Origin: a bacterium
Lineage (GTDB): Bacteria > UBA8248 > JACPRG01 > G963555815
Direction of reading: 5' to 3'
Assembly (NCBI GenBank): GCA_965218795.1
Contig: OZ244653.1
Coordinates: forward strand, 1,184,001 to 1,248,000
Length of the DNA stretch: 64,000 nucleotides
Positions 1-64,000 of the stretch are shown piece by piece (the first letter of the stretch is position 1; every line of letters begins with the position of its first letter). The translations under genes were made by a program, and so were the position numbers. The notes under the pieces were generated by a model that made no database searches, had not been told where the DNA came from, and saw only the letters and a list, made by a program, of their open reading frames with translations.

Positions 1-520
1 GAATCGTGACGGTAAACGCCATGTAGAGCCACTTGATCTTTTTTGGGTCCACGCCGTTCGCCGAAGCCAGGGCGGGGAACATCTGATGGGGGGCCGATCC
101 TTTGCCGACGCCGATAGTCCGGCCCTCCAGGTCTTTGGGGCTCCGGATGCCTTTGTCCGCGGTCGTATAGATGGCATGGAGGGACTTGTCGTGAAACATC
201 CCGATGGCCTTGAGCTTCATCCCCTTGGCGCGGGCTTGAATGATAACGCCCGTATCGGAGTTGGCGTAATCATTCCGCCCGGCGGAGACCGTCTTCACCG
301 TTTTGCCCGACCCGAAGCCCCGGACGATCTTCACATCCAGCCCGACCTCCCTGAAAAAGCCCTTGTCGAGCGCCGTGAACCAACCCAGGTCGCGGCCATA
401 AAACAGCCAGTCGGAGTTGTACGTGACCTTTTCGGCCGCCTGCGCGGTGAGCGCGCCGAGGAGAAGAGCAGCCGTGAAGAACCCAATGCGCCCAGCGAGA
501 GTGACCATTAACCTGTGCAT
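1..520 (-). CDS. ABC transporter substrate-binding protein, NMT1/THI5-SsuA-like (runs off the window edge)
   Basis: Manual translation from ATG at 520: MHRLMVTLAGRIGFFTAALLLGALTAQAAEKVTYNSDWLFYGRDLGWFTALDKGFFREVGLDVKIVRGFGSGKTVK...IRSPKDLEGRTIG. Signal peptide plus the typical 'A..KGfF.e.GLDV' and 'spkDL.Gk.ig' motifs. Not in the supplied ORF track. Confidence 0.85.
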   Translation of the reverse strand, partial: MHRLMVTLAGRIGFFTAALLLGALTAQAAEKVTYNSDWLFYGRDLGWFTALDKGFFREVGLDVKIVRGFGSGKTVKTVSAGRNDYANSDTGVIIQARAKGMKLKAIGMFHDKSLHAIYTTADKGIRSPKDLEGRTIGVGKGSAPHQMFPALASANGVDPKKIKWLYMAFTVTI

Positions 521-800
521 GGTGGTGAAACCCTCCTCCTCCAAGGATGACATTCAGCCTTTCCAATGGGAATGGAAAGACAAAAAACGCGGGGTTTTTC
601 TAATGGCGACAGTTTAGCACATCCCGCTGTCCTCGAGTGATTTCACCCCTCGCCCGCCCAGGTCAGCTTGACAAATGATGACGGGCTTCGTTAACGTTGG
701 ACCGCGAGGCTGGGCAAGTGAATTGGTGCAGCGGGGACAGCGGTTTCTCAAGCTTAGAGGTTCAGGCTCGTCTCTCCACATTATTCTGCTGGAAGGCTCT

Positions 801-970
801 CATGCCCCTGTCAGCCCTTGAAGAAAAGGTTCTCGCGGCCGTTGACGCGGAGCGTCCGCTCACGAGGAGTCCCTCCGCGGCCTCATTCGCATAAAGAGCC
901 ACACGGGGATGGAAGGGCCGGGCCAGCGGGACATTCTTCGGAAATTCCAGGAGATGGGCTTGGCGGAAGA
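801..970 (+). pseudogene. Possible N-terminal remnant of an M20/ArgE-like peptidase
   Basis: MPLSALEEKVLAAVDAER followed by an early stop; another frame gives HILRKFQEMGL. Resembles M20 N-termini. A TTGACA-N18-TAACGT promoter-like sequence lies at 668-697. Confidence 0.3.
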
Positions 971-1111
971 GCCGGGCGGCGTTCTTCCTCAACCTGCTGG
1001 ACTTGCTGTTGTCTCCGCGCCACCAAGCCGCCCCATTTTATCACTGATACGGGATCTCTGAGCAGAACCAGCGCTTCTACCGAGAGGCTCTACGGTCGTC
1101 CGAAACCCAGC

Positions 1112-1402
1112 CTACGCTTCCACCTCGTGCACCTCGAACACCCTGGTCGTGGGTGGGGCGGTGAAGAGATCGCCCACCTCCTCCATCATCCTGGGCCTTA
1201 ACCCTTCCGAGGCGGCCTCGGCGTCTTCCTTTGTTTCCCAAAGGCTGAACGATCCGAATTCGTTCGCTTCATCATCCCCGATGAAGACCATCGACTTGAA
1301 TCCCTTCAAGGCTTTGTACGCGGCGGAAGCTACGCGCGCGCTCTCGTGCCCTTTATCCAACGTCCCCGGCTTGAAATGTAGCAGATTGATGCGCGCATAC
1401 AT
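1112..1402 (-). CDS. Antibiotic biosynthesis monooxygenase (ABM)-like small protein
   Basis: 96 aa, MYARI...KPG...KGFK...SLWETKEDAEA...PTTRVFEV, typical dimeric alpha-beta barrel pattern. Confidence 0.8.
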   Translation of the reverse strand: MYARINLLHFKPGTLDKGHESARVASAAYKALKGFKSMVFIGDDEANEFGSFSLWETKEDAEAASEGLRPRMMEEVGDLFTAPPTTRVFEVHEVEA

Positions 1403-1746
1403 GGTTCTTGTCTCGTGTCACTGAGTTGTCTGTCAGGAACCCGTGTCAGTGTACCCGATTGGAAGGACAATCCAACCGTAAAATCACGCTGGAATCTTCC
1501 CCCCCGCCGGACCGGGGACCTCCCGCCGAGGGATGAGGCGACGGAGATAATCCTTCGCAACGCACGGCCGCCGGGACGACCGTTGGCCGGCTCACCGGAA
1601 TGGCAAATCACACGAGATCGGCTGAATGACTGTGCCCGTACACGCAAACTCGCCAACCTCCCTGAAATCGGCGTAATCCGTGCAATCGCCGCGTGCGCGG
1701 GGACGGCGCCCGTGGATCATCCATCTGAAAAAGGGCCGGAGGAAGG

Positions 1747-1896
1747 ATGAGCGAGGTCAGGGTCGGATTGATACAGATGTCCCTCAAATGCTCGACGGAC
1801 CTGCCACCGGGCGATATCCGCGAGGTCATGACCGAAGCCCATGCCCCCTTCATCGAGGAAGCCGGCAAGCGGGGCCCCACGAAAAAAGACCCCTGA
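1747..1896 (+). pseudogene. Truncated N-terminus of a beta-ureidopropionase-like nitrilase
   Basis: RBS GGAGGAAGG, then MSEVRVGLIQMSLKCSTDLPPGDIREVMTEAHAPFIEEAGKRG; breaks off just before the expected catalytic Glu motif where a repeat region starts. Confidence 0.7.
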
Positions 1897-1975
1897 ACCG
1901 CCTATGAAAAGCCCTTGCAAGGGGGTTGCAAGGGGCGTGCATTGACTCTGCTCCATGCCGACGATGCGTGAAGCG

Positions 1976-2100
1976 GAACGGCCTTCTCCCCCCACCGGAA
2001 AATCCGCGGGCTGCGCCCTTGATTTGCCGACTCCCCCTCAAGGGGGGAGTGATGTATGAAGGGGCCGCACCGGCGTGCCGACTTTCGCCGATTCCCCCTC
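1976..2100. repeat. Repeat family A copy 1 (REP/MITE-like palindromic element)
   Basis: GAACGGCCTTCTCCCCCACCGGAAAATCCGCGGGCTGCGCCCTTGATTTGCCGACTCCCCCTCAAGGGGGGAGTGAT; near-identical copies at about 3944 and 4181; internal hairpin ACTCCCCCTCAAGGGGGGAGT. Confidence 0.9.
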
Positions 2101-2290
2101 CAGGGGAGGGAGAGCAAGCGCGCCCCGCGAAAAAGGCCCCTGAACCGCCCATGCAACGGCGCGTCCGGGACGTTTTTCGATTGTTGCACGCTTGAAATCT
2201 ACGGTTATTTCTTTTTTGGTTTTTCGGGTCTTTCCGGGCGGTCGTCCGGGTTTTCTCAGGGGGGCGCTGTCCAGGTATCCCCGCCATAAA

Positions 2291-2520
2291 GGCTGTTCTA
2301 CCCCTTCCGCCGTTACAATGTCCCGGAAAAGGCACTTGTTACGCGATTTTTAGGCCGACGACGCAAGAAAGCGGCGGTCGGATTTTGCGGCGCGCGGCGC
2401 GCATTTGAAGCGTATCTGTGCAGCGCGCGGCCATGGCCACCACAGCCACTTTTGCACGGTATAGCACGGAATAGCACGGATAGGCACGGTATCTTGGCCC
2501 CTACAGTTATTTGCGATCCC
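2291..2520. repeat. Repeat family B copy 1, with four CACGG motifs at 10-bp spacing
   Basis: Aligns by eye with 4371-4598 (GGCTGTTC..., TGTCCCGGAAAAGGCRCTTGTTACGCGATT..., TTGGCCCCTACAGTTATTT). CACGG at 2455, 2465, 2475, 2485. Confidence 0.85.
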
Positions 2521-2754
2521 GGACAACGAGCGCTATCGTTACGCCGACCCCATCTCTGACGCGAGCGCGTCAGGTTCTCGCTGAAGAAGGCCCGGCCGAA
2601 CCAGGCTGAGGGCCTTCCATCCAAGACCGTCGGGATCGACTCCTTCGGATGACAACGGAGGGGTCGGTCTGTTAAGTTCATCCGGGTTGTTCGTGTCTGG
2701 AGGACGTCGGAGTTCCCGAACGCGTCCACCTTCCCTTGACCAAGATACGCTGAC

Positions 2755-3624
2755 ATGTTCTACACGCCCGTCTCGCTCGCCCTGTACTCGGCCTCGGCCT
2801 TCGCCTGCTCGGAGTTCGCGGCCCGGGTCGCTGTGCGGTATGCATCCCCATACACTGGGGCGATGATGCAGGCCGTTGTCCACCTGATCATTTTTGGACT
2901 CCTGGCCCTTTCGATTTCTCCCCGCCCCGACATCTTCAATGCCGGGGGCTGGTGGTTTTTCGCTTCAGGGGCCTTTGACCCGGGCCTCGGCGTGATCTGC
3001 TATTTCGCGGCCTTCGCCCGTATCGGCGTCGCCCGAGCGGCAACGGTTTTGGGAACCTCTCCTCTCTTCAGTGCCGCTGCAGCCATCCTCTTTCTGGGAG
3101 AACGGCCCAATGCGTGGGTTTGGATAGGAACCCTGGGCATCGTCTCCGGCGTAGGCGCGCTCGCCTATGAAAGAAAAGGAGGCATGCAAAGCAGATCGGG
3201 CTATGTGTTTGCCGTTCTGGCGGCCCTTTTCTTCGCTCTCTCGCACACCTTCCGTAAGATTGGACTCGACTACATTCCATCATCGACAACGGGGATGGCG
3301 ATCGGGAATGTGGGGGCGGTGCTGACACTCATCCTGCTGCTTCCGCTCATGCCGGCAGGCTCCCGGCTGAACTTTCATCCCAAGGGGCTGTTCTTATACT
3401 TTGTTCATATGCTGGGGATTGCCCTGGCCCTCTACATGCTGCTGGAGGGTCTTCGCTTGGGCACCGTCAGCGTTGTCGTGCCCCTGGTGCACACCGCCCC
3501 TCTGCTTGTGGTGTTGCTCGCTTGGATCTTCCTGAAAGAGAAAGAGCAGATCACGGCCCGGCTCTTTCTCGGGTCTGCTCTGATTGTTGCGGGGGCGGCC
3601 ACCATCACCGGCCTGGGACATTAG
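2755..3624 (+). CDS. EamA/DMT family transporter
   Basis: 289 aa, about 10 hydrophobic segments in two repeats, with SPLF..LFLGE and PLLVVLLAWIFLKE motifs. Confidence 0.9.
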   Translation: MFYTPVSLALYSASAFACSEFAARVAVRYASPYTGAMMQAVVHLIIFGLLALSISPRPDIFNAGGWWFFASGAFDPGLGVICYFAAFARIGVARAATVLGTSPLFSAAAAILFLGERPNAWVWIGTLGIVSGVGALAYERKGGMQSRSGYVFAVLAALFFALSHTFRKIGLDYIPSSTTGMAIGNVGAVLTLILLLPLMPAGSRLNFHPKGLFLYFVHMLGIALALYMLLEGLRLGTVSVVVPLVHTAPLLVVLLAWIFLKEKEQITARLFLGSALIVAGAATITGLGH

Positions 3625-3932
3625 GCCGGGTAGCCTTCGGCAATGAGGCCGACGCGAATCCCGGAAAAATCCGTCATGACCAAAATCAGGGATTGGACCG
3701 GCTTTCCGGCGGACTTGCCCCCCCTGTCTCCGGCGGGAACGAGCCGGGGGGAGTGACGACAGGTTGATCCGGCATGCCGGAAGAAGGACTGTCGGACTCG
3801 GCTCCTTCTGCGTGGCGGATCGAAGTTCATTGCGAACGGCCCGAAACTCCGGGGAATTCCGGGGCGAAACGGTAGGGAAAACGTGAAGGGTGCATGAGGT
3901 GTTAGAAGACTCCCCACCGCATCAGCCTTTGC

Positions 3933-4067
3933 CGCGTGAATCGGAACGGCCTCTCCCCCCACCGGAAAATCCGCAGGCTGCACCCTTGATTTGCCGACTC
4001 CCCCTCAAGGGGGGAGTGATTGATGGAGGGCCGCACCGGCGGGCCGGGCTTTCGCTGATTCCCGCTC
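3933..4067. repeat. Repeat family A copy 2
   Basis: Near-identical to 1976-2100. Confidence 0.9.
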
Positions 4068-4180
4068 AAGGCCTGTCTGCCGAAAGGCAGGGGGGGAAGA
4101 TTGAAGGACCAGGAGGCTGTTGTGCCGCATGGGTTCTCGTCCTGTCCGGCAACCAGGCGCTGCCTCCGCCGGGTCAAGCC

Positions 4181-4286
4181 GAACGGCCTTCTCCCCCCAC
4201 CGGAAAATCCGCAGGCTACGCCCTTGATTTGCCGACTCCCCCTCAAGGGGGAAGTGATATATGAAGGGGCCGCACGGCGGACCGGG
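4181..4286. repeat. Repeat family A copy 3
   Basis: Near-identical to 1976-2070. Confidence 0.9.
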
Positions 4287-4370
4287 TGTTCTCCCGGGTA
4301 CACTGTCTACCGCTCAGCGGTGCGCTGTGTGGCCCTCAGCGGAGCGCCTGTCCGCCCATCCGGGCAAGAC

Positions 4371-4598
4371 GGCTGTTCAACCCCTCATGTCTTTAATTTG
4401 TCCCGGAAAAGGCGCTTGTTACGCGATTATTAGGCGTTTGAGGCAGGAAAGCGACGGTCGGATTTCGGGGCGAAGGATCAGGCGTTCACGCGTACTTTGC
4501 GGAGCGCGCTGACGGCACCCACCGCCACTTTTCCACGGTATTCCACGGTATCCCACGGATAAACACGGTATTTTGGCCCCTACAGTTATTTCCGATCC
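4371..4598. repeat. Repeat family B copy 2, with four CACGG motifs at 10-bp spacing
   Basis: CACGG at 4534, 4544, 4554, 4564; flanks match 2291-2520. Confidence 0.85.
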
Positions 4599-4845
4599 TA
4601 ATCATTCGGTCTGGAGACGAACGATTCGCGCGTGGGGGAACCCGCTTCGAACCGCCCGCCCGATGAGTGTGCCCGGGGCGTTCAGGTCATCCACGGAGAG
4701 CGTCGTTCCCGGCGCTTTCTCCAGAGCGTCCTGAAAAGTGACCGAGGACCCCGCCCAATGATTGAGGGCTCCCCCCCCCCCCCCGCGCGCTGTCCTCGGC
4801 CTCTGTCAAACCCCGCGTTTTCCTCCCGGGCGTCGAACCTCGCCG

Positions 4846-5904
4846 CTACCCTTTCAAGTCATTGAGGATATCCAGCATCTCGACCTTGACGTCCTTTTGA
4901 TTTTTGAGCACTTCGGCCAGCGGCACCGCCACGATATCCTCCCCTTTGAGGGCCGCCATGACGCGGTCTTTCCCGGCCAACAGGAATTTCACTGCGTCCA
5001 CGCCCATTCGGCTCGCCAGAACGCGATCACGCGCCGAGGGTGAGCCGCCCCGCTGGATATAGCCGAGGATGCTGACGCGTGAGTCCAGGCGCAGGTCTTC
5101 CCTCACCAGGTCCGCGGTCTCTTGCGCCCCGCCCAACTCGTCTCCTTCCGCGACCACAACGATGAAACTTCGCTTGCCCCGGTCGAAGGCGTCTTTGATC
5201 TCGATGAGAAAGTTCTCCAGGTCGGAGCGGGTCTCGGGAATGAAAACCTCCTCCGCGCCGCCGGCGACGGCGACGTCCAGGGCCAGACCGCCGGCATTGC
5301 GACCCATCACCTCTACAAAGAAAAGCCGCTCATGGGAAAAAGCCGTATCCCGGATTCGGTCGATGGCCTCCATGGCCGTGTTCACCGCAGTGTCATACCC
5401 GATGGTGCAATCGGTTCCGTAGATGTCGTTGTCGATGGTGCCGGGAATGACGACGACCGGGATGCCCTGCTCCCGGGAGAGCAGCTCCGCCCCCCGGAAG
5501 GTCCCGTCCCCCCCGATGGCGATCAGACCCTGGACGTTCTTCGCCCGAAGATTTTTTGCCGCCTGCGCCCTGCCCTCCTCCGTCAGGAAGGGCTTGCACC
5601 GGGAAGTCTCAAGGATGGTCCCGCCGCGCTGGATGATGCCCCGGACGTCGGAACAGGAAAGGCGTTGGATGTTGTCGTCAATCAGACCCCAGTAGCCCCG
5701 GCGGGCGCCGAAGACCTCGAATCCCCTGCACTCTGCAGCGCGAACGACCGCCCGGATCGCGGCGTTCATGCCGGGCGCGTCCCCGCCGCTGGTCAGGATG
5801 GCCAGTGTCCTCTCGAGGGCGGGCACCGAAGCTCTTTGGGCCGGAACCTCCGCCGGCTTGGAAGGGGACCCGTCGGCCGGTTCAGGTGGAGGAGTAGAAG
5901 GCAT
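4846..5904 (-). CDS. pfkA: ATP-dependent 6-phosphofructokinase
   Basis: TSGGDAPGMN, IGGDG, PGTIDND, EVMGR and LGYIQRGG motifs; GGDG and PGT match ATP-type PfkA. Confidence 0.96.
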   Translation of the reverse strand: MPSTPPPEPADGSPSKPAEVPAQRASVPALERTLAILTSGGDAPGMNAAIRAVVRAAECRGFEVFGARRGYWGLIDDNIQRLSCSDVRGIIQRGGTILETSRCKPFLTEEGRAQAAKNLRAKNVQGLIAIGGDGTFRGAELLSREQGIPVVVIPGTIDNDIYGTDCTIGYDTAVNTAMEAIDRIRDTAFSHERLFFVEVMGRNAGGLALDVAVAGGAEEVFIPETRSDLENFLIEIKDAFDRGKRSFIVVVAEGDELGGAQETADLVREDLRLDSRVSILGYIQRGGSPSARDRVLASRMGVDAVKFLLAGKDRVMAALKGEDIVAVPLAEVLKNQKDVKVEMLDILNDLKG

Positions 5905-5933
5905 GGATGGAAATCCGCTCGAATGGCTGGGAG

Positions 5934-6941
5934 CTAGCGCTTTCCCTGGTAGAATTCCTCAGCCAGCTCAACGTCTTCCTTGGATCCGATCAGAAGCGGG
6001 CTGCGCTGGTGAAGAGCCTTCGGCTCCACGGCCATGATCCGTTCATGGCCCGTGCTTGCCTCGCCCCCGGCCTGCTCCACGATGTATGCGAGGGGGCTGC
6101 ATTCATACAAAAGGCGGAGCTTCCCGCCCGGGCTCCTCTTATCGCCGGGATAGAGAAATATTCCGCCCTTCAGCAGGTTCCGGTGAAAGTCCGCAACCAG
6201 TGACCCGATATACCGGCCCGAGTACGGCCTGTCAGTCTCCTGGTCTTCCGATTTGACGTAGGCCACATAGCGCTCGGTCTCTTCAGTCCAGTGGGAGGAG
6301 TTTCCTTCGTTGATGCTGTATATCTTGCCCTTTGGCGGAATCCGGATTTGGGGGTGGGAGAGAAAAAATTCGCCGATCTGCGGATCCAGAGTAAACCCGC
6401 AAACGCCGTCCCCGGTCGTGTAGACCAGCATGACGCTGGAGCCGTAAATGATGTATCCCGCGGCCACCTGCTCGTCCCCCTTCTGGACGCAGTCACTCGG
6501 CTCGCCCCGTTTCGAGGTGCTCCTTTTCCGGAAGATGGAAAAAATCGTTCCAATACTCACATTGACGTCGATATTGGAGGATCCGTCCAACGGGTCGTAC
6601 ACGAGAGCGTAATCCCCGGCAGGAAACCGGTCCGGTATCATAAAGGCCTCGTTCATTTCCTCGGAGGCCATCGCGCAGAGATACCCTCCATGGTCGAGGC
6701 AGTTTCGGATTGTGATATTGGCGAACTCGTCGAGTTTCTGAACCTCCTCGCCCTGGATGTTCATTTTCCCCGTCAGGCCGAGGATATCCGCCAGGCCGGC
6801 CTTGTTCACCTTGCTGTAAATGATCTTGCCCGCAAGAGCAATCTGCGTCAGAAGCCCGGTCAGGAACCCTTGCGCCTCGGGAAATTTCGCCTGCTCCTCG
6901 ACGATACAGCGCTCCAGGGTCATTCCGACGTCGCGCGTCAC
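5934..6941 (-). CDS. fbp: Class I fructose-1,6-bisphosphatase
   Basis: SEE, DPLDGSSN, RYIGSLVADFHR and GKLRLLYEC motifs. Confidence 0.97.
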   Translation of the reverse strand: MTRDVGMTLERCIVEEQAKFPEAQGFLTGLLTQIALAGKIIYSKVNKAGLADILGLTGKMNIQGEEVQKLDEFANITIRNCLDHGGYLCAMASEEMNEAFMIPDRFPAGDYALVYDPLDGSSNIDVNVSIGTIFSIFRKRSTSKRGEPSDCVQKGDEQVAAGYIIYGSSVMLVYTTGDGVCGFTLDPQIGEFFLSHPQIRIPPKGKIYSINEGNSSHWTEETERYVAYVKSEDQETDRPYSGRYIGSLVADFHRNLLKGGIFLYPGDKRSPGGKLRLLYECSPLAYIVEQAGGEASTGHERIMAVEPKALHQRSPLLIGSKEDVELAEEFYQGKR

Positions 6942-6955
6942 GGGCCGGTCCTTCT

Positions 6956-8362
6956 CTATCCGGAAAGCGCCGCCGGAGACAGGATCTCGACGGCTACGGG
7001 GTTGACCGCGCGGTCCACGGCCTCCCGGGTATTGACGACGTTCAACTTGTCAAACAGGAACGTAAATTGCTTCTCCAGATCGCTTCGAATAACGGCTCGC
7101 ACCTCCTCGGACAGACCCCCAAGCTGCATCTTGAAGGGCCCGAACGCGCGTTTCCTCTCCTTGTAGAACAGCTGTTCGTCCGTGTCGCCCTCCTTCCGGG
7201 AGCTTTCAAACGTCTCCATGACCCAGCCCCGCATATCCTTGAACAGATCCTCCGGCAACCGCTCGTAGATCATGTTTTGAAAAGCTGTCGCCAAATGGAC
7301 CTCGGAAGCGCCGGACCGGACGAACTGGTCGAAGGCCTCCTCCGGCAGCGTGGACGCCCCGTGCTGAACCGCGCCGCTCAACCGATACTTCTCCCGACAG
7401 AGTGTGGAGATCTCCCGGAGGGCGTCGAAGTCAATGCTGGCCTGGGCCATCGTGCCGTCCGGAAGAACCACTCCCCCGTGACTGGTGCCGGTCTGGATGC
7501 TGAGCTTGCTGATTCCGACGGAATCTTCGCCGAATGACGCGAGCGTTTCGTTGTAGTTGTCGATGAAGGTCTCCGCCTCCTCCACCGTCGTGTTCTTCCC
7601 CCCCACTTCGCCGACCTCGCCGCCGACGGAAACCGTCACGCCCTCCGGCTCGTTCTCGCGGATGAAGCGGGTGAGCTCGGCAGCCTTTTCAAAATTCAGG
7701 CGTTGCTGCTCCTGGACGGTCGGCCGGCTCAGGTCGACGAGGGTCGAAGAGTCGATATCGATGTTGTAAAACCCGGCTTCGAGGGCCTCCCGGATCAGAT
7801 CGCGGATGGCGCCGATTTCCTTTTCCGGATCCTCCAGGAATTTCTTGGCGTTGACCTGGAAGTGATCGCCCTGGATGAAAATCGGACCCCGGTAACCCTC
7901 TTTGATAGCGGCGGCGAGCACCGAAGCCGAATATTCGGCGGGCCTCTGCTCGGTATAACCGATCTCGGATCTGGCAATCTCGAAGAGGAACGCGCCCACC
8001 GAATTGGCCTGAGCCGCCCGAATGATTGACCGGGCCACGTCCACGGTGAGCCCGCGAACGTTGATGGCCGGTGTGGTAACCCCCCCCGCCTCCCCCCGGC
8101 CCATGGCCGTGTAGAGGTCATGAATCGAGGCGGGCAGGATCCCCTGGGCCGCCGCAACGCTGCGGATAAGCCAACGGCAGTAGTCCCTCATATCCTCGGC
8201 TGCATGATGGACCGCGTGCCACGACACCTGATCGATCAGGTCTCCCCGCAAGCGGGTCTCGTCCTCAACCCGGACTGATCCGTTCTCACCGACCGCGACG
8301 ATTCCCGTCAGGGCCGTCTGACAATCGCGTCTGTCCGCCCACATCGTCCTTTTCCTCGGCAA
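6956..8362 (-). CDS. fba: Class II fructose-bisphosphate aldolase (long type)
   Basis: QGDH, DIDSS, GEVGEVGG, GTSHGG and VQHGAS motifs; start codon uncertain. Confidence 0.88.
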   Translation of the reverse strand: MPRKRTMWADRRDCQTALTGIVAVGENGSVRVEDETRLRGDLIDQVSWHAVHHAAEDMRDYCRWLIRSVAAAQGILPASIHDLYTAMGRGEAGGVTTPAINVRGLTVDVARSIIRAAQANSVGAFLFEIARSEIGYTEQRPAEYSASVLAAAIKEGYRGPIFIQGDHFQVNAKKFLEDPEKEIGAIRDLIREALEAGFYNIDIDSSTLVDLSRPTVQEQQRLNFEKAAELTRFIRENEPEGVTVSVGGEVGEVGGKNTTVEEAETFIDNYNETLASFGEDSVGISKLSIQTGTSHGGVVLPDGTMAQASIDFDALREISTLCREKYRLSGAVQHGASTLPEEAFDQFVRSGASEVHLATAFQNMIYERLPEDLFKDMRGWVMETFESSRKEGDTDEQLFYKERKRAFGPFKMQLGGLSEEVRAVIRSDLEKQFTFLFDKLNVVNTREAVDRAVNPVAVEILSPAALSG

Positions 8363-8984
8363 TGAAACGCTTCTTCGAGGCCCCCCCCCTGACAGTCAGA
8401 TCCTCCAAAGGCTGTCTGGTTCATTATCGACGGCGCCCACCGCCTCGATCGGCGTCGGCCCGCCGCGCCCGACCTGCCCCAAAACCTAATCATACATGAA
8501 AAAATGACCGTCAGGTCACCCGCCACGCTCACCCCCGCCACAAACCACATGAGCCTCTCGATCCAGTTGCAAACCACAGAGATCAGAAGCAGGACGAAGA
8601 AGAACAGGATGGTCGCGCGCGCCCAAAACAGACTCCCGGACTTGGGCGTCCACCCCAACGGCAAACCGGTCGGCTCGGCCAGGGATGTGCTCCCGCTACG
8701 GCATAAGCGCCGAACCACAGTGAGATGCAAAGCAGGTCGAGCCAGAGGAATCCGGCCGAAGGCGGGACTCATGCGGTGAAACCGGACGAACATCGTCTCC
8801 CCCCCCGTATTCACCGTACAACGGCCGGTCCCCGCGGTGATCCAAAGTTGCATCAATCCCGCGGGAATCAGGAGTCCGAGCCAGTGCGTCCCATACTTGG
8901 CGGTGAGGTGAGAAGTCACGAATTGGATAGAACGAAAAACAGGCAGGAAAGACGGGATCCTTCAGCTCCCGGAGCCCATCACCA

Positions 8985-9380
8985 TCAATTCCTGGACACC
9001 CGGACGAGGTAGCGGAAGCGGTAGGTTCTCATCTTCGCTTTGACCCTCACGGCCAGATCCAGACCGATGGTCCGCTGATTCAGGCTGGACGCGATGGTTC
9101 TCCGCCGTTCCGCCATCTGATCCGCATTAGCTGCGCTGCTTGGGATGTATCGCTCGCTATCGTAATCCCATACGGGCAGGATGGGGAGGACCACGTGGCG
9201 AATGGGTCCGCCGAGCACGTTCTCCGCGGGGATGATGGAATCATCGTGGAAGCCGCTCGGCGTGATGGTCACGGGGGGCTGGGGTTTGCCTCGGTTGCGG
9301 AACGGGGTCTTTTGATGGATGACGGTCTTGGCCGCGCCGGTCTCGCTGACGTAGCGGGATGCGTCCCAGTCGATGCTCAT
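8985..9380 (-). CDS. Hypothetical protein (possibly 5'-truncated)
   Basis: 131-aa ORF with protein-like composition; no motif recognised. Confidence 0.35.
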   Translation of the reverse strand: MSIDWDASRYVSETGAAKTVIHQKTPFRNRGKPQPPVTITPSGFHDDSIIPAENVLGGPIRHVVLPILPVWDYDSERYIPSSAANADQMAERRRTIASSLNQRTIGLDLAVRVKAKMRTYRFRYLVRVSRN

Positions 9381-9489
9381 CAGCGCTGCCGTATTGTTGC
9401 GGATACAAAACGGCCGGGGGACAGGCGCTCACCCCGGCCGTCTCATCGCGCATCCGAATTGAACGCTCAACCTCCCCTGGAAGACCGGG

Positions 9490-10752
9490 TCAGCCGATGC
9501 ACTCGTCGTAATGCTCCATCATGGTGAAGATGACCGGGCCGTCGCCCGAAACCAGAACATTTTCTTCCAGACGAACGGTCTGCTCCAGCCCCGGATGCCC
9601 GGCGAAGGTCTCGATGGCGAAGTACATGTTCTCCTGGAGCTCGACGGGGTAGTCCAGCGAATAGGCCCGGGAGATCCACATGCCCTCGTAAAGAGACAGG
9701 CCGATGCTGTGCGCGAACTGCTGAAGGGTCACGGTGCCGTACTTGTCGTCGTCATAGACCGGGAAGTTCTCGGCGACGTCGCGCGTGGTCTTACCCGGAC
9801 GAAGCTGTTCGAGACCGGCGTACATGGAATCGTACACCTCCCTGTAGAGGTCCTTCTCCTTGGCCGTCCATTTTCCACCCACCTTGAAGCAGCGGACGTA
9901 GTCGACGAAATAGCCGCCCGGACCGATGGCGTTGATGTCCACGACCACCAGGTCTCCATCCCGGATCATTCGGTCGGTGTGCCAACGCCGGTACGGGCTG
10001 GTGTTGCCCCCCGAGGCCACGATGATGTCGTACACGAAGTCGAACCCCTCGGCGTAGAGAAACTCGTTGACCTTGGCCGTGATATCGGCTTCCTTGATCC
10101 CGGGCTTCAGCCATTCATACTTGATCTTCCACATGGCCGCGTCGCCCACGGTAGAGGATATCTTCAGGCACTCGATCTCCTCGGGCGTCTTGACCACCCG
10201 GGCTTCGCTCAGCGCCGGCCAGGCGTTGACCAGGTTGATGCCCTTGTTGGTGAAGGCCTGGTAGGCCCGCATGTCCATGATGTCGATGCCGACCTTCCCC
10301 TTGTCCACGTTGTGCTCTTTGAGGACGTCGATGACGCTGTCCACCATCCGGTTGACCATCATCTCCTCGGCCGACTCGGACCACTTCCAAGTAATGGCGG
10401 GGCGGATCCGGCCCTCCAGCCAAGGCGCGTCGATCTTCGCGCACTGAAGGTCGGACCCCGCCGTCTCGAACAGGATCGGATCGGCCCCGCGGGGAAGAAC
10501 GGCGTACCGGATGAAAATGTTGTTCTTCCAGTTCCCTTGATAGACCGAGCAGGTATACCGGACGTTTTCGCCGACGTACATGACCAGTGCGTCGATGTCA
10601 TGCTTTTCCATCATGTCTTTGGCGCGCTGGAGGCGGTTTTTTCGGATGCTGTCATGATCGACCCGCATCTGCCAGTCGGTCCCCGTGACGCTGAAGTTCC
10701 GGCGGGGGGACCAGTGATGGGGTTTCTGCAGAAAGCTCAGATCCATGCTCAT
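9490..10752 (-). CDS. M24 family (Xaa-Pro peptidase-like) metallohydrolase
   Basis: RVVKTPEEI, VD...GYFVD, HSIG, AIET and RLEE (metal ligands D, D, H, E, E intact). Start moved to ATG 10752 behind RBS GAAGGAG. Confidence 0.9.
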   Translation of the reverse strand: MSMDLSFLQKPHHWSPRRNFSVTGTDWQMRVDHDSIRKNRLQRAKDMMEKHDIDALVMYVGENVRYTCSVYQGNWKNNIFIRYAVLPRGADPILFETAGSDLQCAKIDAPWLEGRIRPAITWKWSESAEEMMVNRMVDSVIDVLKEHNVDKGKVGIDIMDMRAYQAFTNKGINLVNAWPALSEARVVKTPEEIECLKISSTVGDAAMWKIKYEWLKPGIKEADITAKVNEFLYAEGFDFVYDIIVASGGNTSPYRRWHTDRMIRDGDLVVVDINAIGPGGYFVDYVRCFKVGGKWTAKEKDLYREVYDSMYAGLEQLRPGKTTRDVAENFPVYDDDKYGTVTLQQFAHSIGLSLYEGMWISRAYSLDYPVELQENMYFAIETFAGHPGLEQTVRLEENVLVSGDGPVIFTMMEHYDECIG

Positions 10753-10920
10753 GAAACAGGTCTCCTTCTCCGGGAGGCGAACGCTCCCCGGAGGGTGTTG
10801 AATGAAAGGACCCCAATATTTTTGGAATCGGGTCTGAAAATCAAACTGTTCGCCGAAACCTACCAGATTCGAAAGATCAATACAACCTGACCAGGAGGCC
10901 TTAGTCATTCAGAATGACAA

Positions 10921-12111
10921 CTAATGCAGGAATGAATAGGTCTTGTCTTTGGGAAGCTCGCTCACCCGACGGAAAAAATCAGTCTCGGTGATTGTGGTCG
11001 GCCAATCCAAATTAACGGCCAGAAAGAATTGCTCGTCATCATCCTCGTACCATTCGACGGCGGAAAGGCCGATGAGATGACATAGATCCCGGATTAAGGC
11101 CTTCCGAGGGGACTTCAAAGAATCATAGACGCTTTTCGTTTCATCAATGATTTCATCCAGAAGCATGCCGTCATCATGAGTCAACAGAAGATTCAGAATC
11201 TCCATCTGTCGATCAGCGATAATCCTCTTCCGTTTGGATACCAGACGATGAAAGAGATTGAGGGCCATGCTGCGGAAAAGTTCCTTTGACACCTCTTTAC
11301 GGATGACAGAAAGGAGCCGCTGGCTTTGAATTTTTATTCCTTTCAGGCCAAATTTCAGAAAGGAGGTTAGATCGTGATGATTTGCACGGGTTTCCCGTAA
11401 AGCTTCCAGATACGATTTCTTTTCGTCATAGTAGTAGTTTGACATGGCGATAAAACATGTATCTCGCAAACCGGCTCTTTGCAACATCAAGGCTTCCAAT
11501 GCGCGCGCCGTTCTGCCATTTCCATCAAGAAAAGGGTGCAGCGCGGCAAGATGGTAATGGGCCGCCAGGGCCTGAACCAGTTGGTCGTGATTCTGGTAGT
11601 TATTCTGCAAGGTCTCAACGAAAAGAGAAAAGGCTTCAGCGCAGTTGGAACCACCTTCCACGCCGCGGTGAGGCGGCATACCTAAAGTCACATTTTGGTC
11701 ATATCCCCGAAGCTCTCCGGGAGGACAGTGGTCATCATCTGCCTGATCAACGATTCGGCGGTGAATTTCTCGAATCAGGTCAGCGTTCATAGGGCGATCA
11801 TCAGGAAGCGCAGCAATCCAGCGGTATGTTCTAACGGCGGCACGCGCTTGGCGCTGTGAACGGGTAATGAGTTCTTCGGGTGATTCCTTCATTGCAGCAT
11901 CAAGCTCTCCCTCAGTAAAATCCGCGCCTTCAATTCTTGATGTGCCTGCTACTTCGCGCTTTAATTCCATTTGTTGAAGCGATTCAACCCAGTCCTTCTG
12001 ATACGGGATTGCCTGCAAAGAGAGTACGACGGCTTTAGCACCCACCAAGAAGCCTGCGATTTCACCGATATCGTAGTGTAGCCAGTTGTCAGGCAAGGTG
12101 TATTTAATCAT
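10921..12111 (-). CDS. Fic family protein
   Basis: Canonical HPFLDGNGRTAR motif; visibly lower GC than neighbours with an AT-rich upstream region. Confidence 0.93.
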   Translation of the reverse strand: MIKYTLPDNWLHYDIGEIAGFLVGAKAVVLSLQAIPYQKDWVESLQQMELKREVAGTSRIEGADFTEGELDAAMKESPEELITRSQRQARAAVRTYRWIAALPDDRPMNADLIREIHRRIVDQADDDHCPPGELRGYDQNVTLGMPPHRGVEGGSNCAEAFSLFVETLQNNYQNHDQLVQALAAHYHLAALHPFLDGNGRTARALEALMLQRAGLRDTCFIAMSNYYYDEKKSYLEALRETRANHHDLTSFLKFGLKGIKIQSQRLLSVIRKEVSKELFRSMALNLFHRLVSKRKRIIADRQMEILNLLLTHDDGMLLDEIIDETKSVYDSLKSPRKALIRDLCHLIGLSAVEWYEDDDEQFFLAVNLDWPTTITETDFFRRVSELPKDKTYSFLH

Positions 12112-12344
12112 AGGACAAATATATGGCCGATTCGTTTCTGTGCCAATTAATTATAAATTTTTGATTTTAAATGGATTAACATAAAATAAGAAGAAATAAT
12201 TGCGTGTTTATTTCCAATAGCAGTCGATTCGTTTCCGGTTCATTTCCTCATTTTTGGCCTGTAGATACTGGTGGCAGAATCAAAATAGATCACTATCCAT
12301 AGGGAGGGATCCACGGGCCCCGCAAAGCCCGGGAAGACGACTCG

Positions 12345-13352
12345 TCAGTCGTGGTCTCCGCCGATGTCGACGATCACCCCGACGCCCCTCTCCACGGCGC
12401 GGCGCTCGATATGCCGGGCGGTGACGAGATCCTGAATGGGCACCCCCATGGATTTGTAATAAGTGATCTCGTCATCCGATGCTCGGCCCTCCCGCTTGCC
12501 GTCCACCACGTCGGCGATGCCGGCGACGTCCTGTTTGCGGATAATGCCTTCCGTGATGGGGACGAGAAGATCGCCCGCGTCGCTCATGCAATCGGCGATG
12601 CTGTCCACCACCCATTTGGAGGCCCGGCGAATCGTTTCAGAATCCACTTCCCGCGCGTGAGGATCGTAGGCCCCGGCCGCGACGACAAAGGTTCCGGCCT
12701 TCAGGGCGGAGCCCGGGAAGACCGGATCGTGCGCGGTTGTGGCCGCCACGACAATGTCGGCGTTGCTCACCGCGGCTTCACGGGATTCAACCATCTCAAT
12801 ATCGGAGGGCACCTTCCCGCTCCACCCCGACATCCGCTCGATGAACTCCCGCCCCCGCTTCTCCGTCCGGGTGGAGAGCCAGACCTTTTTCAAGGGACAA
12901 ACCTCCGCGATGGCCTGCAACTGGTTCCGCGCCACGCGGCCCGCCCCGATGATGGCGATCACCTCGCTGTCCTTCCGCGCCAGATGCCGGGCGGCCAGGC
13001 CCGTCCCCGCACCCGTGCGGAGATCGGTCAGGTGCCCCCCCTCCATCACCGTCGCGGGACAGCCCGTATCGCCATCGAACAAGGCCACCAGCGCCGTCAT
13101 CCGCGGTACGCCTTTCTTCTCGTTATCATAAAAATCCGATACCACTTTGACCCCGTACCCCTTCCCCTCTTTCAGAAACGAGGGGTTGAAGATGGCGATG
13201 CCGGGGGGGGACTCGGATACCGCGTAGCTTCTCAGGCCCTCGACGGAACGGTCCTGCGCCAGGATCTGGAAGGCCTCGGCCTGAACGTCGATGGCCTCGG
13301 ACATGCTCAACAGCGACCGGACGTCCTGCTCGGTGAGAATGCGAAGTTTCAT
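12345..13352 (-). CDS. Ornithine cyclodeaminase/mu-crystallin family protein
   Basis: GVKVVS, LTDLRTGA, IIGAGRVA and YKSMGVPIQD motifs. Confidence 0.93.
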   Translation of the reverse strand: MKLRILTEQDVRSLLSMSEAIDVQAEAFQILAQDRSVEGLRSYAVSESPPGIAIFNPSFLKEGKGYGVKVVSDFYDNEKKGVPRMTALVALFDGDTGCPATVMEGGHLTDLRTGAGTGLAARHLARKDSEVIAIIGAGRVARNQLQAIAEVCPLKKVWLSTRTEKRGREFIERMSGWSGKVPSDIEMVESREAAVSNADIVVAATTAHDPVFPGSALKAGTFVVAAGAYDPHAREVDSETIRRASKWVVDSIADCMSDAGDLLVPITEGIIRKQDVAGIADVVDGKREGRASDDEITYYKSMGVPIQDLVTARHIERRAVERGVGVIVDIGGDHD

Positions 13353-13377
13353 CGTCGCCTTTTGATCAAGAGAGGCA

Positions 13378-14790
13378 CTATTCGACCGGCCATTGCGTCT
13401 TGTTCAGATGGCCGAGCCCGGCCCGCTTGAGGATGGTCCGCCCGCACTTCTCGACTTCCTTCAGCAGGGCCGATTCGTCGATCCCCAGCACCTTTCCACC
13501 CTCCATGACGATCCTTCCATCGATGACGGCGGTATCGGCATTGATTCCGTTGGAAGCGTGGACGAGATTGAACAGGGGGTTGAACCGCGGGTACCACTCG
13601 GGGCCGGACATGTCGAACATCACGAGGTCGGCCTTCTTTCCCTTCTCCAGCGATCCGATCTCATCTTCCCAGAGGGCGCTTTTGGCCCCGTTGATCGTCG
13701 CCATCTCGATGACGGTCTCGATGCTCATCACGCTGGGGTCCAGCCGGGCGTCCCGGTGGCCGTTGGCCGCCAGATACATGTTCTTGACGATATCCACGAA
13801 TCCGCCCGCGGGAGAGGCGTCCGAGCCGAGGCAGACCGTGAGCCCCATCTCGATCATCTCCGGAAAGCTTCCGTGAGTGAAATTTCCGTAACCCAGATGC
13901 ATCGTACAGCTGGGGCAATGGCAGACCTTGATGTCATATCGCTGCAAAAGCTTCATTTCCTTGGGCCGGACCCATCCCATGTGAATGAGGAGCCAATTCG
14001 GTCCCCATGCGCCCAGCTTCTCGATCCGCTCGAACTCGCTCAACCCGTGATCGTACAAAGAAGAAGTAAGCTGCTCGAAGACCGAGGCCACGTGGCTCTG
14101 AATCAGGGCGCCGCGCTTTTCCGCCAGTTGGTGAACGCCTCGTATCAGACGGTCCGAGCAGTTGGAAGGGATGCGCAGGTTGAACCCCCCGCGGAAACGT
14201 CCGCCGCAGGCGCCGTTCCAATCCTCGAAGTCCTTTTCCGCGCGCTTCAGGGCCTGGGACGTCGTCTGCGTGAACAGCCGGTCCGGCAGCTTTCCAAAGG
14301 GCTTCTGGCCCTGGTCGTACGTGCTGCGGCAGAAAACGCCACGCATGCCGGTCTGGTCCGTCGCCCGGGCCAGCTCCCGCGGGAAGTAGTTCGCCGTTTC
14401 GATAAAGGTGGTCGCGCCGGAGCGCAGCATTTCCCATTGGCAATGGAGCGATGAGATGTATGCCTCCTCGGGCGTCATAACGGCCTCGAAGGGGTAGATG
14501 AAGTGCATCAGCCACGGGCGGACGAACATCTGGTCCCCGACTCCCCGGGCCAGGTGCTGGGTGTGGTGGATGTGGCCCTCCACCATGCCCGGGAGAACCA
14601 GTTTCCCTTTGGCCGGGACCGTCTTCGCCGCGCGCCGTCCGTACTTGGCCTTGAGGTCTCTCGACTTGCCCACCTCGAGGATCCGGTCCCCGCGAATCGC
14701 AACGGCCCCGTTTCGGATCACGCGCCTCTTCCTGTCGACGGTGACGACATGGTCGGCGTCGACAATCAGCAGATCAACCATCTCGGGCAT
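13378..14790 (-). CDS. Amidohydrolase, MTA/SAH deaminase-TRZ/ATZ-like
   Basis: PGMVEGHIH, QSHVAS, LIHMGW, HCP, LGSD and GSLEKGKKAD motifs. Confidence 0.92.
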   Translation of the reverse strand: MPEMVDLLIVDADHVVTVDRKRRVIRNGAVAIRGDRILEVGKSRDLKAKYGRRAAKTVPAKGKLVLPGMVEGHIHHTQHLARGVGDQMFVRPWLMHFIYPFEAVMTPEEAYISSLHCQWEMLRSGATTFIETANYFPRELARATDQTGMRGVFCRSTYDQGQKPFGKLPDRLFTQTTSQALKRAEKDFEDWNGACGGRFRGGFNLRIPSNCSDRLIRGVHQLAEKRGALIQSHVASVFEQLTSSLYDHGLSEFERIEKLGAWGPNWLLIHMGWVRPKEMKLLQRYDIKVCHCPSCTMHLGYGNFTHGSFPEMIEMGLTVCLGSDASPAGGFVDIVKNMYLAANGHRDARLDPSVMSIETVIEMATINGAKSALWEDEIGSLEKGKKADLVMFDMSGPEWYPRFNPLFNLVHASNGINADTAVIDGRIVMEGGKVLGIDESALLKEVEKCGRTILKRAGLGHLNKTQWPVE

Positions 14791-14808
14791 ACCCTCCTGG
14801 AATGCGCT

Positions 14809-15969
14809 TCACTTCACGACGTGAAGCTCGCGCGGGTAATCCGTCAGGACTTCGTGACCGTCCTCGGTAATCAGGACGGTTTCGCTCAGGCCGACGCCGT
14901 ATTCGCGGTACTCGAAGACCGCCGGGAGGAAATGGTAGACCATCCCCGGCTGAAGGGCGCGCTTCTCGCCCCCTCGGAGCATCATGGTGCGGGCCTCGCT
15001 CCAGTCCGGAGGCAGCGCGATGCCGATGGAGTAACCGGCCTTGTGGCGGAACTTGTCGCCGTACCCCGCGTCGTCGATCACCTTCCGGGCCGCATGGTCC
15101 ACGTCCTCGGCCGGCGTTCCCGGCTTCATGAGCGGCAGGCCCGCTTCCAGCGACCGCCGGCAGAGATCGAACAGATCGTAGAAGAGCTTGGGAGGATCTC
15201 CGATGAAGCCGATTCGCATGATGGCCGCGTGATACCGCTTGATACTCGCCCCGATCTCGAAGTAGACCGCTTCGCCGGCCCGCACTGGATTTCCCTCCGC
15301 CATGGAGTGGGCCATGGTGTGGCGGACGCCAGCGTTGATCAGGGGCGGCAGGCCCGGAAACTCGCTTCCCTTGCTGAAGAGACCCTGATAGGCGGCCGCC
15401 ATCAGGCCGTCTTCGGTGATCCCTCCCCGGAGCGCATCCAGGGCGTAACGCATTCCGGTGGAGGCGGCCTGCCCGGCGAGCCGGCTGTACTCCCGCTCGG
15501 CGGGAGACTTGATCAGGCGCATGTTCTCGATGAGGAGGCTGGTGTCGACCCATTCCACATCGGGGAGCCGCTCGCGCAGGGCTTCGTAATCCGCGATGGT
15601 CAGATACCAGGCGCTTTTGTCGATACCGATGCGGCCCCGGTCCCATCCCCTCTCCTTCAGGACCCTGACCGTGGCGTCCAGGTAATGTTCGGTATCCGGA
15701 TAGAACTCGAGGCTCTCGACCCAGGAGCTTCCCTGGAGGGCGCTTTTCTCGATCAATCTGGAGAGGTGAACGGGATCGCCCGACGAGGGGACCAGCAAGG
15801 CCATATACGAATAGTAGCCGATGGTCCGGTAACCCGTCAGGTAATAAGTGTTCTCCAGCGTATGGACCATCATGAGATCCAGACCGCGGGAAGCCGTCTC
15901 GACTTGGACCTTTTCCAGCCTGCCCCGATATTCTTCCAGTGCAAACGGCAAATCAAACGCCTGCGCCAT
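14809..15969 (-). CDS. M24 family hydrolase, ectoine hydrolase DoeA/EutD- or creatinase-like
   Basis: F...EY..RL, YYLTGY, RLIKSPAE, FEIGASIKRYHA, GYSIG and GLSETVLITE. Canonical M24 metal ligands are replaced, as in the DoeA/creatinase subgroup. Confidence 0.85.
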   Translation of the reverse strand: MAQAFDLPFALEEYRGRLEKVQVETASRGLDLMMVHTLENTYYLTGYRTIGYYSYMALLVPSSGDPVHLSRLIEKSALQGSSWVESLEFYPDTEHYLDATVRVLKERGWDRGRIGIDKSAWYLTIADYEALRERLPDVEWVDTSLLIENMRLIKSPAEREYSRLAGQAASTGMRYALDALRGGITEDGLMAAAYQGLFSKGSEFPGLPPLINAGVRHTMAHSMAEGNPVRAGEAVYFEIGASIKRYHAAIMRIGFIGDPPKLFYDLFDLCRRSLEAGLPLMKPGTPAEDVDHAARKVIDDAGYGDKFRHKAGYSIGIALPPDWSEARTMMLRGGEKRALQPGMVYHFLPAVFEYREYGVGLSETVLITEDGHEVLTDYPRELHVVK

Positions 15970-16018
15970 GTCGTAAACCTCCGACGCTCAATAGGGACCG
16001 GAGACCCGGTCCGCCGGG

Positions 16019-16390
16019 TCAATATCCGAAGAATCTCGGGATTGAGATCGCCAATCCCGGAACATAGGTGATCAGAAGCAAAACGGCAATCTCGACGAGC
16101 AGGAAGGGCCAGATCGCCATCACCAGCCGTTCCACAGAGAGCTTCGCGATTCCCGAGGCCACGAACAGGCATACGCCCAGGGGGGGGTCGCCAGGCCAAT
16201 AATGAGATTAATGCTCATGATCATACCGAAAAGCAGCGGGTCGACGCCAATGCTCTTGGCGACCGGCAGGAGAACCGGAACGCAGGATAAGGATCAGCAA
16301 GGGGTTCCGCGTAACCGACAAGATGGCTTGGGAAATCTGCCGGGGGATCCGTGCGGGCCGTGTGTTACTCTGCCCGTGTCCACTGCCCAA
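16019..16390 (-). pseudogene. TRAP transporter large permease (DctM) remnant
   Basis: QISQAILSVTRNPLLILI then, after a frameshift or deletion, VPVLLPVAKSIGVDPLLFGMIMSINLIIGLATPPLGVCLFVASGIAKLSVERLVMAIWPFLL...PRFFGY stop. Confidence 0.85.
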
Positions 16391-16737
16391 TAGGGGGCGG
16401 GAATAACGCGTGGCCTGAGTCGATCATTCCTGTGCAGACAAGAATCCAGTGCATTCGAGGGGAGGCACCGGACGAGTCCTTATCCCCTGGACGCCGCAAG
16501 GGCTTTCTCTATCAAGGAGTCATACCTAAGGATAAGCATCGAATCGGGGAAAAAGGGACACCCCGATTCATCCGTACCAAAATGAATCCCTGCAAGAAAC
16601 TCGAAAGGAAATCAAGCATGGACCTTCCTGCAAAATTTCTTGCCAACCAGCGAACCCACTCTGCAGGACAAAGAGGGGGAGAGCGCATATGCGCTCTCCC
16701 CCCTCCCTTCTTGAAATCCCAGTGAAAATTCGTCGAC

Positions 16738-17563
16738 CTATCGAGCAGGTGTCAACTCAACCCGCCTGTTCAACGAACGGCCTTCGGGTGTCGCATTGTC
16801 TGCGACCGGTCTGGAGAATCCATAACCCGAAATCGGGAAACGCCCGCTCGGGATCCCCTGCATGGTCAGATAATCCTGAACGGCCCTGGCCCGGTTTTCC
16901 GAAAGGGTCTGGTTGTAAGCGGCTTTCCCTCGGTTGTCCATATGACCCTCGATCTTCATCCTAATGTCGGGATTCGCCTTGAGAACCTCAACAACCGCGT
17001 CCAACTCTACGGCGCCCCTGGGCTTGATGTCTGTCTTATCATTGTCGAACAGAATATGCCTGACGGCCCAGCAGCCCACCAAGTCCACTTTGGCGCCTTT
17101 GGGCGTCCCGGGGCACTGATCACGGACATCCACCACCCCGTCGCCGTCACTATCAAGCGGGCAGCCGTTTCCGTCAACCGCCGCACCCTCTGGGGTATCG
17201 GAGCACTTGTCCCGATAGTCGGGTACGCCGTCCCTGTCGGTGTCGGGACACAGGCCCTTGGCCTTCTCCAGCGCCATCTGAGCCATTTCTTCCGCCTTTG
17301 CGGTCTGACAGGTCCAATAAGTCGCCTCTGCCTCTTTGCGTATTTTCAACACCCCGTTGTAGGCAACGGGACAGTCCTTATCCTTACCCGTCCCTCGGGC
17401 TTGCTCCAGTAGCCGATCAATCTGTTCCAAGGGCTCAAAAACTTCTGGATACGTGGAACGATCCAGCGTGGGCAAGGTGGTGCAGCCGCTCACCAGGAGT
17501 AAAAGACCACAAAAAACCGGGGCATACCAGTCAAGTTTTTTTTGAACGCCTTTTTCTTGCCAT
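16738..17563 (-). CDS. OmpA-family lipoprotein with thrombospondin type-3 repeats; signal peptide frameshifted at an A8 tract
   Basis: DTDRDGVPDYRDKC and DSDGDGVVDVRDQC repeats; OmpA C-domain (EGH, YNQTLSENRA, GRSLNRRVE). RBS-preceded ATG at 17563 is out of frame by one base. Confidence 0.85.
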
Positions 17564-17662
17564 CGCGATTACCTCCTGCATGAAACTGTATGAAAATGAA
17601 GTTTTTGCGGGCTCGGCCCGTTTCTCACAATCTCTTCCACATGGCAACGAAGTTGCGGCCAG

Positions 17663-18661
17663 CTAGCATTCCACGCCCAACTCGGCCATGAACCTTCGAT
17701 ACTGAACGGCAATCGCGTCGGGCGCTTTGACGTGAAGCTCCTCCGACAGGTCCAGCGGCAGCTCTTCCGGACGCTGCCGTTCCACGATGACCCGGTCCTG
17801 TTCGGTGACGACCTCCTGCAGATCGTCGATGCCGAGCACCGTTCCGGCCTCGGGCTCATGGTTTCGATAGATGGTCAGAAACCGCGTGGTTTCCTTCGCC
17901 GAGTTCGGGCAGGAATAGTTCAGATAGACCTCTCTGTTGCCGTTGGGCTCTTCCTTCCGCTGGTAAATCGTGAACGGACGAAACACGCTGTAGTTTCGAG
18001 TATGCGGAAGCGCGATGGTCTTGTTGGCCGGGACATCCACCTGGAAGAGCAGCACCTCTCCGTCGCGCTCGATCCTGGCCTCGGAGACCCTCGGCTGGTC
18101 CGGGCTGCCCAATATCCCCCGGTGGACGAAAGCAAAATGGGCCTGGTCGAAGAAGTTTTCGGTCGCCCGGCCCGCGCTGGTCTTCCAGTTCCATTTGTTT
18201 CGGAAGATCGGCTTGTAATCCGGTTCTTCGGCCAGCGGGCATTCAGGTATGGGCGTACGGGGCTCATCGGACATGCAAACCCACACCATCCCATACCGCT
18301 CAGCCGCCGTGTACGTGGTGAGGCAAGCCCGCTTGGGGATCGGGTGCTCGTCAGGAATGGACGGGATGCGCGTGCACTTCCCCTCGGCGTTGTATTCCCA
18401 CCCGTGATAACAGCAAATGATCCGGTCGTTCTCGATATGGCCGAGGGATATGGGCGTCCCCCGATGGACGCACAGGTCGGAGAACGCGGCCAACCCCCCA
18501 CCCACCCTGCAGACAATGATGTCCTCGTCGAGAAGCCGGACCGGAAAAATCTCGTTCTCCCCGACGTCCTCCGACCAGGCGACAACGTGCCAATAATCGC
18601 GCAGAGCCGGCCAGAGCGCTTCTTCCAAGAGCGGTGCGTCTTTGATTGCGCCTTTCGCCAT
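17663..18661 (-). CDS. Rieske non-heme iron oxygenase alpha subunit (VanA/NdmA-like demethylase type)
   Basis: CVHRG...CCYHG Rieske motif, ENFFDQAHFAFVH iron-binding motif, C-terminal ERQRPEELPLDLSEELHVKAPD. Confidence 0.93.
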   Translation of the reverse strand: MAKGAIKDAPLLEEALWPALRDYWHVVAWSEDVGENEIFPVRLLDEDIIVCRVGGGLAAFSDLCVHRGTPISLGHIENDRIICCYHGWEYNAEGKCTRIPSIPDEHPIPKRACLTTYTAAERYGMVWVCMSDEPRTPIPECPLAEEPDYKPIFRNKWNWKTSAGRATENFFDQAHFAFVHRGILGSPDQPRVSEARIERDGEVLLFQVDVPANKTIALPHTRNYSVFRPFTIYQRKEEPNGNREVYLNYSCPNSAKETTRFLTIYRNHEPEAGTVLGIDDLQEVVTEQDRVIVERQRPEELPLDLSEELHVKAPDAIAVQYRRFMAELGVEC

Positions 18662-18835
18662 TCTCACTCTCCTCTTTTCACCCGGCATTCCCGAACGCCG
18701 ATGAGCGGCTCAAACCATTCCATCACCATCAGCCGGACCGTGGAACCCCATTTTTGGATCCGAAATCTCCCGAGGCCCGGTCTCCACAGCGTCCTGCCCG
18801 GGCGAACAGGCCTCCGGCCGGCGGCCGGGTGTCTC

Positions 18836-19618
18836 CTACGCAAAAACCTGGCGGTACTTGTCCATCATCCCCCGCTCCTCATACCAGAGCAGGGTCTCGA
18901 CGGATTTTCCCGTGCCCTCCATTTCGGTCAGGAGGTACAGAAGGGGTTCGACCACGTGATCCGGCGTCATGCAAATATTCTGCTCGAAGTACTCACGCGG
19001 CGTGTCGGCCTGAAAATTCGTATCCGCCATGGTCGGACAAAAGGCGTTCACGCGGATCCCGTGCTTTTCCATATGGGTCGAGAGGCAATGGTTGAATCCC
19101 TCGACTGCGTACTTGGTCGTGGTATACGGGATGCATCGGACGTCCCGGTATTTGAACCGGGCCGTGGTCGACGAGATGTTCACGATGTGCCCCGATCTCC
19201 GATCGATCATATGGGGAAGGACCGCCTTGGAGCACAGGAACGGACCCCTCACATTCACGGCAAACACCGTGTCCCATTGCTCCACGCTGCATGCAGTCAA
19301 ATCGCCGCTGGGGGCGTTGATGCCTGCATTATTGATCAAAACGTCAATCTGGCCGAATCGATCAAGCGTGGCCTTCACCATGGCTTCCACCTGGGCCTCG
19401 TCCGACACGTCCGTCGTGACCGCGATGGCCGAACCTCCAGCGTCGGTCATCTCCTGAACGATCCGCTCGATGTCCACGGCGCTGATATCGGCCACTGTCA
19501 CATTCATACCCTCTTTGGCGAGCGCCTTGCTCTCCTGCTCGCCAAAACCCATTCCCCCACCGGTCACGATTGCGGTTTGTCCCGCCAGTTTGCTTGCCAC
19601 GAATCGGTCTCCTTTCAA
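18836..19618 (-). CDS. SDR family oxidoreductase
   Basis: TGGGMGFG, NNAG, NISS and YTTTK motifs; start may be GTG 19600. Confidence 0.92.
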   Translation of the reverse strand: MKGDRFVASKLAGQTAIVTGGGMGFGEQESKALAKEGMNVTVADISAVDIERIVQEMTDAGGSAIAVTTDVSDEAQVEAMVKATLDRFGQIDVLINNAGINAPSGDLTACSVEQWDTVFAVNVRGPFLCSKAVLPHMIDRRSGHIVNISSTTARFKYRDVRCIPYTTTKYAVEGFNHCLSTHMEKHGIRVNAFCPTMADTNFQADTPREYFEQNICMTPDHVVEPLLYLLTEMEGTGKSVETLLWYEERGMMDKYRQVFA

Positions 19619-19639
19619 ATTCCGCCGCTGGACGGAGTC

Positions 19640-20434
19640 TCACCCGAGCAGGCGATCCCGAATGATGGAAGTATATGGATCCGCGTTCATCACGGCCGGA
19701 TAATGACCGCCTGTCGCCAGCGTGTGCTGTTCGGCGCCTGCGTAACGTTCCCTGACCTCGGCCCGGATGGATTGGCCCATAATGGGATCGTCCTCACAGT
19801 CGATCACAACAATCCGTGTATCCGGAATCGGCAAAGCGGGCACCGGGGTCGCCGTGGCCATGGTCAACATCCTGGATTTGAGGGTTTCGGGCGGCTGAAC
19901 ACCCTTGCCGACCTGATCCAGCATGATCTCCTTCAACTCCGCCATAGCGGGGTTCGACACATCGTAGTTCTCGATGTACTCCATGAAGCGGTCCCGAACC
20001 GCTTCCGGCGGCATCGCTTCGATCTCTTCGGGCCTCTGGCCCGCAGCCTGAATCGAGCCTGCATCGATCAGTGAGTTGGCAATCAAGAGAGTCTCAATCC
20101 GGCCGGAATTGCGGAGGGCGAAGATTTGGGCCCAGTACCCGCCGATGGATGATCCCAGCAGGTTCGTTTTCGCCAGACCCTTCCGGTCGCAAAACTCGGC
20201 CAGACCGTCGGAGAGCTTCTCGGGGTCGGGCTCGGCCGGATAGGATAAGGCAATCATCCTCATCCGATCGCCGAGGGACAACACCTGTTTGTAAAAAACG
20301 TCTCCCGTTCCCTGCATGCCCGGCATCATGACAATCGAGGGGCCGGACCCGCCGCTCTCGACGAATACCCATTCCTTTCCATCGATCGTCTCGATTTGCC
20401 GGGTGAATCGATCCCTGTACTCCTGAAAGCTCAT
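19640..20434 (-). CDS. Alpha/beta hydrolase
   Basis: GSSIG nucleophile elbow, DCEDDP and GGHYP. Confidence 0.88.
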   Translation of the reverse strand: MSFQEYRDRFTRQIETIDGKEWVFVESGGSGPSIVMMPGMQGTGDVFYKQVLSLGDRMRMIALSYPAEPDPEKLSDGLAEFCDRKGLAKTNLLGSSIGGYWAQIFALRNSGRIETLLIANSLIDAGSIQAAGQRPEEIEAMPPEAVRDRFMEYIENYDVSNPAMAELKEIMLDQVGKGVQPPETLKSRMLTMATATPVPALPIPDTRIVVIDCEDDPIMGQSIRAEVRERYAGAEQHTLATGGHYPAVMNADPYTSIIRDRLLG

Positions 20435-20590
20435 TCCAACGAGTCTCCCTCATCCGTTCGGAGCGAAGGCCGGCCATACGTTTCTGTTCCCCCTGACGAA
20501 CGCATGCCGGCAAATGACTGTATCAACTCAATCGAATGCCCGGAATCCGGAAGAACCCGGGCCTCGAGCGCAACGAGGTTGAGGCCCTTA

Positions 20591-20950
20591 TTATAAGGTA
20601 GACAGATAAGCTGCCAAGTTCCTGATCTCGGTATCCGAGGGTTTCCGGAACGCCTGCATCGTGTCAATCGGTTTCTGAAGCCGGGCCTCGATGTCCGTTT
20701 CATTCGCGTCCCCGCGGCTGAAGGGGAGTTCCCCCCGCCTGAACAGGTCCCTTGAACCCGGGCTCCATCTTTGTATCCTTCGAATCGGCGTAGTGACAGA
20801 AGGCGCACTTTTTGTCGAAGTCCTGCCCTGCCCCCCTGAGAGGGGTTTAGTTCGAGGGTCAGAATTTCGATATACTTTCAAGCCGGTACGCAGCGGGAAG
20901 GGGTCATCATGAGCGGGAAACCCTTCACGTCCGAGCGCATCATTCACAAG
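20591..20950 (-). pseudogene. Frameshifted c-type cytochrome
   Basis: CAFCH heme-binding motif (20793-20807, FDKKCAFCHYADSKDTKMEPG) lies in a different frame from the C-terminal DLFRRGELP...MQAFRKPSDTEIRNLAAYLSTL. Confidence 0.7.
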
Positions 20951-21225
20951 CGACGTCCAGGCGAAATCGAGTTCTCCCAGGGCCAAGTCACCGTCCAGAT
21001 GCAGCAAGCATCCCGGTGTCGCCGAGCAGACCAGCACTTCCGGCAATGGGAGAGCAGAGATGAACTCAAAAAAGGATACAACATAAGAGGGGGCAGGGTA
21101 TTCCTTTTGCTGCGACGAAATCCGACAAAGTGGTGACATGGCGGCACAGAGTCACCGCACGTTGGCATCGCGACCCTCTTCACGCCTGGCCCCAAGGGTC
21201 CGCTCATCTGCCAAGGAGGAGGAAA

Positions 21226-21996
21226 GTGACCAACCGCGTTCGAATCATCCATTACGGGCAACAGGGGTTTCCCGGACCGGCTTTCTACTACATGGGCCGA
21301 TTCGGCGAAATGATTCAGGTTCCTCTCTATTTCTGGATCATCGAGAGCGAGAAGCAAACGATACTCGTTGATGTGGGTGTGAGCGCCAAGCAATCCCTGG
21401 AGCTCAACAAGGAGATCGTCGAGCAATTCGGCGAGGAAGCCGCATGGATCATTCCCCCCGAGAAAAGCCCGGAGGCGCAATTGGCGGGACTCGGGATTCA
21501 GTTGGGTGATGTCCGGCACGTCATCCTGACCCACCTCCACGGAGATCATTCGCTCAACATCACGAACATTCCGAACGCTGAGATCCTGATGTCCCGCTCA
21601 TCCTGGGAAGCCATCAGCGCGCCGGCCCATCCCGGTCTGGTCCCGCCGAGTCAGTTTCCCTATCACGTGATTGATTTTCTCCGAGAAGAGCTGGGAAACC
21701 GATTTCGACTTGTGGAAGACGGCTCAGAGCCCTTTCCGGGCGTTCGGCTGTTCCGGATGGGCGGCCACAGTCCGGACCTGACATCGGTGACCGTCGAGAC
21801 CGGGGCCGGTGAGGTCATCATCGCGAGTGATGCGGCGATGTTTTATGACAGTCTGGAGCTCGGATGGCCCAGCAACGGATACAATCAGCTCGAAGCCCTA
21901 CAGGCCCTCGACTGGATCCAGGAACGTGAGGGGATCGTCCTGCCCGGACACGACTGGAAGGTCTTGGAGCGCCATCCCGAGGGCGTCGTCGGGTAA
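21226..21996 (+). CDS. MBL-fold hydrolase, N-acyl homoserine lactonase (AttM/AiiB)-like
   Basis: THLHGDH, GGHS, ASDA and PGHD motifs; GTG start behind AGGAGGAGG. Confidence 0.88.
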   Translation: MTNRVRIIHYGQQGFPGPAFYYMGRFGEMIQVPLYFWIIESEKQTILVDVGVSAKQSLELNKEIVEQFGEEAAWIIPPEKSPEAQLAGLGIQLGDVRHVILTHLHGDHSLNITNIPNAEILMSRSSWEAISAPAHPGLVPPSQFPYHVIDFLREELGNRFRLVEDGSEPFPGVRLFRMGGHSPDLTSVTVETGAGEVIIASDAAMFYDSLELGWPSNGYNQLEALQALDWIQEREGIVLPGHDWKVLERHPEGVVG

Positions 21997-22291
21997 TCAG
22001 TCAGAGTCCGAACGCTGGATCAAGAAGACAAATCAAGGAGGCCCGGCCTCTGTTCGACCGGCTATGCAGGATTCTGACGGACGCAGGGGTCAGCCAGAAC
22101 AGGATAGAGAGGCGGGTTTCCATACGCCCAGGCCCGAGGAGTCGGTTTCCCGGATCATCCTGGCGGCGGAGCCTGTTCCCTTGGTATTGGGACGTCCTTC
22201 GCCGCCACATGGAGGATGAGCTCAAACGGAAGGCCCGCGCGCGGGCAAGGGCTTACGATCCGCGTGGTCCAGCAGCGGGGCCTCTTGCGCC

Positions 22292-23041
22292 TCACACCAT
22301 AACATCGCCCCCGCACGGGGCCAGGGTCTGGCCCGTGTAATACGCTGAATCGTCCGATGCCAGGAACAGGACGGTCGACGTCACATCGTCCACCTCCCCC
22401 AACCGTCGCAAGGGATAACGCTGCCGCAGCGCTTCCAGCATCTTCGGATCATAATTCTCTATCATTTCCGTCTTGATCATTGCGGGACAGACCGAATTGA
22501 CCCGTACGCCTCGGGGGCCCAGTTCGTGCGCCAACGCGCGCGTAAAGGCAATCATGGCGGCCTTGGCCGCGGAAACATGAGCAAAAAGCCCCTCCGGTTT
22601 GATGCCGAACGAGCCGACCATATTGATGATGTTTCCTTTCCCGCGCCCGACCATGCCGGGGACGACGAAGTGGGAGCACAGGAACATTCCCCGCACATGG
22701 ACCGCCTGAACCCGGTCCCAATCATCGACGCTCATTTCGGTAAAGGGCTTGGGGAAGGCAACCCCCGCGTTGTTGACGAGGATATCAATCCTCCCGTATT
22801 TCTCTATCGCGCCCGCCACGAGACTTTCCGCGTCGTTTTCCTGCGTGATGTCCGCCTGTCTCGCGAAAGCCTCGCTCCCTCTCTCCTGCACTCCTTGAAC
22901 GACCTCCTGCGCGGCTTCGCTCGCCTGAAGGTAATTGAATGCGACCTTGACCCCCGCTTCGGCGAAGGCAAAGGCGATCGCGCGGCCGAGTCCCCGGCTG
23001 CCTCCCGTGATTAACGCCACCTGCCCTTCCAGATTTTTCAT
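22292..23041 (-). CDS. SDR family oxidoreductase (FabG-like, atypical active site)
   Basis: TGGSRGLG and NNAG present; HVSAAK stands where YxxxK is expected. Confidence 0.9.
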   Translation of the reverse strand: MKNLEGQVALITGGSRGLGRAIAFAFAEAGVKVAFNYLQASEAAQEVVQGVQERGSEAFARQADITQENDAESLVAGAIEKYGRIDILVNNAGVAFPKPFTEMSVDDWDRVQAVHVRGMFLCSHFVVPGMVGRGKGNIINMVGSFGIKPEGLFAHVSAAKAAMIAFTRALAHELGPRGVRVNSVCPAMIKTEMIENYDPKMLEALRQRYPLRRLGEVDDVTSTVLFLASDDSAYYTGQTLAPCGGDVMV

Positions 23042-23053
23042 TTCCCGCCCGCC

Positions 23054-24451
23054 TTATGGAATCGTCTGATGTTCGCCCGCCTGGACGGGGATAAACTCTC
23101 CCCGCCAGTCATCTTCTCCAACCCAACGGCCCTCTCGCGCCACGAGGTGTCCCCGGCAAAACGTTTCTCTGACACGGCCTTTGATGCGCATACCCTCAAA
23201 CGGGGTGAAATCGGAGTTCGTCGCCAACTCTGAAGCGGCCAGCGTAGACTCCGGGACCGGATCGTAAACCACAACGTCCGCGTCGGCACCGATCTGCAAG
23301 GCGCCCTTCCTGGGGTGCAAACCGAATATCCGCGCCGGCTCCTCGGATAGGACTTTCACCATCCGCTCGACCGTCAGCCTCCCTTCATCCACACCGTAGG
23401 TGTACATCAACGGAAGCAGGGTTTCTATCCCCGGGATGCCGGGGGGGACGTCCTCGAAGGTCTTCACGTCATGCAATTTCTGCTGCCGGCTGTACGAGCC
23501 GTGATCCGTCGCCGCCACTTGAAGGTCCCCGGAGACCAGGGCCGCCCAGAGCCCTTCCTGGTTTTCTTTGTGCCGGAGGGGGGGGCTCATGATGAACAAG
23601 GGGGCATCTTCCTGGAAATAGCTGCTTTCATCCAGGATGAGATAGTGGGGGCAGGTTTCCCCCCAGATGCGGACCCCGTCCTTCCGGGCCTCCCCGATCA
23701 GCCGGGCGGCCTCGGCCGTGGACACATGCTTGATGTACACCTCGCAGTCCGTCAATCGCGAATACCGGATGACGGATTCGATCGCCGCCACCTCGGAAAT
23801 GGGCGGGTGGGCCTCGCCATGATAACGGGGCTCGGTACGGCCGGCCCGGAGAAGGGATTCGCTCGCCCGGTTGATCTGTTCATCCACCTCTGCGTGAATC
23901 CCGAGAAACCCCTCCGTTCCTGCAATCGCTCGCATCAATTCCAGGATGGCGCCGTCATCCGTCCGGCGGCCCTGCTTGCCATAGGCCATGTAGACCTTGA
24001 AGCTTCGAATCCCCTCCTGCAGCGCGCGCGGCGCTTCGGCCACCGCTTCCGGTGTCGGATCGACCAGGGTGAGATGAAGGGTGTAGTCGATACCCACCTT
24101 GGCGCTGGCGACGTCCTTCCGGGCCTTCAGCGCTTCCAGTGGGCTGCCCCCTTTCCGTTGGCGGGCGTAGTCGATGAGGGTGGTTACGCCCCCGCAGGCC
24201 GCAGCGCGGCTGCCGGTGTGGAAATCATCGCCGAGCTCGCCGTGCCCGAAGGAAACCTCAAGCTGAACGTGCGCATCGATGGCGCCGGGAAGGAGGAGGC
24301 ATCCCGCACAGTCGAGCGACTCACGGAAATCGAAAAGCGGACTTGCTTCCGGCCGACCCACGAAATGGATCTTTCCGTCGAGGATTCCCAGATCGGCCTG
24401 AACGATCCCATCGGGTGTGACCAGGGTTCCGTTCTTCAGTAACAGGTCCAT
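23054..24451 (-). CDS. hydA: Dihydropyrimidinase/D-hydantoinase
   Basis: PGAIDAH, GGVTT, SFKVYMAY, HAE, KHVS, ETCPHYL, MSPPLR and ATDH motifs. Confidence 0.92.
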   Translation of the reverse strand: MDLLLKNGTLVTPDGIVQADLGILDGKIHFVGRPEASPLFDFRESLDCAGCLLLPGAIDAHVQLEVSFGHGELGDDFHTGSRAAACGGVTTLIDYARQRKGGSPLEALKARKDVASAKVGIDYTLHLTLVDPTPEAVAEAPRALQEGIRSFKVYMAYGKQGRRTDDGAILELMRAIAGTEGFLGIHAEVDEQINRASESLLRAGRTEPRYHGEAHPPISEVAAIESVIRYSRLTDCEVYIKHVSTAEAARLIGEARKDGVRIWGETCPHYLILDESSYFQEDAPLFIMSPPLRHKENQEGLWAALVSGDLQVAATDHGSYSRQQKLHDVKTFEDVPPGIPGIETLLPLMYTYGVDEGRLTVERMVKVLSEEPARIFGLHPRKGALQIGADADVVVYDPVPESTLAASELATNSDFTPFEGMRIKGRVRETFCRGHLVAREGRWVGEDDWRGEFIPVQAGEHQTIP

Positions 24452-24531
24452 GAGCGAGACTTGGGGGCATCTTCAGAATGAGAAACAGCGACATCTTCTC
24501 GGCGCGACTGCCGGAAGGGGCGGATTCGAAC

Positions 24532-25365
24532 TTATGAGGTCAGAACATCGTAGGCGTCCGGCCGGCGGTCCCGGTAGAACAGCCAGTTGTTTCGGGTGTT
24601 GGCCACCTGATCGAGGTCGATCTCGGCAACGCTCACCGCATCCTCCTTATCGCCGGCCTGCGCTATGATGTTGCCCCTGGGGTCGCAGACCAGGCTCGTC
24701 CCGTAAAACTCATCGCCGTTTTCAACGCCTACCCGATTGACGGCGGCCACGAAATACTGGTTCGCGATAGCCATCCCCATCAACTCCTTGACGAACACCT
24801 CGCTCGCCGTGGGCCGCGGGCTCGCCACCGGAACCAACAGGATCTCCGCTCCGCCCAGCCCGAGCGCCCGGGCGCCCTCCGGGAAGTGACGGTCGTAACA
24901 GATCAGGATCCCCACATGGCCGAAAGGGGTCTCGAACACCGGAAATCCCAGATTCCCCGGCTTGAAATAATACTTTTCAATGAAGTCATCACTGTGGGGA
25001 ATGTGCATCTTTCGATACACACCGAGCAGATCTCCCTCCGGGCCGAGCAGGGCCGCGGAGTTGTAGTACACCCCCGCCATCTCCTTTTCGTAAATCGGCG
25101 CCATGATGACGATGCCGTGCTCCTTGGCCTTGGCCGCAACACGCTCGGTGGTCGGACCCGGGATGGTTTCCGCCATTTCAAAATATTTCTTGCTGTCCCG
25201 CGGCCGGTTCGGGAAGTAGGGAGTTTGAAACAGCTCCTGAAGGGCCACGATGTTGGCCCCCTTGGCCGCGGCTTCATCGACCATCCCCATGGCCTTGACG
25301 AAATTGGGCTCGACAGCGTTCTCATCGATACATATCATTTGAACCAGTCCGACTTTCACCTTCAC
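24532..25365 (-). CDS. Nitrilase-superfamily amidase (beta-ureidopropionase/N-carbamoylase-like)
   Basis: E-K-C triad: LQELF, YRKMHIP, ICYDRHFPE; EKYYFKPGN. Confidence 0.93.
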   Translation of the reverse strand: MKVKVGLVQMICIDENAVEPNFVKAMGMVDEAAAKGANIVALQELFQTPYFPNRPRDSKKYFEMAETIPGPTTERVAAKAKEHGIVIMAPIYEKEMAGVYYNSAALLGPEGDLLGVYRKMHIPHSDDFIEKYYFKPGNLGFPVFETPFGHVGILICYDRHFPEGARALGLGGAEILLVPVASPRPTASEVFVKELMGMAIANQYFVAAVNRVGVENGDEFYGTSLVCDPRGNIIAQAGDKEDAVSVAEIDLDQVANTRNNWLFYRDRRPDAYDVLTS

Positions 25366-25453
25366 GGCTTCCTACCCCCTCTGGCAAATATGAAATGCGC
25401 GGCGGCGCGACCGGTCACATCCCGGTGATTCTCTGATGAATTGCGAGGCCCCC

Positions 25454-26818
25454 CTATGCAGTCGCCCCGGCGAGGGCGGCCCGCGTGGAATCCAGAAATT
25501 CTTCGATATCGTCGGGTTCCATAGGCGCGGACAAACAGCCGAGCCCGCGCGATGTCATGAACACCCCGTTCAGCAACCAGGAAAAAAACAGCTTTTTCAG
25601 GGCCGTCTTGTCCCCACGCTCATAAGCGGGATAATCCCACACTTCTTCCTTTGTCAGGTGCACGGCGAAGACCGACCCGACTCCCGTGACCTGGGCCGGT
25701 ACGTTCATCTCCTCGAAGGTGTCCCTCAGACCCGCCCGCAGGGTTTCCCCGAGGCCGTTCAGCCGCGCGTACATCTCCGGCTGCATCTGATCCAGCGACG
25801 CCACGCCGGCGGCAAGAGGCAGAGGACTCCCGCTGTGAGTCCCGGAATGACGGACGGTGGGTCTCCCTCCGGCGGGGTCGAAAAGCCTCATGATGTCATC
25901 CCGGCCGCCAAAGGCGCCGATGGGGAGGCCGCCGCCGATGGACTTGCCCAGGGCGGTCAAATCGGCGTGGACACCGAAGAAATCCTGCGCCCCTCGGTAC
26001 CCCAGTCGGGACATCATCACCTCATCAAAAATGAGCAGGACGCCGTTCTCATCGCAGATGCGCCTGAGATCGCCGAGAAAATCTCCCCGGGGAGGAATCG
26101 CGCCCGCTCCCGTCACGGGCTCGACGACGACGGCCGCCATTTGATCCCGATGGGCGGTGATGATTTCTTCCACGGCATCCGGATGATTGAACGGCAGGGT
26201 CACAACGTCCTGAAGAACGCCCCCGGGAATCCCCGGAGAGGACGGCACGCTGGTCGGATGCAGCGGATCCCCGAACTCCTCTTCCGTCGGATTGATGGAT
26301 ACTTCTACGTGCTCGCTGGACCCGTGGAAGTGACCCAGGAACTTCCCGACCTTGGGTTTCCCCGTGAAGGCTCGGGCGACCCGAATGCAGTTCATGTTGG
26401 CTTCCGTACCCGTTGAACAAAACCGGACCTTGTCAATCGTTGGATAGCGCTCGCAAATCCGCGACGCGAGGGCTTCCTCGACCTCCATGGGCGCTCCCGC
26501 CGCGGTCCCGCGCTCCAGTTGATTCTGGATCGCTTCGGCCACCGCGGTGTTGTTATGTCCGAGCAGCAGAGTCGTGTAATTGTTATTGAAGTCGATCCGG
26601 ACCTCGCCATCGGCGTCGGTCAGCCGGCAGCCGTCTCCCCTCTTCATCGCGATCGGGTAGGGATCGTAGAAGACCGTCGCCCGCGTATTCCCACCGGGCA
26701 GCGATCGGCTGGCTTTTTGATGAAGGGACCGGGATGCGGGCGTCCGCTTCTTGTACTCCTGCAGAAGAGCGTCCAGGGAGAGCCGGTCCAAGGCGCCCAT
26801 CGTCATATCATCACCCAT
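25454..26818 (-). CDS. Class III aminotransferase (GSA aminomutase-like)
   Basis: LPGGNTR, FCSTGTEAN, FHGS, FDEV and LGKSIGGG motifs. Confidence 0.92.
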   Translation of the reverse strand: MGDDMTMGALDRLSLDALLQEYKKRTPASRSLHQKASRSLPGGNTRATVFYDPYPIAMKRGDGCRLTDADGEVRIDFNNNYTTLLLGHNNTAVAEAIQNQLERGTAAGAPMEVEEALASRICERYPTIDKVRFCSTGTEANMNCIRVARAFTGKPKVGKFLGHFHGSSEHVEVSINPTEEEFGDPLHPTSVPSSPGIPGGVLQDVVTLPFNHPDAVEEIITAHRDQMAAVVVEPVTGAGAIPPRGDFLGDLRRICDENGVLLIFDEVMMSRLGYRGAQDFFGVHADLTALGKSIGGGLPIGAFGGRDDIMRLFDPAGGRPTVRHSGTHSGSPLPLAAGVASLDQMQPEMYARLNGLGETLRAGLRDTFEEMNVPAQVTGVGSVFAVHLTKEEVWDYPAYERGDKTALKKLFFSWLLNGVFMTSRGLGCLSAPMEPDDIEEFLDSTRAALAGATA

Positions 26819-27055
26819 TTCCAGAAATTCGAGGCGAACAGGCCGCTCAGGCTCTCATTCAATGAGTCGAACGGGATGAAAGTATCTCACCATTCAAAAA
26901 AAGTGTCCATCCATCAAAACCGTTTGGAGGAGCCTGCGGAAAAGTCCATTTCCAGACTGCGGATTCGGATAAAACCCGCCACCCTTTACGACTGTACCGG
27001 ATGCTTGTCTTCATCTCTCAGCCGCCCGACTTTGCCCCGGCACTATCGATCCGTC

Positions 27056-27472
27056 CTATTTCGGAGAGTCGCCGAATCCGAGGACGGGACGCTCTTCCGC
27101 CCGGAATTTTTCAAACTCGTTCAGCGCCATCAACGCGGCCGGGATGCCGGCATAGACGGACATTTGAAGGATCACTTCCCGTATCTCCTCATCCTTGGCG
27201 CCGTACCTCCGGCAGGCGTCGAAATGGGCGCGGAGGATGGGGACATGTCCGGCGACGACCAGCGCCGCCACGGCGCATAGCTCCCGCGTCTTGTGATCGA
27301 TGACATCGCGGTCATAGAGTCCCGCGTAGACGAACCCCTGAAAAAGCCGGGAGTATTCCGGGTCGATGGAATTCAGGCGATCGAAAACGCGTTTGGTGTA
27401 TTCCTCGCCGTAATTTTTCCTGCCCCGCTCCAGGGCCTTGGGATTGTACGCGGGTGGGGCGGCATCGCTCAT
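27056..27472 (-). CDS. Carboxymuconolactone decarboxylase family protein
   Basis: YAGLYDR..ID.KTREL and EIREVILQMSVYAGIP; start moved to ATG 27472. Confidence 0.88.
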   Translation of the reverse strand: MSDAAPPAYNPKALERGRKNYGEEYTKRVFDRLNSIDPEYSRLFQGFVYAGLYDRDVIDHKTRELCAVAALVVAGHVPILRAHFDACRRYGAKDEEIREVILQMSVYAGIPAALMALNEFEKFRAEERPVLGFGDSPK

Positions 27473-27687
27473 CGGGTTGACCTCCATTCTGTCAAGAGAC
27501 GGTGGAACATCGAAGAACACAAAAAGGCCGCGGAATCCGCGCCCGAAATCGAGGAGGCGGATTGCCGCTGCCGTCGGTGATTGGTTCTGCTTGCAATGCA
27601 GGGATGCCTACGGACGATGAATGCTGGCCTGCGCCGCCCATTCAACGAACTCCCGTATCCGGGGTCCCGCAGGAGCCGGGCGGCGGC

Positions 27688-28533
27688 CTACCGGGCCAGT
27701 TCAGCGTAAAACTCGGGACGGCGGTCGCGATAAAATCCATAGACGTTTCGCAGCTCTTCGATGAGATTCAGGTCGACATCGCCGTAGACGATCTCATCTT
27801 CCTGATCGCCGGCTCGCGACAATACGTCGCCCTTGGGGTTGACGATCATCGAGCTGCCGTAATAGTGGTTCAGATTATTGACGCCCCGGTCCACGCCGAC
27901 CTTGTTGATCCCTCCCACGAAATAGACATTTTGATAGGCGTAGGCGCGAAGCTCGATTTCCCACAGCGGCAGATAGTGCCTGCCGAACGACGCAGTGGGC
28001 ACGAGCAGCAAGTCCGCTCCGCGCGTTCCGATCACGCGGGGGCCTTCGGGGAAATGCCGGTCATTGCAGATAACGACGCCGAAGCGGACCCCCCACGGAG
28101 TATCGAAAACCGGATACCCCAGATTGCCGGGCTTGAAATAGAGCTTCTCATTCCCAAAAGGGTTTTCGGGCCGCTTGGCCATGGGGATATTGGTTTTCCG
28201 GTACACGCCCTGGACCGATCCGTCCGGCATGATGACGACCGCCGAGTTGTAGAGCTCCCCCTTCATCGCCTTCTCGTACACCGGCAGGACGATCACCATC
28301 CCGAATTCCTTGGCGGCCTCCGCGACACGCTCCGTTGTGGGCCCCGGAACCGGTTCGGCCAGGGCGCAATGCTCGTAATTCTCCTCGTAGCAGAAGTATG
28401 AAGTCGTGCAGATTTCATGGAAACAGAGCAGGTTCACGCCGTTCTCGGCCGCTTCCTTCGTGTACTTCAAAACGTTCAGGATGTTCGGTTCTTTCTCGTG
28501 ATTTCCAATGAATTGGCAGAGCGCCAATTTCAT
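27688..28533 (-). CDS. Nitrilase-superfamily amidase (second copy)
   Basis: FHEI, YRKTNIP, ICNDRHFPE and EKLYFKPGN motifs. Confidence 0.93.
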   Translation of the reverse strand: MKLALCQFIGNHEKEPNILNVLKYTKEAAENGVNLLCFHEICTTSYFCYEENYEHCALAEPVPGPTTERVAEAAKEFGMVIVLPVYEKAMKGELYNSAVVIMPDGSVQGVYRKTNIPMAKRPENPFGNEKLYFKPGNLGYPVFDTPWGVRFGVVICNDRHFPEGPRVIGTRGADLLLVPTASFGRHYLPLWEIELRAYAYQNVYFVGGINKVGVDRGVNNLNHYYGSSMIVNPKGDVLSRAGDQEDEIVYGDVDLNLIEELRNVYGFYRDRRPEFYAELAR

Positions 28534-28601
28534 GACGTGCAACCTCCTCTATCGGCTTGGGGATCTGCAGGCCGGGAATCCGGCGGCCAAGCGGACCGCC
28601 G

Positions 28602-29858
28602 CTACACCTTCACAACCCCCTCCAGCATGACCATCTTGATATTATCCACATCCTGGAAGACCTTGATGTTCTTCAGAGGATCCCCGTCCACGAGGATCAG
28701 GTCGGCCAGCTTCCCTTTCTCGACCGTCCCCGTATCGAGACCGAAGAACTCGGCGTTCAGCCTGGTCGACGACACGATGGCTTCCATCTCGGACAGGCCG
28801 CACCGCACCTGCATCTCGAGCTCAAAGGCCTCTTCGCCGTGCGGGTCCGCCGGGGTTCCGAGAAAGTCGCTGCCGGCCGCCCGCTTGACTCCCATCTTCT
28901 TGGCCCTCGGGAGGGTATCCGCGATGGCCTCGATAGCCCGCGCGCATTTATCCACGTACACCGGATGGAGATTCAGCTCCTTGCCGTGCTCCACGGCCCG
29001 CTGGAGGTAGCCGATCGTGACCACCCACGTCACGTCGTTCTCGGCCATGAGCTCCAGTGTCGGATCATCAATCCAATAGCCGTGCTCGATGGCGTCCACG
29101 CCCCCTTCAATGGCTTTCCGAATCCCCGTCAGCGGTTCATTCATCAGGACATTGTTGTGGGCGCGGAGAATTTTTCCGACATTGTGCGCGACGGAGGCGA
29201 TGGCCCGAATCTCCTCCACCGTAAATGCGGATTCTGCGACGATGAACGAAGGATCAATCCCCCCCGTCGTTCCAATCTTGAGCTCCGTGGCCCCGTCCCG
29301 GAGTTGTTCCCTCGCGGCCTTCAGGCATTCCCCCACACCGTCCACCAGACGGCAGAAACCGCGTCCGCTACGCCCTTCCATCGTTTCGATGGGAAGAAAG
29401 AACAGGTCGGGGATACCGCCCGTCTGGCACATGAACCGCCCGACGCCGCGCACCCGCGGTCCCACGATGCTTCCCTCCTCAACGGCCTTCTTGATGAGCA
29501 GGGCGTTATCGCTTCCCAGATCACAGATGGTCGTGAACCCGGCTTCGAGCAGCCGGCCGACTTCATACACGCTGCGGATGGCGTGCAGGCCGGGGTTTTC
29601 CATCGCCCAGGCGAAAAATTCATAGTTCTGGAGGCCGAACAGATGGAGGTGCGCATCGATGAGGCCCGGCATCAGCGTCAATCCGCCGGCATCGATCACT
29701 TCCGCCGACTTGGGAACGGCGACTTTCCCGGCCGGGCCGACCGCGCTGATGGTGTCCCTCCGGATGACGACCGTCGCGCCGTCCTGCGGAGGGGCTCCGG
29801 TCCCGTCAATCAGGCGGGCATTCTTGATGACCTTTGTCTGCGGGTCGCGCTGCGCCAT
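28602..29858 (-). CDS. Metal-dependent amidohydrolase (Xaa-Pro dipeptidase-like)
   Basis: PGLIDAHLH, TGG, LKIGTTGG, AH, IEHG, AGSD and GKLADL motifs. Confidence 0.92.
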   Translation of the reverse strand: MAQRDPQTKVIKNARLIDGTGAPPQDGATVVIRRDTISAVGPAGKVAVPKSAEVIDAGGLTLMPGLIDAHLHLFGLQNYEFFAWAMENPGLHAIRSVYEVGRLLEAGFTTICDLGSDNALLIKKAVEEGSIVGPRVRGVGRFMCQTGGIPDLFFLPIETMEGRSGRGFCRLVDGVGECLKAAREQLRDGATELKIGTTGGIDPSFIVAESAFTVEEIRAIASVAHNVGKILRAHNNVLMNEPLTGIRKAIEGGVDAIEHGYWIDDPTLELMAENDVTWVVTIGYLQRAVEHGKELNLHPVYVDKCARAIEAIADTLPRAKKMGVKRAAGSDFLGTPADPHGEEAFELEMQVRCGLSEMEAIVSSTRLNAEFFGLDTGTVEKGKLADLILVDGDPLKNIKVFQDVDNIKMVMLEGVVKV

Positions 29859-29923
29859 ACCGTTTCCCCCTCTTTTCGCTCCTCAGAACGGCCGATGGAA
29901 TGCTCTGTCCGGCCATTGCGGTT

Positions 29924-31279
29924 TCAATGGGTGTTCACAATCTCCGGGAAGAAACCCTCAGCGACTTCCAAAAAGGGATCCATCTCAGCCTGCCGGGTGA
30001 CCGTGGAGAGGCAGCCCCGGGCCAGCGAATGGATAAAGATCCCGCGATTCAAAGCGTACAGAAAAAGCAATCGCTCCAAGTCCCGGTCGCTGGTGTGTGC
30101 GGCGCGGGAATCCCTGAGCGGTTCGTCGGTGAAATGCAACTTGAAGAGGGAGGCCTCCCCGGTGACCTGCGCCTTGGCCCCGGCCGATTGAATGAGCTCC
30201 TTCAGATTCCGTCGCAGATATTCGCCGTCCGCCGCCATTTGATCGAATGCGGCCGGATCCAGCAGTTCCATGGAAGCCACCCCCGCGGCCATGGTGGCCG
30301 GATTCGCGTTGAAGGTGCCCGCGTGGGGAATCCGCGTCGGGCCGTCCCCGGAGGGGTCGAAAAGCGCCATGATGTCTTCACGCCCGCCCAAAGCACCGAC
30401 GGGAAGCCCGCCTCCGATGATCTTTCCGAAACTGGTCAAATCGGGTTCCACGCCGAAGCAGCCCTGCGCACCGGACCATCCGAGCCGGAACATCATGACC
30501 TCGTCGAACACGAGGACCATGCCCAGTTCGCGCGTCAGGTCCCGCAAACCCTGAAGGAACTCCGGTTTCGGGGTGATCATTCCGGCGCCTCCCATGATGG
30601 GCTCCACGATCATTCCCGCCAACTCATTCTTCAGGGACCGAAGGATCCGCTCGACGCCTTCGAGGTCATTGAAAGGGAGGACGACAACGTTCCCCACCAC
30701 TTCAGGCGGGATGCCCTCGGAATCAGGGACGGAATCGGGCGCCTCCCGATCGCCGGCCGCATCGGCCGCCGGGTGGACGCTGATACTGACGTCATCGAAG
30801 GAACCATGGTAACCGCCTTCGAATTTGGCGATTTTGGACCGGCCGGTGAACGCCCGCATGGCCCGAAGCGCGCCGATGTTCGCTTCCGTGCCGCTGTTGG
30901 TGAACCGAACCCGCTCCACGGACGGAACCCGCTCCACAAGGATCTCGGCCAGGCGGATCTCCCATTCGGTGCAAGAAGCGAAGGCGGTCCCCTGCGAGGC
31001 GGCTTCGTGAATCGCACGGACGATATCAGGATGCGCGTGGCCGTGGGCCAGGGACGTAGCGTTGTTGAACAGGTCGATGCGGACATTCCCGTCCACATCC
31101 CAGACCTTGGGGCCTTCGCCGCGTTTCATATAGAGAGGGAACGGCGGGTAATAGGCGAGGGTCCGCGAGTTGCCTCCGGGCAGGGATTCCCTTGCGCGGA
31201 AATAAAGCGCCTTCGAACCCGGATTCTGTTTTTCAAAGGTTTCTACTTCCCGCCGCCAGATTTCCCTCACGTTCGCCAT
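29924..31279 (-). CDS. Class III aminotransferase (GSA aminomutase-like, second copy)
   Basis: LPGGNSR, FTNSGTEAN, GGYHGS, FDEV, FGKIIGGG and HAGTFNANP; start moved to ATG 31279, which overlaps the upstream stop. Confidence 0.92.
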   Translation of the reverse strand: MANVREIWRREVETFEKQNPGSKALYFRARESLPGGNSRTLAYYPPFPLYMKRGEGPKVWDVDGNVRIDLFNNATSLAHGHAHPDIVRAIHEAASQGTAFASCTEWEIRLAEILVERVPSVERVRFTNSGTEANIGALRAMRAFTGRSKIAKFEGGYHGSFDDVSISVHPAADAAGDREAPDSVPDSEGIPPEVVGNVVVLPFNDLEGVERILRSLKNELAGMIVEPIMGGAGMITPKPEFLQGLRDLTRELGMVLVFDEVMMFRLGWSGAQGCFGVEPDLTSFGKIIGGGLPVGALGGREDIMALFDPSGDGPTRIPHAGTFNANPATMAAGVASMELLDPAAFDQMAADGEYLRRNLKELIQSAGAKAQVTGEASLFKLHFTDEPLRDSRAAHTSDRDLERLLFLYALNRGIFIHSLARGCLSTVTRQAEMDPFLEVAEGFFPEIVNTH

Positions 31280-32583
31280 CAGGCCCGCCCCCCGGAAGAA
31301 ACCTTCACGTCTCCGAACGGCCCGGCCGCGGCTCCGGTCGATTCCCAGGCAAATTCCCGATTCACCTCGGATTCGGCGATGACCCTTCCCTTCCGGATGA
31401 CATATCGTCGCGGCGGCTGCAGGCGGAAGGCATCGCGGACGGACTCCACAGGAGTGACAACAAGGTCCCCGCGGCAACCCTCCGCCATCCCGTAGTCGGA
31501 GAGCTTGAGAAGCTTCGCGGCCTCTCCCGTCGCCATGTCGAACAGGACCTCCAATTCCTCCTTGCTGCCCAGTTGCGCGGCATAGGCGGCCAGAAAGCCG
31601 TTCTTCAGGGGGTCGCCGTCGCCGAAGTTCTCATTGAAGGGGTCCAGGATGTTGTCTTGGGCGAAAGCGATGTTGACTCCTGCGGCCAGGAATTCCTTGA
31701 CCCTCGTCACCCCCCGCCCCCGAGGCTCGGGATACGAGCGCGCCCCCAGCATCATGGTGGTCGGCGGACAGGTCGTGATGCTCATGTCGACCCGCCTGAC
31801 GGCCTCGATGACGTGCGCTGCCTGGTAGGGATCGTAGTAAGGGAGGGCCGTCACGTGCCCGGCCGCAACCCTCCCGTGGAGACCTTCTTCAAAGGCCCGG
31901 TGCGCATAGTAGTGGAGGTAGCGCACATCGGGCGAATACCGGATGTCGATATGCATATCGATTTCGACGTCGAACCGCTTCGCCAAATCCAAAATGAATT
32001 CAATGTGCCTTCGTCCGGCTTCTTCGTGGAACTCCTCTTCCGGAAAGCCTCCGATCAGGTCCGCCCCCATCCGCAGGGCTTCTTCCAGGAGCTCGCCCGT
32101 CCCCGGATCCGATTCGATTCCGTGCTGGGGCATGGCGACGACTTGCAGGTCCACGAAGTCGGCCATCCGTTCCTTCAACGCGAGTACTCCTTCCAGACCG
32201 GTCAGACCCGCGGCGGTGTCCACGTCCACATGAGTCCGCAGGGCCGTCACTCCGGCCGCCATGGCCCAGCCAAGGGCCGTCCCCCCGCGCTCGACGACGT
32301 CTTCCACGGTAAACCGCCGTTTTTCCTCCCGGAGGTTATGCCGGGCCTCCTCGGAGGACATGCTGACGTTCGGCGGCATCCGATCGCTGATCAGGGCCTT
32401 GTCCAAATGTGTGTGAGGCTCGACCAACGCGGGGTGGGTCAGGAAACCTTCTGCGTCCAACACATCCCGCCCGTCGGTTGGCGGATCCTTGGAAATCGAA
32501 TCAATTCGGCCCTCGCAGAGACCGACGTCCACCAAACCATCCCGGCCCCGAAGACGCGCGTTCTTGAGAATGAGGTCAGTCAT
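31279..32583 (-). CDS. Cytosine/creatinine deaminase-like amidohydrolase
   Basis: EPHTHLDKA, RTHVD, DMHID, AGHVTAL and AQDNILDPF (CodA-like; HID followed by I rather than catalytic E). Confidence 0.88.
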   Translation of the reverse strand: MTDLILKNARLRGRDGLVDVGLCEGRIDSISKDPPTDGRDVLDAEGFLTHPALVEPHTHLDKALISDRMPPNVSMSSEEARHNLREEKRRFTVEDVVERGGTALGWAMAAGVTALRTHVDVDTAAGLTGLEGVLALKERMADFVDLQVVAMPQHGIESDPGTGELLEEALRMGADLIGGFPEEEFHEEAGRRHIEFILDLAKRFDVEIDMHIDIRYSPDVRYLHYYAHRAFEEGLHGRVAAGHVTALPYYDPYQAAHVIEAVRRVDMSITTCPPTTMMLGARSYPEPRGRGVTRVKEFLAAGVNIAFAQDNILDPFNENFGDGDPLKNGFLAAYAAQLGSKEELEVLFDMATGEAAKLLKLSDYGMAEGCRGDLVVTPVESVRDAFRLQPPRRYVIRKGRVIAESEVNREFAWESTGAAAGPFGDVKVSSGGRA

Positions 32584-33056
32584 CAGGCGACCACGCATAA
32601 AGAAAGGTTCAATTGGCTCAGGAACCTGCAATGTTGCCGGAATGGTTCCCATACTAGATGATTTTCAAGGGAGACGGTAAATCTCGTCGTACTCGCGAGA
32701 CCCTGGCGACCGGATCGAGCGCGGCGATATCGATGGGCGCGCGGAAGAAATTTTTGCGGAAAAGTGAAGAAGTGGGGCGCCGTCCCGCAGGCGGTCAATG
32801 CCAGCCCTCGCATTCGACATCCAGCTGGTAGCGCATGAAAACCAGGTCGTTCCATGAGGAGGTATACATCGGCGGGATAAGGCTCGCCCGACTCTTCGAG
32901 CGCTTCTTCCAGAACCCGGCAGGCAGCGTCCACATTTCCCTTTACTTCATGCCACATGGATCTTCCCGACCCTGAAAATGATCAGAGATCCTCATCGCGG
33001 AGCCTTTCGGCGTACTGATCCGAATGGGTGATGACCCGAATCGCAAATTCACGGCT

Positions 33057-33250
33057 TGTACGACCAGGCTTCATTCCTCACAGGCTGGATAAACTTCCTG
33101 GCCGTGACGATGGGTCGCCTCCCCATGTTGCGACAGCCCTGGTGAGGGCGCTCGGTGTTGTAGAACTCGACGAGGCGTCTTGACGAAGCGTCTTGACGAG
33201 GCGTCTTGACGAGGCGTCTTCAGGTGCGCGTTCAAGTCCTTCTCTCGCAG
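33057..33250 (-). mobile_element. IS481-like transposase 3' remnant
   Basis: Minus-strand KDLNAHLK...FYNTERPHQGCRNMGRRPI, the integrase-core C-terminus, ending near ...TCGTACA (TGT..ACA-type end). Confidence 0.65.
33169..33220. repeat. 4 x 13-bp tandem repeat GACGAGGCGTCTT
   Basis: Units start at 33169, 33182 (one mismatch), 33195 and 33208. Confidence 0.95.
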
Positions 33251-33298
33251 TCCGCCCTCTGTTGCCTGGATTCCTGTTGCAGCCTGCTAGCCTGGCCC

Positions 33299-33325
33299 CT
33301 GGATTCCTGCTTGCGCAGGAATGAC
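33299..33325. repeat. REP-like palindrome
   Basis: CTGGATTCCTGCTTGCGCAGGAATGAC, of the widespread GTCATTCC-n-GGAATCCAG type. Confidence 0.7.
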
Positions 33326-34039
33326 GGGTTGGAGGTCACGTGGCCCATGTTCGTCGAGAGCCTGCCCCTGCATGTATTCGGCAGGGGGCGGGAATGACCG
33401 ACCCAACCCGCGCCGGTCCCGGTTACTTTCGTTCAACTTACGTATAACATGGGGCCTCTTCCACGGCCTGTCAAGGGGATTTTTCGTTTTCATGTTGTTC
33501 TTCAGGGCCTTCGGGCCGCTGAAATTCTTTTCGAGGGTGTACCAGACCCCCGGTTGGAACCCGCCCCGCAACGCCGCTCCATCGCCGTCGCCTGCTGCGG
33601 CGCGAGGGGCGGCTTCTCCCGGCCGGCCGGCTCCTCCAGCCTCACAAGCCGCTTATGCCGGGAGGCCGTCCCGTTCCTGATCAGGATGTTCTGAATGGCG
33701 GGGCTTCACGTGCTCCCTGGTCAGGATATCGTCTGTTCGGGAAGATGCCTAGTTGTACAAATACATATCATGCGTCCCCTCAACTCTTTCCATACCGACG
33801 GAACTTTCCTCTGCGGGTTTGGACCTGAAGTTCAGACCGCAGTATACCAGCAGTTCCTTCTGCCTCCGCTGGATTCAAGTACCCGCCCGAATCTCGTTGA
33901 CCCGCCGAATGCTTGCCGAATTTTTTTAAAAATGCTAACGTCTAAACTGTTTTGAAATCGACCTTCTACGAAAGCGAGAGCAACAGACTCTTTCTCACTC
34001 CGAATCGACCCCTCAGCAATTGATTCGGCCGGAGGGCAT

Positions 34040-35005
34040 GTGCCTGTGGCAACGTTCGGTGTCTTTCTCCCTGCATTCGGCTACCCGGCCATCACGCTCG
34101 AATTCCTGAAGGAAGCCGCACAGGAAGCGGAAGACCTCGGGTATACGGGCGTTTACGTCGCCGATCACCCAATCTATACGGAAGGGCTGGCGTCCTTCGG
34201 TCAGAAGGGGATCTACGACCCCATCGTCACGCTTTCGCAGATTGCCGCCGTCACCAGCACCATCAAGGTCGGCGCGGGCGTGCTGCTGGTCCCGCTCCGG
34301 CATCCGCTGATGCTGGCCAAGTCCCTCGCGACGCTGGATGTCGCATCCAACGGCCGCCTGGACAACGGCGTCGGGGTCGGCGCTTACGAGCCCGACTATC
34401 ATTCCACCGCCACGCCGTTCAGGAAACGGGGTCGGATGTACGACGAGGCCCTGGAGGTCATCACCCGCCTGTGGACGGAAGATTCGGTAACCCACGCCGG
34501 AGAGTTTTACCAATTGGATGGCGTCTCCCTCCAGCCCAAGCCGGTTCAGAAGCCTTTTCCCGGCTTTTGGTTTGGCGGCGATGTCCGGCGAACCTGGGAG
34601 CGCGCGGCGCGGATCGGATCCGGCTGGGGCCCCTGGGCGCCGACCATCGAACACATGCAGAATGGAATGACGGCGATTCGAGAGGTTGCTCAGGCGGAGG
34701 GCCGCGATCTAACCGGCTTCCGCTTCATCTGCGAGGCCTGGACCGCGGTCGATGACGATGTAAAACGCGCCGAAAGCGCTGTGGAGCCCGCGTTGTCCTA
34801 TTTCGTGAAGCACCATCAAATGGACATCGGGATGGACTTCATGCATTCCAACTCGTTCATCGGTCCGCCTGAGAAGATTGCGGCCCGCTTGCAGGAGTGG
34901 ATCGACATCGGCGTGAAAGAGTTCCACCTCGCTTTCTGCCCGTGGGAGAAGTGCCGGGAATCGATGAGAGTCGTGGCGGAAAAGGTCATACCGCAATTCC
35001 GATAG
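34040..35005 (+). CDS. LLM-class flavin/F420-dependent oxidoreductase
   Basis: AEDLGY, VADH, DPIVTL, LRHPLMLAKSLATLD.ASNGRL and PKPVQKP motifs. Confidence 0.93.
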   Translation: MPVATFGVFLPAFGYPAITLEFLKEAAQEAEDLGYTGVYVADHPIYTEGLASFGQKGIYDPIVTLSQIAAVTSTIKVGAGVLLVPLRHPLMLAKSLATLDVASNGRLDNGVGVGAYEPDYHSTATPFRKRGRMYDEALEVITRLWTEDSVTHAGEFYQLDGVSLQPKPVQKPFPGFWFGGDVRRTWERAARIGSGWGPWAPTIEHMQNGMTAIREVAQAEGRDLTGFRFICEAWTAVDDDVKRAESAVEPALSYFVKHHQMDIGMDFMHSNSFIGPPEKIAARLQEWIDIGVKEFHLAFCPWEKCRESMRVVAEKVIPQFR

Positions 35006-35048
35006 AAATTCGTATCGGAGACGGCCACCTGTAGACCATCAGCAGAAT

Positions 35049-36023
35049 ATGGAGGGAAATCCCGTGAGAAAATGTTTGAGGTTCGTTGTCGCCGCACTGG
35101 TATTTTCGATCTTTCTCGGAGCCAACGCGCAATGGGCCGCCTCGGCGGAGAAGGTCACGATGGTCGTAGGACCTTATGTGGGCTACGTCCAAATCTGGAA
35201 CATGAAGCCCTATGCCAAGAAGTACGGGATCGATCTCGAACTCAGAAAGATGTTTACCTTCACGCAGATGCAGCAAGCCGTCGAGCTCGGCCAAGCCCAA
35301 GCGGGCACCGTCGGCTACCAGAACCTGGTCTTGATGGCCGACGCGGGCGGGCCGGCGAAAGCCCAGGCCGTCGCCGGCGTTTACCGCCGCGGCCAGGACA
35401 TCGTCTTCCACAAGGACGTCAAGATCTCCAAGTGGAAGGATATCGAGGGGAAGACCATCGCGAGCGTGCCGGGATCCTTCTCGTACTTTCTGTTCCGTTT
35501 TGCCGCCCGGAGCAACGGCGTCGACCTGAAGAAGGTCAAGCTCAAAGGATTGACACCGTCGCCGACGATGCATCTGGCCCTCGAGCGTCGCGACGTAGAC
35601 GCGCTGGTGATTTGGGTGCCGGCCCTCGCCTTCCCCATCGCGAACGGATTCGGATACAGCCCCCCGATCACGATCAACGACACCGCCATCGGAAACATCA
35701 ACGCCCTGCTGGCCATGCGAACGGACTTCATCCAGAAGGGGAAGGTCGCCGTCGATATGATGAAGGCCTATGTGGCGGCCGCCGATCTCTTCGCGAAAGA
35801 CAAGGCGGCCTGGATGAAGGGCGCAAAATCCCTCACCGGAATGAAGCCGAATGTTCTCGAAGAATCTCTCAAGTTCCTGATTTTTGACACCAAGATGTAC
35901 CCCGAGAACCTGAAGATTCTGGCTGAGAACGCCTACAAGCTCAAAATGGTCAAGAAGGACACCAGCGGAACCGTCATGCAGTGGATGAACCCCTGCGTCC
36001 AGAAAGCGGCCCGCGGAATGTAG
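35049..36023 (+). CDS. NitT/TauT-type ABC transporter substrate-binding protein
   Basis: Signal peptide, WKDIEGKTIA, DALVIWVP; precedes permease and ATPase. Confidence 0.88.
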   Translation: MEGNPVRKCLRFVVAALVFSIFLGANAQWAASAEKVTMVVGPYVGYVQIWNMKPYAKKYGIDLELRKMFTFTQMQQAVELGQAQAGTVGYQNLVLMADAGGPAKAQAVAGVYRRGQDIVFHKDVKISKWKDIEGKTIASVPGSFSYFLFRFAARSNGVDLKKVKLKGLTPSPTMHLALERRDVDALVIWVPALAFPIANGFGYSPPITINDTAIGNINALLAMRTDFIQKGKVAVDMMKAYVAAADLFAKDKAAWMKGAKSLTGMKPNVLEESLKFLIFDTKMYPENLKILAENAYKLKMVKKDTSGTVMQWMNPCVQKAARGM

Positions 36024-36195
36024 GCAACCCATCCACGGGGCGTCCCATTCGGCGAAGACAGCAAGCGGCGGGCAAGTGTCTCCTGACACTTGTGTAAGGC
36101 GGGCAAGGAACCCGGCTCCCTCCACAGGGGATGGTCACGTCTCCGCCGCTTGACTCGCGGCCGGATCGGTGACTCCCCGCACCGGACAATCGCGC

Positions 36196-36978
36196 ATGGG
36201 CAATCAGACCTACCAGAAGCTGATCGTTCCCACCCTTTTCATCATCCTGTGGAGTATGGTCACTTGGTTAGAACTCGTGGAACCAAGGTACACGCCCTCT
36301 CCCAGGCAGGTGGTTCTCGGATGGTGGGAATGGATCGTCGGGTCCACCACGGATGCCGATGTCTGGTACTCGGGAACCTGGCTCAGCCACCTCGCGGACA
36401 GCTTCTACCGGGTGATGATCGGTTTCGCGCTTGCCGCGGCGGCCGGCGTAATCATGGGGATACTCATCGGGTGGTTCAGGCTGGTATCCAACCTGTTTGA
36501 CCCGTTCATCCAGTTGCTGCGGCCGATCCCGATCACGGCGTGGGTGCCCTTTTCCATTGTATTCTTCGGAATCCGGGACCCATCGGCGATTTTCCTCATC
36601 GGTTTCGGGACGTTTTTCCCCATCGTTGTGAATTCCACGGCCGGGGCCCAGCGCGTCCCCAAGGTCCTGATCCGGGCCGCATTGATGTTGGGAACCAAAC
36701 CCCGCAAGCTTCTCCATCGCGTGGTCATTCCTTCCGCCCTCCCGTCGATATTTACCGGATTGCGACTCGGCATCGGACTCGCCTGGGTCCTGGTGATCGT
36801 TGCTGAGATGCTCGCTGTGGATGCCGGCCTTGGCCGCGCTCTTTGGACGGCTTACGAGTTCATCCGGATGGACCTGATTGTTGCCGCCATGGTGAGTATC
36901 GGGCTCATGGGGTACCTCTCCGATTTGGTCATCGTCTTCATCCGGGACCGCGCGCTTCGCTGGGCAGAAGGAACCTGA
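36196..36978 (+). CDS. NitT/TauT-type ABC transporter permease
   Basis: LRPIP..AWVP, AALMLG, PSALPSIFTGLR and VAEML motifs. Confidence 0.93.
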   Translation: MGNQTYQKLIVPTLFIILWSMVTWLELVEPRYTPSPRQVVLGWWEWIVGSTTDADVWYSGTWLSHLADSFYRVMIGFALAAAAGVIMGILIGWFRLVSNLFDPFIQLLRPIPITAWVPFSIVFFGIRDPSAIFLIGFGTFFPIVVNSTAGAQRVPKVLIRAALMLGTKPRKLLHRVVIPSALPSIFTGLRLGIGLAWVLVIVAEMLAVDAGLGRALWTAYEFIRMDLIVAAMVSIGLMGYLSDLVIVFIRDRALRWAEGT

Positions 36979-36983
36979 ACTCG

Positions 36984-37778
36984 ATGGCTGGCGGTTTAAT
37001 CCGGTGCGAGGCTGTTCAAAAGAGTTTCTTCGATATCTCAGAAGGCCGGGAGATCGTCGCCATCCAGGAATTGGACCTCCAAGTGGAAAACGGCGAATTT
37101 CTCACAATCCTCGGTCCCAGCGGCTGCGGCAAGACCACCCTGCTCAATATCATCGCCGGCTTCGAGAACACGACCGCGGGCCAAGTGACCCTCCACGGAA
37201 ACCCCATTACGAAACCGGGCGCGGACCGGGGCGTCGTGTTCCAGGAGTACGCACTCTTCCCCTGGCTGACGGTCCTGGATAACGTGTGTTACGGCCTCAG
37301 GGAGAAGGGCATCCCCAGGGTGGAGCAGATCAAGACCGCTGAAGCCTATCTGAACGCCGTTGGTCTTGATGACTTTGGAAGCCGTTACCCCCATGAACTG
37401 TCGGGGGGGATGAGACAGCGGGTCTCTTTGATCCGCGTGCTCGCCAACGATCCCGAAATCCTCCTCATGGACGAGCCTTTTGCCGCGCTGGACGCCCAGA
37501 CCCGGAAGGACCTCCAGGAGGAGCTCGTCAACCTCTGGCAACAGGCGAACAAGACCGTCATCTTCGTCACGCACAATGTGGAGGAAGCGGTTTTCCTGGG
37601 AGACCGGGTCGTCGTGATGACCGCCAGGCCGGGACGGATCAAGAAAATCCTTGAGATTACGTTGAAACGGCCCCGGGATGTCATGGCTCCGGACTTCAAT
37701 GAAATCCGCCGGGAAGCCACAAAACTGGTGGAAGAAGAACTGAAAGGCCGCAGGCAGTCGATTCTCAGCGGCAATTGA
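36984..37778 (+). CDS. NitT/TauT-type ABC transporter ATP-binding protein
   Basis: GPSGCGKT, LSGGM, LLMDEPF and VTH motifs. Confidence 0.95.
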   Translation: MAGGLIRCEAVQKSFFDISEGREIVAIQELDLQVENGEFLTILGPSGCGKTTLLNIIAGFENTTAGQVTLHGNPITKPGADRGVVFQEYALFPWLTVLDNVCYGLREKGIPRVEQIKTAEAYLNAVGLDDFGSRYPHELSGGMRQRVSLIRVLANDPEILLMDEPFAALDAQTRKDLQEELVNLWQQANKTVIFVTHNVEEAVFLGDRVVVMTARPGRIKKILEITLKRPRDVMAPDFNEIRREATKLVEEELKGRRQSILSGN

Positions 37779-37889
37779 TTTGCCATCGCCCTGGGAAACG
37801 CCGGACGTCCGATATCAATGCCGATTGCCGAGGATATTCATGACCGCCCGGCATGTCCCCATGACCGCCGCTGAATCTCCGATTCAAGA

Positions 37890-38918
37890 ATGAAAGAAAG
37901 CGATCTCTGGCCGGTATTGAGGGATTACTGGCATCCGGTCGCCTTCTCGGAGGAAGTGTCCGATCGTCCGGTACCGATCGAACTCCTGGACGAGCGAATC
38001 GCCGTTTGCCGCCTCAAGGGTCGGGTCCGGGCCTTCCATGACCTCTGTATACACCGCGGCACCCCAATCTCCCTCGGGTGGGTCGAAGGGGAGCGTATCG
38101 TATGCGCCTACCACGGATGGGCGTACCGGGGGGACGGGAAATGCGTCCGAATTCCATCCCTTCCGTCCGAACACCCGATCCCCAAGAAGGCCTGCCTGAC
38201 CGCCTACCCCGCGGAAGAACGGTTCGGCCTCATTTGGGTGTGCCTGTCCGGGGCGCCCCGCGCAGCGATCCCCGAGTGCCCCGAATTTGACGACCCGTCC
38301 TTCCAGCCATTCCTGATGCAAAGGAAACGCTGGAAAGGCAGCGCCGCGCGCGTCATGGAAAACTTTCTGGATCAGTCCCATTTCGCCTGGGTCCATGAGG
38401 GCATCCTCGGGGATCGCTCCCATCCCATCGCGCCCGAGATGGAACTGGAGCGGAACGCAGAGACCTTCGCCTGCTCGTTCGAGAACATCCCGACGCCTAT
38501 TGCGCCCTTTCCGCATCGCCAGACTTACCACGTCCATCTGCCCTTCTGCTGTCATATGCTGAAGGCGGAGCATGGGACCCGGGCCAAGGTGCTGTACGTG
38601 GTCGGTCTTCCCCATGCGAGCCGCGTGAGCACCCGCTTCCTGATCGGCCTCAGGAACTACGACCTCGAACAGCCCGATATCGCGAACGGACCCGTGCACG
38701 TCCTCGAAGACGACGTCCGGGGCGATGCCGGCGATCCGGTCGTGCAGGAGGTCGTCCGGAGCCATGAAGTCGTCTACGAACAGGACGTTGTCATCGTCGA
38801 GCAGCAGCGACCGGAAGAGCTGCCTCTCGACCTGACGGAGGAGCTTCACGTCAAGACCCCCGACGCCGCAGCCATCGAGTATCGAAGAATGCTCAAGGAG
38901 ATCGGTCTGGAGGGCTGA
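37890..38918 (+). CDS. Rieske non-heme iron oxygenase alpha subunit (paralog of 17663-18661)
   Basis: CIHRG...CAYHG, ENFLDQSHFAWVH and QRPEELPLDLTEELHVKTPD. Confidence 0.93.
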   Translation: MKESDLWPVLRDYWHPVAFSEEVSDRPVPIELLDERIAVCRLKGRVRAFHDLCIHRGTPISLGWVEGERIVCAYHGWAYRGDGKCVRIPSLPSEHPIPKKACLTAYPAEERFGLIWVCLSGAPRAAIPECPEFDDPSFQPFLMQRKRWKGSAARVMENFLDQSHFAWVHEGILGDRSHPIAPEMELERNAETFACSFENIPTPIAPFPHRQTYHVHLPFCCHMLKAEHGTRAKVLYVVGLPHASRVSTRFLIGLRNYDLEQPDIANGPVHVLEDDVRGDAGDPVVQEVVRSHEVVYEQDVVIVEQQRPEELPLDLTEELHVKTPDAAAIEYRRMLKEIGLEG

Positions 38919-38963
38919 ATGGACGGGTGTTTCGAGGAACCGCCTGAACGGCGGGGCCTGCTC

Positions 38964-39836
38964 TCATTCGAACTTGAATCGCCAGGTATCGCCGTCCCGG
39001 ACGATCCGGCCCGCCGTGGGGGAAGGGAAGTGGGCCGGAAAAACGAGGGTGTCGGTGTCGCAGTACCGGTTCAGGAAGGCCCGGCGGGTGGCCCTGGCGA
39101 GGTCGGAGTCGGCGCAGAAGCAACTGCTCCAATCCGGCTCGGCGCATTGGATGGCGTGGTGCATCAGGTCCCCGCTCATTACGATTTCCGATCCCCCCGA
39201 AGACAGGTGGGCGCAGACGTGACCGGGCGTGTGCCCGGGGCTCGGCTCGAGCCGCATGACCTCATCGAGCTCGAAGCCGTCATCCACGAAATCGGCCTGC
39301 CCGGCCGCGATGACGGGTGAGATGCTGTCCTGGTAATGCAGATGCTCGTCGTCCTCGGGGTCCCGGAATCGCCCTTCCCAGTATTCCCACTCCCGCCTGC
39401 CGAACAGGTACCGCGCGTTGGGGAACGTGGGTACCCAACGGCCGTCCCTGAGCCGCGTGTTCCATCCCACGTGGTCGACGTGCAAGTGGGTGCAAAAAAC
39501 GAAGTCCACATCTTCGGGAGTCACTCCGGCCGCGGCGAGGTTTTCAAGATAGGGCCACTGCTTCATGTGATAGCGGGCTCGTTGGGGCCTGCTCTTGTCG
39601 TTGCCCCCGCACGTGTCGACGAGGATCGTGTGGCGGGGCGTCCGAATCACGAGCGAATGAAACGAGAGGATGAGCAGTCCGGTCTTCGGGTCCAGCAGGG
39701 ACGGCTCCAGCCAATGGCGATGGCCATCGATGGCTTCTGGCGTGCAGTCGGGAAAAAGCTCAAAGGGGTCCAACGATGGGCCCTCGAATTCGAGGACCCG
39801 GTCAATGGCAATATCTCCAAGAGGCCACTTGTTCAT
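38964..39836 (-). CDS. MBL-fold metallo-hydrolase
   Basis: THLHVDHVGWNT, PTFPNARY, PGHTPGH, SGDLMH and PAHFP; start moved to ATG 39836. Confidence 0.92.
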   Translation of the reverse strand: MNKWPLGDIAIDRVLEFEGPSLDPFELFPDCTPEAIDGHRHWLEPSLLDPKTGLLILSFHSLVIRTPRHTILVDTCGGNDKSRPQRARYHMKQWPYLENLAAAGVTPEDVDFVFCTHLHVDHVGWNTRLRDGRWVPTFPNARYLFGRREWEYWEGRFRDPEDDEHLHYQDSISPVIAAGQADFVDDGFELDEVMRLEPSPGHTPGHVCAHLSSGGSEIVMSGDLMHHAIQCAEPDWSSCFCADSDLARATRRAFLNRYCDTDTLVFPAHFPSPTAGRIVRDGDTWRFKFE

Positions 39837-39926
39837 TGACCAAACTCTCCGTCGGCGCGATACCCCGATGTTCGGCTCATCCGATCCGGATTCCGGGGCG
39901 TCGAACCCGAACCGGGAGGAGCACCC

Positions 39927-40240
39927 ATGGCGTATGTTCGCCAAATTGAACCCAAGAATGCAACTGGCGAAGTCAAAGAATTTCATGACAGGCTCATCGA
40001 AAGGGATGGGCAGGTTCGCGGGCTCTTCAAGCTGTCCAGCTTGAAACCCGACATCATGTTCGGGCTGAGCGCTCTTTACAGCACGGTCATGTATGGAGAA
40101 TCTGGCCTCTCTCGCGCCGAAAAGGAGACGGTCGCGATCGTCGTGTCGGAGATCAACGGGTGCGGCTACTGAGTCCAGAACCACGGAGGGTCGCTCCGTA
40201 AGGAACTGGACGATGAGGAGCTCGCCCGACAGGTCATCCC
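39927..40240 (+). CDS. AhpD/CMD-like peroxidase-related protein with in-frame UGA (CxxU), probable selenoprotein; 3' part appears lost
   Basis: SGLSRAEKETVAIVVSEINGCGY-TGA-VQNHGGSLR matches the AhpD-like CxxC...H motif with TGA (40170-40172) at the second Cys; family-like sequence continues after the TGA. Confidence 0.75.
40173..40211 (+). promoter_or_regulatory. Bacterial SECIS-like stem-loop
   Basis: GTCCAG-AA-CC-ACGGAG-(GGTCG)-CTCCGT-AA-GG-AA-CTGGAC directly after the UGA; apical loop starts with G. Confidence 0.7.
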
Positions 40241-40244
40241 GAAC

Positions 40245-40399
40245 CCCCTCAAAAACTTTCATTTCGCGAGCAGGCCGAGCATTGGCTATTCGCGCGGTCA
40301 AGAAGGTGATGGAAGGCATGGCCGTATGAATTGGGAGCATCTGAGGGGACATTTTGAAAATCGCCCCCTCAGACTCCCCTCAAAAACTTTCGTTTCGCG
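40245..40399. repeat. 24-bp direct repeat pair / REP-like element
   Basis: CCCCTCAAAAACTTTC(A/G)TTTCGCG at 40245 and 40376; hairpin CTGAGGGG...CCCCTCAG between them. Confidence 0.75.
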
Positions 40400-40549
40400 C
40401 CAAGAGGGCGGCCTGGCAGGCCTCCCTACTTGGCGCAGAATACTTTGGCATGCTGTTCACGAGTCTAGGTCTCTTTCCGAACAAAGGATATCTTTCAAAG
40501 GGGGAAGGGGAGCACCTATCTCTAGCAGGATGGCAGAGAGGAGGGAGAC

Positions 40550-41178
40550 ATGACGAGATGGCTTCACCCGCTGGAAGCCTGGACGGGCACTTTCGGCGAC
40601 GCATACATCGAGCGAAACCTGGCCGACGACGCTCGTTTGAGACAGAGTATCGTCATGTGGCGCCAAGTGCTTCGCCCGCTTGCGGCGCAACCACCGCAAG
40701 CTGTCTCGAAGTCGGCGCAAATGTTGGCATCAACTTGAGGGCCTTGCACAAACTTCGCACGATCGAGATGTATGCGTGCGAGCCCAACGCCAGGGCCCGT
40801 GAGATCCTAGTCCGCGATGGCGTGGTCCCCGCTGACCGTGTGCTGGATGGCACGGTCGATCAAATCGACCTTGCGGATGCGAGCATCGACTTGGTCTTCA
40901 CCCGTGGCGTGCTGATCCATGTCGCCCCGAAACGCCTTGAAGCGGGCTATCGCGAGATGTACCGCGTCGCCGCGCGCTATCTCCTGACGATCGAGTATTT
41001 CGCGCATGAGCCAGAGGAGATCACGTATCGCGGCCAGGATGGCCTTCTGTTCAAGCGCGATTTCGGCGCGCTGTGGATCGACCTTTACCCGGCGCTCAAG
41101 TTGGTCGACTACGGCTTCTTCTGGAAGCGGGCCACCGGGTTGGATAATTTTACCTGGTGGCTTTTCGCGAAGCCCTGA
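40550..41178 (+). pseudogene. Pseudaminic acid biosynthesis-associated methyltransferase-like, single frameshift
   Basis: W.G.FGDAYIERN in one frame; LEVGANVG.NL, LVFTRGVLIH, EYF and LFKRDFG in another; one base missing near 40697-40700. Confidence 0.8.
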
Positions 41179-41179
41179 C

Positions 41180-41418
41180 GCCGAAAAGCGTCTCATCAAG
41201 AATGAATTGTCCGAAGCGCGCCTCCGGGACGTCATCGGCGGTAAGAACGGCTCTAACGCCCGGAATGCTCTTCGTTCTTGATGTATCGATATGAAGAATT
41301 TGCGCGTGGGGGTTAAGTACTCGCAAGATCCGACCCGCGAGGCATCGGGGGGCCTCCAAAGGTCCGCCGCGTATCGGGACTGGCCGGTTGTCTTGGGGAT
41401 GCCGTCGTAGCGGGGCAA
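41180..41418 (-). pseudogene. Xanthine dehydrogenase/CoxL molybdopterin subunit N-terminal remnant
   Basis: PRYDGIPKTTGQSRYAADL then, frameshifted, PHAQILHIDTSRTKSIPGVRAVLTADDVP. Confidence 0.85.
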
Positions 41419-41697
41419 GCTCTCTTCTCTTTAAGCGTAATCTCCATTTTCGTTCCAGACAATATCATTTTGGGGACGCAGGCCGGGTCTCAATCCGACC
41501 CAGTCGGATTGGCAGACATGATCATGGAACTTGCGCCGGCCGCCGATTTCTGTTACCCGTAGGGAGATTCAATTCAGGAGGAGCGCACTTCGGTGTCCGT
41601 CCGGTTGGACGGCCGGAGACGGAACCCGGTTTCCGCAAGACATTGCGGTCTGACGGTGTTCCACTGAGGTCAAGGATCTTCGGGAGGTCAAAAGACA

Positions 41698-43365
41698 ATG
41701 GGCAAGAGAGAAGATGCTGCACGAGGCATCAGCCGTCGCGAGTTTCTGGCAGGGACCGCGCTTGCCGCCGGCGGGGCCATGCTGGGCCCCATCATGATTT
41801 CGAGCGCCTACGGACAGGTCATGCCGGGAAAAGAACTCCCGCCGCTGAGGTTTGAGAGCTACTCGGACTCCATGACCGTTGAAGGTGTGCGTATTTACGC
41901 CCGGGAGCTGGCGAAGATCGGGATCCGTGTGGACCATCGGCCCATGGCCTTTCCCGCCTTTTTGGGCAAGGTGTACTTCAATCACAAATTCACACTGGCC
42001 ATGGGCGGGTTCGGATCGGCGGAGGAGCGCATCGATCCCGACTTTTATCTCCGGGCCCTGTACCGGAGCAAGGGCGGATTCAACGTTTCGGGGTACAGCA
42101 ACCCCGAGTACGACAAAGTCATCGACGCGCAGCAGCAGGAACTGGATCCCGCAAAGCGCAAGAAGCTGATTGAAGAAGCGCAGCGCATCTGGGCCCGCGA
42201 TCTCCCTTCCTGGTGGGTGTTGGGCCGGGCCACGGTCAATCCCTACAACACCCGTCTGTTCAGCAATTACCGTTTCCGCAAGGTCACGGGCCTGAGCGCG
42301 TACAGCGTGCTTCCCTATCTCGAACTGCAGCCGACCGGCAGCGTCAAGGAAGTCAACGTCGCTACGGTCTTCCGGATGAGCTCGGCCCACCTGTTGACGG
42401 AGCGGGCGTCGAACGGGCGCGGATTCCTCCGCTTCGTCTATGACACCTTCCTGAAGTACGACATGGATTACAACCTGAAGCCTTGGGCCGCCGAGTCGTA
42501 CAAAATTGTGGACGCCACCACCATCGACATCAAACTTCGCGATGGAATGAAATGGCATGACGGCCGGCCCGTCACGGCCGATGACGCCAAATTCACGTTT
42601 GATTACATCCGAAAATGGAAGCCGCCCATCTGGCGGTTCGCCATCTCCCCCGTCAAGAGCGCCGAAAAGCTGGATTCCCTGACCGTGCGGGTGCGCCTCA
42701 ACGCGCCCTCCGCCACGTTCATCACGGTCAGTCTGGCCTACATCACGATTCTCCCGCAACACATCTGGAAGGACGTGCCGGAAAAGGCGGGGGTCAAGAA
42801 GCCCAGCGAGTGGAACATGGCGAAGCACGGCGCGATCGGCAGCGGTCCGTTCAAATTCGTTTCCTTCAAGAAGGACGTGGACTGCCACGTCGTGGCTAAT
42901 CGGGATCACTGGACGGGCGGTCCGAAACTGGACGGCGTTCATTACATCCAGGCCACCGGCGTGGAGCAGGAAAAGGGCGGCATGGAGAACCAAAGCATCC
43001 ATATCGTGGATGAGGGACTCAATCCTCCCGACGGCGAAAAGCTGGCTGAAAAGCCCTACATCGGCCTGCACATCCAGCCGAGCCAGACCATCATGTCCTT
43101 CTTCCTGGACATGCGGAATCCGCTGTTCCAGGACCCGGCGCTCCGGACGGCCATGTACCTGGCAACGCCGAAAAAGAATATCCTGGACATCGCCGCCGCC
43201 GGGGGCGGCCTGGTCGGCCGGCGCTCCCCGTTGCCGCCCGTCTTCACGAAATGGATCCCATCGGATCTGCCGGGCGACGAGTTCAACCTGGATGCCGCCA
43301 AGAAATCTCTCGCCGACGCCGGGTACACCTGGAAGAACGGTGTCCTCGTGATGAAGAAGGCCTGA
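41698..43365 (+). CDS. Family 5 (Dpp/Opp/Nik) ABC substrate-binding protein, Tat-exported, circularly permuted
   Basis: Tat motif SRREFL; KLRDGMKWHDGRPVTADDAKFT, IGSGPFKF and NVSGYSNPEYD motifs present in non-canonical order. Confidence 0.9.
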   Translation: MGKREDAARGISRREFLAGTALAAGGAMLGPIMISSAYGQVMPGKELPPLRFESYSDSMTVEGVRIYARELAKIGIRVDHRPMAFPAFLGKVYFNHKFTLAMGGFGSAEERIDPDFYLRALYRSKGGFNVSGYSNPEYDKVIDAQQQELDPAKRKKLIEEAQRIWARDLPSWWVLGRATVNPYNTRLFSNYRFRKVTGLSAYSVLPYLELQPTGSVKEVNVATVFRMSSAHLLTERASNGRGFLRFVYDTFLKYDMDYNLKPWAAESYKIVDATTIDIKLRDGMKWHDGRPVTADDAKFTFDYIRKWKPPIWRFAISPVKSAEKLDSLTVRVRLNAPSATFITVSLAYITILPQHIWKDVPEKAGVKKPSEWNMAKHGAIGSGPFKFVSFKKDVDCHVVANRDHWTGGPKLDGVHYIQATGVEQEKGGMENQSIHIVDEGLNPPDGEKLAEKPYIGLHIQPSQTIMSFFLDMRNPLFQDPALRTAMYLATPKKNILDIAAAGGGLVGRRSPLPPVFTKWIPSDLPGDEFNLDAAKKSLADAGYTWKNGVLVMKKA

Positions 43366-43376
43366 TCGACGGGTAT

Positions 43377-43410
43377 CGGGAGGGGGCCGCGGGGCCGCTC
43401 CCCCCTCCCG
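43377..43410 (+). terminator. Intercistronic GC-rich hairpin after the binding-protein gene
   Basis: CGGGAGGGGG...CCCCCTCCCG with no U-tract; may stabilise mRNA rather than terminate. Confidence 0.5.
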
Positions 43411-43441
43411 CGCCCGCATCTCTCTGAGGCCATACCCCACG

Positions 43442-44410
43442 ATGCGTCGCTACGTCCTCCGCAGGGTCGCCCAGATCATTTTTGTCCTTTGGGCCCTGAT
43501 CACCATTATGTTTTTCCTCTTTCGGCTGGTCCCTGGCGATCCGGTCGCCATGATCATCTCGGCCGAGCTGACCGAGAGCGCACGGGAAGCCCTCCGCGAG
43601 GGCTGGGGTTTGAACCGTCCCCTGGGCCAACAATACTTTCTTTATGTCAAGAACCTGCTGATTGGCGATTTCGGCCTGTCGTTCTACCACCAAGAGCCGG
43701 TGTGGGAGGTGCTGGGCGAAAAGGTCGTCAATACCCTGGCACTCATGATCCCGGCCACGGCAATAGGAGTCGTCCTCGGCGTTTCGGGCGGCATGTACCT
43801 GGGGTGGTGGCGGGGCTCGCGTCTGGAACGGATCGGGGTCATGCTCCCTCCCCTGATTCGGGCGATGCCCGTGTTCTGGCTGGGGGTGCTCCTCCTGATG
43901 GTGTTCTCCTACAAGTTCGGACTTTTTCCGAACGGAGGAATGCGCTCCATCGGCACGTTTCCCAAAGGCTGGGCCGACACCTTCTTCTCAACGGACTTCC
44001 TTTGGCACTTGACCCTCCCGTTGGTTTGCACGGTGATTACCTCGGTTCCCGAACCGATGCTCATCATGCGGAGCAGTATCCTGGAAACCCGGGGTGAGGA
44101 GTACATCGAGCTCCTGCAGGCCAAGGGAGTCAGGGAGCACGTCGTTCTCAAGCATGCGGCCCGCAACTCCATGCTGCCGGTGGTGACCTGGGTGTTTCAC
44201 ATGTTCGGCTACGCCATCGCCGGAACGGTGCTCGTCGAGGTCGTTTTTGCGTGGCCCGGTCTGGGCCGGGAGTTGATCACGGCCGTCAACAACCATGACT
44301 ATCCTGTTTCCCAGGCGGCGTTCTTCCTCATATCGGTCATCATTCTCGGCTTGAACTTCATGAACGATATGGTGTACGGCCTGTTGGATCCGCGCGTGGT
44401 GTTGAACTAA
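43442..44410 (+). CDS. Dpp/Opp ABC permease (DppB-like)
   Basis: PGDP, GDFGLS, MPVFWLG, EEYI...AKG, HAARN and WPGLG motifs. Confidence 0.94.
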   Translation: MRRYVLRRVAQIIFVLWALITIMFFLFRLVPGDPVAMIISAELTESAREALREGWGLNRPLGQQYFLYVKNLLIGDFGLSFYHQEPVWEVLGEKVVNTLALMIPATAIGVVLGVSGGMYLGWWRGSRLERIGVMLPPLIRAMPVFWLGVLLLMVFSYKFGLFPNGGMRSIGTFPKGWADTFFSTDFLWHLTLPLVCTVITSVPEPMLIMRSSILETRGEEYIELLQAKGVREHVVLKHAARNSMLPVVTWVFHMFGYAIAGTVLVEVVFAWPGLGRELITAVNNHDYPVSQAAFFLISVIILGLNFMNDMVYGLLDPRVVLN

Positions 44411-45366
44411 TGGAAAACCTGAGCGTCGAGCACAAACCGTCCGAGCCGTCTCCTGAAAGGGCCTTGGACCCTGCCGGCATCCACGCCGAGAAATCCAGGT
44501 TGTTCCGGGGCATCCGAGAGATTGCGCATACCCTTTGGGGGGATGCCTTTGGGCGCGCCGGCATTTGCATTCTTCTCCTGTTTCTCATCGTTGCGATCGT
44601 TTCCCCTCATATCGGCCCGGATGACCCCTGGAAGCACCATTACAACCCTGAGAACCAACTCGCGCGACTCGAGTCGGCGTCCGGCCGGCACTGGTTCGGA
44701 ACCACTTATTACGGGCAGGACGTGTTCACCCAAACGGTGCGGGGGACCCGCGTAGCCTTTGCCGTTGGAGTGATCACGGCGGTTCTGATCGTCATCATCG
44801 GGACGAACATCGGCCTGATCGCCGGCTACTTCGGGGGGTGGACCGACGATTTTCTGATGCGGATCACCGACATCGCCTACGCCATTCCCTTCCTTCCGTT
44901 CATGATTGTCGTTGTGAGCCTGGTCGGCCCCCGACTGGAGACCATCATCCTGTCGATGTCGCTGCTCTTTTGGCGAACGGAGGCGCGGGTCGTGCGTTCC
45001 CAGGTCCTGAGCCTGCGCGAACGTCCCTACATTCTCGCAGCCCGAGCGAGCGGCGCCGGCCACATCAGGCTCCTCTACGTCCACCTCCTGCCCAACGTCC
45101 TGCCCATCGCGTTTCTCTATCTGGTCTTCGGTGTGGCCTGGGCGGTATTGACCGAAGCCAGCCTGAGTTTCATCGGGCTCGGGGATCCAAACCAGGTCAG
45201 CTGGGGATTGATGCTCTTTCACGCATTCAGCTCGGGATCCATGCGGGACGCATGGTGGTGGGTCGTTCCGCCGGGTTTGGCGCTGATGATCTTTCTCTTG
45301 GCCTGTTATTTCATGGGCCGCGCCTACGAAGAGCGAATCAACCCCCGCCTGCAGCAAAGCTCATGA
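44410..45366 (+). CDS. Dpp/Opp ABC permease (DppC-like)
   Basis: HWFGT..GQDV, AARASGA, HLLPN, EASLSFIGLG and SWGLM motifs. Confidence 0.94.
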   Translation: MENLSVEHKPSEPSPERALDPAGIHAEKSRLFRGIREIAHTLWGDAFGRAGICILLLFLIVAIVSPHIGPDDPWKHHYNPENQLARLESASGRHWFGTTYYGQDVFTQTVRGTRVAFAVGVITAVLIVIIGTNIGLIAGYFGGWTDDFLMRITDIAYAIPFLPFMIVVVSLVGPRLETIILSMSLLFWRTEARVVRSQVLSLRERPYILAARASGAGHIRLLYVHLLPNVLPIAFLYLVFGVAWAVLTEASLSFIGLGDPNQVSWGLMLFHAFSSGSMRDAWWWVVPPGLALMIFLLACYFMGRAYEERINPRLQQSS

Positions 45367-46397
45367 GCCTGCTTTCCGTTCAGGATCTGAACATCCGGTT
45401 CCGGACCGCCGACGGGGAACTGAGGGCGGTGGACGGGGTGTCTTTCGATCTTGCGGAAGGCGAATCGATCGGAATCGTGGGCGAGTCGGGTTGCGGGAAG
45501 ACGACCCTGGCCAAGTCCATCTTTCGCATCCTCCCTCCCAACAGCCTGGTTCCGGCAGGAAGAATCCTCTTTCGGGGCATCGACCTGCTGCAACTCCCTC
45601 CCCCCGCGATGCGGCAGGCCCGCTGGCGCGACCTGTCACTCATCACCCAGAGCGCCATGGCCGCCCTGGATCCGGTGTACCGGGTGGGCGCGCAGATCGT
45701 CGAAGTCATCCGGGCGCACGAAGACTGCTCGCGGAAAGAGGCCTGGGAACGCGCGGGGAAGTTGTTCAATGCCGTCGGTCTCGATACCAACCGGCTTCGG
45801 AATTACCCTCACCAATTCAGCGGCGGGATGCGGCAGCGAGCCGTGATAGCGATGGCGCTTGCCCTGGATCCGCCGCTGGTGGTCGCCGACGAGCCGACAA
45901 CGGCACTCGACGTGATCATGCAGGATCAGGTTTTCGAGGAAATCGCCCGCCTCCAGCAGGCGGGGCAAAAGGCTCTGATTCTCATCACCCACGACATCTC
46001 CTTGGTGGCGGAGAACTGCGATCGCGTGGCCGTGATGTACGCCGGTCGGATTGTCGAACTGGCTCCGGTACGCGAGATTTTTTCTCGGCCCATACACCCG
46101 TACACCATCGGGTTGCAAAACGCCTTCCCCGATTTGAAGGGAAAAACCAGAGGGTTGATCTCCATCCCGGGCGCGCCGCCCAATTTGACGGCGCCCTACC
46201 CCGGCTGCCGTTTCGCTCCCCGGTGTCCGTTCGTCCAGGAGCGGTGCACAAGGGAGGATCCACCGCTATCCGGCGTTGGGCCGAATCACCAGGTCGCCTG
46301 TCATTTTCCCGAAAAGGCCGCGGAGTTCCGGGACGCGGGGAGGCAAGAGAAAATCTGGGAGAGGGACGGGACGGCCGAGACGACGGGATTGACATGA
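45363..46397 (+). CDS. Dpp/Opp ABC ATPase (DppD-like)
   Basis: GESGCGKT, FSGGM, ADEPTTALD and GCRFAPRC; start moved to ATG 45363. Confidence 0.95.
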   Translation: MSLLSVQDLNIRFRTADGELRAVDGVSFDLAEGESIGIVGESGCGKTTLAKSIFRILPPNSLVPAGRILFRGIDLLQLPPPAMRQARWRDLSLITQSAMAALDPVYRVGAQIVEVIRAHEDCSRKEAWERAGKLFNAVGLDTNRLRNYPHQFSGGMRQRAVIAMALALDPPLVVADEPTTALDVIMQDQVFEEIARLQQAGQKALILITHDISLVAENCDRVAVMYAGRIVELAPVREIFSRPIHPYTIGLQNAFPDLKGKTRGLISIPGAPPNLTAPYPGCRFAPRCPFVQERCTREDPPLSGVGPNHQVACHFPEKAAEFRDAGRQEKIWERDGTAETTGLT

Positions 46398-47425
46398 CCG
46401 CACTCATTTTGCAGGTCCGCGGGTTGAAGAAGTACTTTCCTCTCCGGGGACAAATGCTATCCGAGATACTGCCCCGTGGAACCCCTCCTATTGTCCGGGC
46501 GGTGGAAGACGTCAATTTCGAGCTGGCCGAAGGAGAGGTGCTGGGTATCGTCGGTGAGAGCGGCTGTGGAAAAACGACCACAGGGCTGACCACGCTCAAA
46601 CTCTATCCGCCATCGGCCGGCGAGATCCGATTCCTCGGAAAGGACATCGCCCCGTACCGGGGAAATCAGCTTCGAGATTTCAGACGCCAAGCGCAGCTCA
46701 TCTTTCAGGATCCCTATCAATCCCTCAACCCGCGTTTTACCGTATTCGACACGATTCGTGAGCCGCTCGTCATTCACGGCCTGGCCAAAGGGAAGAAGTT
46801 GGTGGACCGGGTTCTTGAGACGCTGGACATCGTCAGGCTTCGTCCTCCGGAGATATTTCTCGACCGCTACCCCCACGAGCTGAGCGGGGGACAGCGTCAA
46901 CGGGTCGCCATCGCGCGCGCGATGGTGGTGCGCCCGCGATTCATCGTGGCCGACGAGCCCGTCTCCATGTTGGATGTCTCGGTTCGGGCGGGGATCCTGG
47001 AGCTGCTCAGGCGGTTCAGTCGGGAAGCCGGTCTCTCCCTGCTGTATATCTCTCACGACATTTCGACGGTCCGATATCTCTGTGACCGCACGGCCATCAT
47101 GTACCTGGGCCGAATCATCGAGACGGGTCACACGGAAACCCTCATCGAAAATCCCCGTCATCCGTATACGAAGGCGTTGCTTTCCGCCGTTCCCTTGTCC
47201 GACCCCGACGCCAACAGACCGCGCACCCGCCTCAAGGGAGATGTGCCGAGCCCTGTGCAACGCCCGGGGGGGTGCGTTTTTCATCCCAGGTGTCCGGAGG
47301 TCTTTGCCCCCTGCGGCGAGCAAATTCCCGGCTTCCACGCGGGAACGGACGGTCAGGAGGTCGCCTGTCACCTCTACGGGGAAGAGGCCGGGGACCGCAT
47401 GATTCCAAAGGGTGAAGGGACCTGA
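46394..47425 (+). CDS. Dpp/Opp ABC ATPase (DppF-like)
   Basis: GESGCGKT, LSGGQRQR, ADEPVSMLD and GCVFHPRC; start moved to ATG 46394. Confidence 0.95.
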   Translation: MTALILQVRGLKKYFPLRGQMLSEILPRGTPPIVRAVEDVNFELAEGEVLGIVGESGCGKTTTGLTTLKLYPPSAGEIRFLGKDIAPYRGNQLRDFRRQAQLIFQDPYQSLNPRFTVFDTIREPLVIHGLAKGKKLVDRVLETLDIVRLRPPEIFLDRYPHELSGGQRQRVAIARAMVVRPRFIVADEPVSMLDVSVRAGILELLRRFSREAGLSLLYISHDISTVRYLCDRTAIMYLGRIIETGHTETLIENPRHPYTKALLSAVPLSDPDANRPRTRLKGDVPSPVQRPGGCVFHPRCPEVFAPCGEQIPGFHAGTDGQEVACHLYGEEAGDRMIPKGEGT

Positions 47426-47460
47426 CGCGCAGTCATCCGCACGGGCTGAATCACAATTCC

Positions 47461-48798
47461 CTACGCAGCCGAGGCCGCGCCTGAGATTCTGGGCGGTTTC
47501 TGTCCCGCCGGGACGATGGGATCGTAAACGAACCCTTCGGTCTTCGTCCCCCACTCTTTCCGGATCTCTTCAAGCAATTCAGGCTGGGTCATGTAATCCA
47601 GGGTCGTGGCGGCCAGGATCTTGGCGGCGTACAGCATTCCCTTTTCGCCCAGCCCCATCCGGTATTGTTCGGTGGCGGAAACGTGATGTTCCGGCGTTTC
47701 GGGCGCCCGGCAGGTGATCATGCACATGCTGAAGGGGACCAGCCAGCTGACGTTGCCCAGGTCATTCGACCAAGGGCCGGTTCCGCCGACAAAGGGGCCG
47801 GATACTGTCTCGTCAGGCTCCGTGTAATTGAATTTCTTCTGCGGGAACTCCTTCTCCTCCTTTGTAAACTTCGGCGGTGAAATGGCCTCCAGATTGGCAT
47901 GCATGACCCGGGCGGCCGATTCCAGCGGCAGGGAATCGTAAACCCCGGTGATGGTCGTGGCTTTGACTTCGGTCTCGGTCGCGTGAGCGGCCCCCTCCGC
48001 ACACCGGAAAAGCCGCTCGGTGTTTGATCTTAGGATTTCCCGATTGAAATAGCGCATGAAATACCAGCTTCTGGCGTATGGTGGTACGACGTTAGGGAAA
48101 ATCCCACCGTCTGGAATGACATAATGCAGCATCGAACCCCGCGGCAGGTGCTCCCTCAGGTGGTTCGCTGCATAATTCATGATTTCAACCGCATCCAGGG
48201 CGCTCCTCGCGTCGAACGGGGCGACGCCCGCGTGCGCGCTCTTGCCGAAGAACTCGTAGAGGATGGAGTCCATCGCCATGGACCCGACGTTCATGACGGC
48301 GTTTTCCTTACCCGGGTGCCAAGCCATCACGGTGTCCAATCCATCAAAAACACCGTCTCTCGCCATATAGACCTTCCCGACCAGGGTTTCTTCCGCCGGC
48401 GTCCCGAAGACCTTGAGGATTCCGCCGACCCGCGATTTTTCCATGGCCGTTTTCGCGGCAATCGCCGCCGCGACCGTGCCGGTCCCATAAAGATTGTGCC
48501 CGCATCCGTGCCCCGGGCCGTCGCCTTCGACCGCACACTGCGGCACGGCATCGTATTCGGCCAACAACCCGACGGTCGGGCCGTCCTCCCCCCAGGTCGC
48601 GACGAACGCCGTGGGCATGTCGGACACGCCTTCCTCAATCTGAAACCCGGCTTCCCGCAGAACGCGGACCAACAAGGCAGCAGACTTGTACTCTTCCAGG
48701 CCCAGTTCCGCGTATCCCCATATTTCCCGCGAATACTCGATCAATCGCTCGCGTTCATCTTCAACCCACTGAATGGCCGTCTCTTTCTCTTTTCCCAT
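47461..48798 (-). CDS. M20 amidohydrolase, AbgB (aminobenzoyl-glutamate utilization B)-like
   Basis: ELGLEE, EYDA, HGCGHN, GTPAEE, WHP and SALDAVE motifs; start moved to ATG 48798. Confidence 0.9.
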   Translation of the reverse strand: MGKEKETAIQWVEDERERLIEYSREIWGYAELGLEEYKSAALLVRVLREAGFQIEEGVSDMPTAFVATWGEDGPTVGLLAEYDAVPQCAVEGDGPGHGCGHNLYGTGTVAAAIAAKTAMEKSRVGGILKVFGTPAEETLVGKVYMARDGVFDGLDTVMAWHPGKENAVMNVGSMAMDSILYEFFGKSAHAGVAPFDARSALDAVEIMNYAANHLREHLPRGSMLHYVIPDGGIFPNVVPPYARSWYFMRYFNREILRSNTERLFRCAEGAAHATETEVKATTITGVYDSLPLESAARVMHANLEAISPPKFTKEEKEFPQKKFNYTEPDETVSGPFVGGTGPWSNDLGNVSWLVPFSMCMITCRAPETPEHHVSATEQYRMGLGEKGMLYAAKILAATTLDYMTQPELLEEIRKEWGTKTEGFVYDPIVPAGQKPPRISGAASAA

Positions 48799-49215
48799 CG
48801 ACTTGAGGCTCCCTTTGATTAGCCCGAGCGATTGATCGTTGACCGCTAGGGGCTTTGGGCTTGAAAACGGGGCGTATTCCAGGCACTGTCGTTCCGGCCA
48901 TTTCGCGAATGGTTGTTCTTCTGAACGCAGACCTGCTGTGTCGCATGACCATTCGACGGCCTCATGAACAGGCGCGTCAGTGCGGAGCGCGGACACGACG
49001 TTTCCCCACGCGCGCCGGGGAGACAAAGCAATCCACTTTGCGTTCCTGTCAGCAACGGTTGCGCTTGACTCGAAAGTGTACGAGACAACATGCTACAACT
49101 CAATATACGGCCGATTTCCCTCTTCAGCCCAGCGCCAAAGAGTTTCATCGTCAATGGAAAAGACGTGTACTCGCACTGAAGTTCACTTGTCCACAGCTTT
49201 CCACGGGAGGGATCG

Positions 49216-50505
49216 ATGACGGACCGAGAAGTCATCCATTGTCCCGATGTACCGACTCCGATTGTCGGCTCACACGCGGTGAGAGCGGGCGACTTTTTGT
49301 TTCTGGGGGGACAAATTCCCTCTGATTATCAGACCGGTCTGGCCCTCGAGGCGAGGGGCGGCCGGGGAGCAATGGAGCCGGTCGTCGCTTCGAAACTTCA
49401 ATCCGGTTACATTCTTCAGCACGCAGAAAAAATATTGCGCGCAGCGGGTTCTTCGTTGGAACGCGGGGTTCGGATCGATCAGTTCTGCACCCATCCGGAC
49501 GCCGCATCTCCTTACCTGGAAGTCCGGACTCGTCACGTGGATCCGCAGACCCGGCCATCGAGCACCCACGTTCAAATTGAATCCCTGCTGGTCCCCGATG
49601 CGCTCTGCGGGCTCCAGTTGATCGCATTGACGGAGGCGAGCGGGGCGAAGAAGGAAATGGTCGTCGTGCCGGACCTGAGCACGTCCCCCGGGCCTCCCTT
49701 CAAGCCAAGTCCGCAGGCGCTGACAGCCGGAGATTTCGTTTTTGTGACCGGTCAGGTGGCCAGCGATTTTGACTCCGGGCTCGCGGCCGAAGCCCGGACG
49801 AACCCCGATTTCTGGTATGGTTCATCCATCAAGCTGCAGACCGATTACATCATGAAACGCTGCGAGATCATCCTCGAGGCTTCGGGCAGCTCTCTGCAAA
49901 ACGTCGTTCGGGCCGATATTTATCTGACGGAAATGAAGGACTTCTATGAGTTCGAGGAGGTCTGGAAGCGCTACTTCCCCGAGGAGCCACCGGCCCGGAC
50001 CTTCATTCCGGTCAAGCGTCTCGGACCTCGCGACTGCATCGTGGAAATCAACATGATCGCCCTGAAACAACGAAGCCCTTTGAAAAAGAAGACGATCTCG
50101 GCCGCTGGCGTTCCGCATCCCGATGTTCACCACCCTCATGCAGTCCAGGCCGGTGATTTTGTGTTTATTTCCGGTATGTGCGCCACGGATTTTGCGAACG
50201 GCCTGGCGCCCGAAGCCGGTGTCAATCCCGCTCTCCCATGGTTCAGCTCTTCCGCGAAAAAGCAGACAGAATACATTCTGAAAAATGTCGATGGCGTTTG
50301 CCGTGCGGCGGGGAGCAGCCTGGAGAACGTGGTCTGGATGCAAAACCTTTATACGGTCCCCAACGAGTTTTTCCCTGCATCGGAGGTGTTTCGCGCTCAC
50401 TTCCCGAACCACCCGCCTGCTCTCCTGGCCGTCCAGGTTCAACCCCCGCATCTAGTCAAGAGCTGCACCATCCTGTTCGATGCCGTGGCGGTTGTAACCG
50501 ATTGA
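49216..50505 (+). CDS. Protein with three tandem RidA/YjgF (Rid) domains
   Basis: Three repeats of AGDF.F..G, Q..YI, A.GSSL.....; PPART only in the middle domain. Confidence 0.9.
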   Translation: MTDREVIHCPDVPTPIVGSHAVRAGDFLFLGGQIPSDYQTGLALEARGGRGAMEPVVASKLQSGYILQHAEKILRAAGSSLERGVRIDQFCTHPDAASPYLEVRTRHVDPQTRPSSTHVQIESLLVPDALCGLQLIALTEASGAKKEMVVVPDLSTSPGPPFKPSPQALTAGDFVFVTGQVASDFDSGLAAEARTNPDFWYGSSIKLQTDYIMKRCEIILEASGSSLQNVVRADIYLTEMKDFYEFEEVWKRYFPEEPPARTFIPVKRLGPRDCIVEINMIALKQRSPLKKKTISAAGVPHPDVHHPHAVQAGDFVFISGMCATDFANGLAPEAGVNPALPWFSSSAKKQTEYILKNVDGVCRAAGSSLENVVWMQNLYTVPNEFFPASEVFRAHFPNHPPALLAVQVQPPHLVKSCTILFDAVAVVTD

Positions 50506-50658
50506 ATGGCGGCAATGCGAAGCCGCTCGCTCCTCTCCTACCGCTCATTGCAATTCCGAATTGGGGAGTGGAATTTCCACCGGTTCCGGGATTTGATCAG
50601 CGCCGTCTCATCAAATCGGAGTTTAGAGCGTCTATTGGGCAGCATTCGAGAGTGACCC

Positions 50659-50697
50659 AAAATAGAAGGGGGCCAAGTTTCCCTGGCCCCCTTCTAT
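50659..50697 (-). terminator. Rho-independent terminator downstream of tRNA-Pro
   Basis: ATAGAAGGGGGCCA/TGGCCCCCTTCTAT stem followed by TTTT on the minus strand. Confidence 0.8.
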
Positions 50698-50700
50698 CAA

Positions 50701-50777
<77 letters not shown>

Positions 50778-51079
50778 AACATCTTATCTCTCGAAGATGC
50801 ACGAAATTTTCAGGAAATCTTCTCACTAGTATCTTTAATCTCAGACAGGATACCTGTCAAGCACTCACCCCTCGGCGCTCTATTGCGTCCAACTTCATTG
50901 ATGTGACACAATCTACGATGCTCTGGAGGTGTTTCTCCTGTCGATCGCCGGATTCACATCGATTCCTGAATTCCGTTGCCTGTGGCTGCCCAAAACTCCA
51001 TCCCATTGCCTGCAAAGGTCGTTCGCATCGCTGTATCCCTGGACCCATCCCATCCGGTCGGGGATGGAGGTCAGGGCCA

Positions 51080-53032
51080 GTGAAGGTGCTTTTCCTCGTC
51101 CCGTACCCCACAGATGGGGCCAGCAATCGGCTGCGAATCGAGCAGTACCTTCCCTACCTGGAAGAACATGCCGTCCATGGGCATGTCCATGCGTTCATGT
51201 CGAGACGGCTGTATTCAATCTTCTACGGTGAAGGCCGCCGCCTGGAAAAATTCATCCACCTCGGCGTATCACTCGTCAGGCGCATATTTGTCCTTCTCAG
51301 AGCCAATCGCTATGACGTCATCGTCATTCATCGAAGGGTTCTGCCATTCTGGAACTCCTTTGCAAGATTTCTGTTTCGACGAATCCGGCGGCCTATCGTC
51401 TATGATTTTGACGATGCTGTCTTCCTGTCAGACACGCGAGGCGGTGTTTTGGGCCGCGTCGCCTCCTGGTTGGGGCAGCCCAAACAGGTCACTGAAATCC
51501 TGAAAGCCAGCACGGTTGTCATTGCGGGCAACGAAGCGCTCCGGAATTATGCCCTCCAATTCCACTCGGATGTCCGCGTCTTGCCGACGCCGGTGAATGA
51601 CGATCTGTTTCAGCCGCAACCAAAGGAAAAGAATCGCGGGCGGCTCGTCATCGGCTGGATTGGCAGTCATACCACCGCCCCCTATCTTCATCAATTGGAT
51701 CAGGCATTCGAATCTCTCCTCAAACGTTTCCCGGAATTGAAAATTCATGTGGTCGGCGGCCGTTATGAATTAATCGGGGACGACGCGCGAATTCTGAATA
51801 TTCCTTGGAAATTGGATTCGGAACAGCAAGTCTTGAGCCATTTTGACATCGGTGTCATGCCGCTCAAGGACGACCTATGGGAACGGTACAAGTGCGGGTT
51901 CAAGGCCCTTCTCTATATGAGCATGGGGATTCCGGTTGTATGTTCGCCCGTGGGCGCCAACAACCAGATTGTTTGTGATGGCGTCAATGGGTTCTTCGCA
52001 AGGACGACGGAGGAGTGGGTGGAGCGCATGGTGGGCCTGCTCGAAGACGAGAGGCTTCGCAGGAGGATGGGGGGCGAGGGCCGCAGGACGGTTGAGAAAC
52101 ACTACTCCGTTCGTAGAAATGCCCCCGAGTTTCTGGGAATTCTCGATGAGGCTGCCGCTGCCCATCGAATGGAAGCCCGGCGCTTCCACCAACTCCAGAG
52201 GATGACCCAAAAGAGTTTTGATTTTCAGTGGACGCAGTTTCCAGACATGGTCCCGGCCAATGAGGATCATTTTTTGAACTATATCCATCCCATACGACCG
52301 GAATTCTTTCAGGGAAAGCTGGTACTCGACGCGGCTTGCGGGTTTGGGCGTCACGTCTATTATGCGTCCACCTACGACGCCGGCCACATTGTCGGAATGG
52401 ATTTCAGCAACGCCATTTTCTCGGCCCGGGAAGTGAATGAAGGACAGTCCAACGTCTCTCTGGTCAAGGGGGATATCTACAAGCTGCCATTCAGGAAAGA
52501 CTCCTTCGACTGCATTTACAGTTTAGGCGCCCTGCATCATCTGCCGGATCCCGAAGGTGGATTCCATGGGCTTATGCAATACGTCAAGCCTGGCGGGATT
52601 GTCGCGATCTGGGTATACAGCAAGAAGCGTCGATGGTTGAACTATATACTTGAGGGAGTGCGTTTTGTTACGAGGAACATTCCTTTCGCCACACTCAAGA
52701 AAATTTGCTTCTTTTGCGCTTGCGTGGATTACTTCTGCTTCGTTTTTCCCTATAAGCTTTTGCGCCGAATTCCCCTGATCGAGAAAAAGATGCTTCCTCG
52801 AATCAAACTCTACGCAAAGTTTCCGTTCTGGGTGAACTATGCTGACTGGTTTGATCGTCTCTCCGCCCCGGTCCGCTACTACTTCAATTCGGAAGACATG
52901 AAAGACTGGGGACGAAGGGCGGGTCTCGTCAACGTGATTGTCTCTGCAACGGGGCGGTACGGTTGGAGACTCTACGGAGAACGCCCGCCTGTGGGGGCTC
53001 GCGAACCGGCTGAAACGGTGGTTTCTACTTGA
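51080..53032 (+). CDS. GT4 glycosyltransferase fused to a class I SAM-dependent methyltransferase
   Basis: N-part: YDFDDA, IGWIGS, DIGVMPL, KCGFKALLYM, GIPVVCSPVG. C-part: SFDFQW, VLDAACGFGR, YSLGALHH, AIWVY, DWFDRL. GTG start at 51080 behind GGAGG. Confidence 0.87.
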   Translation: MKVLFLVPYPTDGASNRLRIEQYLPYLEEHAVHGHVHAFMSRRLYSIFYGEGRRLEKFIHLGVSLVRRIFVLLRANRYDVIVIHRRVLPFWNSFARFLFRRIRRPIVYDFDDAVFLSDTRGGVLGRVASWLGQPKQVTEILKASTVVIAGNEALRNYALQFHSDVRVLPTPVNDDLFQPQPKEKNRGRLVIGWIGSHTTAPYLHQLDQAFESLLKRFPELKIHVVGGRYELIGDDARILNIPWKLDSEQQVLSHFDIGVMPLKDDLWERYKCGFKALLYMSMGIPVVCSPVGANNQIVCDGVNGFFARTTEEWVERMVGLLEDERLRRRMGGEGRRTVEKHYSVRRNAPEFLGILDEAAAAHRMEARRFHQLQRMTQKSFDFQWTQFPDMVPANEDHFLNYIHPIRPEFFQGKLVLDAACGFGRHVYYASTYDAGHIVGMDFSNAIFSAREVNEGQSNVSLVKGDIYKLPFRKDSFDCIYSLGALHHLPDPEGGFHGLMQYVKPGGIVAIWVYSKKRRWLNYILEGVRFVTRNIPFATLKKICFFCACVDYFCFVFPYKLLRRIPLIEKKMLPRIKLYAKFPFWVNYADWFDRLSAPVRYYFNSEDMKDWGRRAGLVNVIVSATGRYGWRLYGERPPVGAREPAETVVST

Positions 53033-53187
53033 GACCGGACTCTCCGCAATCTCTTTTTCCGGGTTTCGTCCCGAATCTCCCGATCCCATACGGATCTCCT
53101 CGGTCAAACGAACTCACCTGCTCAGGGATTCGGCTCCCTATGGCTGTCAATCGGATACCGGCCATAACACCGGAATCCGACAAAAAA

Positions 53188-53596
53188 TGAGAAGCGGAAC
53201 GCCGTTCCCAACAGCCTCCAATGGCATCTCCTTATCCCTATCCCTGGTCGTGCCTTTGTTCAATGGAGAACAGAACATCAGGAAGGTGATGGTACCGATT
53301 CTGCGTGTCGTGGATGCCTTCGTTCAATCGTACGAATGCTCCTCGTCGATAACGGCTCTCAGAACAGCACGCGTCAGGCGCTCGAAGCCCTGCAAAAAGA
53401 ATTTCCGAAAGTCGTGATGGTTCCCATCGATGTCAACCAAGGGTACGGCGGAGGAATCCTTCAGGGGCTTGAAGTCGCCAGAGGGGATTTCCTCGGATAC
53501 CTTACGGGGGACAATCTGTTCCTGGCCCTCGACATCATCGCGGCCCAAGGCTTTCCCAAGAACCCTGAAAGCGTTTGCGGAGAGTCCTTCAACTGA
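53188..53596 (+). pseudogene. GT2 glycosyltransferase remnant
   Basis: LSLVVPLFNGEQNI, then frameshifted LLVDNGSQNST...NQGYGGGILQGLEVARGD; truncated. Confidence 0.8.
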
Positions 53597-53629
53597 GCTC
53601 TGAGGACCCAAGTCCGCCCACGAGGTTGT

Positions 53630-53800
53630 GCAAAGCCTCGTCGAGAAGATTGCTCGCCCGGAACTTCAGCCGGATATCCGCGGCACGACCCAAAACGAAA
53701 TTCCGAGCCAGACCCTCGACGCTACAAAGGCGCGTGCACAATTGGGATGGTCACCTAAATTCAATTTCGATGATTCTCTGACCCGCACCGTTGAGGGGAT
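53630..53800 (+). pseudogene. NAD-dependent sugar epimerase/dehydratase C-terminal remnant
   Basis: NEIPSQTLDATKARAQLGWSPKFNFDDSLTRTVE. Confidence 0.7.
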
Positions 53801-54230
53801 ATGGGAGGCGACACCTCGAAGCCGATGGTCTACATTGACGCTCAGCCCGTCCTCTGGCACATCATGATGAGCTTTGCGCACCAGAAGTGGCAGGACTTCA
53901 TCATCTACCTCGGGTACCAAGAGCGCGTCATCAAGGACTACTTTCGAAACCCTCATTTTCAATCGCGAGATTGAGTCCTGGACTATTCCGCGGAGTCCGG
54001 AGACTTTCGAACCCCGGGAGGGGAAGAAGAACCTCTCCGGCGGGTGATATTGGCGGAAACAGGCACTCGAATCCATGACCGAGCAGAGCCAAAGCTGTTG
54101 AAAGTACGTTTAAACCCCCTGGTTTTTCCTGCCTATCTCGACGGGCTCTCGGATGTCAATCTCCAAGCGTTGATTCAATATCACAAGCTGACCGCAGTGC
54201 ATGGACACGGCACAGGATGTGAAGTATCTT
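53801..54230 (+). pseudogene. rfbF: Glucose-1-phosphate cytidylyltransferase-like remnant
   Basis: KPMVYIDAQPVLWHIMMSFAHQKWQDFIIYLGYQERVIKDYF...ETGTRI...YLDGLSDVNLQALIQYH, spread across frames. Confidence 0.75.
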
Positions 54231-54277
54231 GAGACACTTTGTGCTCAGGGCGAACGCCCCTGGTTTGACTGAAAACC

Positions 54278-54630
54278 GTGGGATTGCTCATCACCGGAGG
54301 CCCTAGCTTCATCGGAAGGAGGCTGATCGGAGATGGATCGCACCCAGGTCCCTCCGTTTTGGTTTCCAGGCGGAAGCAGAACCCCTTCGGGTGTCTTCCA
54401 AACGTTCGGTTTGCCCATTGCGATCTCCGGGATATCCGGATGGTCCGGAAAGTATTTCGTAGATACCCCATCGAAATCGTCGTCCACTTTGCAAGCGCGG
54501 GCGTGACCCAAATAGAACCGGAAGAAATTTGGGTAACCAATAACCTGGGGCCCTCAACATGTTGGAATCGGCAGTTGACGCGGGCGTTCACCGGTTCATC
54601 CACATCGGTTCTTGCTCTGAATTTCTACAT
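54278..54630 (+). pseudogene. NAD-dependent epimerase N-terminal remnant
   Basis: LLITGGPSFIG...CDLRD...VVHFAS, then frameshifted MLESAVDAGVHRFIHIGSCSE. Confidence 0.7.
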
Positions 54631-55024
54631 GGAAGGGGGAGGGAGACCGGGAATCCGAACCGTTCTGCCCGGCGGTGGTTTCCCGGTTCCCCAAGGACCG
54701 AATTTTGGATGTACCGAAGGAGAACTGTGACCGTCTGGGACATCGTCAGGCTGTTTCGCCGGAAACCCTATACCCTCCCGGGGTTTACGCCTTGATTCGG
54801 AAGCCGCCGGCCCTATGTACCCCTGGATGTAACTTTACCCTCTGGGTCGCCCGGGCCAACGAAGAGAATACTGAGATGGAAAGCCCAAACCTGCCTCTCC
54901 GAGGGTCTGAATATCATGTCCGTGGAACTTCGGAGAGACATAGACCTCAACTCCCTATCCGACTGAGGATGCCTTAGCGGAGACACCCTCAGTCTCTCTG
55001 ATTCGCTCCGCTCGGTCGATCATC

Positions 55025-57442
55025 ATGCGATTCGAAACCACCTACAGATACGGCAGGGCGATCCTTGTCCTTGGACTTCTGACATCCGTCTTTTTCTACG
55101 ATGTTTGGCTCCTCGATCGTGTCTGGTTCGATTCCCCGGGAATCCACCTGTACTTTCCCTGGCGGGTGGACAGTCATTACAGCCTCTTCGACATTCGTAC
55201 GGTCTGGGGTCCACGGGAAGGAATACCCTTTCACCTTTATTTGGTCAAAACCCTTTTCCAGTCATTGTCCTTTCCCCTGTGGAACCCTTACCTGTTGGGA
55301 GGGATGCCTTTCTTCGCCACTGGCCACAAACAGGTTTTGGATCTGACGAACTTGATTTATTTCTTCGTTGGACTCCCCAAGGGCATGGACCTTCAAATCG
55401 CTCTCCAAGTTCTTCTCTCCGGCTTTTTCATGTATGTGCTGGCATACCGCTGGACCCGTGACCAAACGGCCGCCTTGATTGGAGGCGTCGCTTTCGGTTT
55501 CTCATGCCACGTGATCACAAAAACCTTCTGGGCTCCCAATCTGGGTGACGTGATGTGGATCCCGGCGGCTCTGCTTTGTATCGATCTCGCAACGGTGAGC
55601 GGGAAACGAAGATATTTTGTCTTTTACGGTTCGACGCTGGCGTTGATCTTCCTCGGTGGCAGCGATACACACGTTCCCGCCACCCTTCTTTTCCTGACGA
55701 TTTATTTTTTGGTCCGTCTTTTTTCCTTCTGGCGAGTCCGCCGGGAAACCCATTCATCCATCGGCCAAATCCTGATTTTTCTTCTCATTGCCTACGGCGT
55801 GTTTCTGGGGCTTTCCGCAATCCGGCTTTTTCCTTTCGTGGAGAACATCCTTCTTTCCGACCGGACGATGCCCCGCCCTGTTCCCGAATGGGTCGAAAGG
55901 GGAGCCGAGCCGTTTGAAATTCTGAAGGTCACCGTCTACTCGGTTCTGAACCTTTTCGCGCCGGTCAGCAATACAATCCGTTTTCGAGCAGATGTTCGGA
56001 ATTCCTTTTTCCTAGGCGTTTCGGTCATTCTTCTGGTCATTCCCTGTCTAGGACGGGTCGGCCGCGGCCGCGGCGCTTTCTTTCTCTGTATGGCCCTTGT
56101 CGGTTTAGGAATTGCAGGGCTTGCGGACGCGGCCATTTTGGGACTCATCAAAATTCCAGGTCTTTCGAGGCTCGCCTACCTCCTGCAAAGCATTGCTTCG
56201 GCTCCAGACCGGACTGCAGCCTTCTATGTGAGCAGCCTCCCCCTGCTTTGTTCACTTGCCTATGTCGAGCTTCGTAAAGATGCGCAACAAGAGAGGCTAC
56301 GGCGCTGGATGATTTGGGGCGCCGTCATAACCGCAGGTCTCTGTTCCTGGCTGCTCATGAATCAATTCCAGTGGTTTGCGGTTTCGGAAAACCTCTCCAA
56401 ATACTTCGCTGTCGCTCCGCCGCTCTTCGCAGCGCTCATCCTCACTGTGGGATTCGTCTTGAGGCATTGGTCCCGGATATCCCAAAAAACCCTTGGGACC
56501 TTGATCGTCCTGATTCTGTTCGGGGAATTGATGGCCGGCACCCGGGTCATCTTTTCTCCCGGCCCTCGCGAAGAATTCTATCCCGAGATGCCCAGCATCC
56601 ATTTTCTCAAAAAGCAGGAAGGACTGTTTCGCGCGGCGCATCTGACCCGTGGTCCATTTCTCGATTTGTATTCCCCCATCCTGCTGGCCAGCCTTCTTAT
56701 GCCATTCGAGATACAGAGCATGACGGGCTATGAAAACATCCTGCCGCGAAGGCACCACAAACTCTTCAGCGCAATGGCGACACCCGCTGGAGCAAAGAAA
56801 CCCGTGTTCTTTTACAACTACGTTGAATTGACTCCATTAAGTCTCTACAGTCCGATCCTCGACCTCTTCAATGTGCGGTATCTCCTGATCTCCGTCGATT
56901 TTCCCGATCTCGTCCCGGACGATCGGTATCAACTGGTCTACAGCAACGAGATTCGAATTTATGAGAATCGAAAGTCCCTCCCGCGGGCCTTCGTCGTTCA
57001 CGACGCTCAAGTGATTCAGGAGGAATCCCATATCATCCGCAAGATGACTTCGCCCGGGTTTGCGCCCGAGCAACTCGTGATCCTTGAGGATCCGGAAGCG
57101 ACCCAGGGGTTCATACCATCCGAGGCAAGCCGAAGCTCAGCACCCTCACAAGCCCGCATCCTTCGATACGAGCCCGAACGTGTCGTGGTGGATGTCCGGA
57201 TGAACGGGCCAGGGTTCCTGGTCCTGTCTGATTCCAACTTCCCCGGATGGCGGGTGGCCATTGATGGCCGTCCGGACAGAATCTTTACGGCAAATTACCT
57301 CTTTCGAGCGGTCCGGTTGGAGGGCGGGAGACACCGCGTCGAATTCCATTATGCTCCCGGAACGTTTCGATTCGGTCTTTTCATCACGCTCGCAACGTTG
57401 ATTCTTCTATTGGCCTCCCTTTTCATGCCCGACAGGCGGTAG
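55025..57442 (+). CDS. YfhO-family multi-pass membrane protein (GT-C-like)
   Basis: PLWNPY..GGMPF, many TM segments, LFNVRY, YEN...LPRAF and LVLSD..FPGW...IDG...ANYLFRAV...G.HRVEF.Y.P. Confidence 0.9.
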   Translation: MRFETTYRYGRAILVLGLLTSVFFYDVWLLDRVWFDSPGIHLYFPWRVDSHYSLFDIRTVWGPREGIPFHLYLVKTLFQSLSFPLWNPYLLGGMPFFATGHKQVLDLTNLIYFFVGLPKGMDLQIALQVLLSGFFMYVLAYRWTRDQTAALIGGVAFGFSCHVITKTFWAPNLGDVMWIPAALLCIDLATVSGKRRYFVFYGSTLALIFLGGSDTHVPATLLFLTIYFLVRLFSFWRVRRETHSSIGQILIFLLIAYGVFLGLSAIRLFPFVENILLSDRTMPRPVPEWVERGAEPFEILKVTVYSVLNLFAPVSNTIRFRADVRNSFFLGVSVILLVIPCLGRVGRGRGAFFLCMALVGLGIAGLADAAILGLIKIPGLSRLAYLLQSIASAPDRTAAFYVSSLPLLCSLAYVELRKDAQQERLRRWMIWGAVITAGLCSWLLMNQFQWFAVSENLSKYFAVAPPLFAALILTVGFVLRHWSRISQKTLGTLIVLILFGELMAGTRVIFSPGPREEFYPEMPSIHFLKKQEGLFRAAHLTRGPFLDLYSPILLASLLMPFEIQSMTGYENILPRRHHKLFSAMATPAGAKKPVFFYNYVELTPLSLYSPILDLFNVRYLLISVDFPDLVPDDRYQLVYSNEIRIYENRKSLPRAFVVHDAQVIQEESHIIRKMTSPGFAPEQLVILEDPEATQGFIPSEASRSSAPSQARILRYEPERVVVDVRMNGPGFLVLSDSNFPGWRVAIDGRPDRIFTANYLFRAVRLEGGRHRVEFHYAPGTFRFGLFITLATLILLLASLFMPDRR

Positions 57443-57462
57443 ATTCACATGGGGAACAACTC

Positions 57463-58452
57463 TTGCCTGCCCGTCTGAAAACTACGATTGCCGGGTTGAC
57501 TCTAGTGTGTCCCATCTGTCTCCTTCTCTTCGCGAAGGTTGGATGGGGGCAGTCAATACAGCCGGAGGTTCGGGGGCGGGACCGTGCTTTCATGGTCCGA
57601 ATTCCGGCCGGGTTCTTTATCATGGGCCGGGACATTTTCATTCATTACGAATCGTCGACGTCCAGGGGGAAGCCTCTGCCCGCTCTGCCGGCGGGAACCT
57701 TACTGAAACGGAAGAAAGGGGCCCGCTACCGGATTCTCACGAACCTGGATCCCTTCTATATCGACCAGTTCGAAGTGTCGAACGAGCGTTACGAACGCTT
57801 CACCCTCAAGACCGGTCGCGTGCCCTTACCCTTCGCATCCGACCCCCGATTCAATGGCCCCAACCATCCGGCGGTCGGGATGTCCTGGTTCGAAGCCGAA
57901 GCCTACTGTCACTGGGCGGGGAAACGGCTACCCACCGAGGCAGAGTGGGAAAAAGCCGCGCGAGGAACCCGCGGATATAACGCGACGAAAATCCCCGCTC
58001 ACAGTGAGATACCTCTGAAAAGGGCCTGGGCCAATTTCCGACCTTTGATTTCTCTGGGTCTCGAATATTATCATGCCGATGCCAATGCAGACGGATTTCA
58101 ATACACCGCACCGGTTGGAAGCTTCCTACACGAAGGGGGACCTTACGGGGTGTACGACTTGGCTGGAAACGTTTGGGAATGGGTGGCCAACATTTTCCCC
58201 CTTGAATGGGAGACCGAACCGGTCAATCGTATCCATTATTCAAATCGAAAAATGGGGAAACCCGGTGATTTCAGAGGCACGAAGGTTCAACGAGGCGGCT
58301 CCTGGCTGAATCTTCTCGATAAACTGTCCCCCACCTACCGCCGGTGGAGCAACCCAAAATTACGGGGTGATTCTACAGTCGGATTTCGGTGTGTCATGGA
58401 CGACCCAGGGGCCGGGCGAAGACAACCCGTTGGACGTCTCGATGTCGATTGA
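57463..58452 (+). CDS. FGE-sulfatase (SUMF1/EgtB/PvdO)-domain protein
   Basis: FYIDQFEVSN, RLPTEAEWEKAARG, DLAGNVWEW, RGGSW and GFRC; the catalytic Cys pair of true FGE is not evident. Confidence 0.9.
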   Translation: MPARLKTTIAGLTLVCPICLLLFAKVGWGQSIQPEVRGRDRAFMVRIPAGFFIMGRDIFIHYESSTSRGKPLPALPAGTLLKRKKGARYRILTNLDPFYIDQFEVSNERYERFTLKTGRVPLPFASDPRFNGPNHPAVGMSWFEAEAYCHWAGKRLPTEAEWEKAARGTRGYNATKIPAHSEIPLKRAWANFRPLISLGLEYYHADANADGFQYTAPVGSFLHEGGPYGVYDLAGNVWEWVANIFPLEWETEPVNRIHYSNRKMGKPGDFRGTKVQRGGSWLNLLDKLSPTYRRWSNPKLRGDSTVGFRCVMDDPGAGRRQPVGRLDVD

Positions 58453-59058
58453 TGAAATGTCACAAACGGCACCTATACGAAAATGTGCGAAGGAGAGTTT
58501 TTGCAACACCTCCCTCACTCCATAACGAGCGGTCCTTGCTCTCGAAGGGGGAGGAAGAATGGGGATATATCCTGGTCCCCATTGCAATCATTTGCTAAAA
58601 TGAAAGAAATCTTTGGTGCGAGGAGGACACCCTCGTATGATTGAGACGAATACTCAAGATTCTCTACCTTTCTCTAGCCGCCGACCGAAATTGACGCCGG
58701 CCTCCTCTCATTCCTTGTGTACGAGAACTCCAAGATGAGCCAGACCCCTCGCCTTCTTGCGGCTCTATTGTGAGCAAGAGGATTTTCTCCGTCGATGGGT
58801 TTGAATATCAATCTATCTGCCGGAGAAGACACGAAGGCGGCTTCGTCCTGAACGACTCACTCACAAGATTCAGTGGAACTTGGTTGCAGAATGGCCGGAA
58901 TGGTTCAAAGACTGGCGATCTGCGAAGGATGATTCGTTCCGGGACTAACTGCTTGCCAAGCCCGAGACTTCATCCAAAAGGTTGAAGAACTCTAAAATCA
59001 CACGATTATCAGATCTTCTCCGGACACACAGCTCAGCCAAATCGCGTTTCGAACGCCA

Positions 59059-59760
59059 ATGCTGGGGTCCCCTTATCCTCTGAAGGCCATAGCGGGTGCA
59101 CCTGACAGGCCGTTGATCATCGGAGATATCGAGATTCCATGCTATGTGCTGGAAGACGAAACGAGGGTACTGAGCCAAGGGGGATTCCTGAAGGCAATAG
59201 GTCGCTCTCGAACACCAAAGGCAGGAACGGGGGGTGTCGACAACCCCCCATCATTTTTGGCCTCAAATAATCTAAAACCATTTATTTCCAAAGATTTATT
59301 GAGGTCGACCACTCCAATACGATTTCAGGCTGTCACTGGTGGCAGTGTCGCTACTGGATATAGAGCGACACTGCTACCACAGGTCTGTACAGTTTATCTG
59401 GAAGCACGTGACGCTGATGTGCTTCTTCCATCACAGCGTCATATCGCAGAACGCACGGAAATCCTTATCCGTGCACTTGCCACAGTCGGCGTCATCGCCC
59501 TTGAGGATGAAGCGACCGGCGATGAACGCATCAGGGAAGAACGCGCCCTCGCCACGATCCTTGAGAAGTTCATCGCTAAGGAACTGCAACCCTGGACCCG
59601 GACATTCCCGTATGAATTCCATGAGCAGATTTTCCGACTCAAGGGATGACCCGGTCCCGATGGGATGAAAAAGCCTTCCATTATAGGACACTATACAAAT
59701 GATATCGTGTATGCTCGCCTTGCTCCCGGAGTTCTAGATGAGCTTAAACGGCTCACCCTC
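59059..59760 (+). pseudogene. P63C-domain (phage-associated) protein with internal TGA and truncated end
   Basis: IPCYVLEDETRVLS, ALATVGVIAL.DEATG, ELQPW.RTFP, KG-TGA-PGP...IGHYTNDIVYARLAPGVL. Confidence 0.8.
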
Positions 59761-59949
59761 ACCTTTGGCCGGGGAGAAGGCGATCGAAAAATTATCGGCA
59801 ATGAAAGATATCGAAGGCTGACCTGCATCCATGGGATCAGAAGGGACGGCTGTCGTCATGGAAACAGCCCATTTCGAATGTGAATTGGATGGATACGGTC
59901 GAATTCTGCCGTGGCCTGGGGCGCGCCGCGTCTGCCGACATCCAACGAA

Positions 59950-60295
59950 CGGGAAAAGACCGCGCGGAGGGGCAGACGGGCGAGTCTTCCCCTGGGGGAG
60001 CCAATTTGGAAGGGACCGAATGAACTCTCTGGAATCAGGATTGCAATCGGTGGTTCCGGTCGGTAGCTGCCCCCACGGCGCAAGCCCTGATGGGGTTTTG
60101 GATTTGGCTGGCAATGTGTGGAAGTGGGTTGCGGATTGACATGATCCACCGTCTGTTCCGGAGGGACGCAGGAAAGCCGTTCTCGGCGGCTCCTGAGGCT
60201 ACAATAAAACCTTCGCTCGAATGACCTATCTTGCTGCGGTCGAGCCGAAAGCACATCATCCATCGACAGGGTTTCGCTGTGCAAAGGATTATTGA
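59950..60295 (+). pseudogene. Second FGE-sulfatase-domain gene remnant
   Basis: RGADGRVFPWG, SPDGVLDLAGNVWKWVAD-TGA, GGS-TGA and GFRCAKD. Confidence 0.8.
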
Positions 60296-60360
60296 AAGGC
60301 TCGGCAACAGCCCGGAACCCAGCAGCTTCTGAAGGCATCTTCCTGACTCCGCCATTCACA

Positions 60361-62031
60361 ATGACTGACGACGCCGACATGTATTCCCATGGGGATCCTT
60401 TCCGGATTCGATTGTTCTGTGGCACCGCCCTAATCGGTCTGTTCATCGGGGCTGTTTTCGAATGGAGGCTATTCGGCCCTCTCACGTGGGGGATGAGCCG
60501 AGAATCACAGATCGCTGCGGTTGGAATTTCGGCATGGGGCCTGATAGCCCCGTCAAATTTCAGTTGGATCATTTTCAGCCGTCTCTTGGGCCGTTGGAAA
60601 ACCTCTCCTCGAATTGTCGATAAATTCAAGAAGACTTGGATACTCGCAGGAGTTGCGGTCGTTCTTGGAAGTGCGGTTTGGACGAATCCCGCAACTGTTG
60701 CCGTTTTGGTGTTTTTCTGGTTTGTTTTCATAAGACTGCTCGGAAATTTTGGTCAAAGTGAACGGTCTGCATTGAAGTGGTTTCTGCTCGCTTCAGCAGG
60801 GACACGTCTTCTCATTATTTTTTGCTATTATTCTTTCGCCACCTTAAAGGGTTGGACCGCCGCTTGGGTCACCATCGATTTTCCTCCCTACGAGGTGCCC
60901 GTCCTTTTCGGAGATGGGGCCGACGCGATTCAATATAGTCGGGCGACCGCCACTTATTGGCGCGGGTTTCGGGTCTCGGCCTCTGACCTCTATGAGGTCT
61001 TTAATCCCGATCGTTCTTTCCTTGACATCCACGGTGATGTCCGCCATCTCCTCCCTCAGACCGTTCTTTTTTACCTCTTCGGGGTCGAACCCATCGCCGC
61101 AAGAGTTCTGAGCGCGCTCGTTGGCGTTCTCGGTGCATTTCTGTCGTATCTCACCCTTCGCGGCCGCTTTGGAAAAGATGTGGCCTGGACGGCCGCCATC
61201 CTGATCAGCTTTTGGCCCACACTCTTCGCTTGGTCGATCGATGCCCTCAAAGAGCCCTATGTTCTCCTCCTGATTGTGGCGTCCGCGTTGTTTAGCACTC
61301 GCTTTGCGGAGGAACGTCGATGGTATGACCTGGTTTTGTCCCTCGCTTTTTTAGGAATGGCCCTCTCCATTCGAACACGGTTTTACCCCGTCATCTACGG
61401 TACTTCGGCCTTATGCCTGGGTGGCTACTTCGTACATCGCGGATTACGCCATGAGTCACCCACAAAGAGGATCGCCGGAGGTATCATGATCCTGCTATTC
61501 CTCATTGGGCTTACGCTGGCTTGGCCTTCGAGTCGACGGCTCCTTGTCGAAAATACATATCGGGGCTTTACGGCCCATCTGAGTTTTTCGCAATCGCCAG
61601 CTGGATACAAAGTTTGGCCAAGGTCCTATTACACACATCTCGGCACATTGGAAGATGTTGAAAGGAAGAAAGCCTTTTCAATCAAAGACTGGCCCGGGGC
61701 CTGGCTTCGAAATCTCGGCCACGTGCTTGTTGAGCCCTTACCGAGAAGAGGAAAATTCGGCGCCCTTCTCGCCATCTTGGGATTTGGCTGGTGGTTAGCG
61801 GTACTTTTTGCAGCCGTAGGCACATACATTGTTGCAGTCCGTCGGGATGGCGTTGGGTGGCTGTTTGTCGTCTATGTGTGCCTCTGTTTCGGTTTTTTGG
61901 CAATGTTTAGCGGTAACGCCGGCACCTTAATCCGACAACGGGACATTGCGACTCCGTTGCTCTTGATACTCACTGCAATCGGTGCCGGGGGATGCTTCCG
62001 ACTCTTGCGGGCTCAATCGCGCAAGGAATGA
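60361..62031 (+). CDS. Multi-pass membrane protein, GT-C/ArnT-like putative glycosyltransferase
   Basis: Many TM segments, FGDG.DA..Y, FWPTLFAWSIDALKEP and GNAGTLIRQR; start uncertain (ORF open from 60292). Confidence 0.7.
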   Translation: MTDDADMYSHGDPFRIRLFCGTALIGLFIGAVFEWRLFGPLTWGMSRESQIAAVGISAWGLIAPSNFSWIIFSRLLGRWKTSPRIVDKFKKTWILAGVAVVLGSAVWTNPATVAVLVFFWFVFIRLLGNFGQSERSALKWFLLASAGTRLLIIFCYYSFATLKGWTAAWVTIDFPPYEVPVLFGDGADAIQYSRATATYWRGFRVSASDLYEVFNPDRSFLDIHGDVRHLLPQTVLFYLFGVEPIAARVLSALVGVLGAFLSYLTLRGRFGKDVAWTAAILISFWPTLFAWSIDALKEPYVLLLIVASALFSTRFAEERRWYDLVLSLAFLGMALSIRTRFYPVIYGTSALCLGGYFVHRGLRHESPTKRIAGGIMILLFLIGLTLAWPSSRRLLVENTYRGFTAHLSFSQSPAGYKVWPRSYYTHLGTLEDVERKKAFSIKDWPGAWLRNLGHVLVEPLPRRGKFGALLAILGFGWWLAVLFAAVGTYIVAVRRDGVGWLFVVYVCLCFGFLAMFSGNAGTLIRQRDIATPLLLILTAIGAGGCFRLLRAQSRKE

Positions 62032-62404
62032 ACAATAAGGGGAATCCACTCCGAGGCTCCCGCAACGGGAAAATAGATGTGCGTTCCGGTCATGAAGGCT
62101 CCTTTTCAGCGCTCAGCCAACTCCCGGAAACCAACGGGCTTGGGACTCAATCACGAAGGAACGGCAAAAACGCGGGGATTCGTTGCCTGCCGAGGGAGTG
62201 AACAGCCAAGGCCACGGACATTCCAACCTGAAAACCGCCCGCGTCTGCGATTGTGCTCCCCTGCATCAACATTTCCTAGATTTTTCGGGGAGTCGATAAT
62301 TCTCGGAAAGAACCCTACTCGAGGACTGCTTTAAAGATAACTCCCCCTCCAAGAATGCTCCTGTATTCCAATAGCCTGAATCCGGAATTTTTCAACGGTG
62401 CCTC

Positions 62405-63575
62405 TAGTGTTTCGTCTCAAGAATAAGTAGGCAAAAGTCATGTTTGTGCATAGGTTTCCTGATCACCCCTTTTTCAAGGAGGAACCTATGCCACGGGGAC
62501 GCCCGCTGAAAGCTTTGGAGTTGAGCGATGATGCTCGACAGCAATTGGAGTCTATGGCCCATTCCCGCAGCCTACCCCATGGGCTGGTGCGCCGTGCCCA
62601 GATTGTCTTGTTGGCCGCCGATGGCAAGCCCAATCGTGCGGTTGGCGAGGCGCTTGGCGTGAATCGTGCCACCGTGGGAAAATGGCGCCAGCGGTATCTC
62701 GACCGCGGCCTGATCGGCCTGTATGACGAATTGCGGCCTGGAGCGCCGCGATCGATTGAGGATGAGCAAGTGGCCGAGGTCGTATACAAGACACTCAAAG
62801 AGCGTCCCAACGAGGCGACCCAGTGGACGGTGCGTTCCATGGCGCAGGCGACGGGTGTATCCAAAGATACGGTGCATCGCATCTGGCGTGCCTTCGGGTT
62901 GCAGCCCCATCGACAAGCGCACTTCAAACTCTCCACGGATCCCTTCTTCGTGGAGAAAGTACGCGACATCGTGGGGTTATACCTGAATCCGCCCGAGCAT
63001 GCCATGGTGCTGTGCGTGGACGAGAAGAGCCAGGTCCAGGCTCTGGAACGCACGCAGCCGTTGCTGCCCTTGGGCTTGGGCTATGTGGAAGGGGTCACCC
63101 ACGACTACAGGCGCCATGGCACAACGACTCTGTTTGCCGCGCTGGACATCCAGACCGGAGAAGTCATGGCGCAGTGTAAGCCCCGCCATCGTCATCAGGA
63201 ATTTCTTCAGTTTCTACGCCACATCGAGGAGCAGGTGCCGCCGGATTTGGACATTCATTTGGTGATCGACAACTACGCCACCCACAAGCACGCCAAAATC
63301 AAGCAATGGTTGGCAAGACACCCACGGTTTCAACTCCACTTCACGCCGACGTATGCTTCCTGGCTCAACCAAGTGGAAATCTGGTTTCACATCATCACGC
63401 AACGTGCGATTCGACGGGGCTCCTTCAACAAAGTGAAAGAACTGATCCGCCGGATTGACCGATTCACCGACCACTGGAACGAAAACGCCCAGCCGTTTGT
63501 GTGGACGGCCACGGCCGATTCCATCCTTGCAAAGATCAAACGCCTTTGTGAAAAAATTTCTGCGACAGTACACTA
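62405..63575 (+). mobile_element. IS630-family insertion sequence
   Basis: Imperfect terminal inverted repeats (TAGTGTTTCGTCTCAAGAAT / ATTTCTGCGACAGTACACTA); TA at both ends (62405-6, 63574-5). Confidence 0.92.
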
Positions 63576-63576
63576 G
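62488..63576 (+). CDS. IS630-family transposase
   Basis: HTH N-terminus, [20 protein letters not shown] and SWLNQVE (DDE); single uninterrupted ORF behind AAGGAGG. Confidence 0.96.
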
Positions 63577-63744
63577 TTCGTCCGCATCATAGTGGGTGAT
63601 GTGATTGTCCGTGTAGCCCCCGGAAACGAGCTTTCCGTAAAAATACTCGATCGTCGGCCAAATCCACCGCCCATAATCGGGAGTTCCCAGAACAAGGTCC
63701 CTCTGGTCGAGAGAAAAGGATTCTCTTGGAACATACCCTATGAC

Positions 63745-64000
63745 TGGATTTACCCCGTTTCAGTGGACAGTTTATGGCTGTTGCGCCTAGGCCTGAGGTG
63801 GGCGACAGCCGGTGGACGTAAAGTCTTCCCCTAAATCGGTGGATAGGATATCCCTGGAGGGGATGTCTTTCCCTTTGGCTCGCCGCTCCGGGACGCATCG
63901 GGGACGGCTTGAGCCGGACGATGAAGTTTGCACGCCGCACGCGGCGTCGCCTTTGCCGCGGACCGCTCGAAGTCGTTGGGGCTGAGGTAGCCCAGGGCGG
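63745..64000 (-). mobile_element. Right end of an IS3-family element (continues beyond the window)
   Basis: Minus-strand ALGYLSPNDFER (OrfB C-terminus) and terminal-repeat-like TGGATTTACCCCGTTTCAGTGGACA at 63745. Confidence 0.75.

Follow-up and report, generated by a model that had tools for sequence, protein, structure and literature searches.

Cluster C substrate-binding proteins (family 5, PF00496) of known structure include CcNikZ-II (8efz), 5u4o, Listeria CtaP (5isu), E. coli DppA (1dpe/1dpp), GsiB/YliB (1uqw) and AppA of Bacillus subtilis (1xoc), the closest solved relative of the protein analysed here. According to excerpts of PMC10924461, the two termini of canonical members meet at the sheet of domain I, and the residues of lobe 2 form a single continuous stretch between two hinge segments, as in residues 287-539 of YejA. 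In DppA, dipeptides are held by Arg383, which binds the peptide carboxylate, and by Asp436, which binds the amino group (excerpts of PMC12136057). A natural circular permutation is on record for TpMglB-2 (Tp0684) of Treponema pallidum, an ABC binding protein classed as 'Type Ic / Cluster Bc' whose family of homologs shares its topology; it retains binding and closure, and its authors raised membrane tethering as a possible reason for the rearrangement (excerpts of PMC4990184). That protein has a type I sugar-binding fold, whereas the one described here has the PF00496, cluster C fold; the permutation of TpMglB-2 adds a fourth hinge crossing (same excerpts), whereas ours probably keeps its two crossings unchanged. 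The likeness goes no further than both being natural permutants. By analogy, a permuted cluster C family would be named 'cluster Cc'. In the open full-text literature, we found no report of a permuted family-5 protein. The excerpts of two candidate prior descriptions, PMC2588589 and the DomainMapper preprint, were not pertinent.

The window, that is, the whole stretch of 64,000 nucleotides analysed, contains on its forward strand an open reading frame (41698-43365) whose sequence, profile and model matches identify a circularly permuted family-5 (cluster C) substrate-binding protein of 555 residues (P0001, the query of our comparisons). Like canonical cluster C proteins, it has all the structural elements, a normal length, an export signal, two permeases and two oligo_HPY ATPases. 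It differs from them in that the chain is rotated by about 355 residues, with both termini placed in lobe 2 and not in domain I, in a distinctive RxDP arginine, and in that the ligand residues of DppA and OppA are not retained at their positions. The translation opens with a twin-arginine-type signal peptide (41698-41814), composed of SRREFL (41731-41748, residues 12-17), a hydrophobic stretch and a probable cleavage site after AYG; SRREFL fits the twin-arginine motif of the Tat consensus. Block A (residues 41-211, 41818-42330) then corresponds to the canonical C-terminal third, with the second half of lobe 2, the second hinge strand and the last strands of domain I. It includes the clade-specific arginine of R111-I-D-P (42028-42039), in the loop that carries Trp433 and Asp436 in DppA. 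A new linker (residues 212-216, 42331-42345) joins the old C-terminus to the old N-terminus, and block B (residues 217-555, 42346-43362) corresponds to the canonical N-terminal two thirds, with domains I and II, the first hinge and the first half of lobe 2, ending in a cut hairpin. The swapped motif order of the original prediction is borne out, since all the motifs that it quoted occur in the stated sequence within the gene (from ARELAKIGIRV to RDLP at residues 68-170, 41899-42207; VYDTFL at residue 247, 42436). Its boundaries need adjustment: the swapped block starts about 20 residues upstream of ARELAKIG, and the protein continues for 12 residues beyond LADAGY, finishing TWKNGVLVMKKA.

Sequence comparisons place the two blocks in exchanged order throughout. 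In the PDB sequences 5u4o, 5isu and 1xoc, chain positions of about 40-360 align with residues 216-552 of the query and positions of about 348-483 with residues 56-170; for 5u4o, the pairs are 40-360 with 216-544 and 379-483 with 64-168. A 60-sequence profile of the family matches AppA (1xoc) in the same two pieces, residues 24-347 at profile positions 220-543 (i-E 1.5e-67) and residues 359-497 at positions 45-188 (i-E 4.2e-15). Used as a separate query, residues 41-212 hit the C-terminal part of full-length family-5 chains among the matches listed. The PF00496 profile scores 205.8 bits (curated cut-off 32.4), its best stretch pairing residues 260-548 with positions 2-283 of 368. Hence no collinear full-length alignment exists, and of the two swapped partial hits that had been foreseen, this non-collinear one appeared, while the second was not displayed at the cut-off used. 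The canonical protein P0356 is matched over 66-374 by residues 258-549 of P0001 (E 2e-23) and over 386-542 by residues 39-191 (E 1e-13). Another canonical protein, P0384, runs continuously across both new ends, its first part resembling the C-terminus of the permutants and its second part their mature N-terminus. The linker is within 2 residues of its modal length in 269 of 331 permuted rows. Canonical cluster C chains have both termini in domain I, an order that P0001 breaks by its swapped blocks, and we therefore class it as a permuted variant rather than as a plain member of cluster C.

No NCBIfam binding-protein model reached its cut-off for P0001. The DppA model (NF043070) gave 47.8 against a cut-off of 1005, a gap larger than the score reduction due to permutation, and the OppA model (NF011684) 31.1 against 947. 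Scores were also below threshold, with mainly one block scored, for the Opp4A/AppA-like NF045467 (120.6 versus 650) and the NikA-like NF045468 (98.7 versus 600) and TIGR02294 (59.4 versus 393).

The predicted structure agrees with this arrangement. An AlphaFold2 model built on the 60-sequence alignment has a mean pLDDT of 93.1 and a pTM of 0.87; values of 95-98 extend over residues 201-220, spanning the new linker, and the signal region has low pLDDT except for one helix. In VIA-align, model residues 209-554 superpose on residues 18-357 of AppA 1xoc (Z 25.7, rmsd 4.0, 334 aligned), and residues 39-178 on residues 385-526 of 3o6p, the structure of a C-terminal fragment (Z 9.7, rmsd 3.1, 136 aligned), which confirms block A structurally. 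The two blocks are thus matched separately by known proteins, and together these matches recover the two lobes, the extra domain II and the length of about 500 residues typical of cluster C. Block A folded alone, without an alignment, gave a pLDDT of 42 and was not used. Matches in Foldseek and VIA-align are sequential and cover block B alone: the top 46 rows from a set of 48,161 representatives are near-full-length cluster C proteins, all lying on model residues of about 209-555 over at most 339 residues. None of the matches listed by the PDB sequence searches, by Foldseek or among the top rows and representatives of VIA-align is a permuted solved structure, and such a structure is likely absent. 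The new ends lie at the tip of a beta-hairpin on the surface of lobe 2, where a loop follows the 'A-G-Y' helix, and about five residues bridge the former termini, which are neighbours in domain I. The end of block B aligns to residue 409 of YejA, within lobe 2. Each pair of ends, the old in lobe 1 and the new in lobe 2, lies within a single lobe, so that neither hinge crossing should be altered.

Four partner genes follow on the same strand, intact as the original prediction held, and overlap stop to start: a DppB/OppB-type permease (43442-44410; PF00528 and PF19300), a DppC/OppC-type permease (44410-45366; PF00528, with an Opp4C-like best match below cut-off), a DppD/OppD-type ATPase (45363-46397; PF00005 and PF08352), whose ATG overlaps the dppC stop, and a DppF/OppF-type ATPase (46394-47425; PF00005 and PF08352), whose ATG overlaps the dppD stop. 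The locus thus encodes two permeases and two oligopeptide-type ATPases besides a binding protein whose export signal is read from its translation. A GC-rich stem-loop (43370-43416, forward strand) separates the gene of this protein from dppB and is no stronger than those of shuffled sequences (z -1.15), and scans for promoters and terminators stayed at chance level. We consider that P0001 is an anciently permuted cluster C protein serving as the receptor of a working five-gene Dpp/Opp-type ABC importer, with a probability of roughly 0.8. The receptor would be exported by Tat and would retain the Venus flytrap closure on its ligand, the two hinge crossings being unchanged; the ligand would then be handed to DppBC/DppDF for ATP-driven import. 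The departure from canonical systems would be that a signal peptide, lipid anchor or C-terminal anchor hangs from lobe 2. In all permutants the termini, and hence any tether, have moved to that lobe. Rough patterns find a twin-arginine motif in 89 and a lipobox in 43 of the 230 full-length proteins of the main permuted clade (delimited below), and a C-terminal anchor in none.

Beyond the operon lie an M20 amidohydrolase gene, convergent with it (47461-48798, reverse strand; PF01546/PF07687; TIGR01891 at 199 bits, cut-off 154), and a gene for a three-domain RidA-family protein (49216-50505, forward strand; PF01042 in three stretches). M20 genes also occur in four of the five closest loci (L002-L005), and three-domain RidA homologs recur near the closest relatives (L002, L003 and L004). 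The amidohydrolase is a candidate enzyme for the imported compound. Two other features of the window may be recorded. An upstream cluster (34040-40352) of catabolic character encodes an LLM oxidoreductase, an SsuA/NMT1-type ABC importer, a Rieske oxygenase with a VanA-type C-terminal domain and a hydrolase of the metallo-beta-lactamase fold. A long reading frame at 50750-53032 (forward strand) encodes a group-1 glycosyltransferase and, fused to it, a class I methyltransferase, with a GC content of 53-55% versus about 60%.

What the importer carries is a matter of more tentative reasoning. The arginine of the DppA Arg383-equivalent loop is absent in P0001 and present in 43 of the 325 rows of the main clade. 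The column of OppA Arg439 is hydrophobic in the clade (M/I/L/T/A), arginine falling outside its eight commonest residues; this arginine, in the motif R-A-G-W-x-A-D of OppA, has a role in ligand binding. Conversely, RxDP is found in 303 of the 325 main-clade rows versus 1 of 136 canonical rows. The simplest reading of these alignments is that Arg111 takes over the binding of an anionic group, although it may instead be structural. The loop of Trp433 and Asp436 is two residues longer in the clade than in DppA, and the equivalent of Asp436 depends on how the insertion is placed. With the alignment anchored on the left, P0001 has Ala108, and Asp occurs in 8 of 325 rows; with it anchored on the right, the two-residue insertion lying on the left, P0001 has Glu110, and an acid occupies this position in 223 of 325. 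That acid could replace Asp436, which would fit a free alpha-amino group. The Trp433 column holds W in 44% of rows, and other pocket positions vary widely, so that ligands probably differ between subgroups.

We favour, at slightly below even odds, a small amide-containing amino-acid derivative as the cargo, such as an N-acyl or otherwise modified amino acid or dipeptide. Its carboxylate would be held by Arg111 in place of DppA Arg383 or OppA Arg439, and the adjoining M20 amidohydrolase would split it. Next in rank, and possible without being probable, is the uptake of ordinary unblocked di- or oligopeptides by the same permuted receptor, with Glu110 standing for Asp436, Arg111 for Arg383, and the permutation neutral. 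The frequent acid at position 110 speaks for it, as do the oligopeptide binder AppA, which is the closest structural and profile match, and nearby genes of the M20, M24, M28 and S15 peptidase families. It is weakened by the scarcity of Asp in the left-anchored Asp436 column and by hydantoinase/oxoprolinase, racemase, enolase-superfamily, FAD-oxidase and opine-dehydrogenase neighbours, which suggest modified compounds. The scoop loop of DppB also lacks the E41-R42 pair, but so do those of OppB, GsiC and DdpB; in this loop we found no conserved acid to pair with Arg111, and it does not separate the family from those three permeases.

The genes surrounding other permuted receptors help little in choosing between ligands. 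In 80 genome loci, each neighbour cluster was identified through a single representative (67 scanned), and 63 of the unclustered neighbour reading frames revealed no recurring theme. Enolase-superfamily genes were found in 19 loci, M20 genes and FAD oxidases in 15 each, M28 in 14, and hydantoinase/oxoprolinase B and racemases in 9 each. An amide or peptide hydrolase adjoins the operon in 39 of the 80 loci (35 of the 53 with at least 15 kb) and in three of five annotated canonical controls. Because hydrolases are as common near these controls, they fit an amino-acid-derived or peptide-like cargo without being specific to it, and as a ligand clue the neighbourhood does no better than this small control of five canonical loci.

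Such surroundings also bear on a ligand unrelated to amino acids or peptides, such as a sugar acid, a heterocycle, an organosulfur compound or a metal chelate. This was the idea of the original prediction, whose 'probably non-peptide ligand' is not established: the DppA/OppA residues are changed, but an acid lies two places on in most of the clade. We regard such a ligand as unlikely. In its favour, the entry titles of solved cluster C proteins name sugars, opines, nickel chelates and EDTA; mandelate-racemase/enolase genes, often between dppB and dppC, and the LLM, Rieske and RidA genes of the window point the same way. Against it, the recurring neighbours in the closest subgroup are the M20 amidohydrolase, an S9-like hydrolase and RidA, which indicate amide or amino-acid chemistry, and the modified amino acid or small amide remains our favoured cargo.

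Some subgroups of loci have a distinctive gene content of their own. A mandelate-racemase/enolase-superfamily gene lies inside the operon, between dppB and dppC, in L012 (12907-14076), L024, L029, L032, L035, L036, L040, L049, L055, L058 and L078; several FAD-dependent oxidase genes then follow in many of these loci, with a LysR regulator close by. A divergent M28 peptidase gene lies upstream in a second subgroup (L044, L050, L051, L059, L061, L066, L071, L073, L076 and L079) and also in L090 and L093. Hydantoinase/oxoprolinase A and B genes follow downstream in most loci of this second subgroup, and an Asp/Glu/hydantoin racemase often accompanies them; this gives a lead towards pyroglutamyl or cyclic-amide cargo. 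In a further subgroup (L028, L033, L046 and L091), DppC is elongated (about 556-566 residues) and a single long ATPase gene encodes about 770-790 residues (cut off in L046).

The survey of homologs recommended at the outset returned the same order almost everywhere. It is permuted in 119 of 121 sequences (the query and the best 120 of 821 homologs), the other two being fragments, and in 139 of the best 150 representatives at 50% identity, with 4 canonical and 7 partial; a whole permuted gene is present in 79 of 80 genome loci, kept from 550 relatives found. These three sets overlap and were selected for their similarity to the query; the counts therefore measure breadth and not frequency. One locus (L004, 8914-10558) has its permuted gene split across two frames, an error or a pseudogene. 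Partner genes in the 80 loci are DppB-like in 72, DppC-like in 68 and ATPases in 66, many of the remaining loci being short contigs. Record titles and tree labels name Pseudomonadota, Bacillota, Methylomirabilota, Thermodesulfobacteriota, Synergistota, Spirochaetota, Thermotogota, Chloroflexota, Actinomycetota, Sysuimicrobiota, SAR324 and haloarchaea, more than 10 bacterial phyla overall, and a Nitrospinota protein is 66% identical to the query. Permuted members are present in complete replicons of cultured strains, and the six annotated plasmid copies checked, including HVO_RS00095 on pHV3 of Haloferax volcanii, are all permuted and all named only 'ABC transporter substrate-binding protein'. 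The H. volcanii protein is divergent (622 residues), and its locus (L088, 13818-19764), which also has two permeases and a single long ATPase gene, lies immediately upstream of xylose/arabinose degradation genes; presumed older locus tags of H. volcanii are absent from main texts and from the supplements of PMC8241124. The suspicion that such permutants sit unremarked in databases was well founded, as they bear generic names only; the ESM Atlas likewise has PF00496 clusters only, under generic names. The permuted cluster C subfamily is real, widespread and apparently undescribed.

Each block was given its own trees, from which fragments and the proteins P0270 and P0272 were omitted. Near-canonical relatives were sought with the canonical protein P0228, which gave 119 new matches (112 canonical, 1 partial and 6 permuted). 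In FastTree analyses of 466 rows, block B unites the 325 main permuted rows in a single branch (support 99), and block A is less clean, with 5 changes. With IQ-TREE on 71 rows, the 31 main permuted rows form a single branch with both blocks (SH-aLRT 100 for block B and 97 for block A), as anticipated for a distinct subfamily. Both halves fall within the same larger canonical group (support 97 and 98) and descend from the same canonical subgroup. Recovery of the same clade from both blocks indicates one shared history, as expected for a true permutation. That the swapped order might stem from misassembly, from a recent accident or from the joining of two unrelated genes into a chimera can be dismissed, given the same order across independent genomes and in complete replicons, the agreement of both halves and a GC content that is flat along the gene. 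Permuted genes also travel with their own permease lineage: the DppB-like permeases encoded at permuted loci, 73 rows in all, group on a single branch (support 100) apart from 15 others. These others are all distant canonical permeases; the branch shows shared descent and not co-adaptation.

The canonical-order relatives P0243, P0356/P0359 (Nitrospinota) and P0384 (Ca. Hydrothermarchaeales) agree with the permutants at the start of the YDPxR helix, in the sequence of the hairpin where the chain is cut and in the C-terminal strand from which the linker derives. Unlike the permutants, they have the normal order and lack the RxDP arginine; P0243, P0356 and P0384 are the sister group in the block B tree (SH-aLRT 91) but not in the tree of the shorter block A. 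The permutation would have arisen by tandem duplication followed by trimming of both ends. One long protein, P0270 (1858 residues), was considered as a permutant and rejected, as it is a canonical tandem SBP5-SBP5 pair fused to a kinase domain and an AAA domain; the existence of this tandem pair, in an unrelated fusion, means that a duplication route is available. A weak search among the 10 longer homologs found revealed no duplication intermediate from the permuted family itself.

The six additional permutants (P0343, P0344, P0347, P0349, P0361 and P0373) are of archaeal type, one being named Ca. Korarchaeota; they have the same hairpin cut, lack RxDP and carry C-terminal hydrophobic anchors in six cases out of six. 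They fall at two places among canonical proteins, and a tree constrained to unite all permutants is worse by 28.6 log-likelihood units (p-AU 0.133). There may have been one to three origins of the permutation, and the six archaeal-type proteins may be separate ones. A bolder scenario, which we hold to be doubtful, has two or three independent permutations at the same lobe 2 hairpin (in the main RxDP clade, in the Korarchaeota-containing P0343/P0349/P0361/P0373 and in the pair P0344/P0347), each shifting the membrane tether out of lobe 1 into lobe 2; in the main clade, a new arginine-based site would have come to bind amino acids that are N-blocked or modified, and this clade would have spread, together with its own permeases, in bacteria and haloarchaea. 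If this were true, permutation would be a recurrent, selected change in receptor tethering and docking.

Overall, P0001 represents a topology variant of a known machine and not a new kind of system. Even so, a subfamily with rotated order, comprising at least 139 clusters at 50% identity, exists within one of the best-studied classes of binding proteins, and profile-based annotation overlooks a third of such proteins. The cut hairpin marks a site of the scaffold that tolerates new termini, of use in biosensor design. Genetic work is feasible in Haloferax volcanii (HVO_RS00095), Ketogulonicigenium vulgare and Neorhizobium, which all have members, and near-canonical sister proteins permit direct comparison. 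The subfamily offers a natural experiment on the effects of permutation, which may be neutral or bear on tethering, the route of export or docking.
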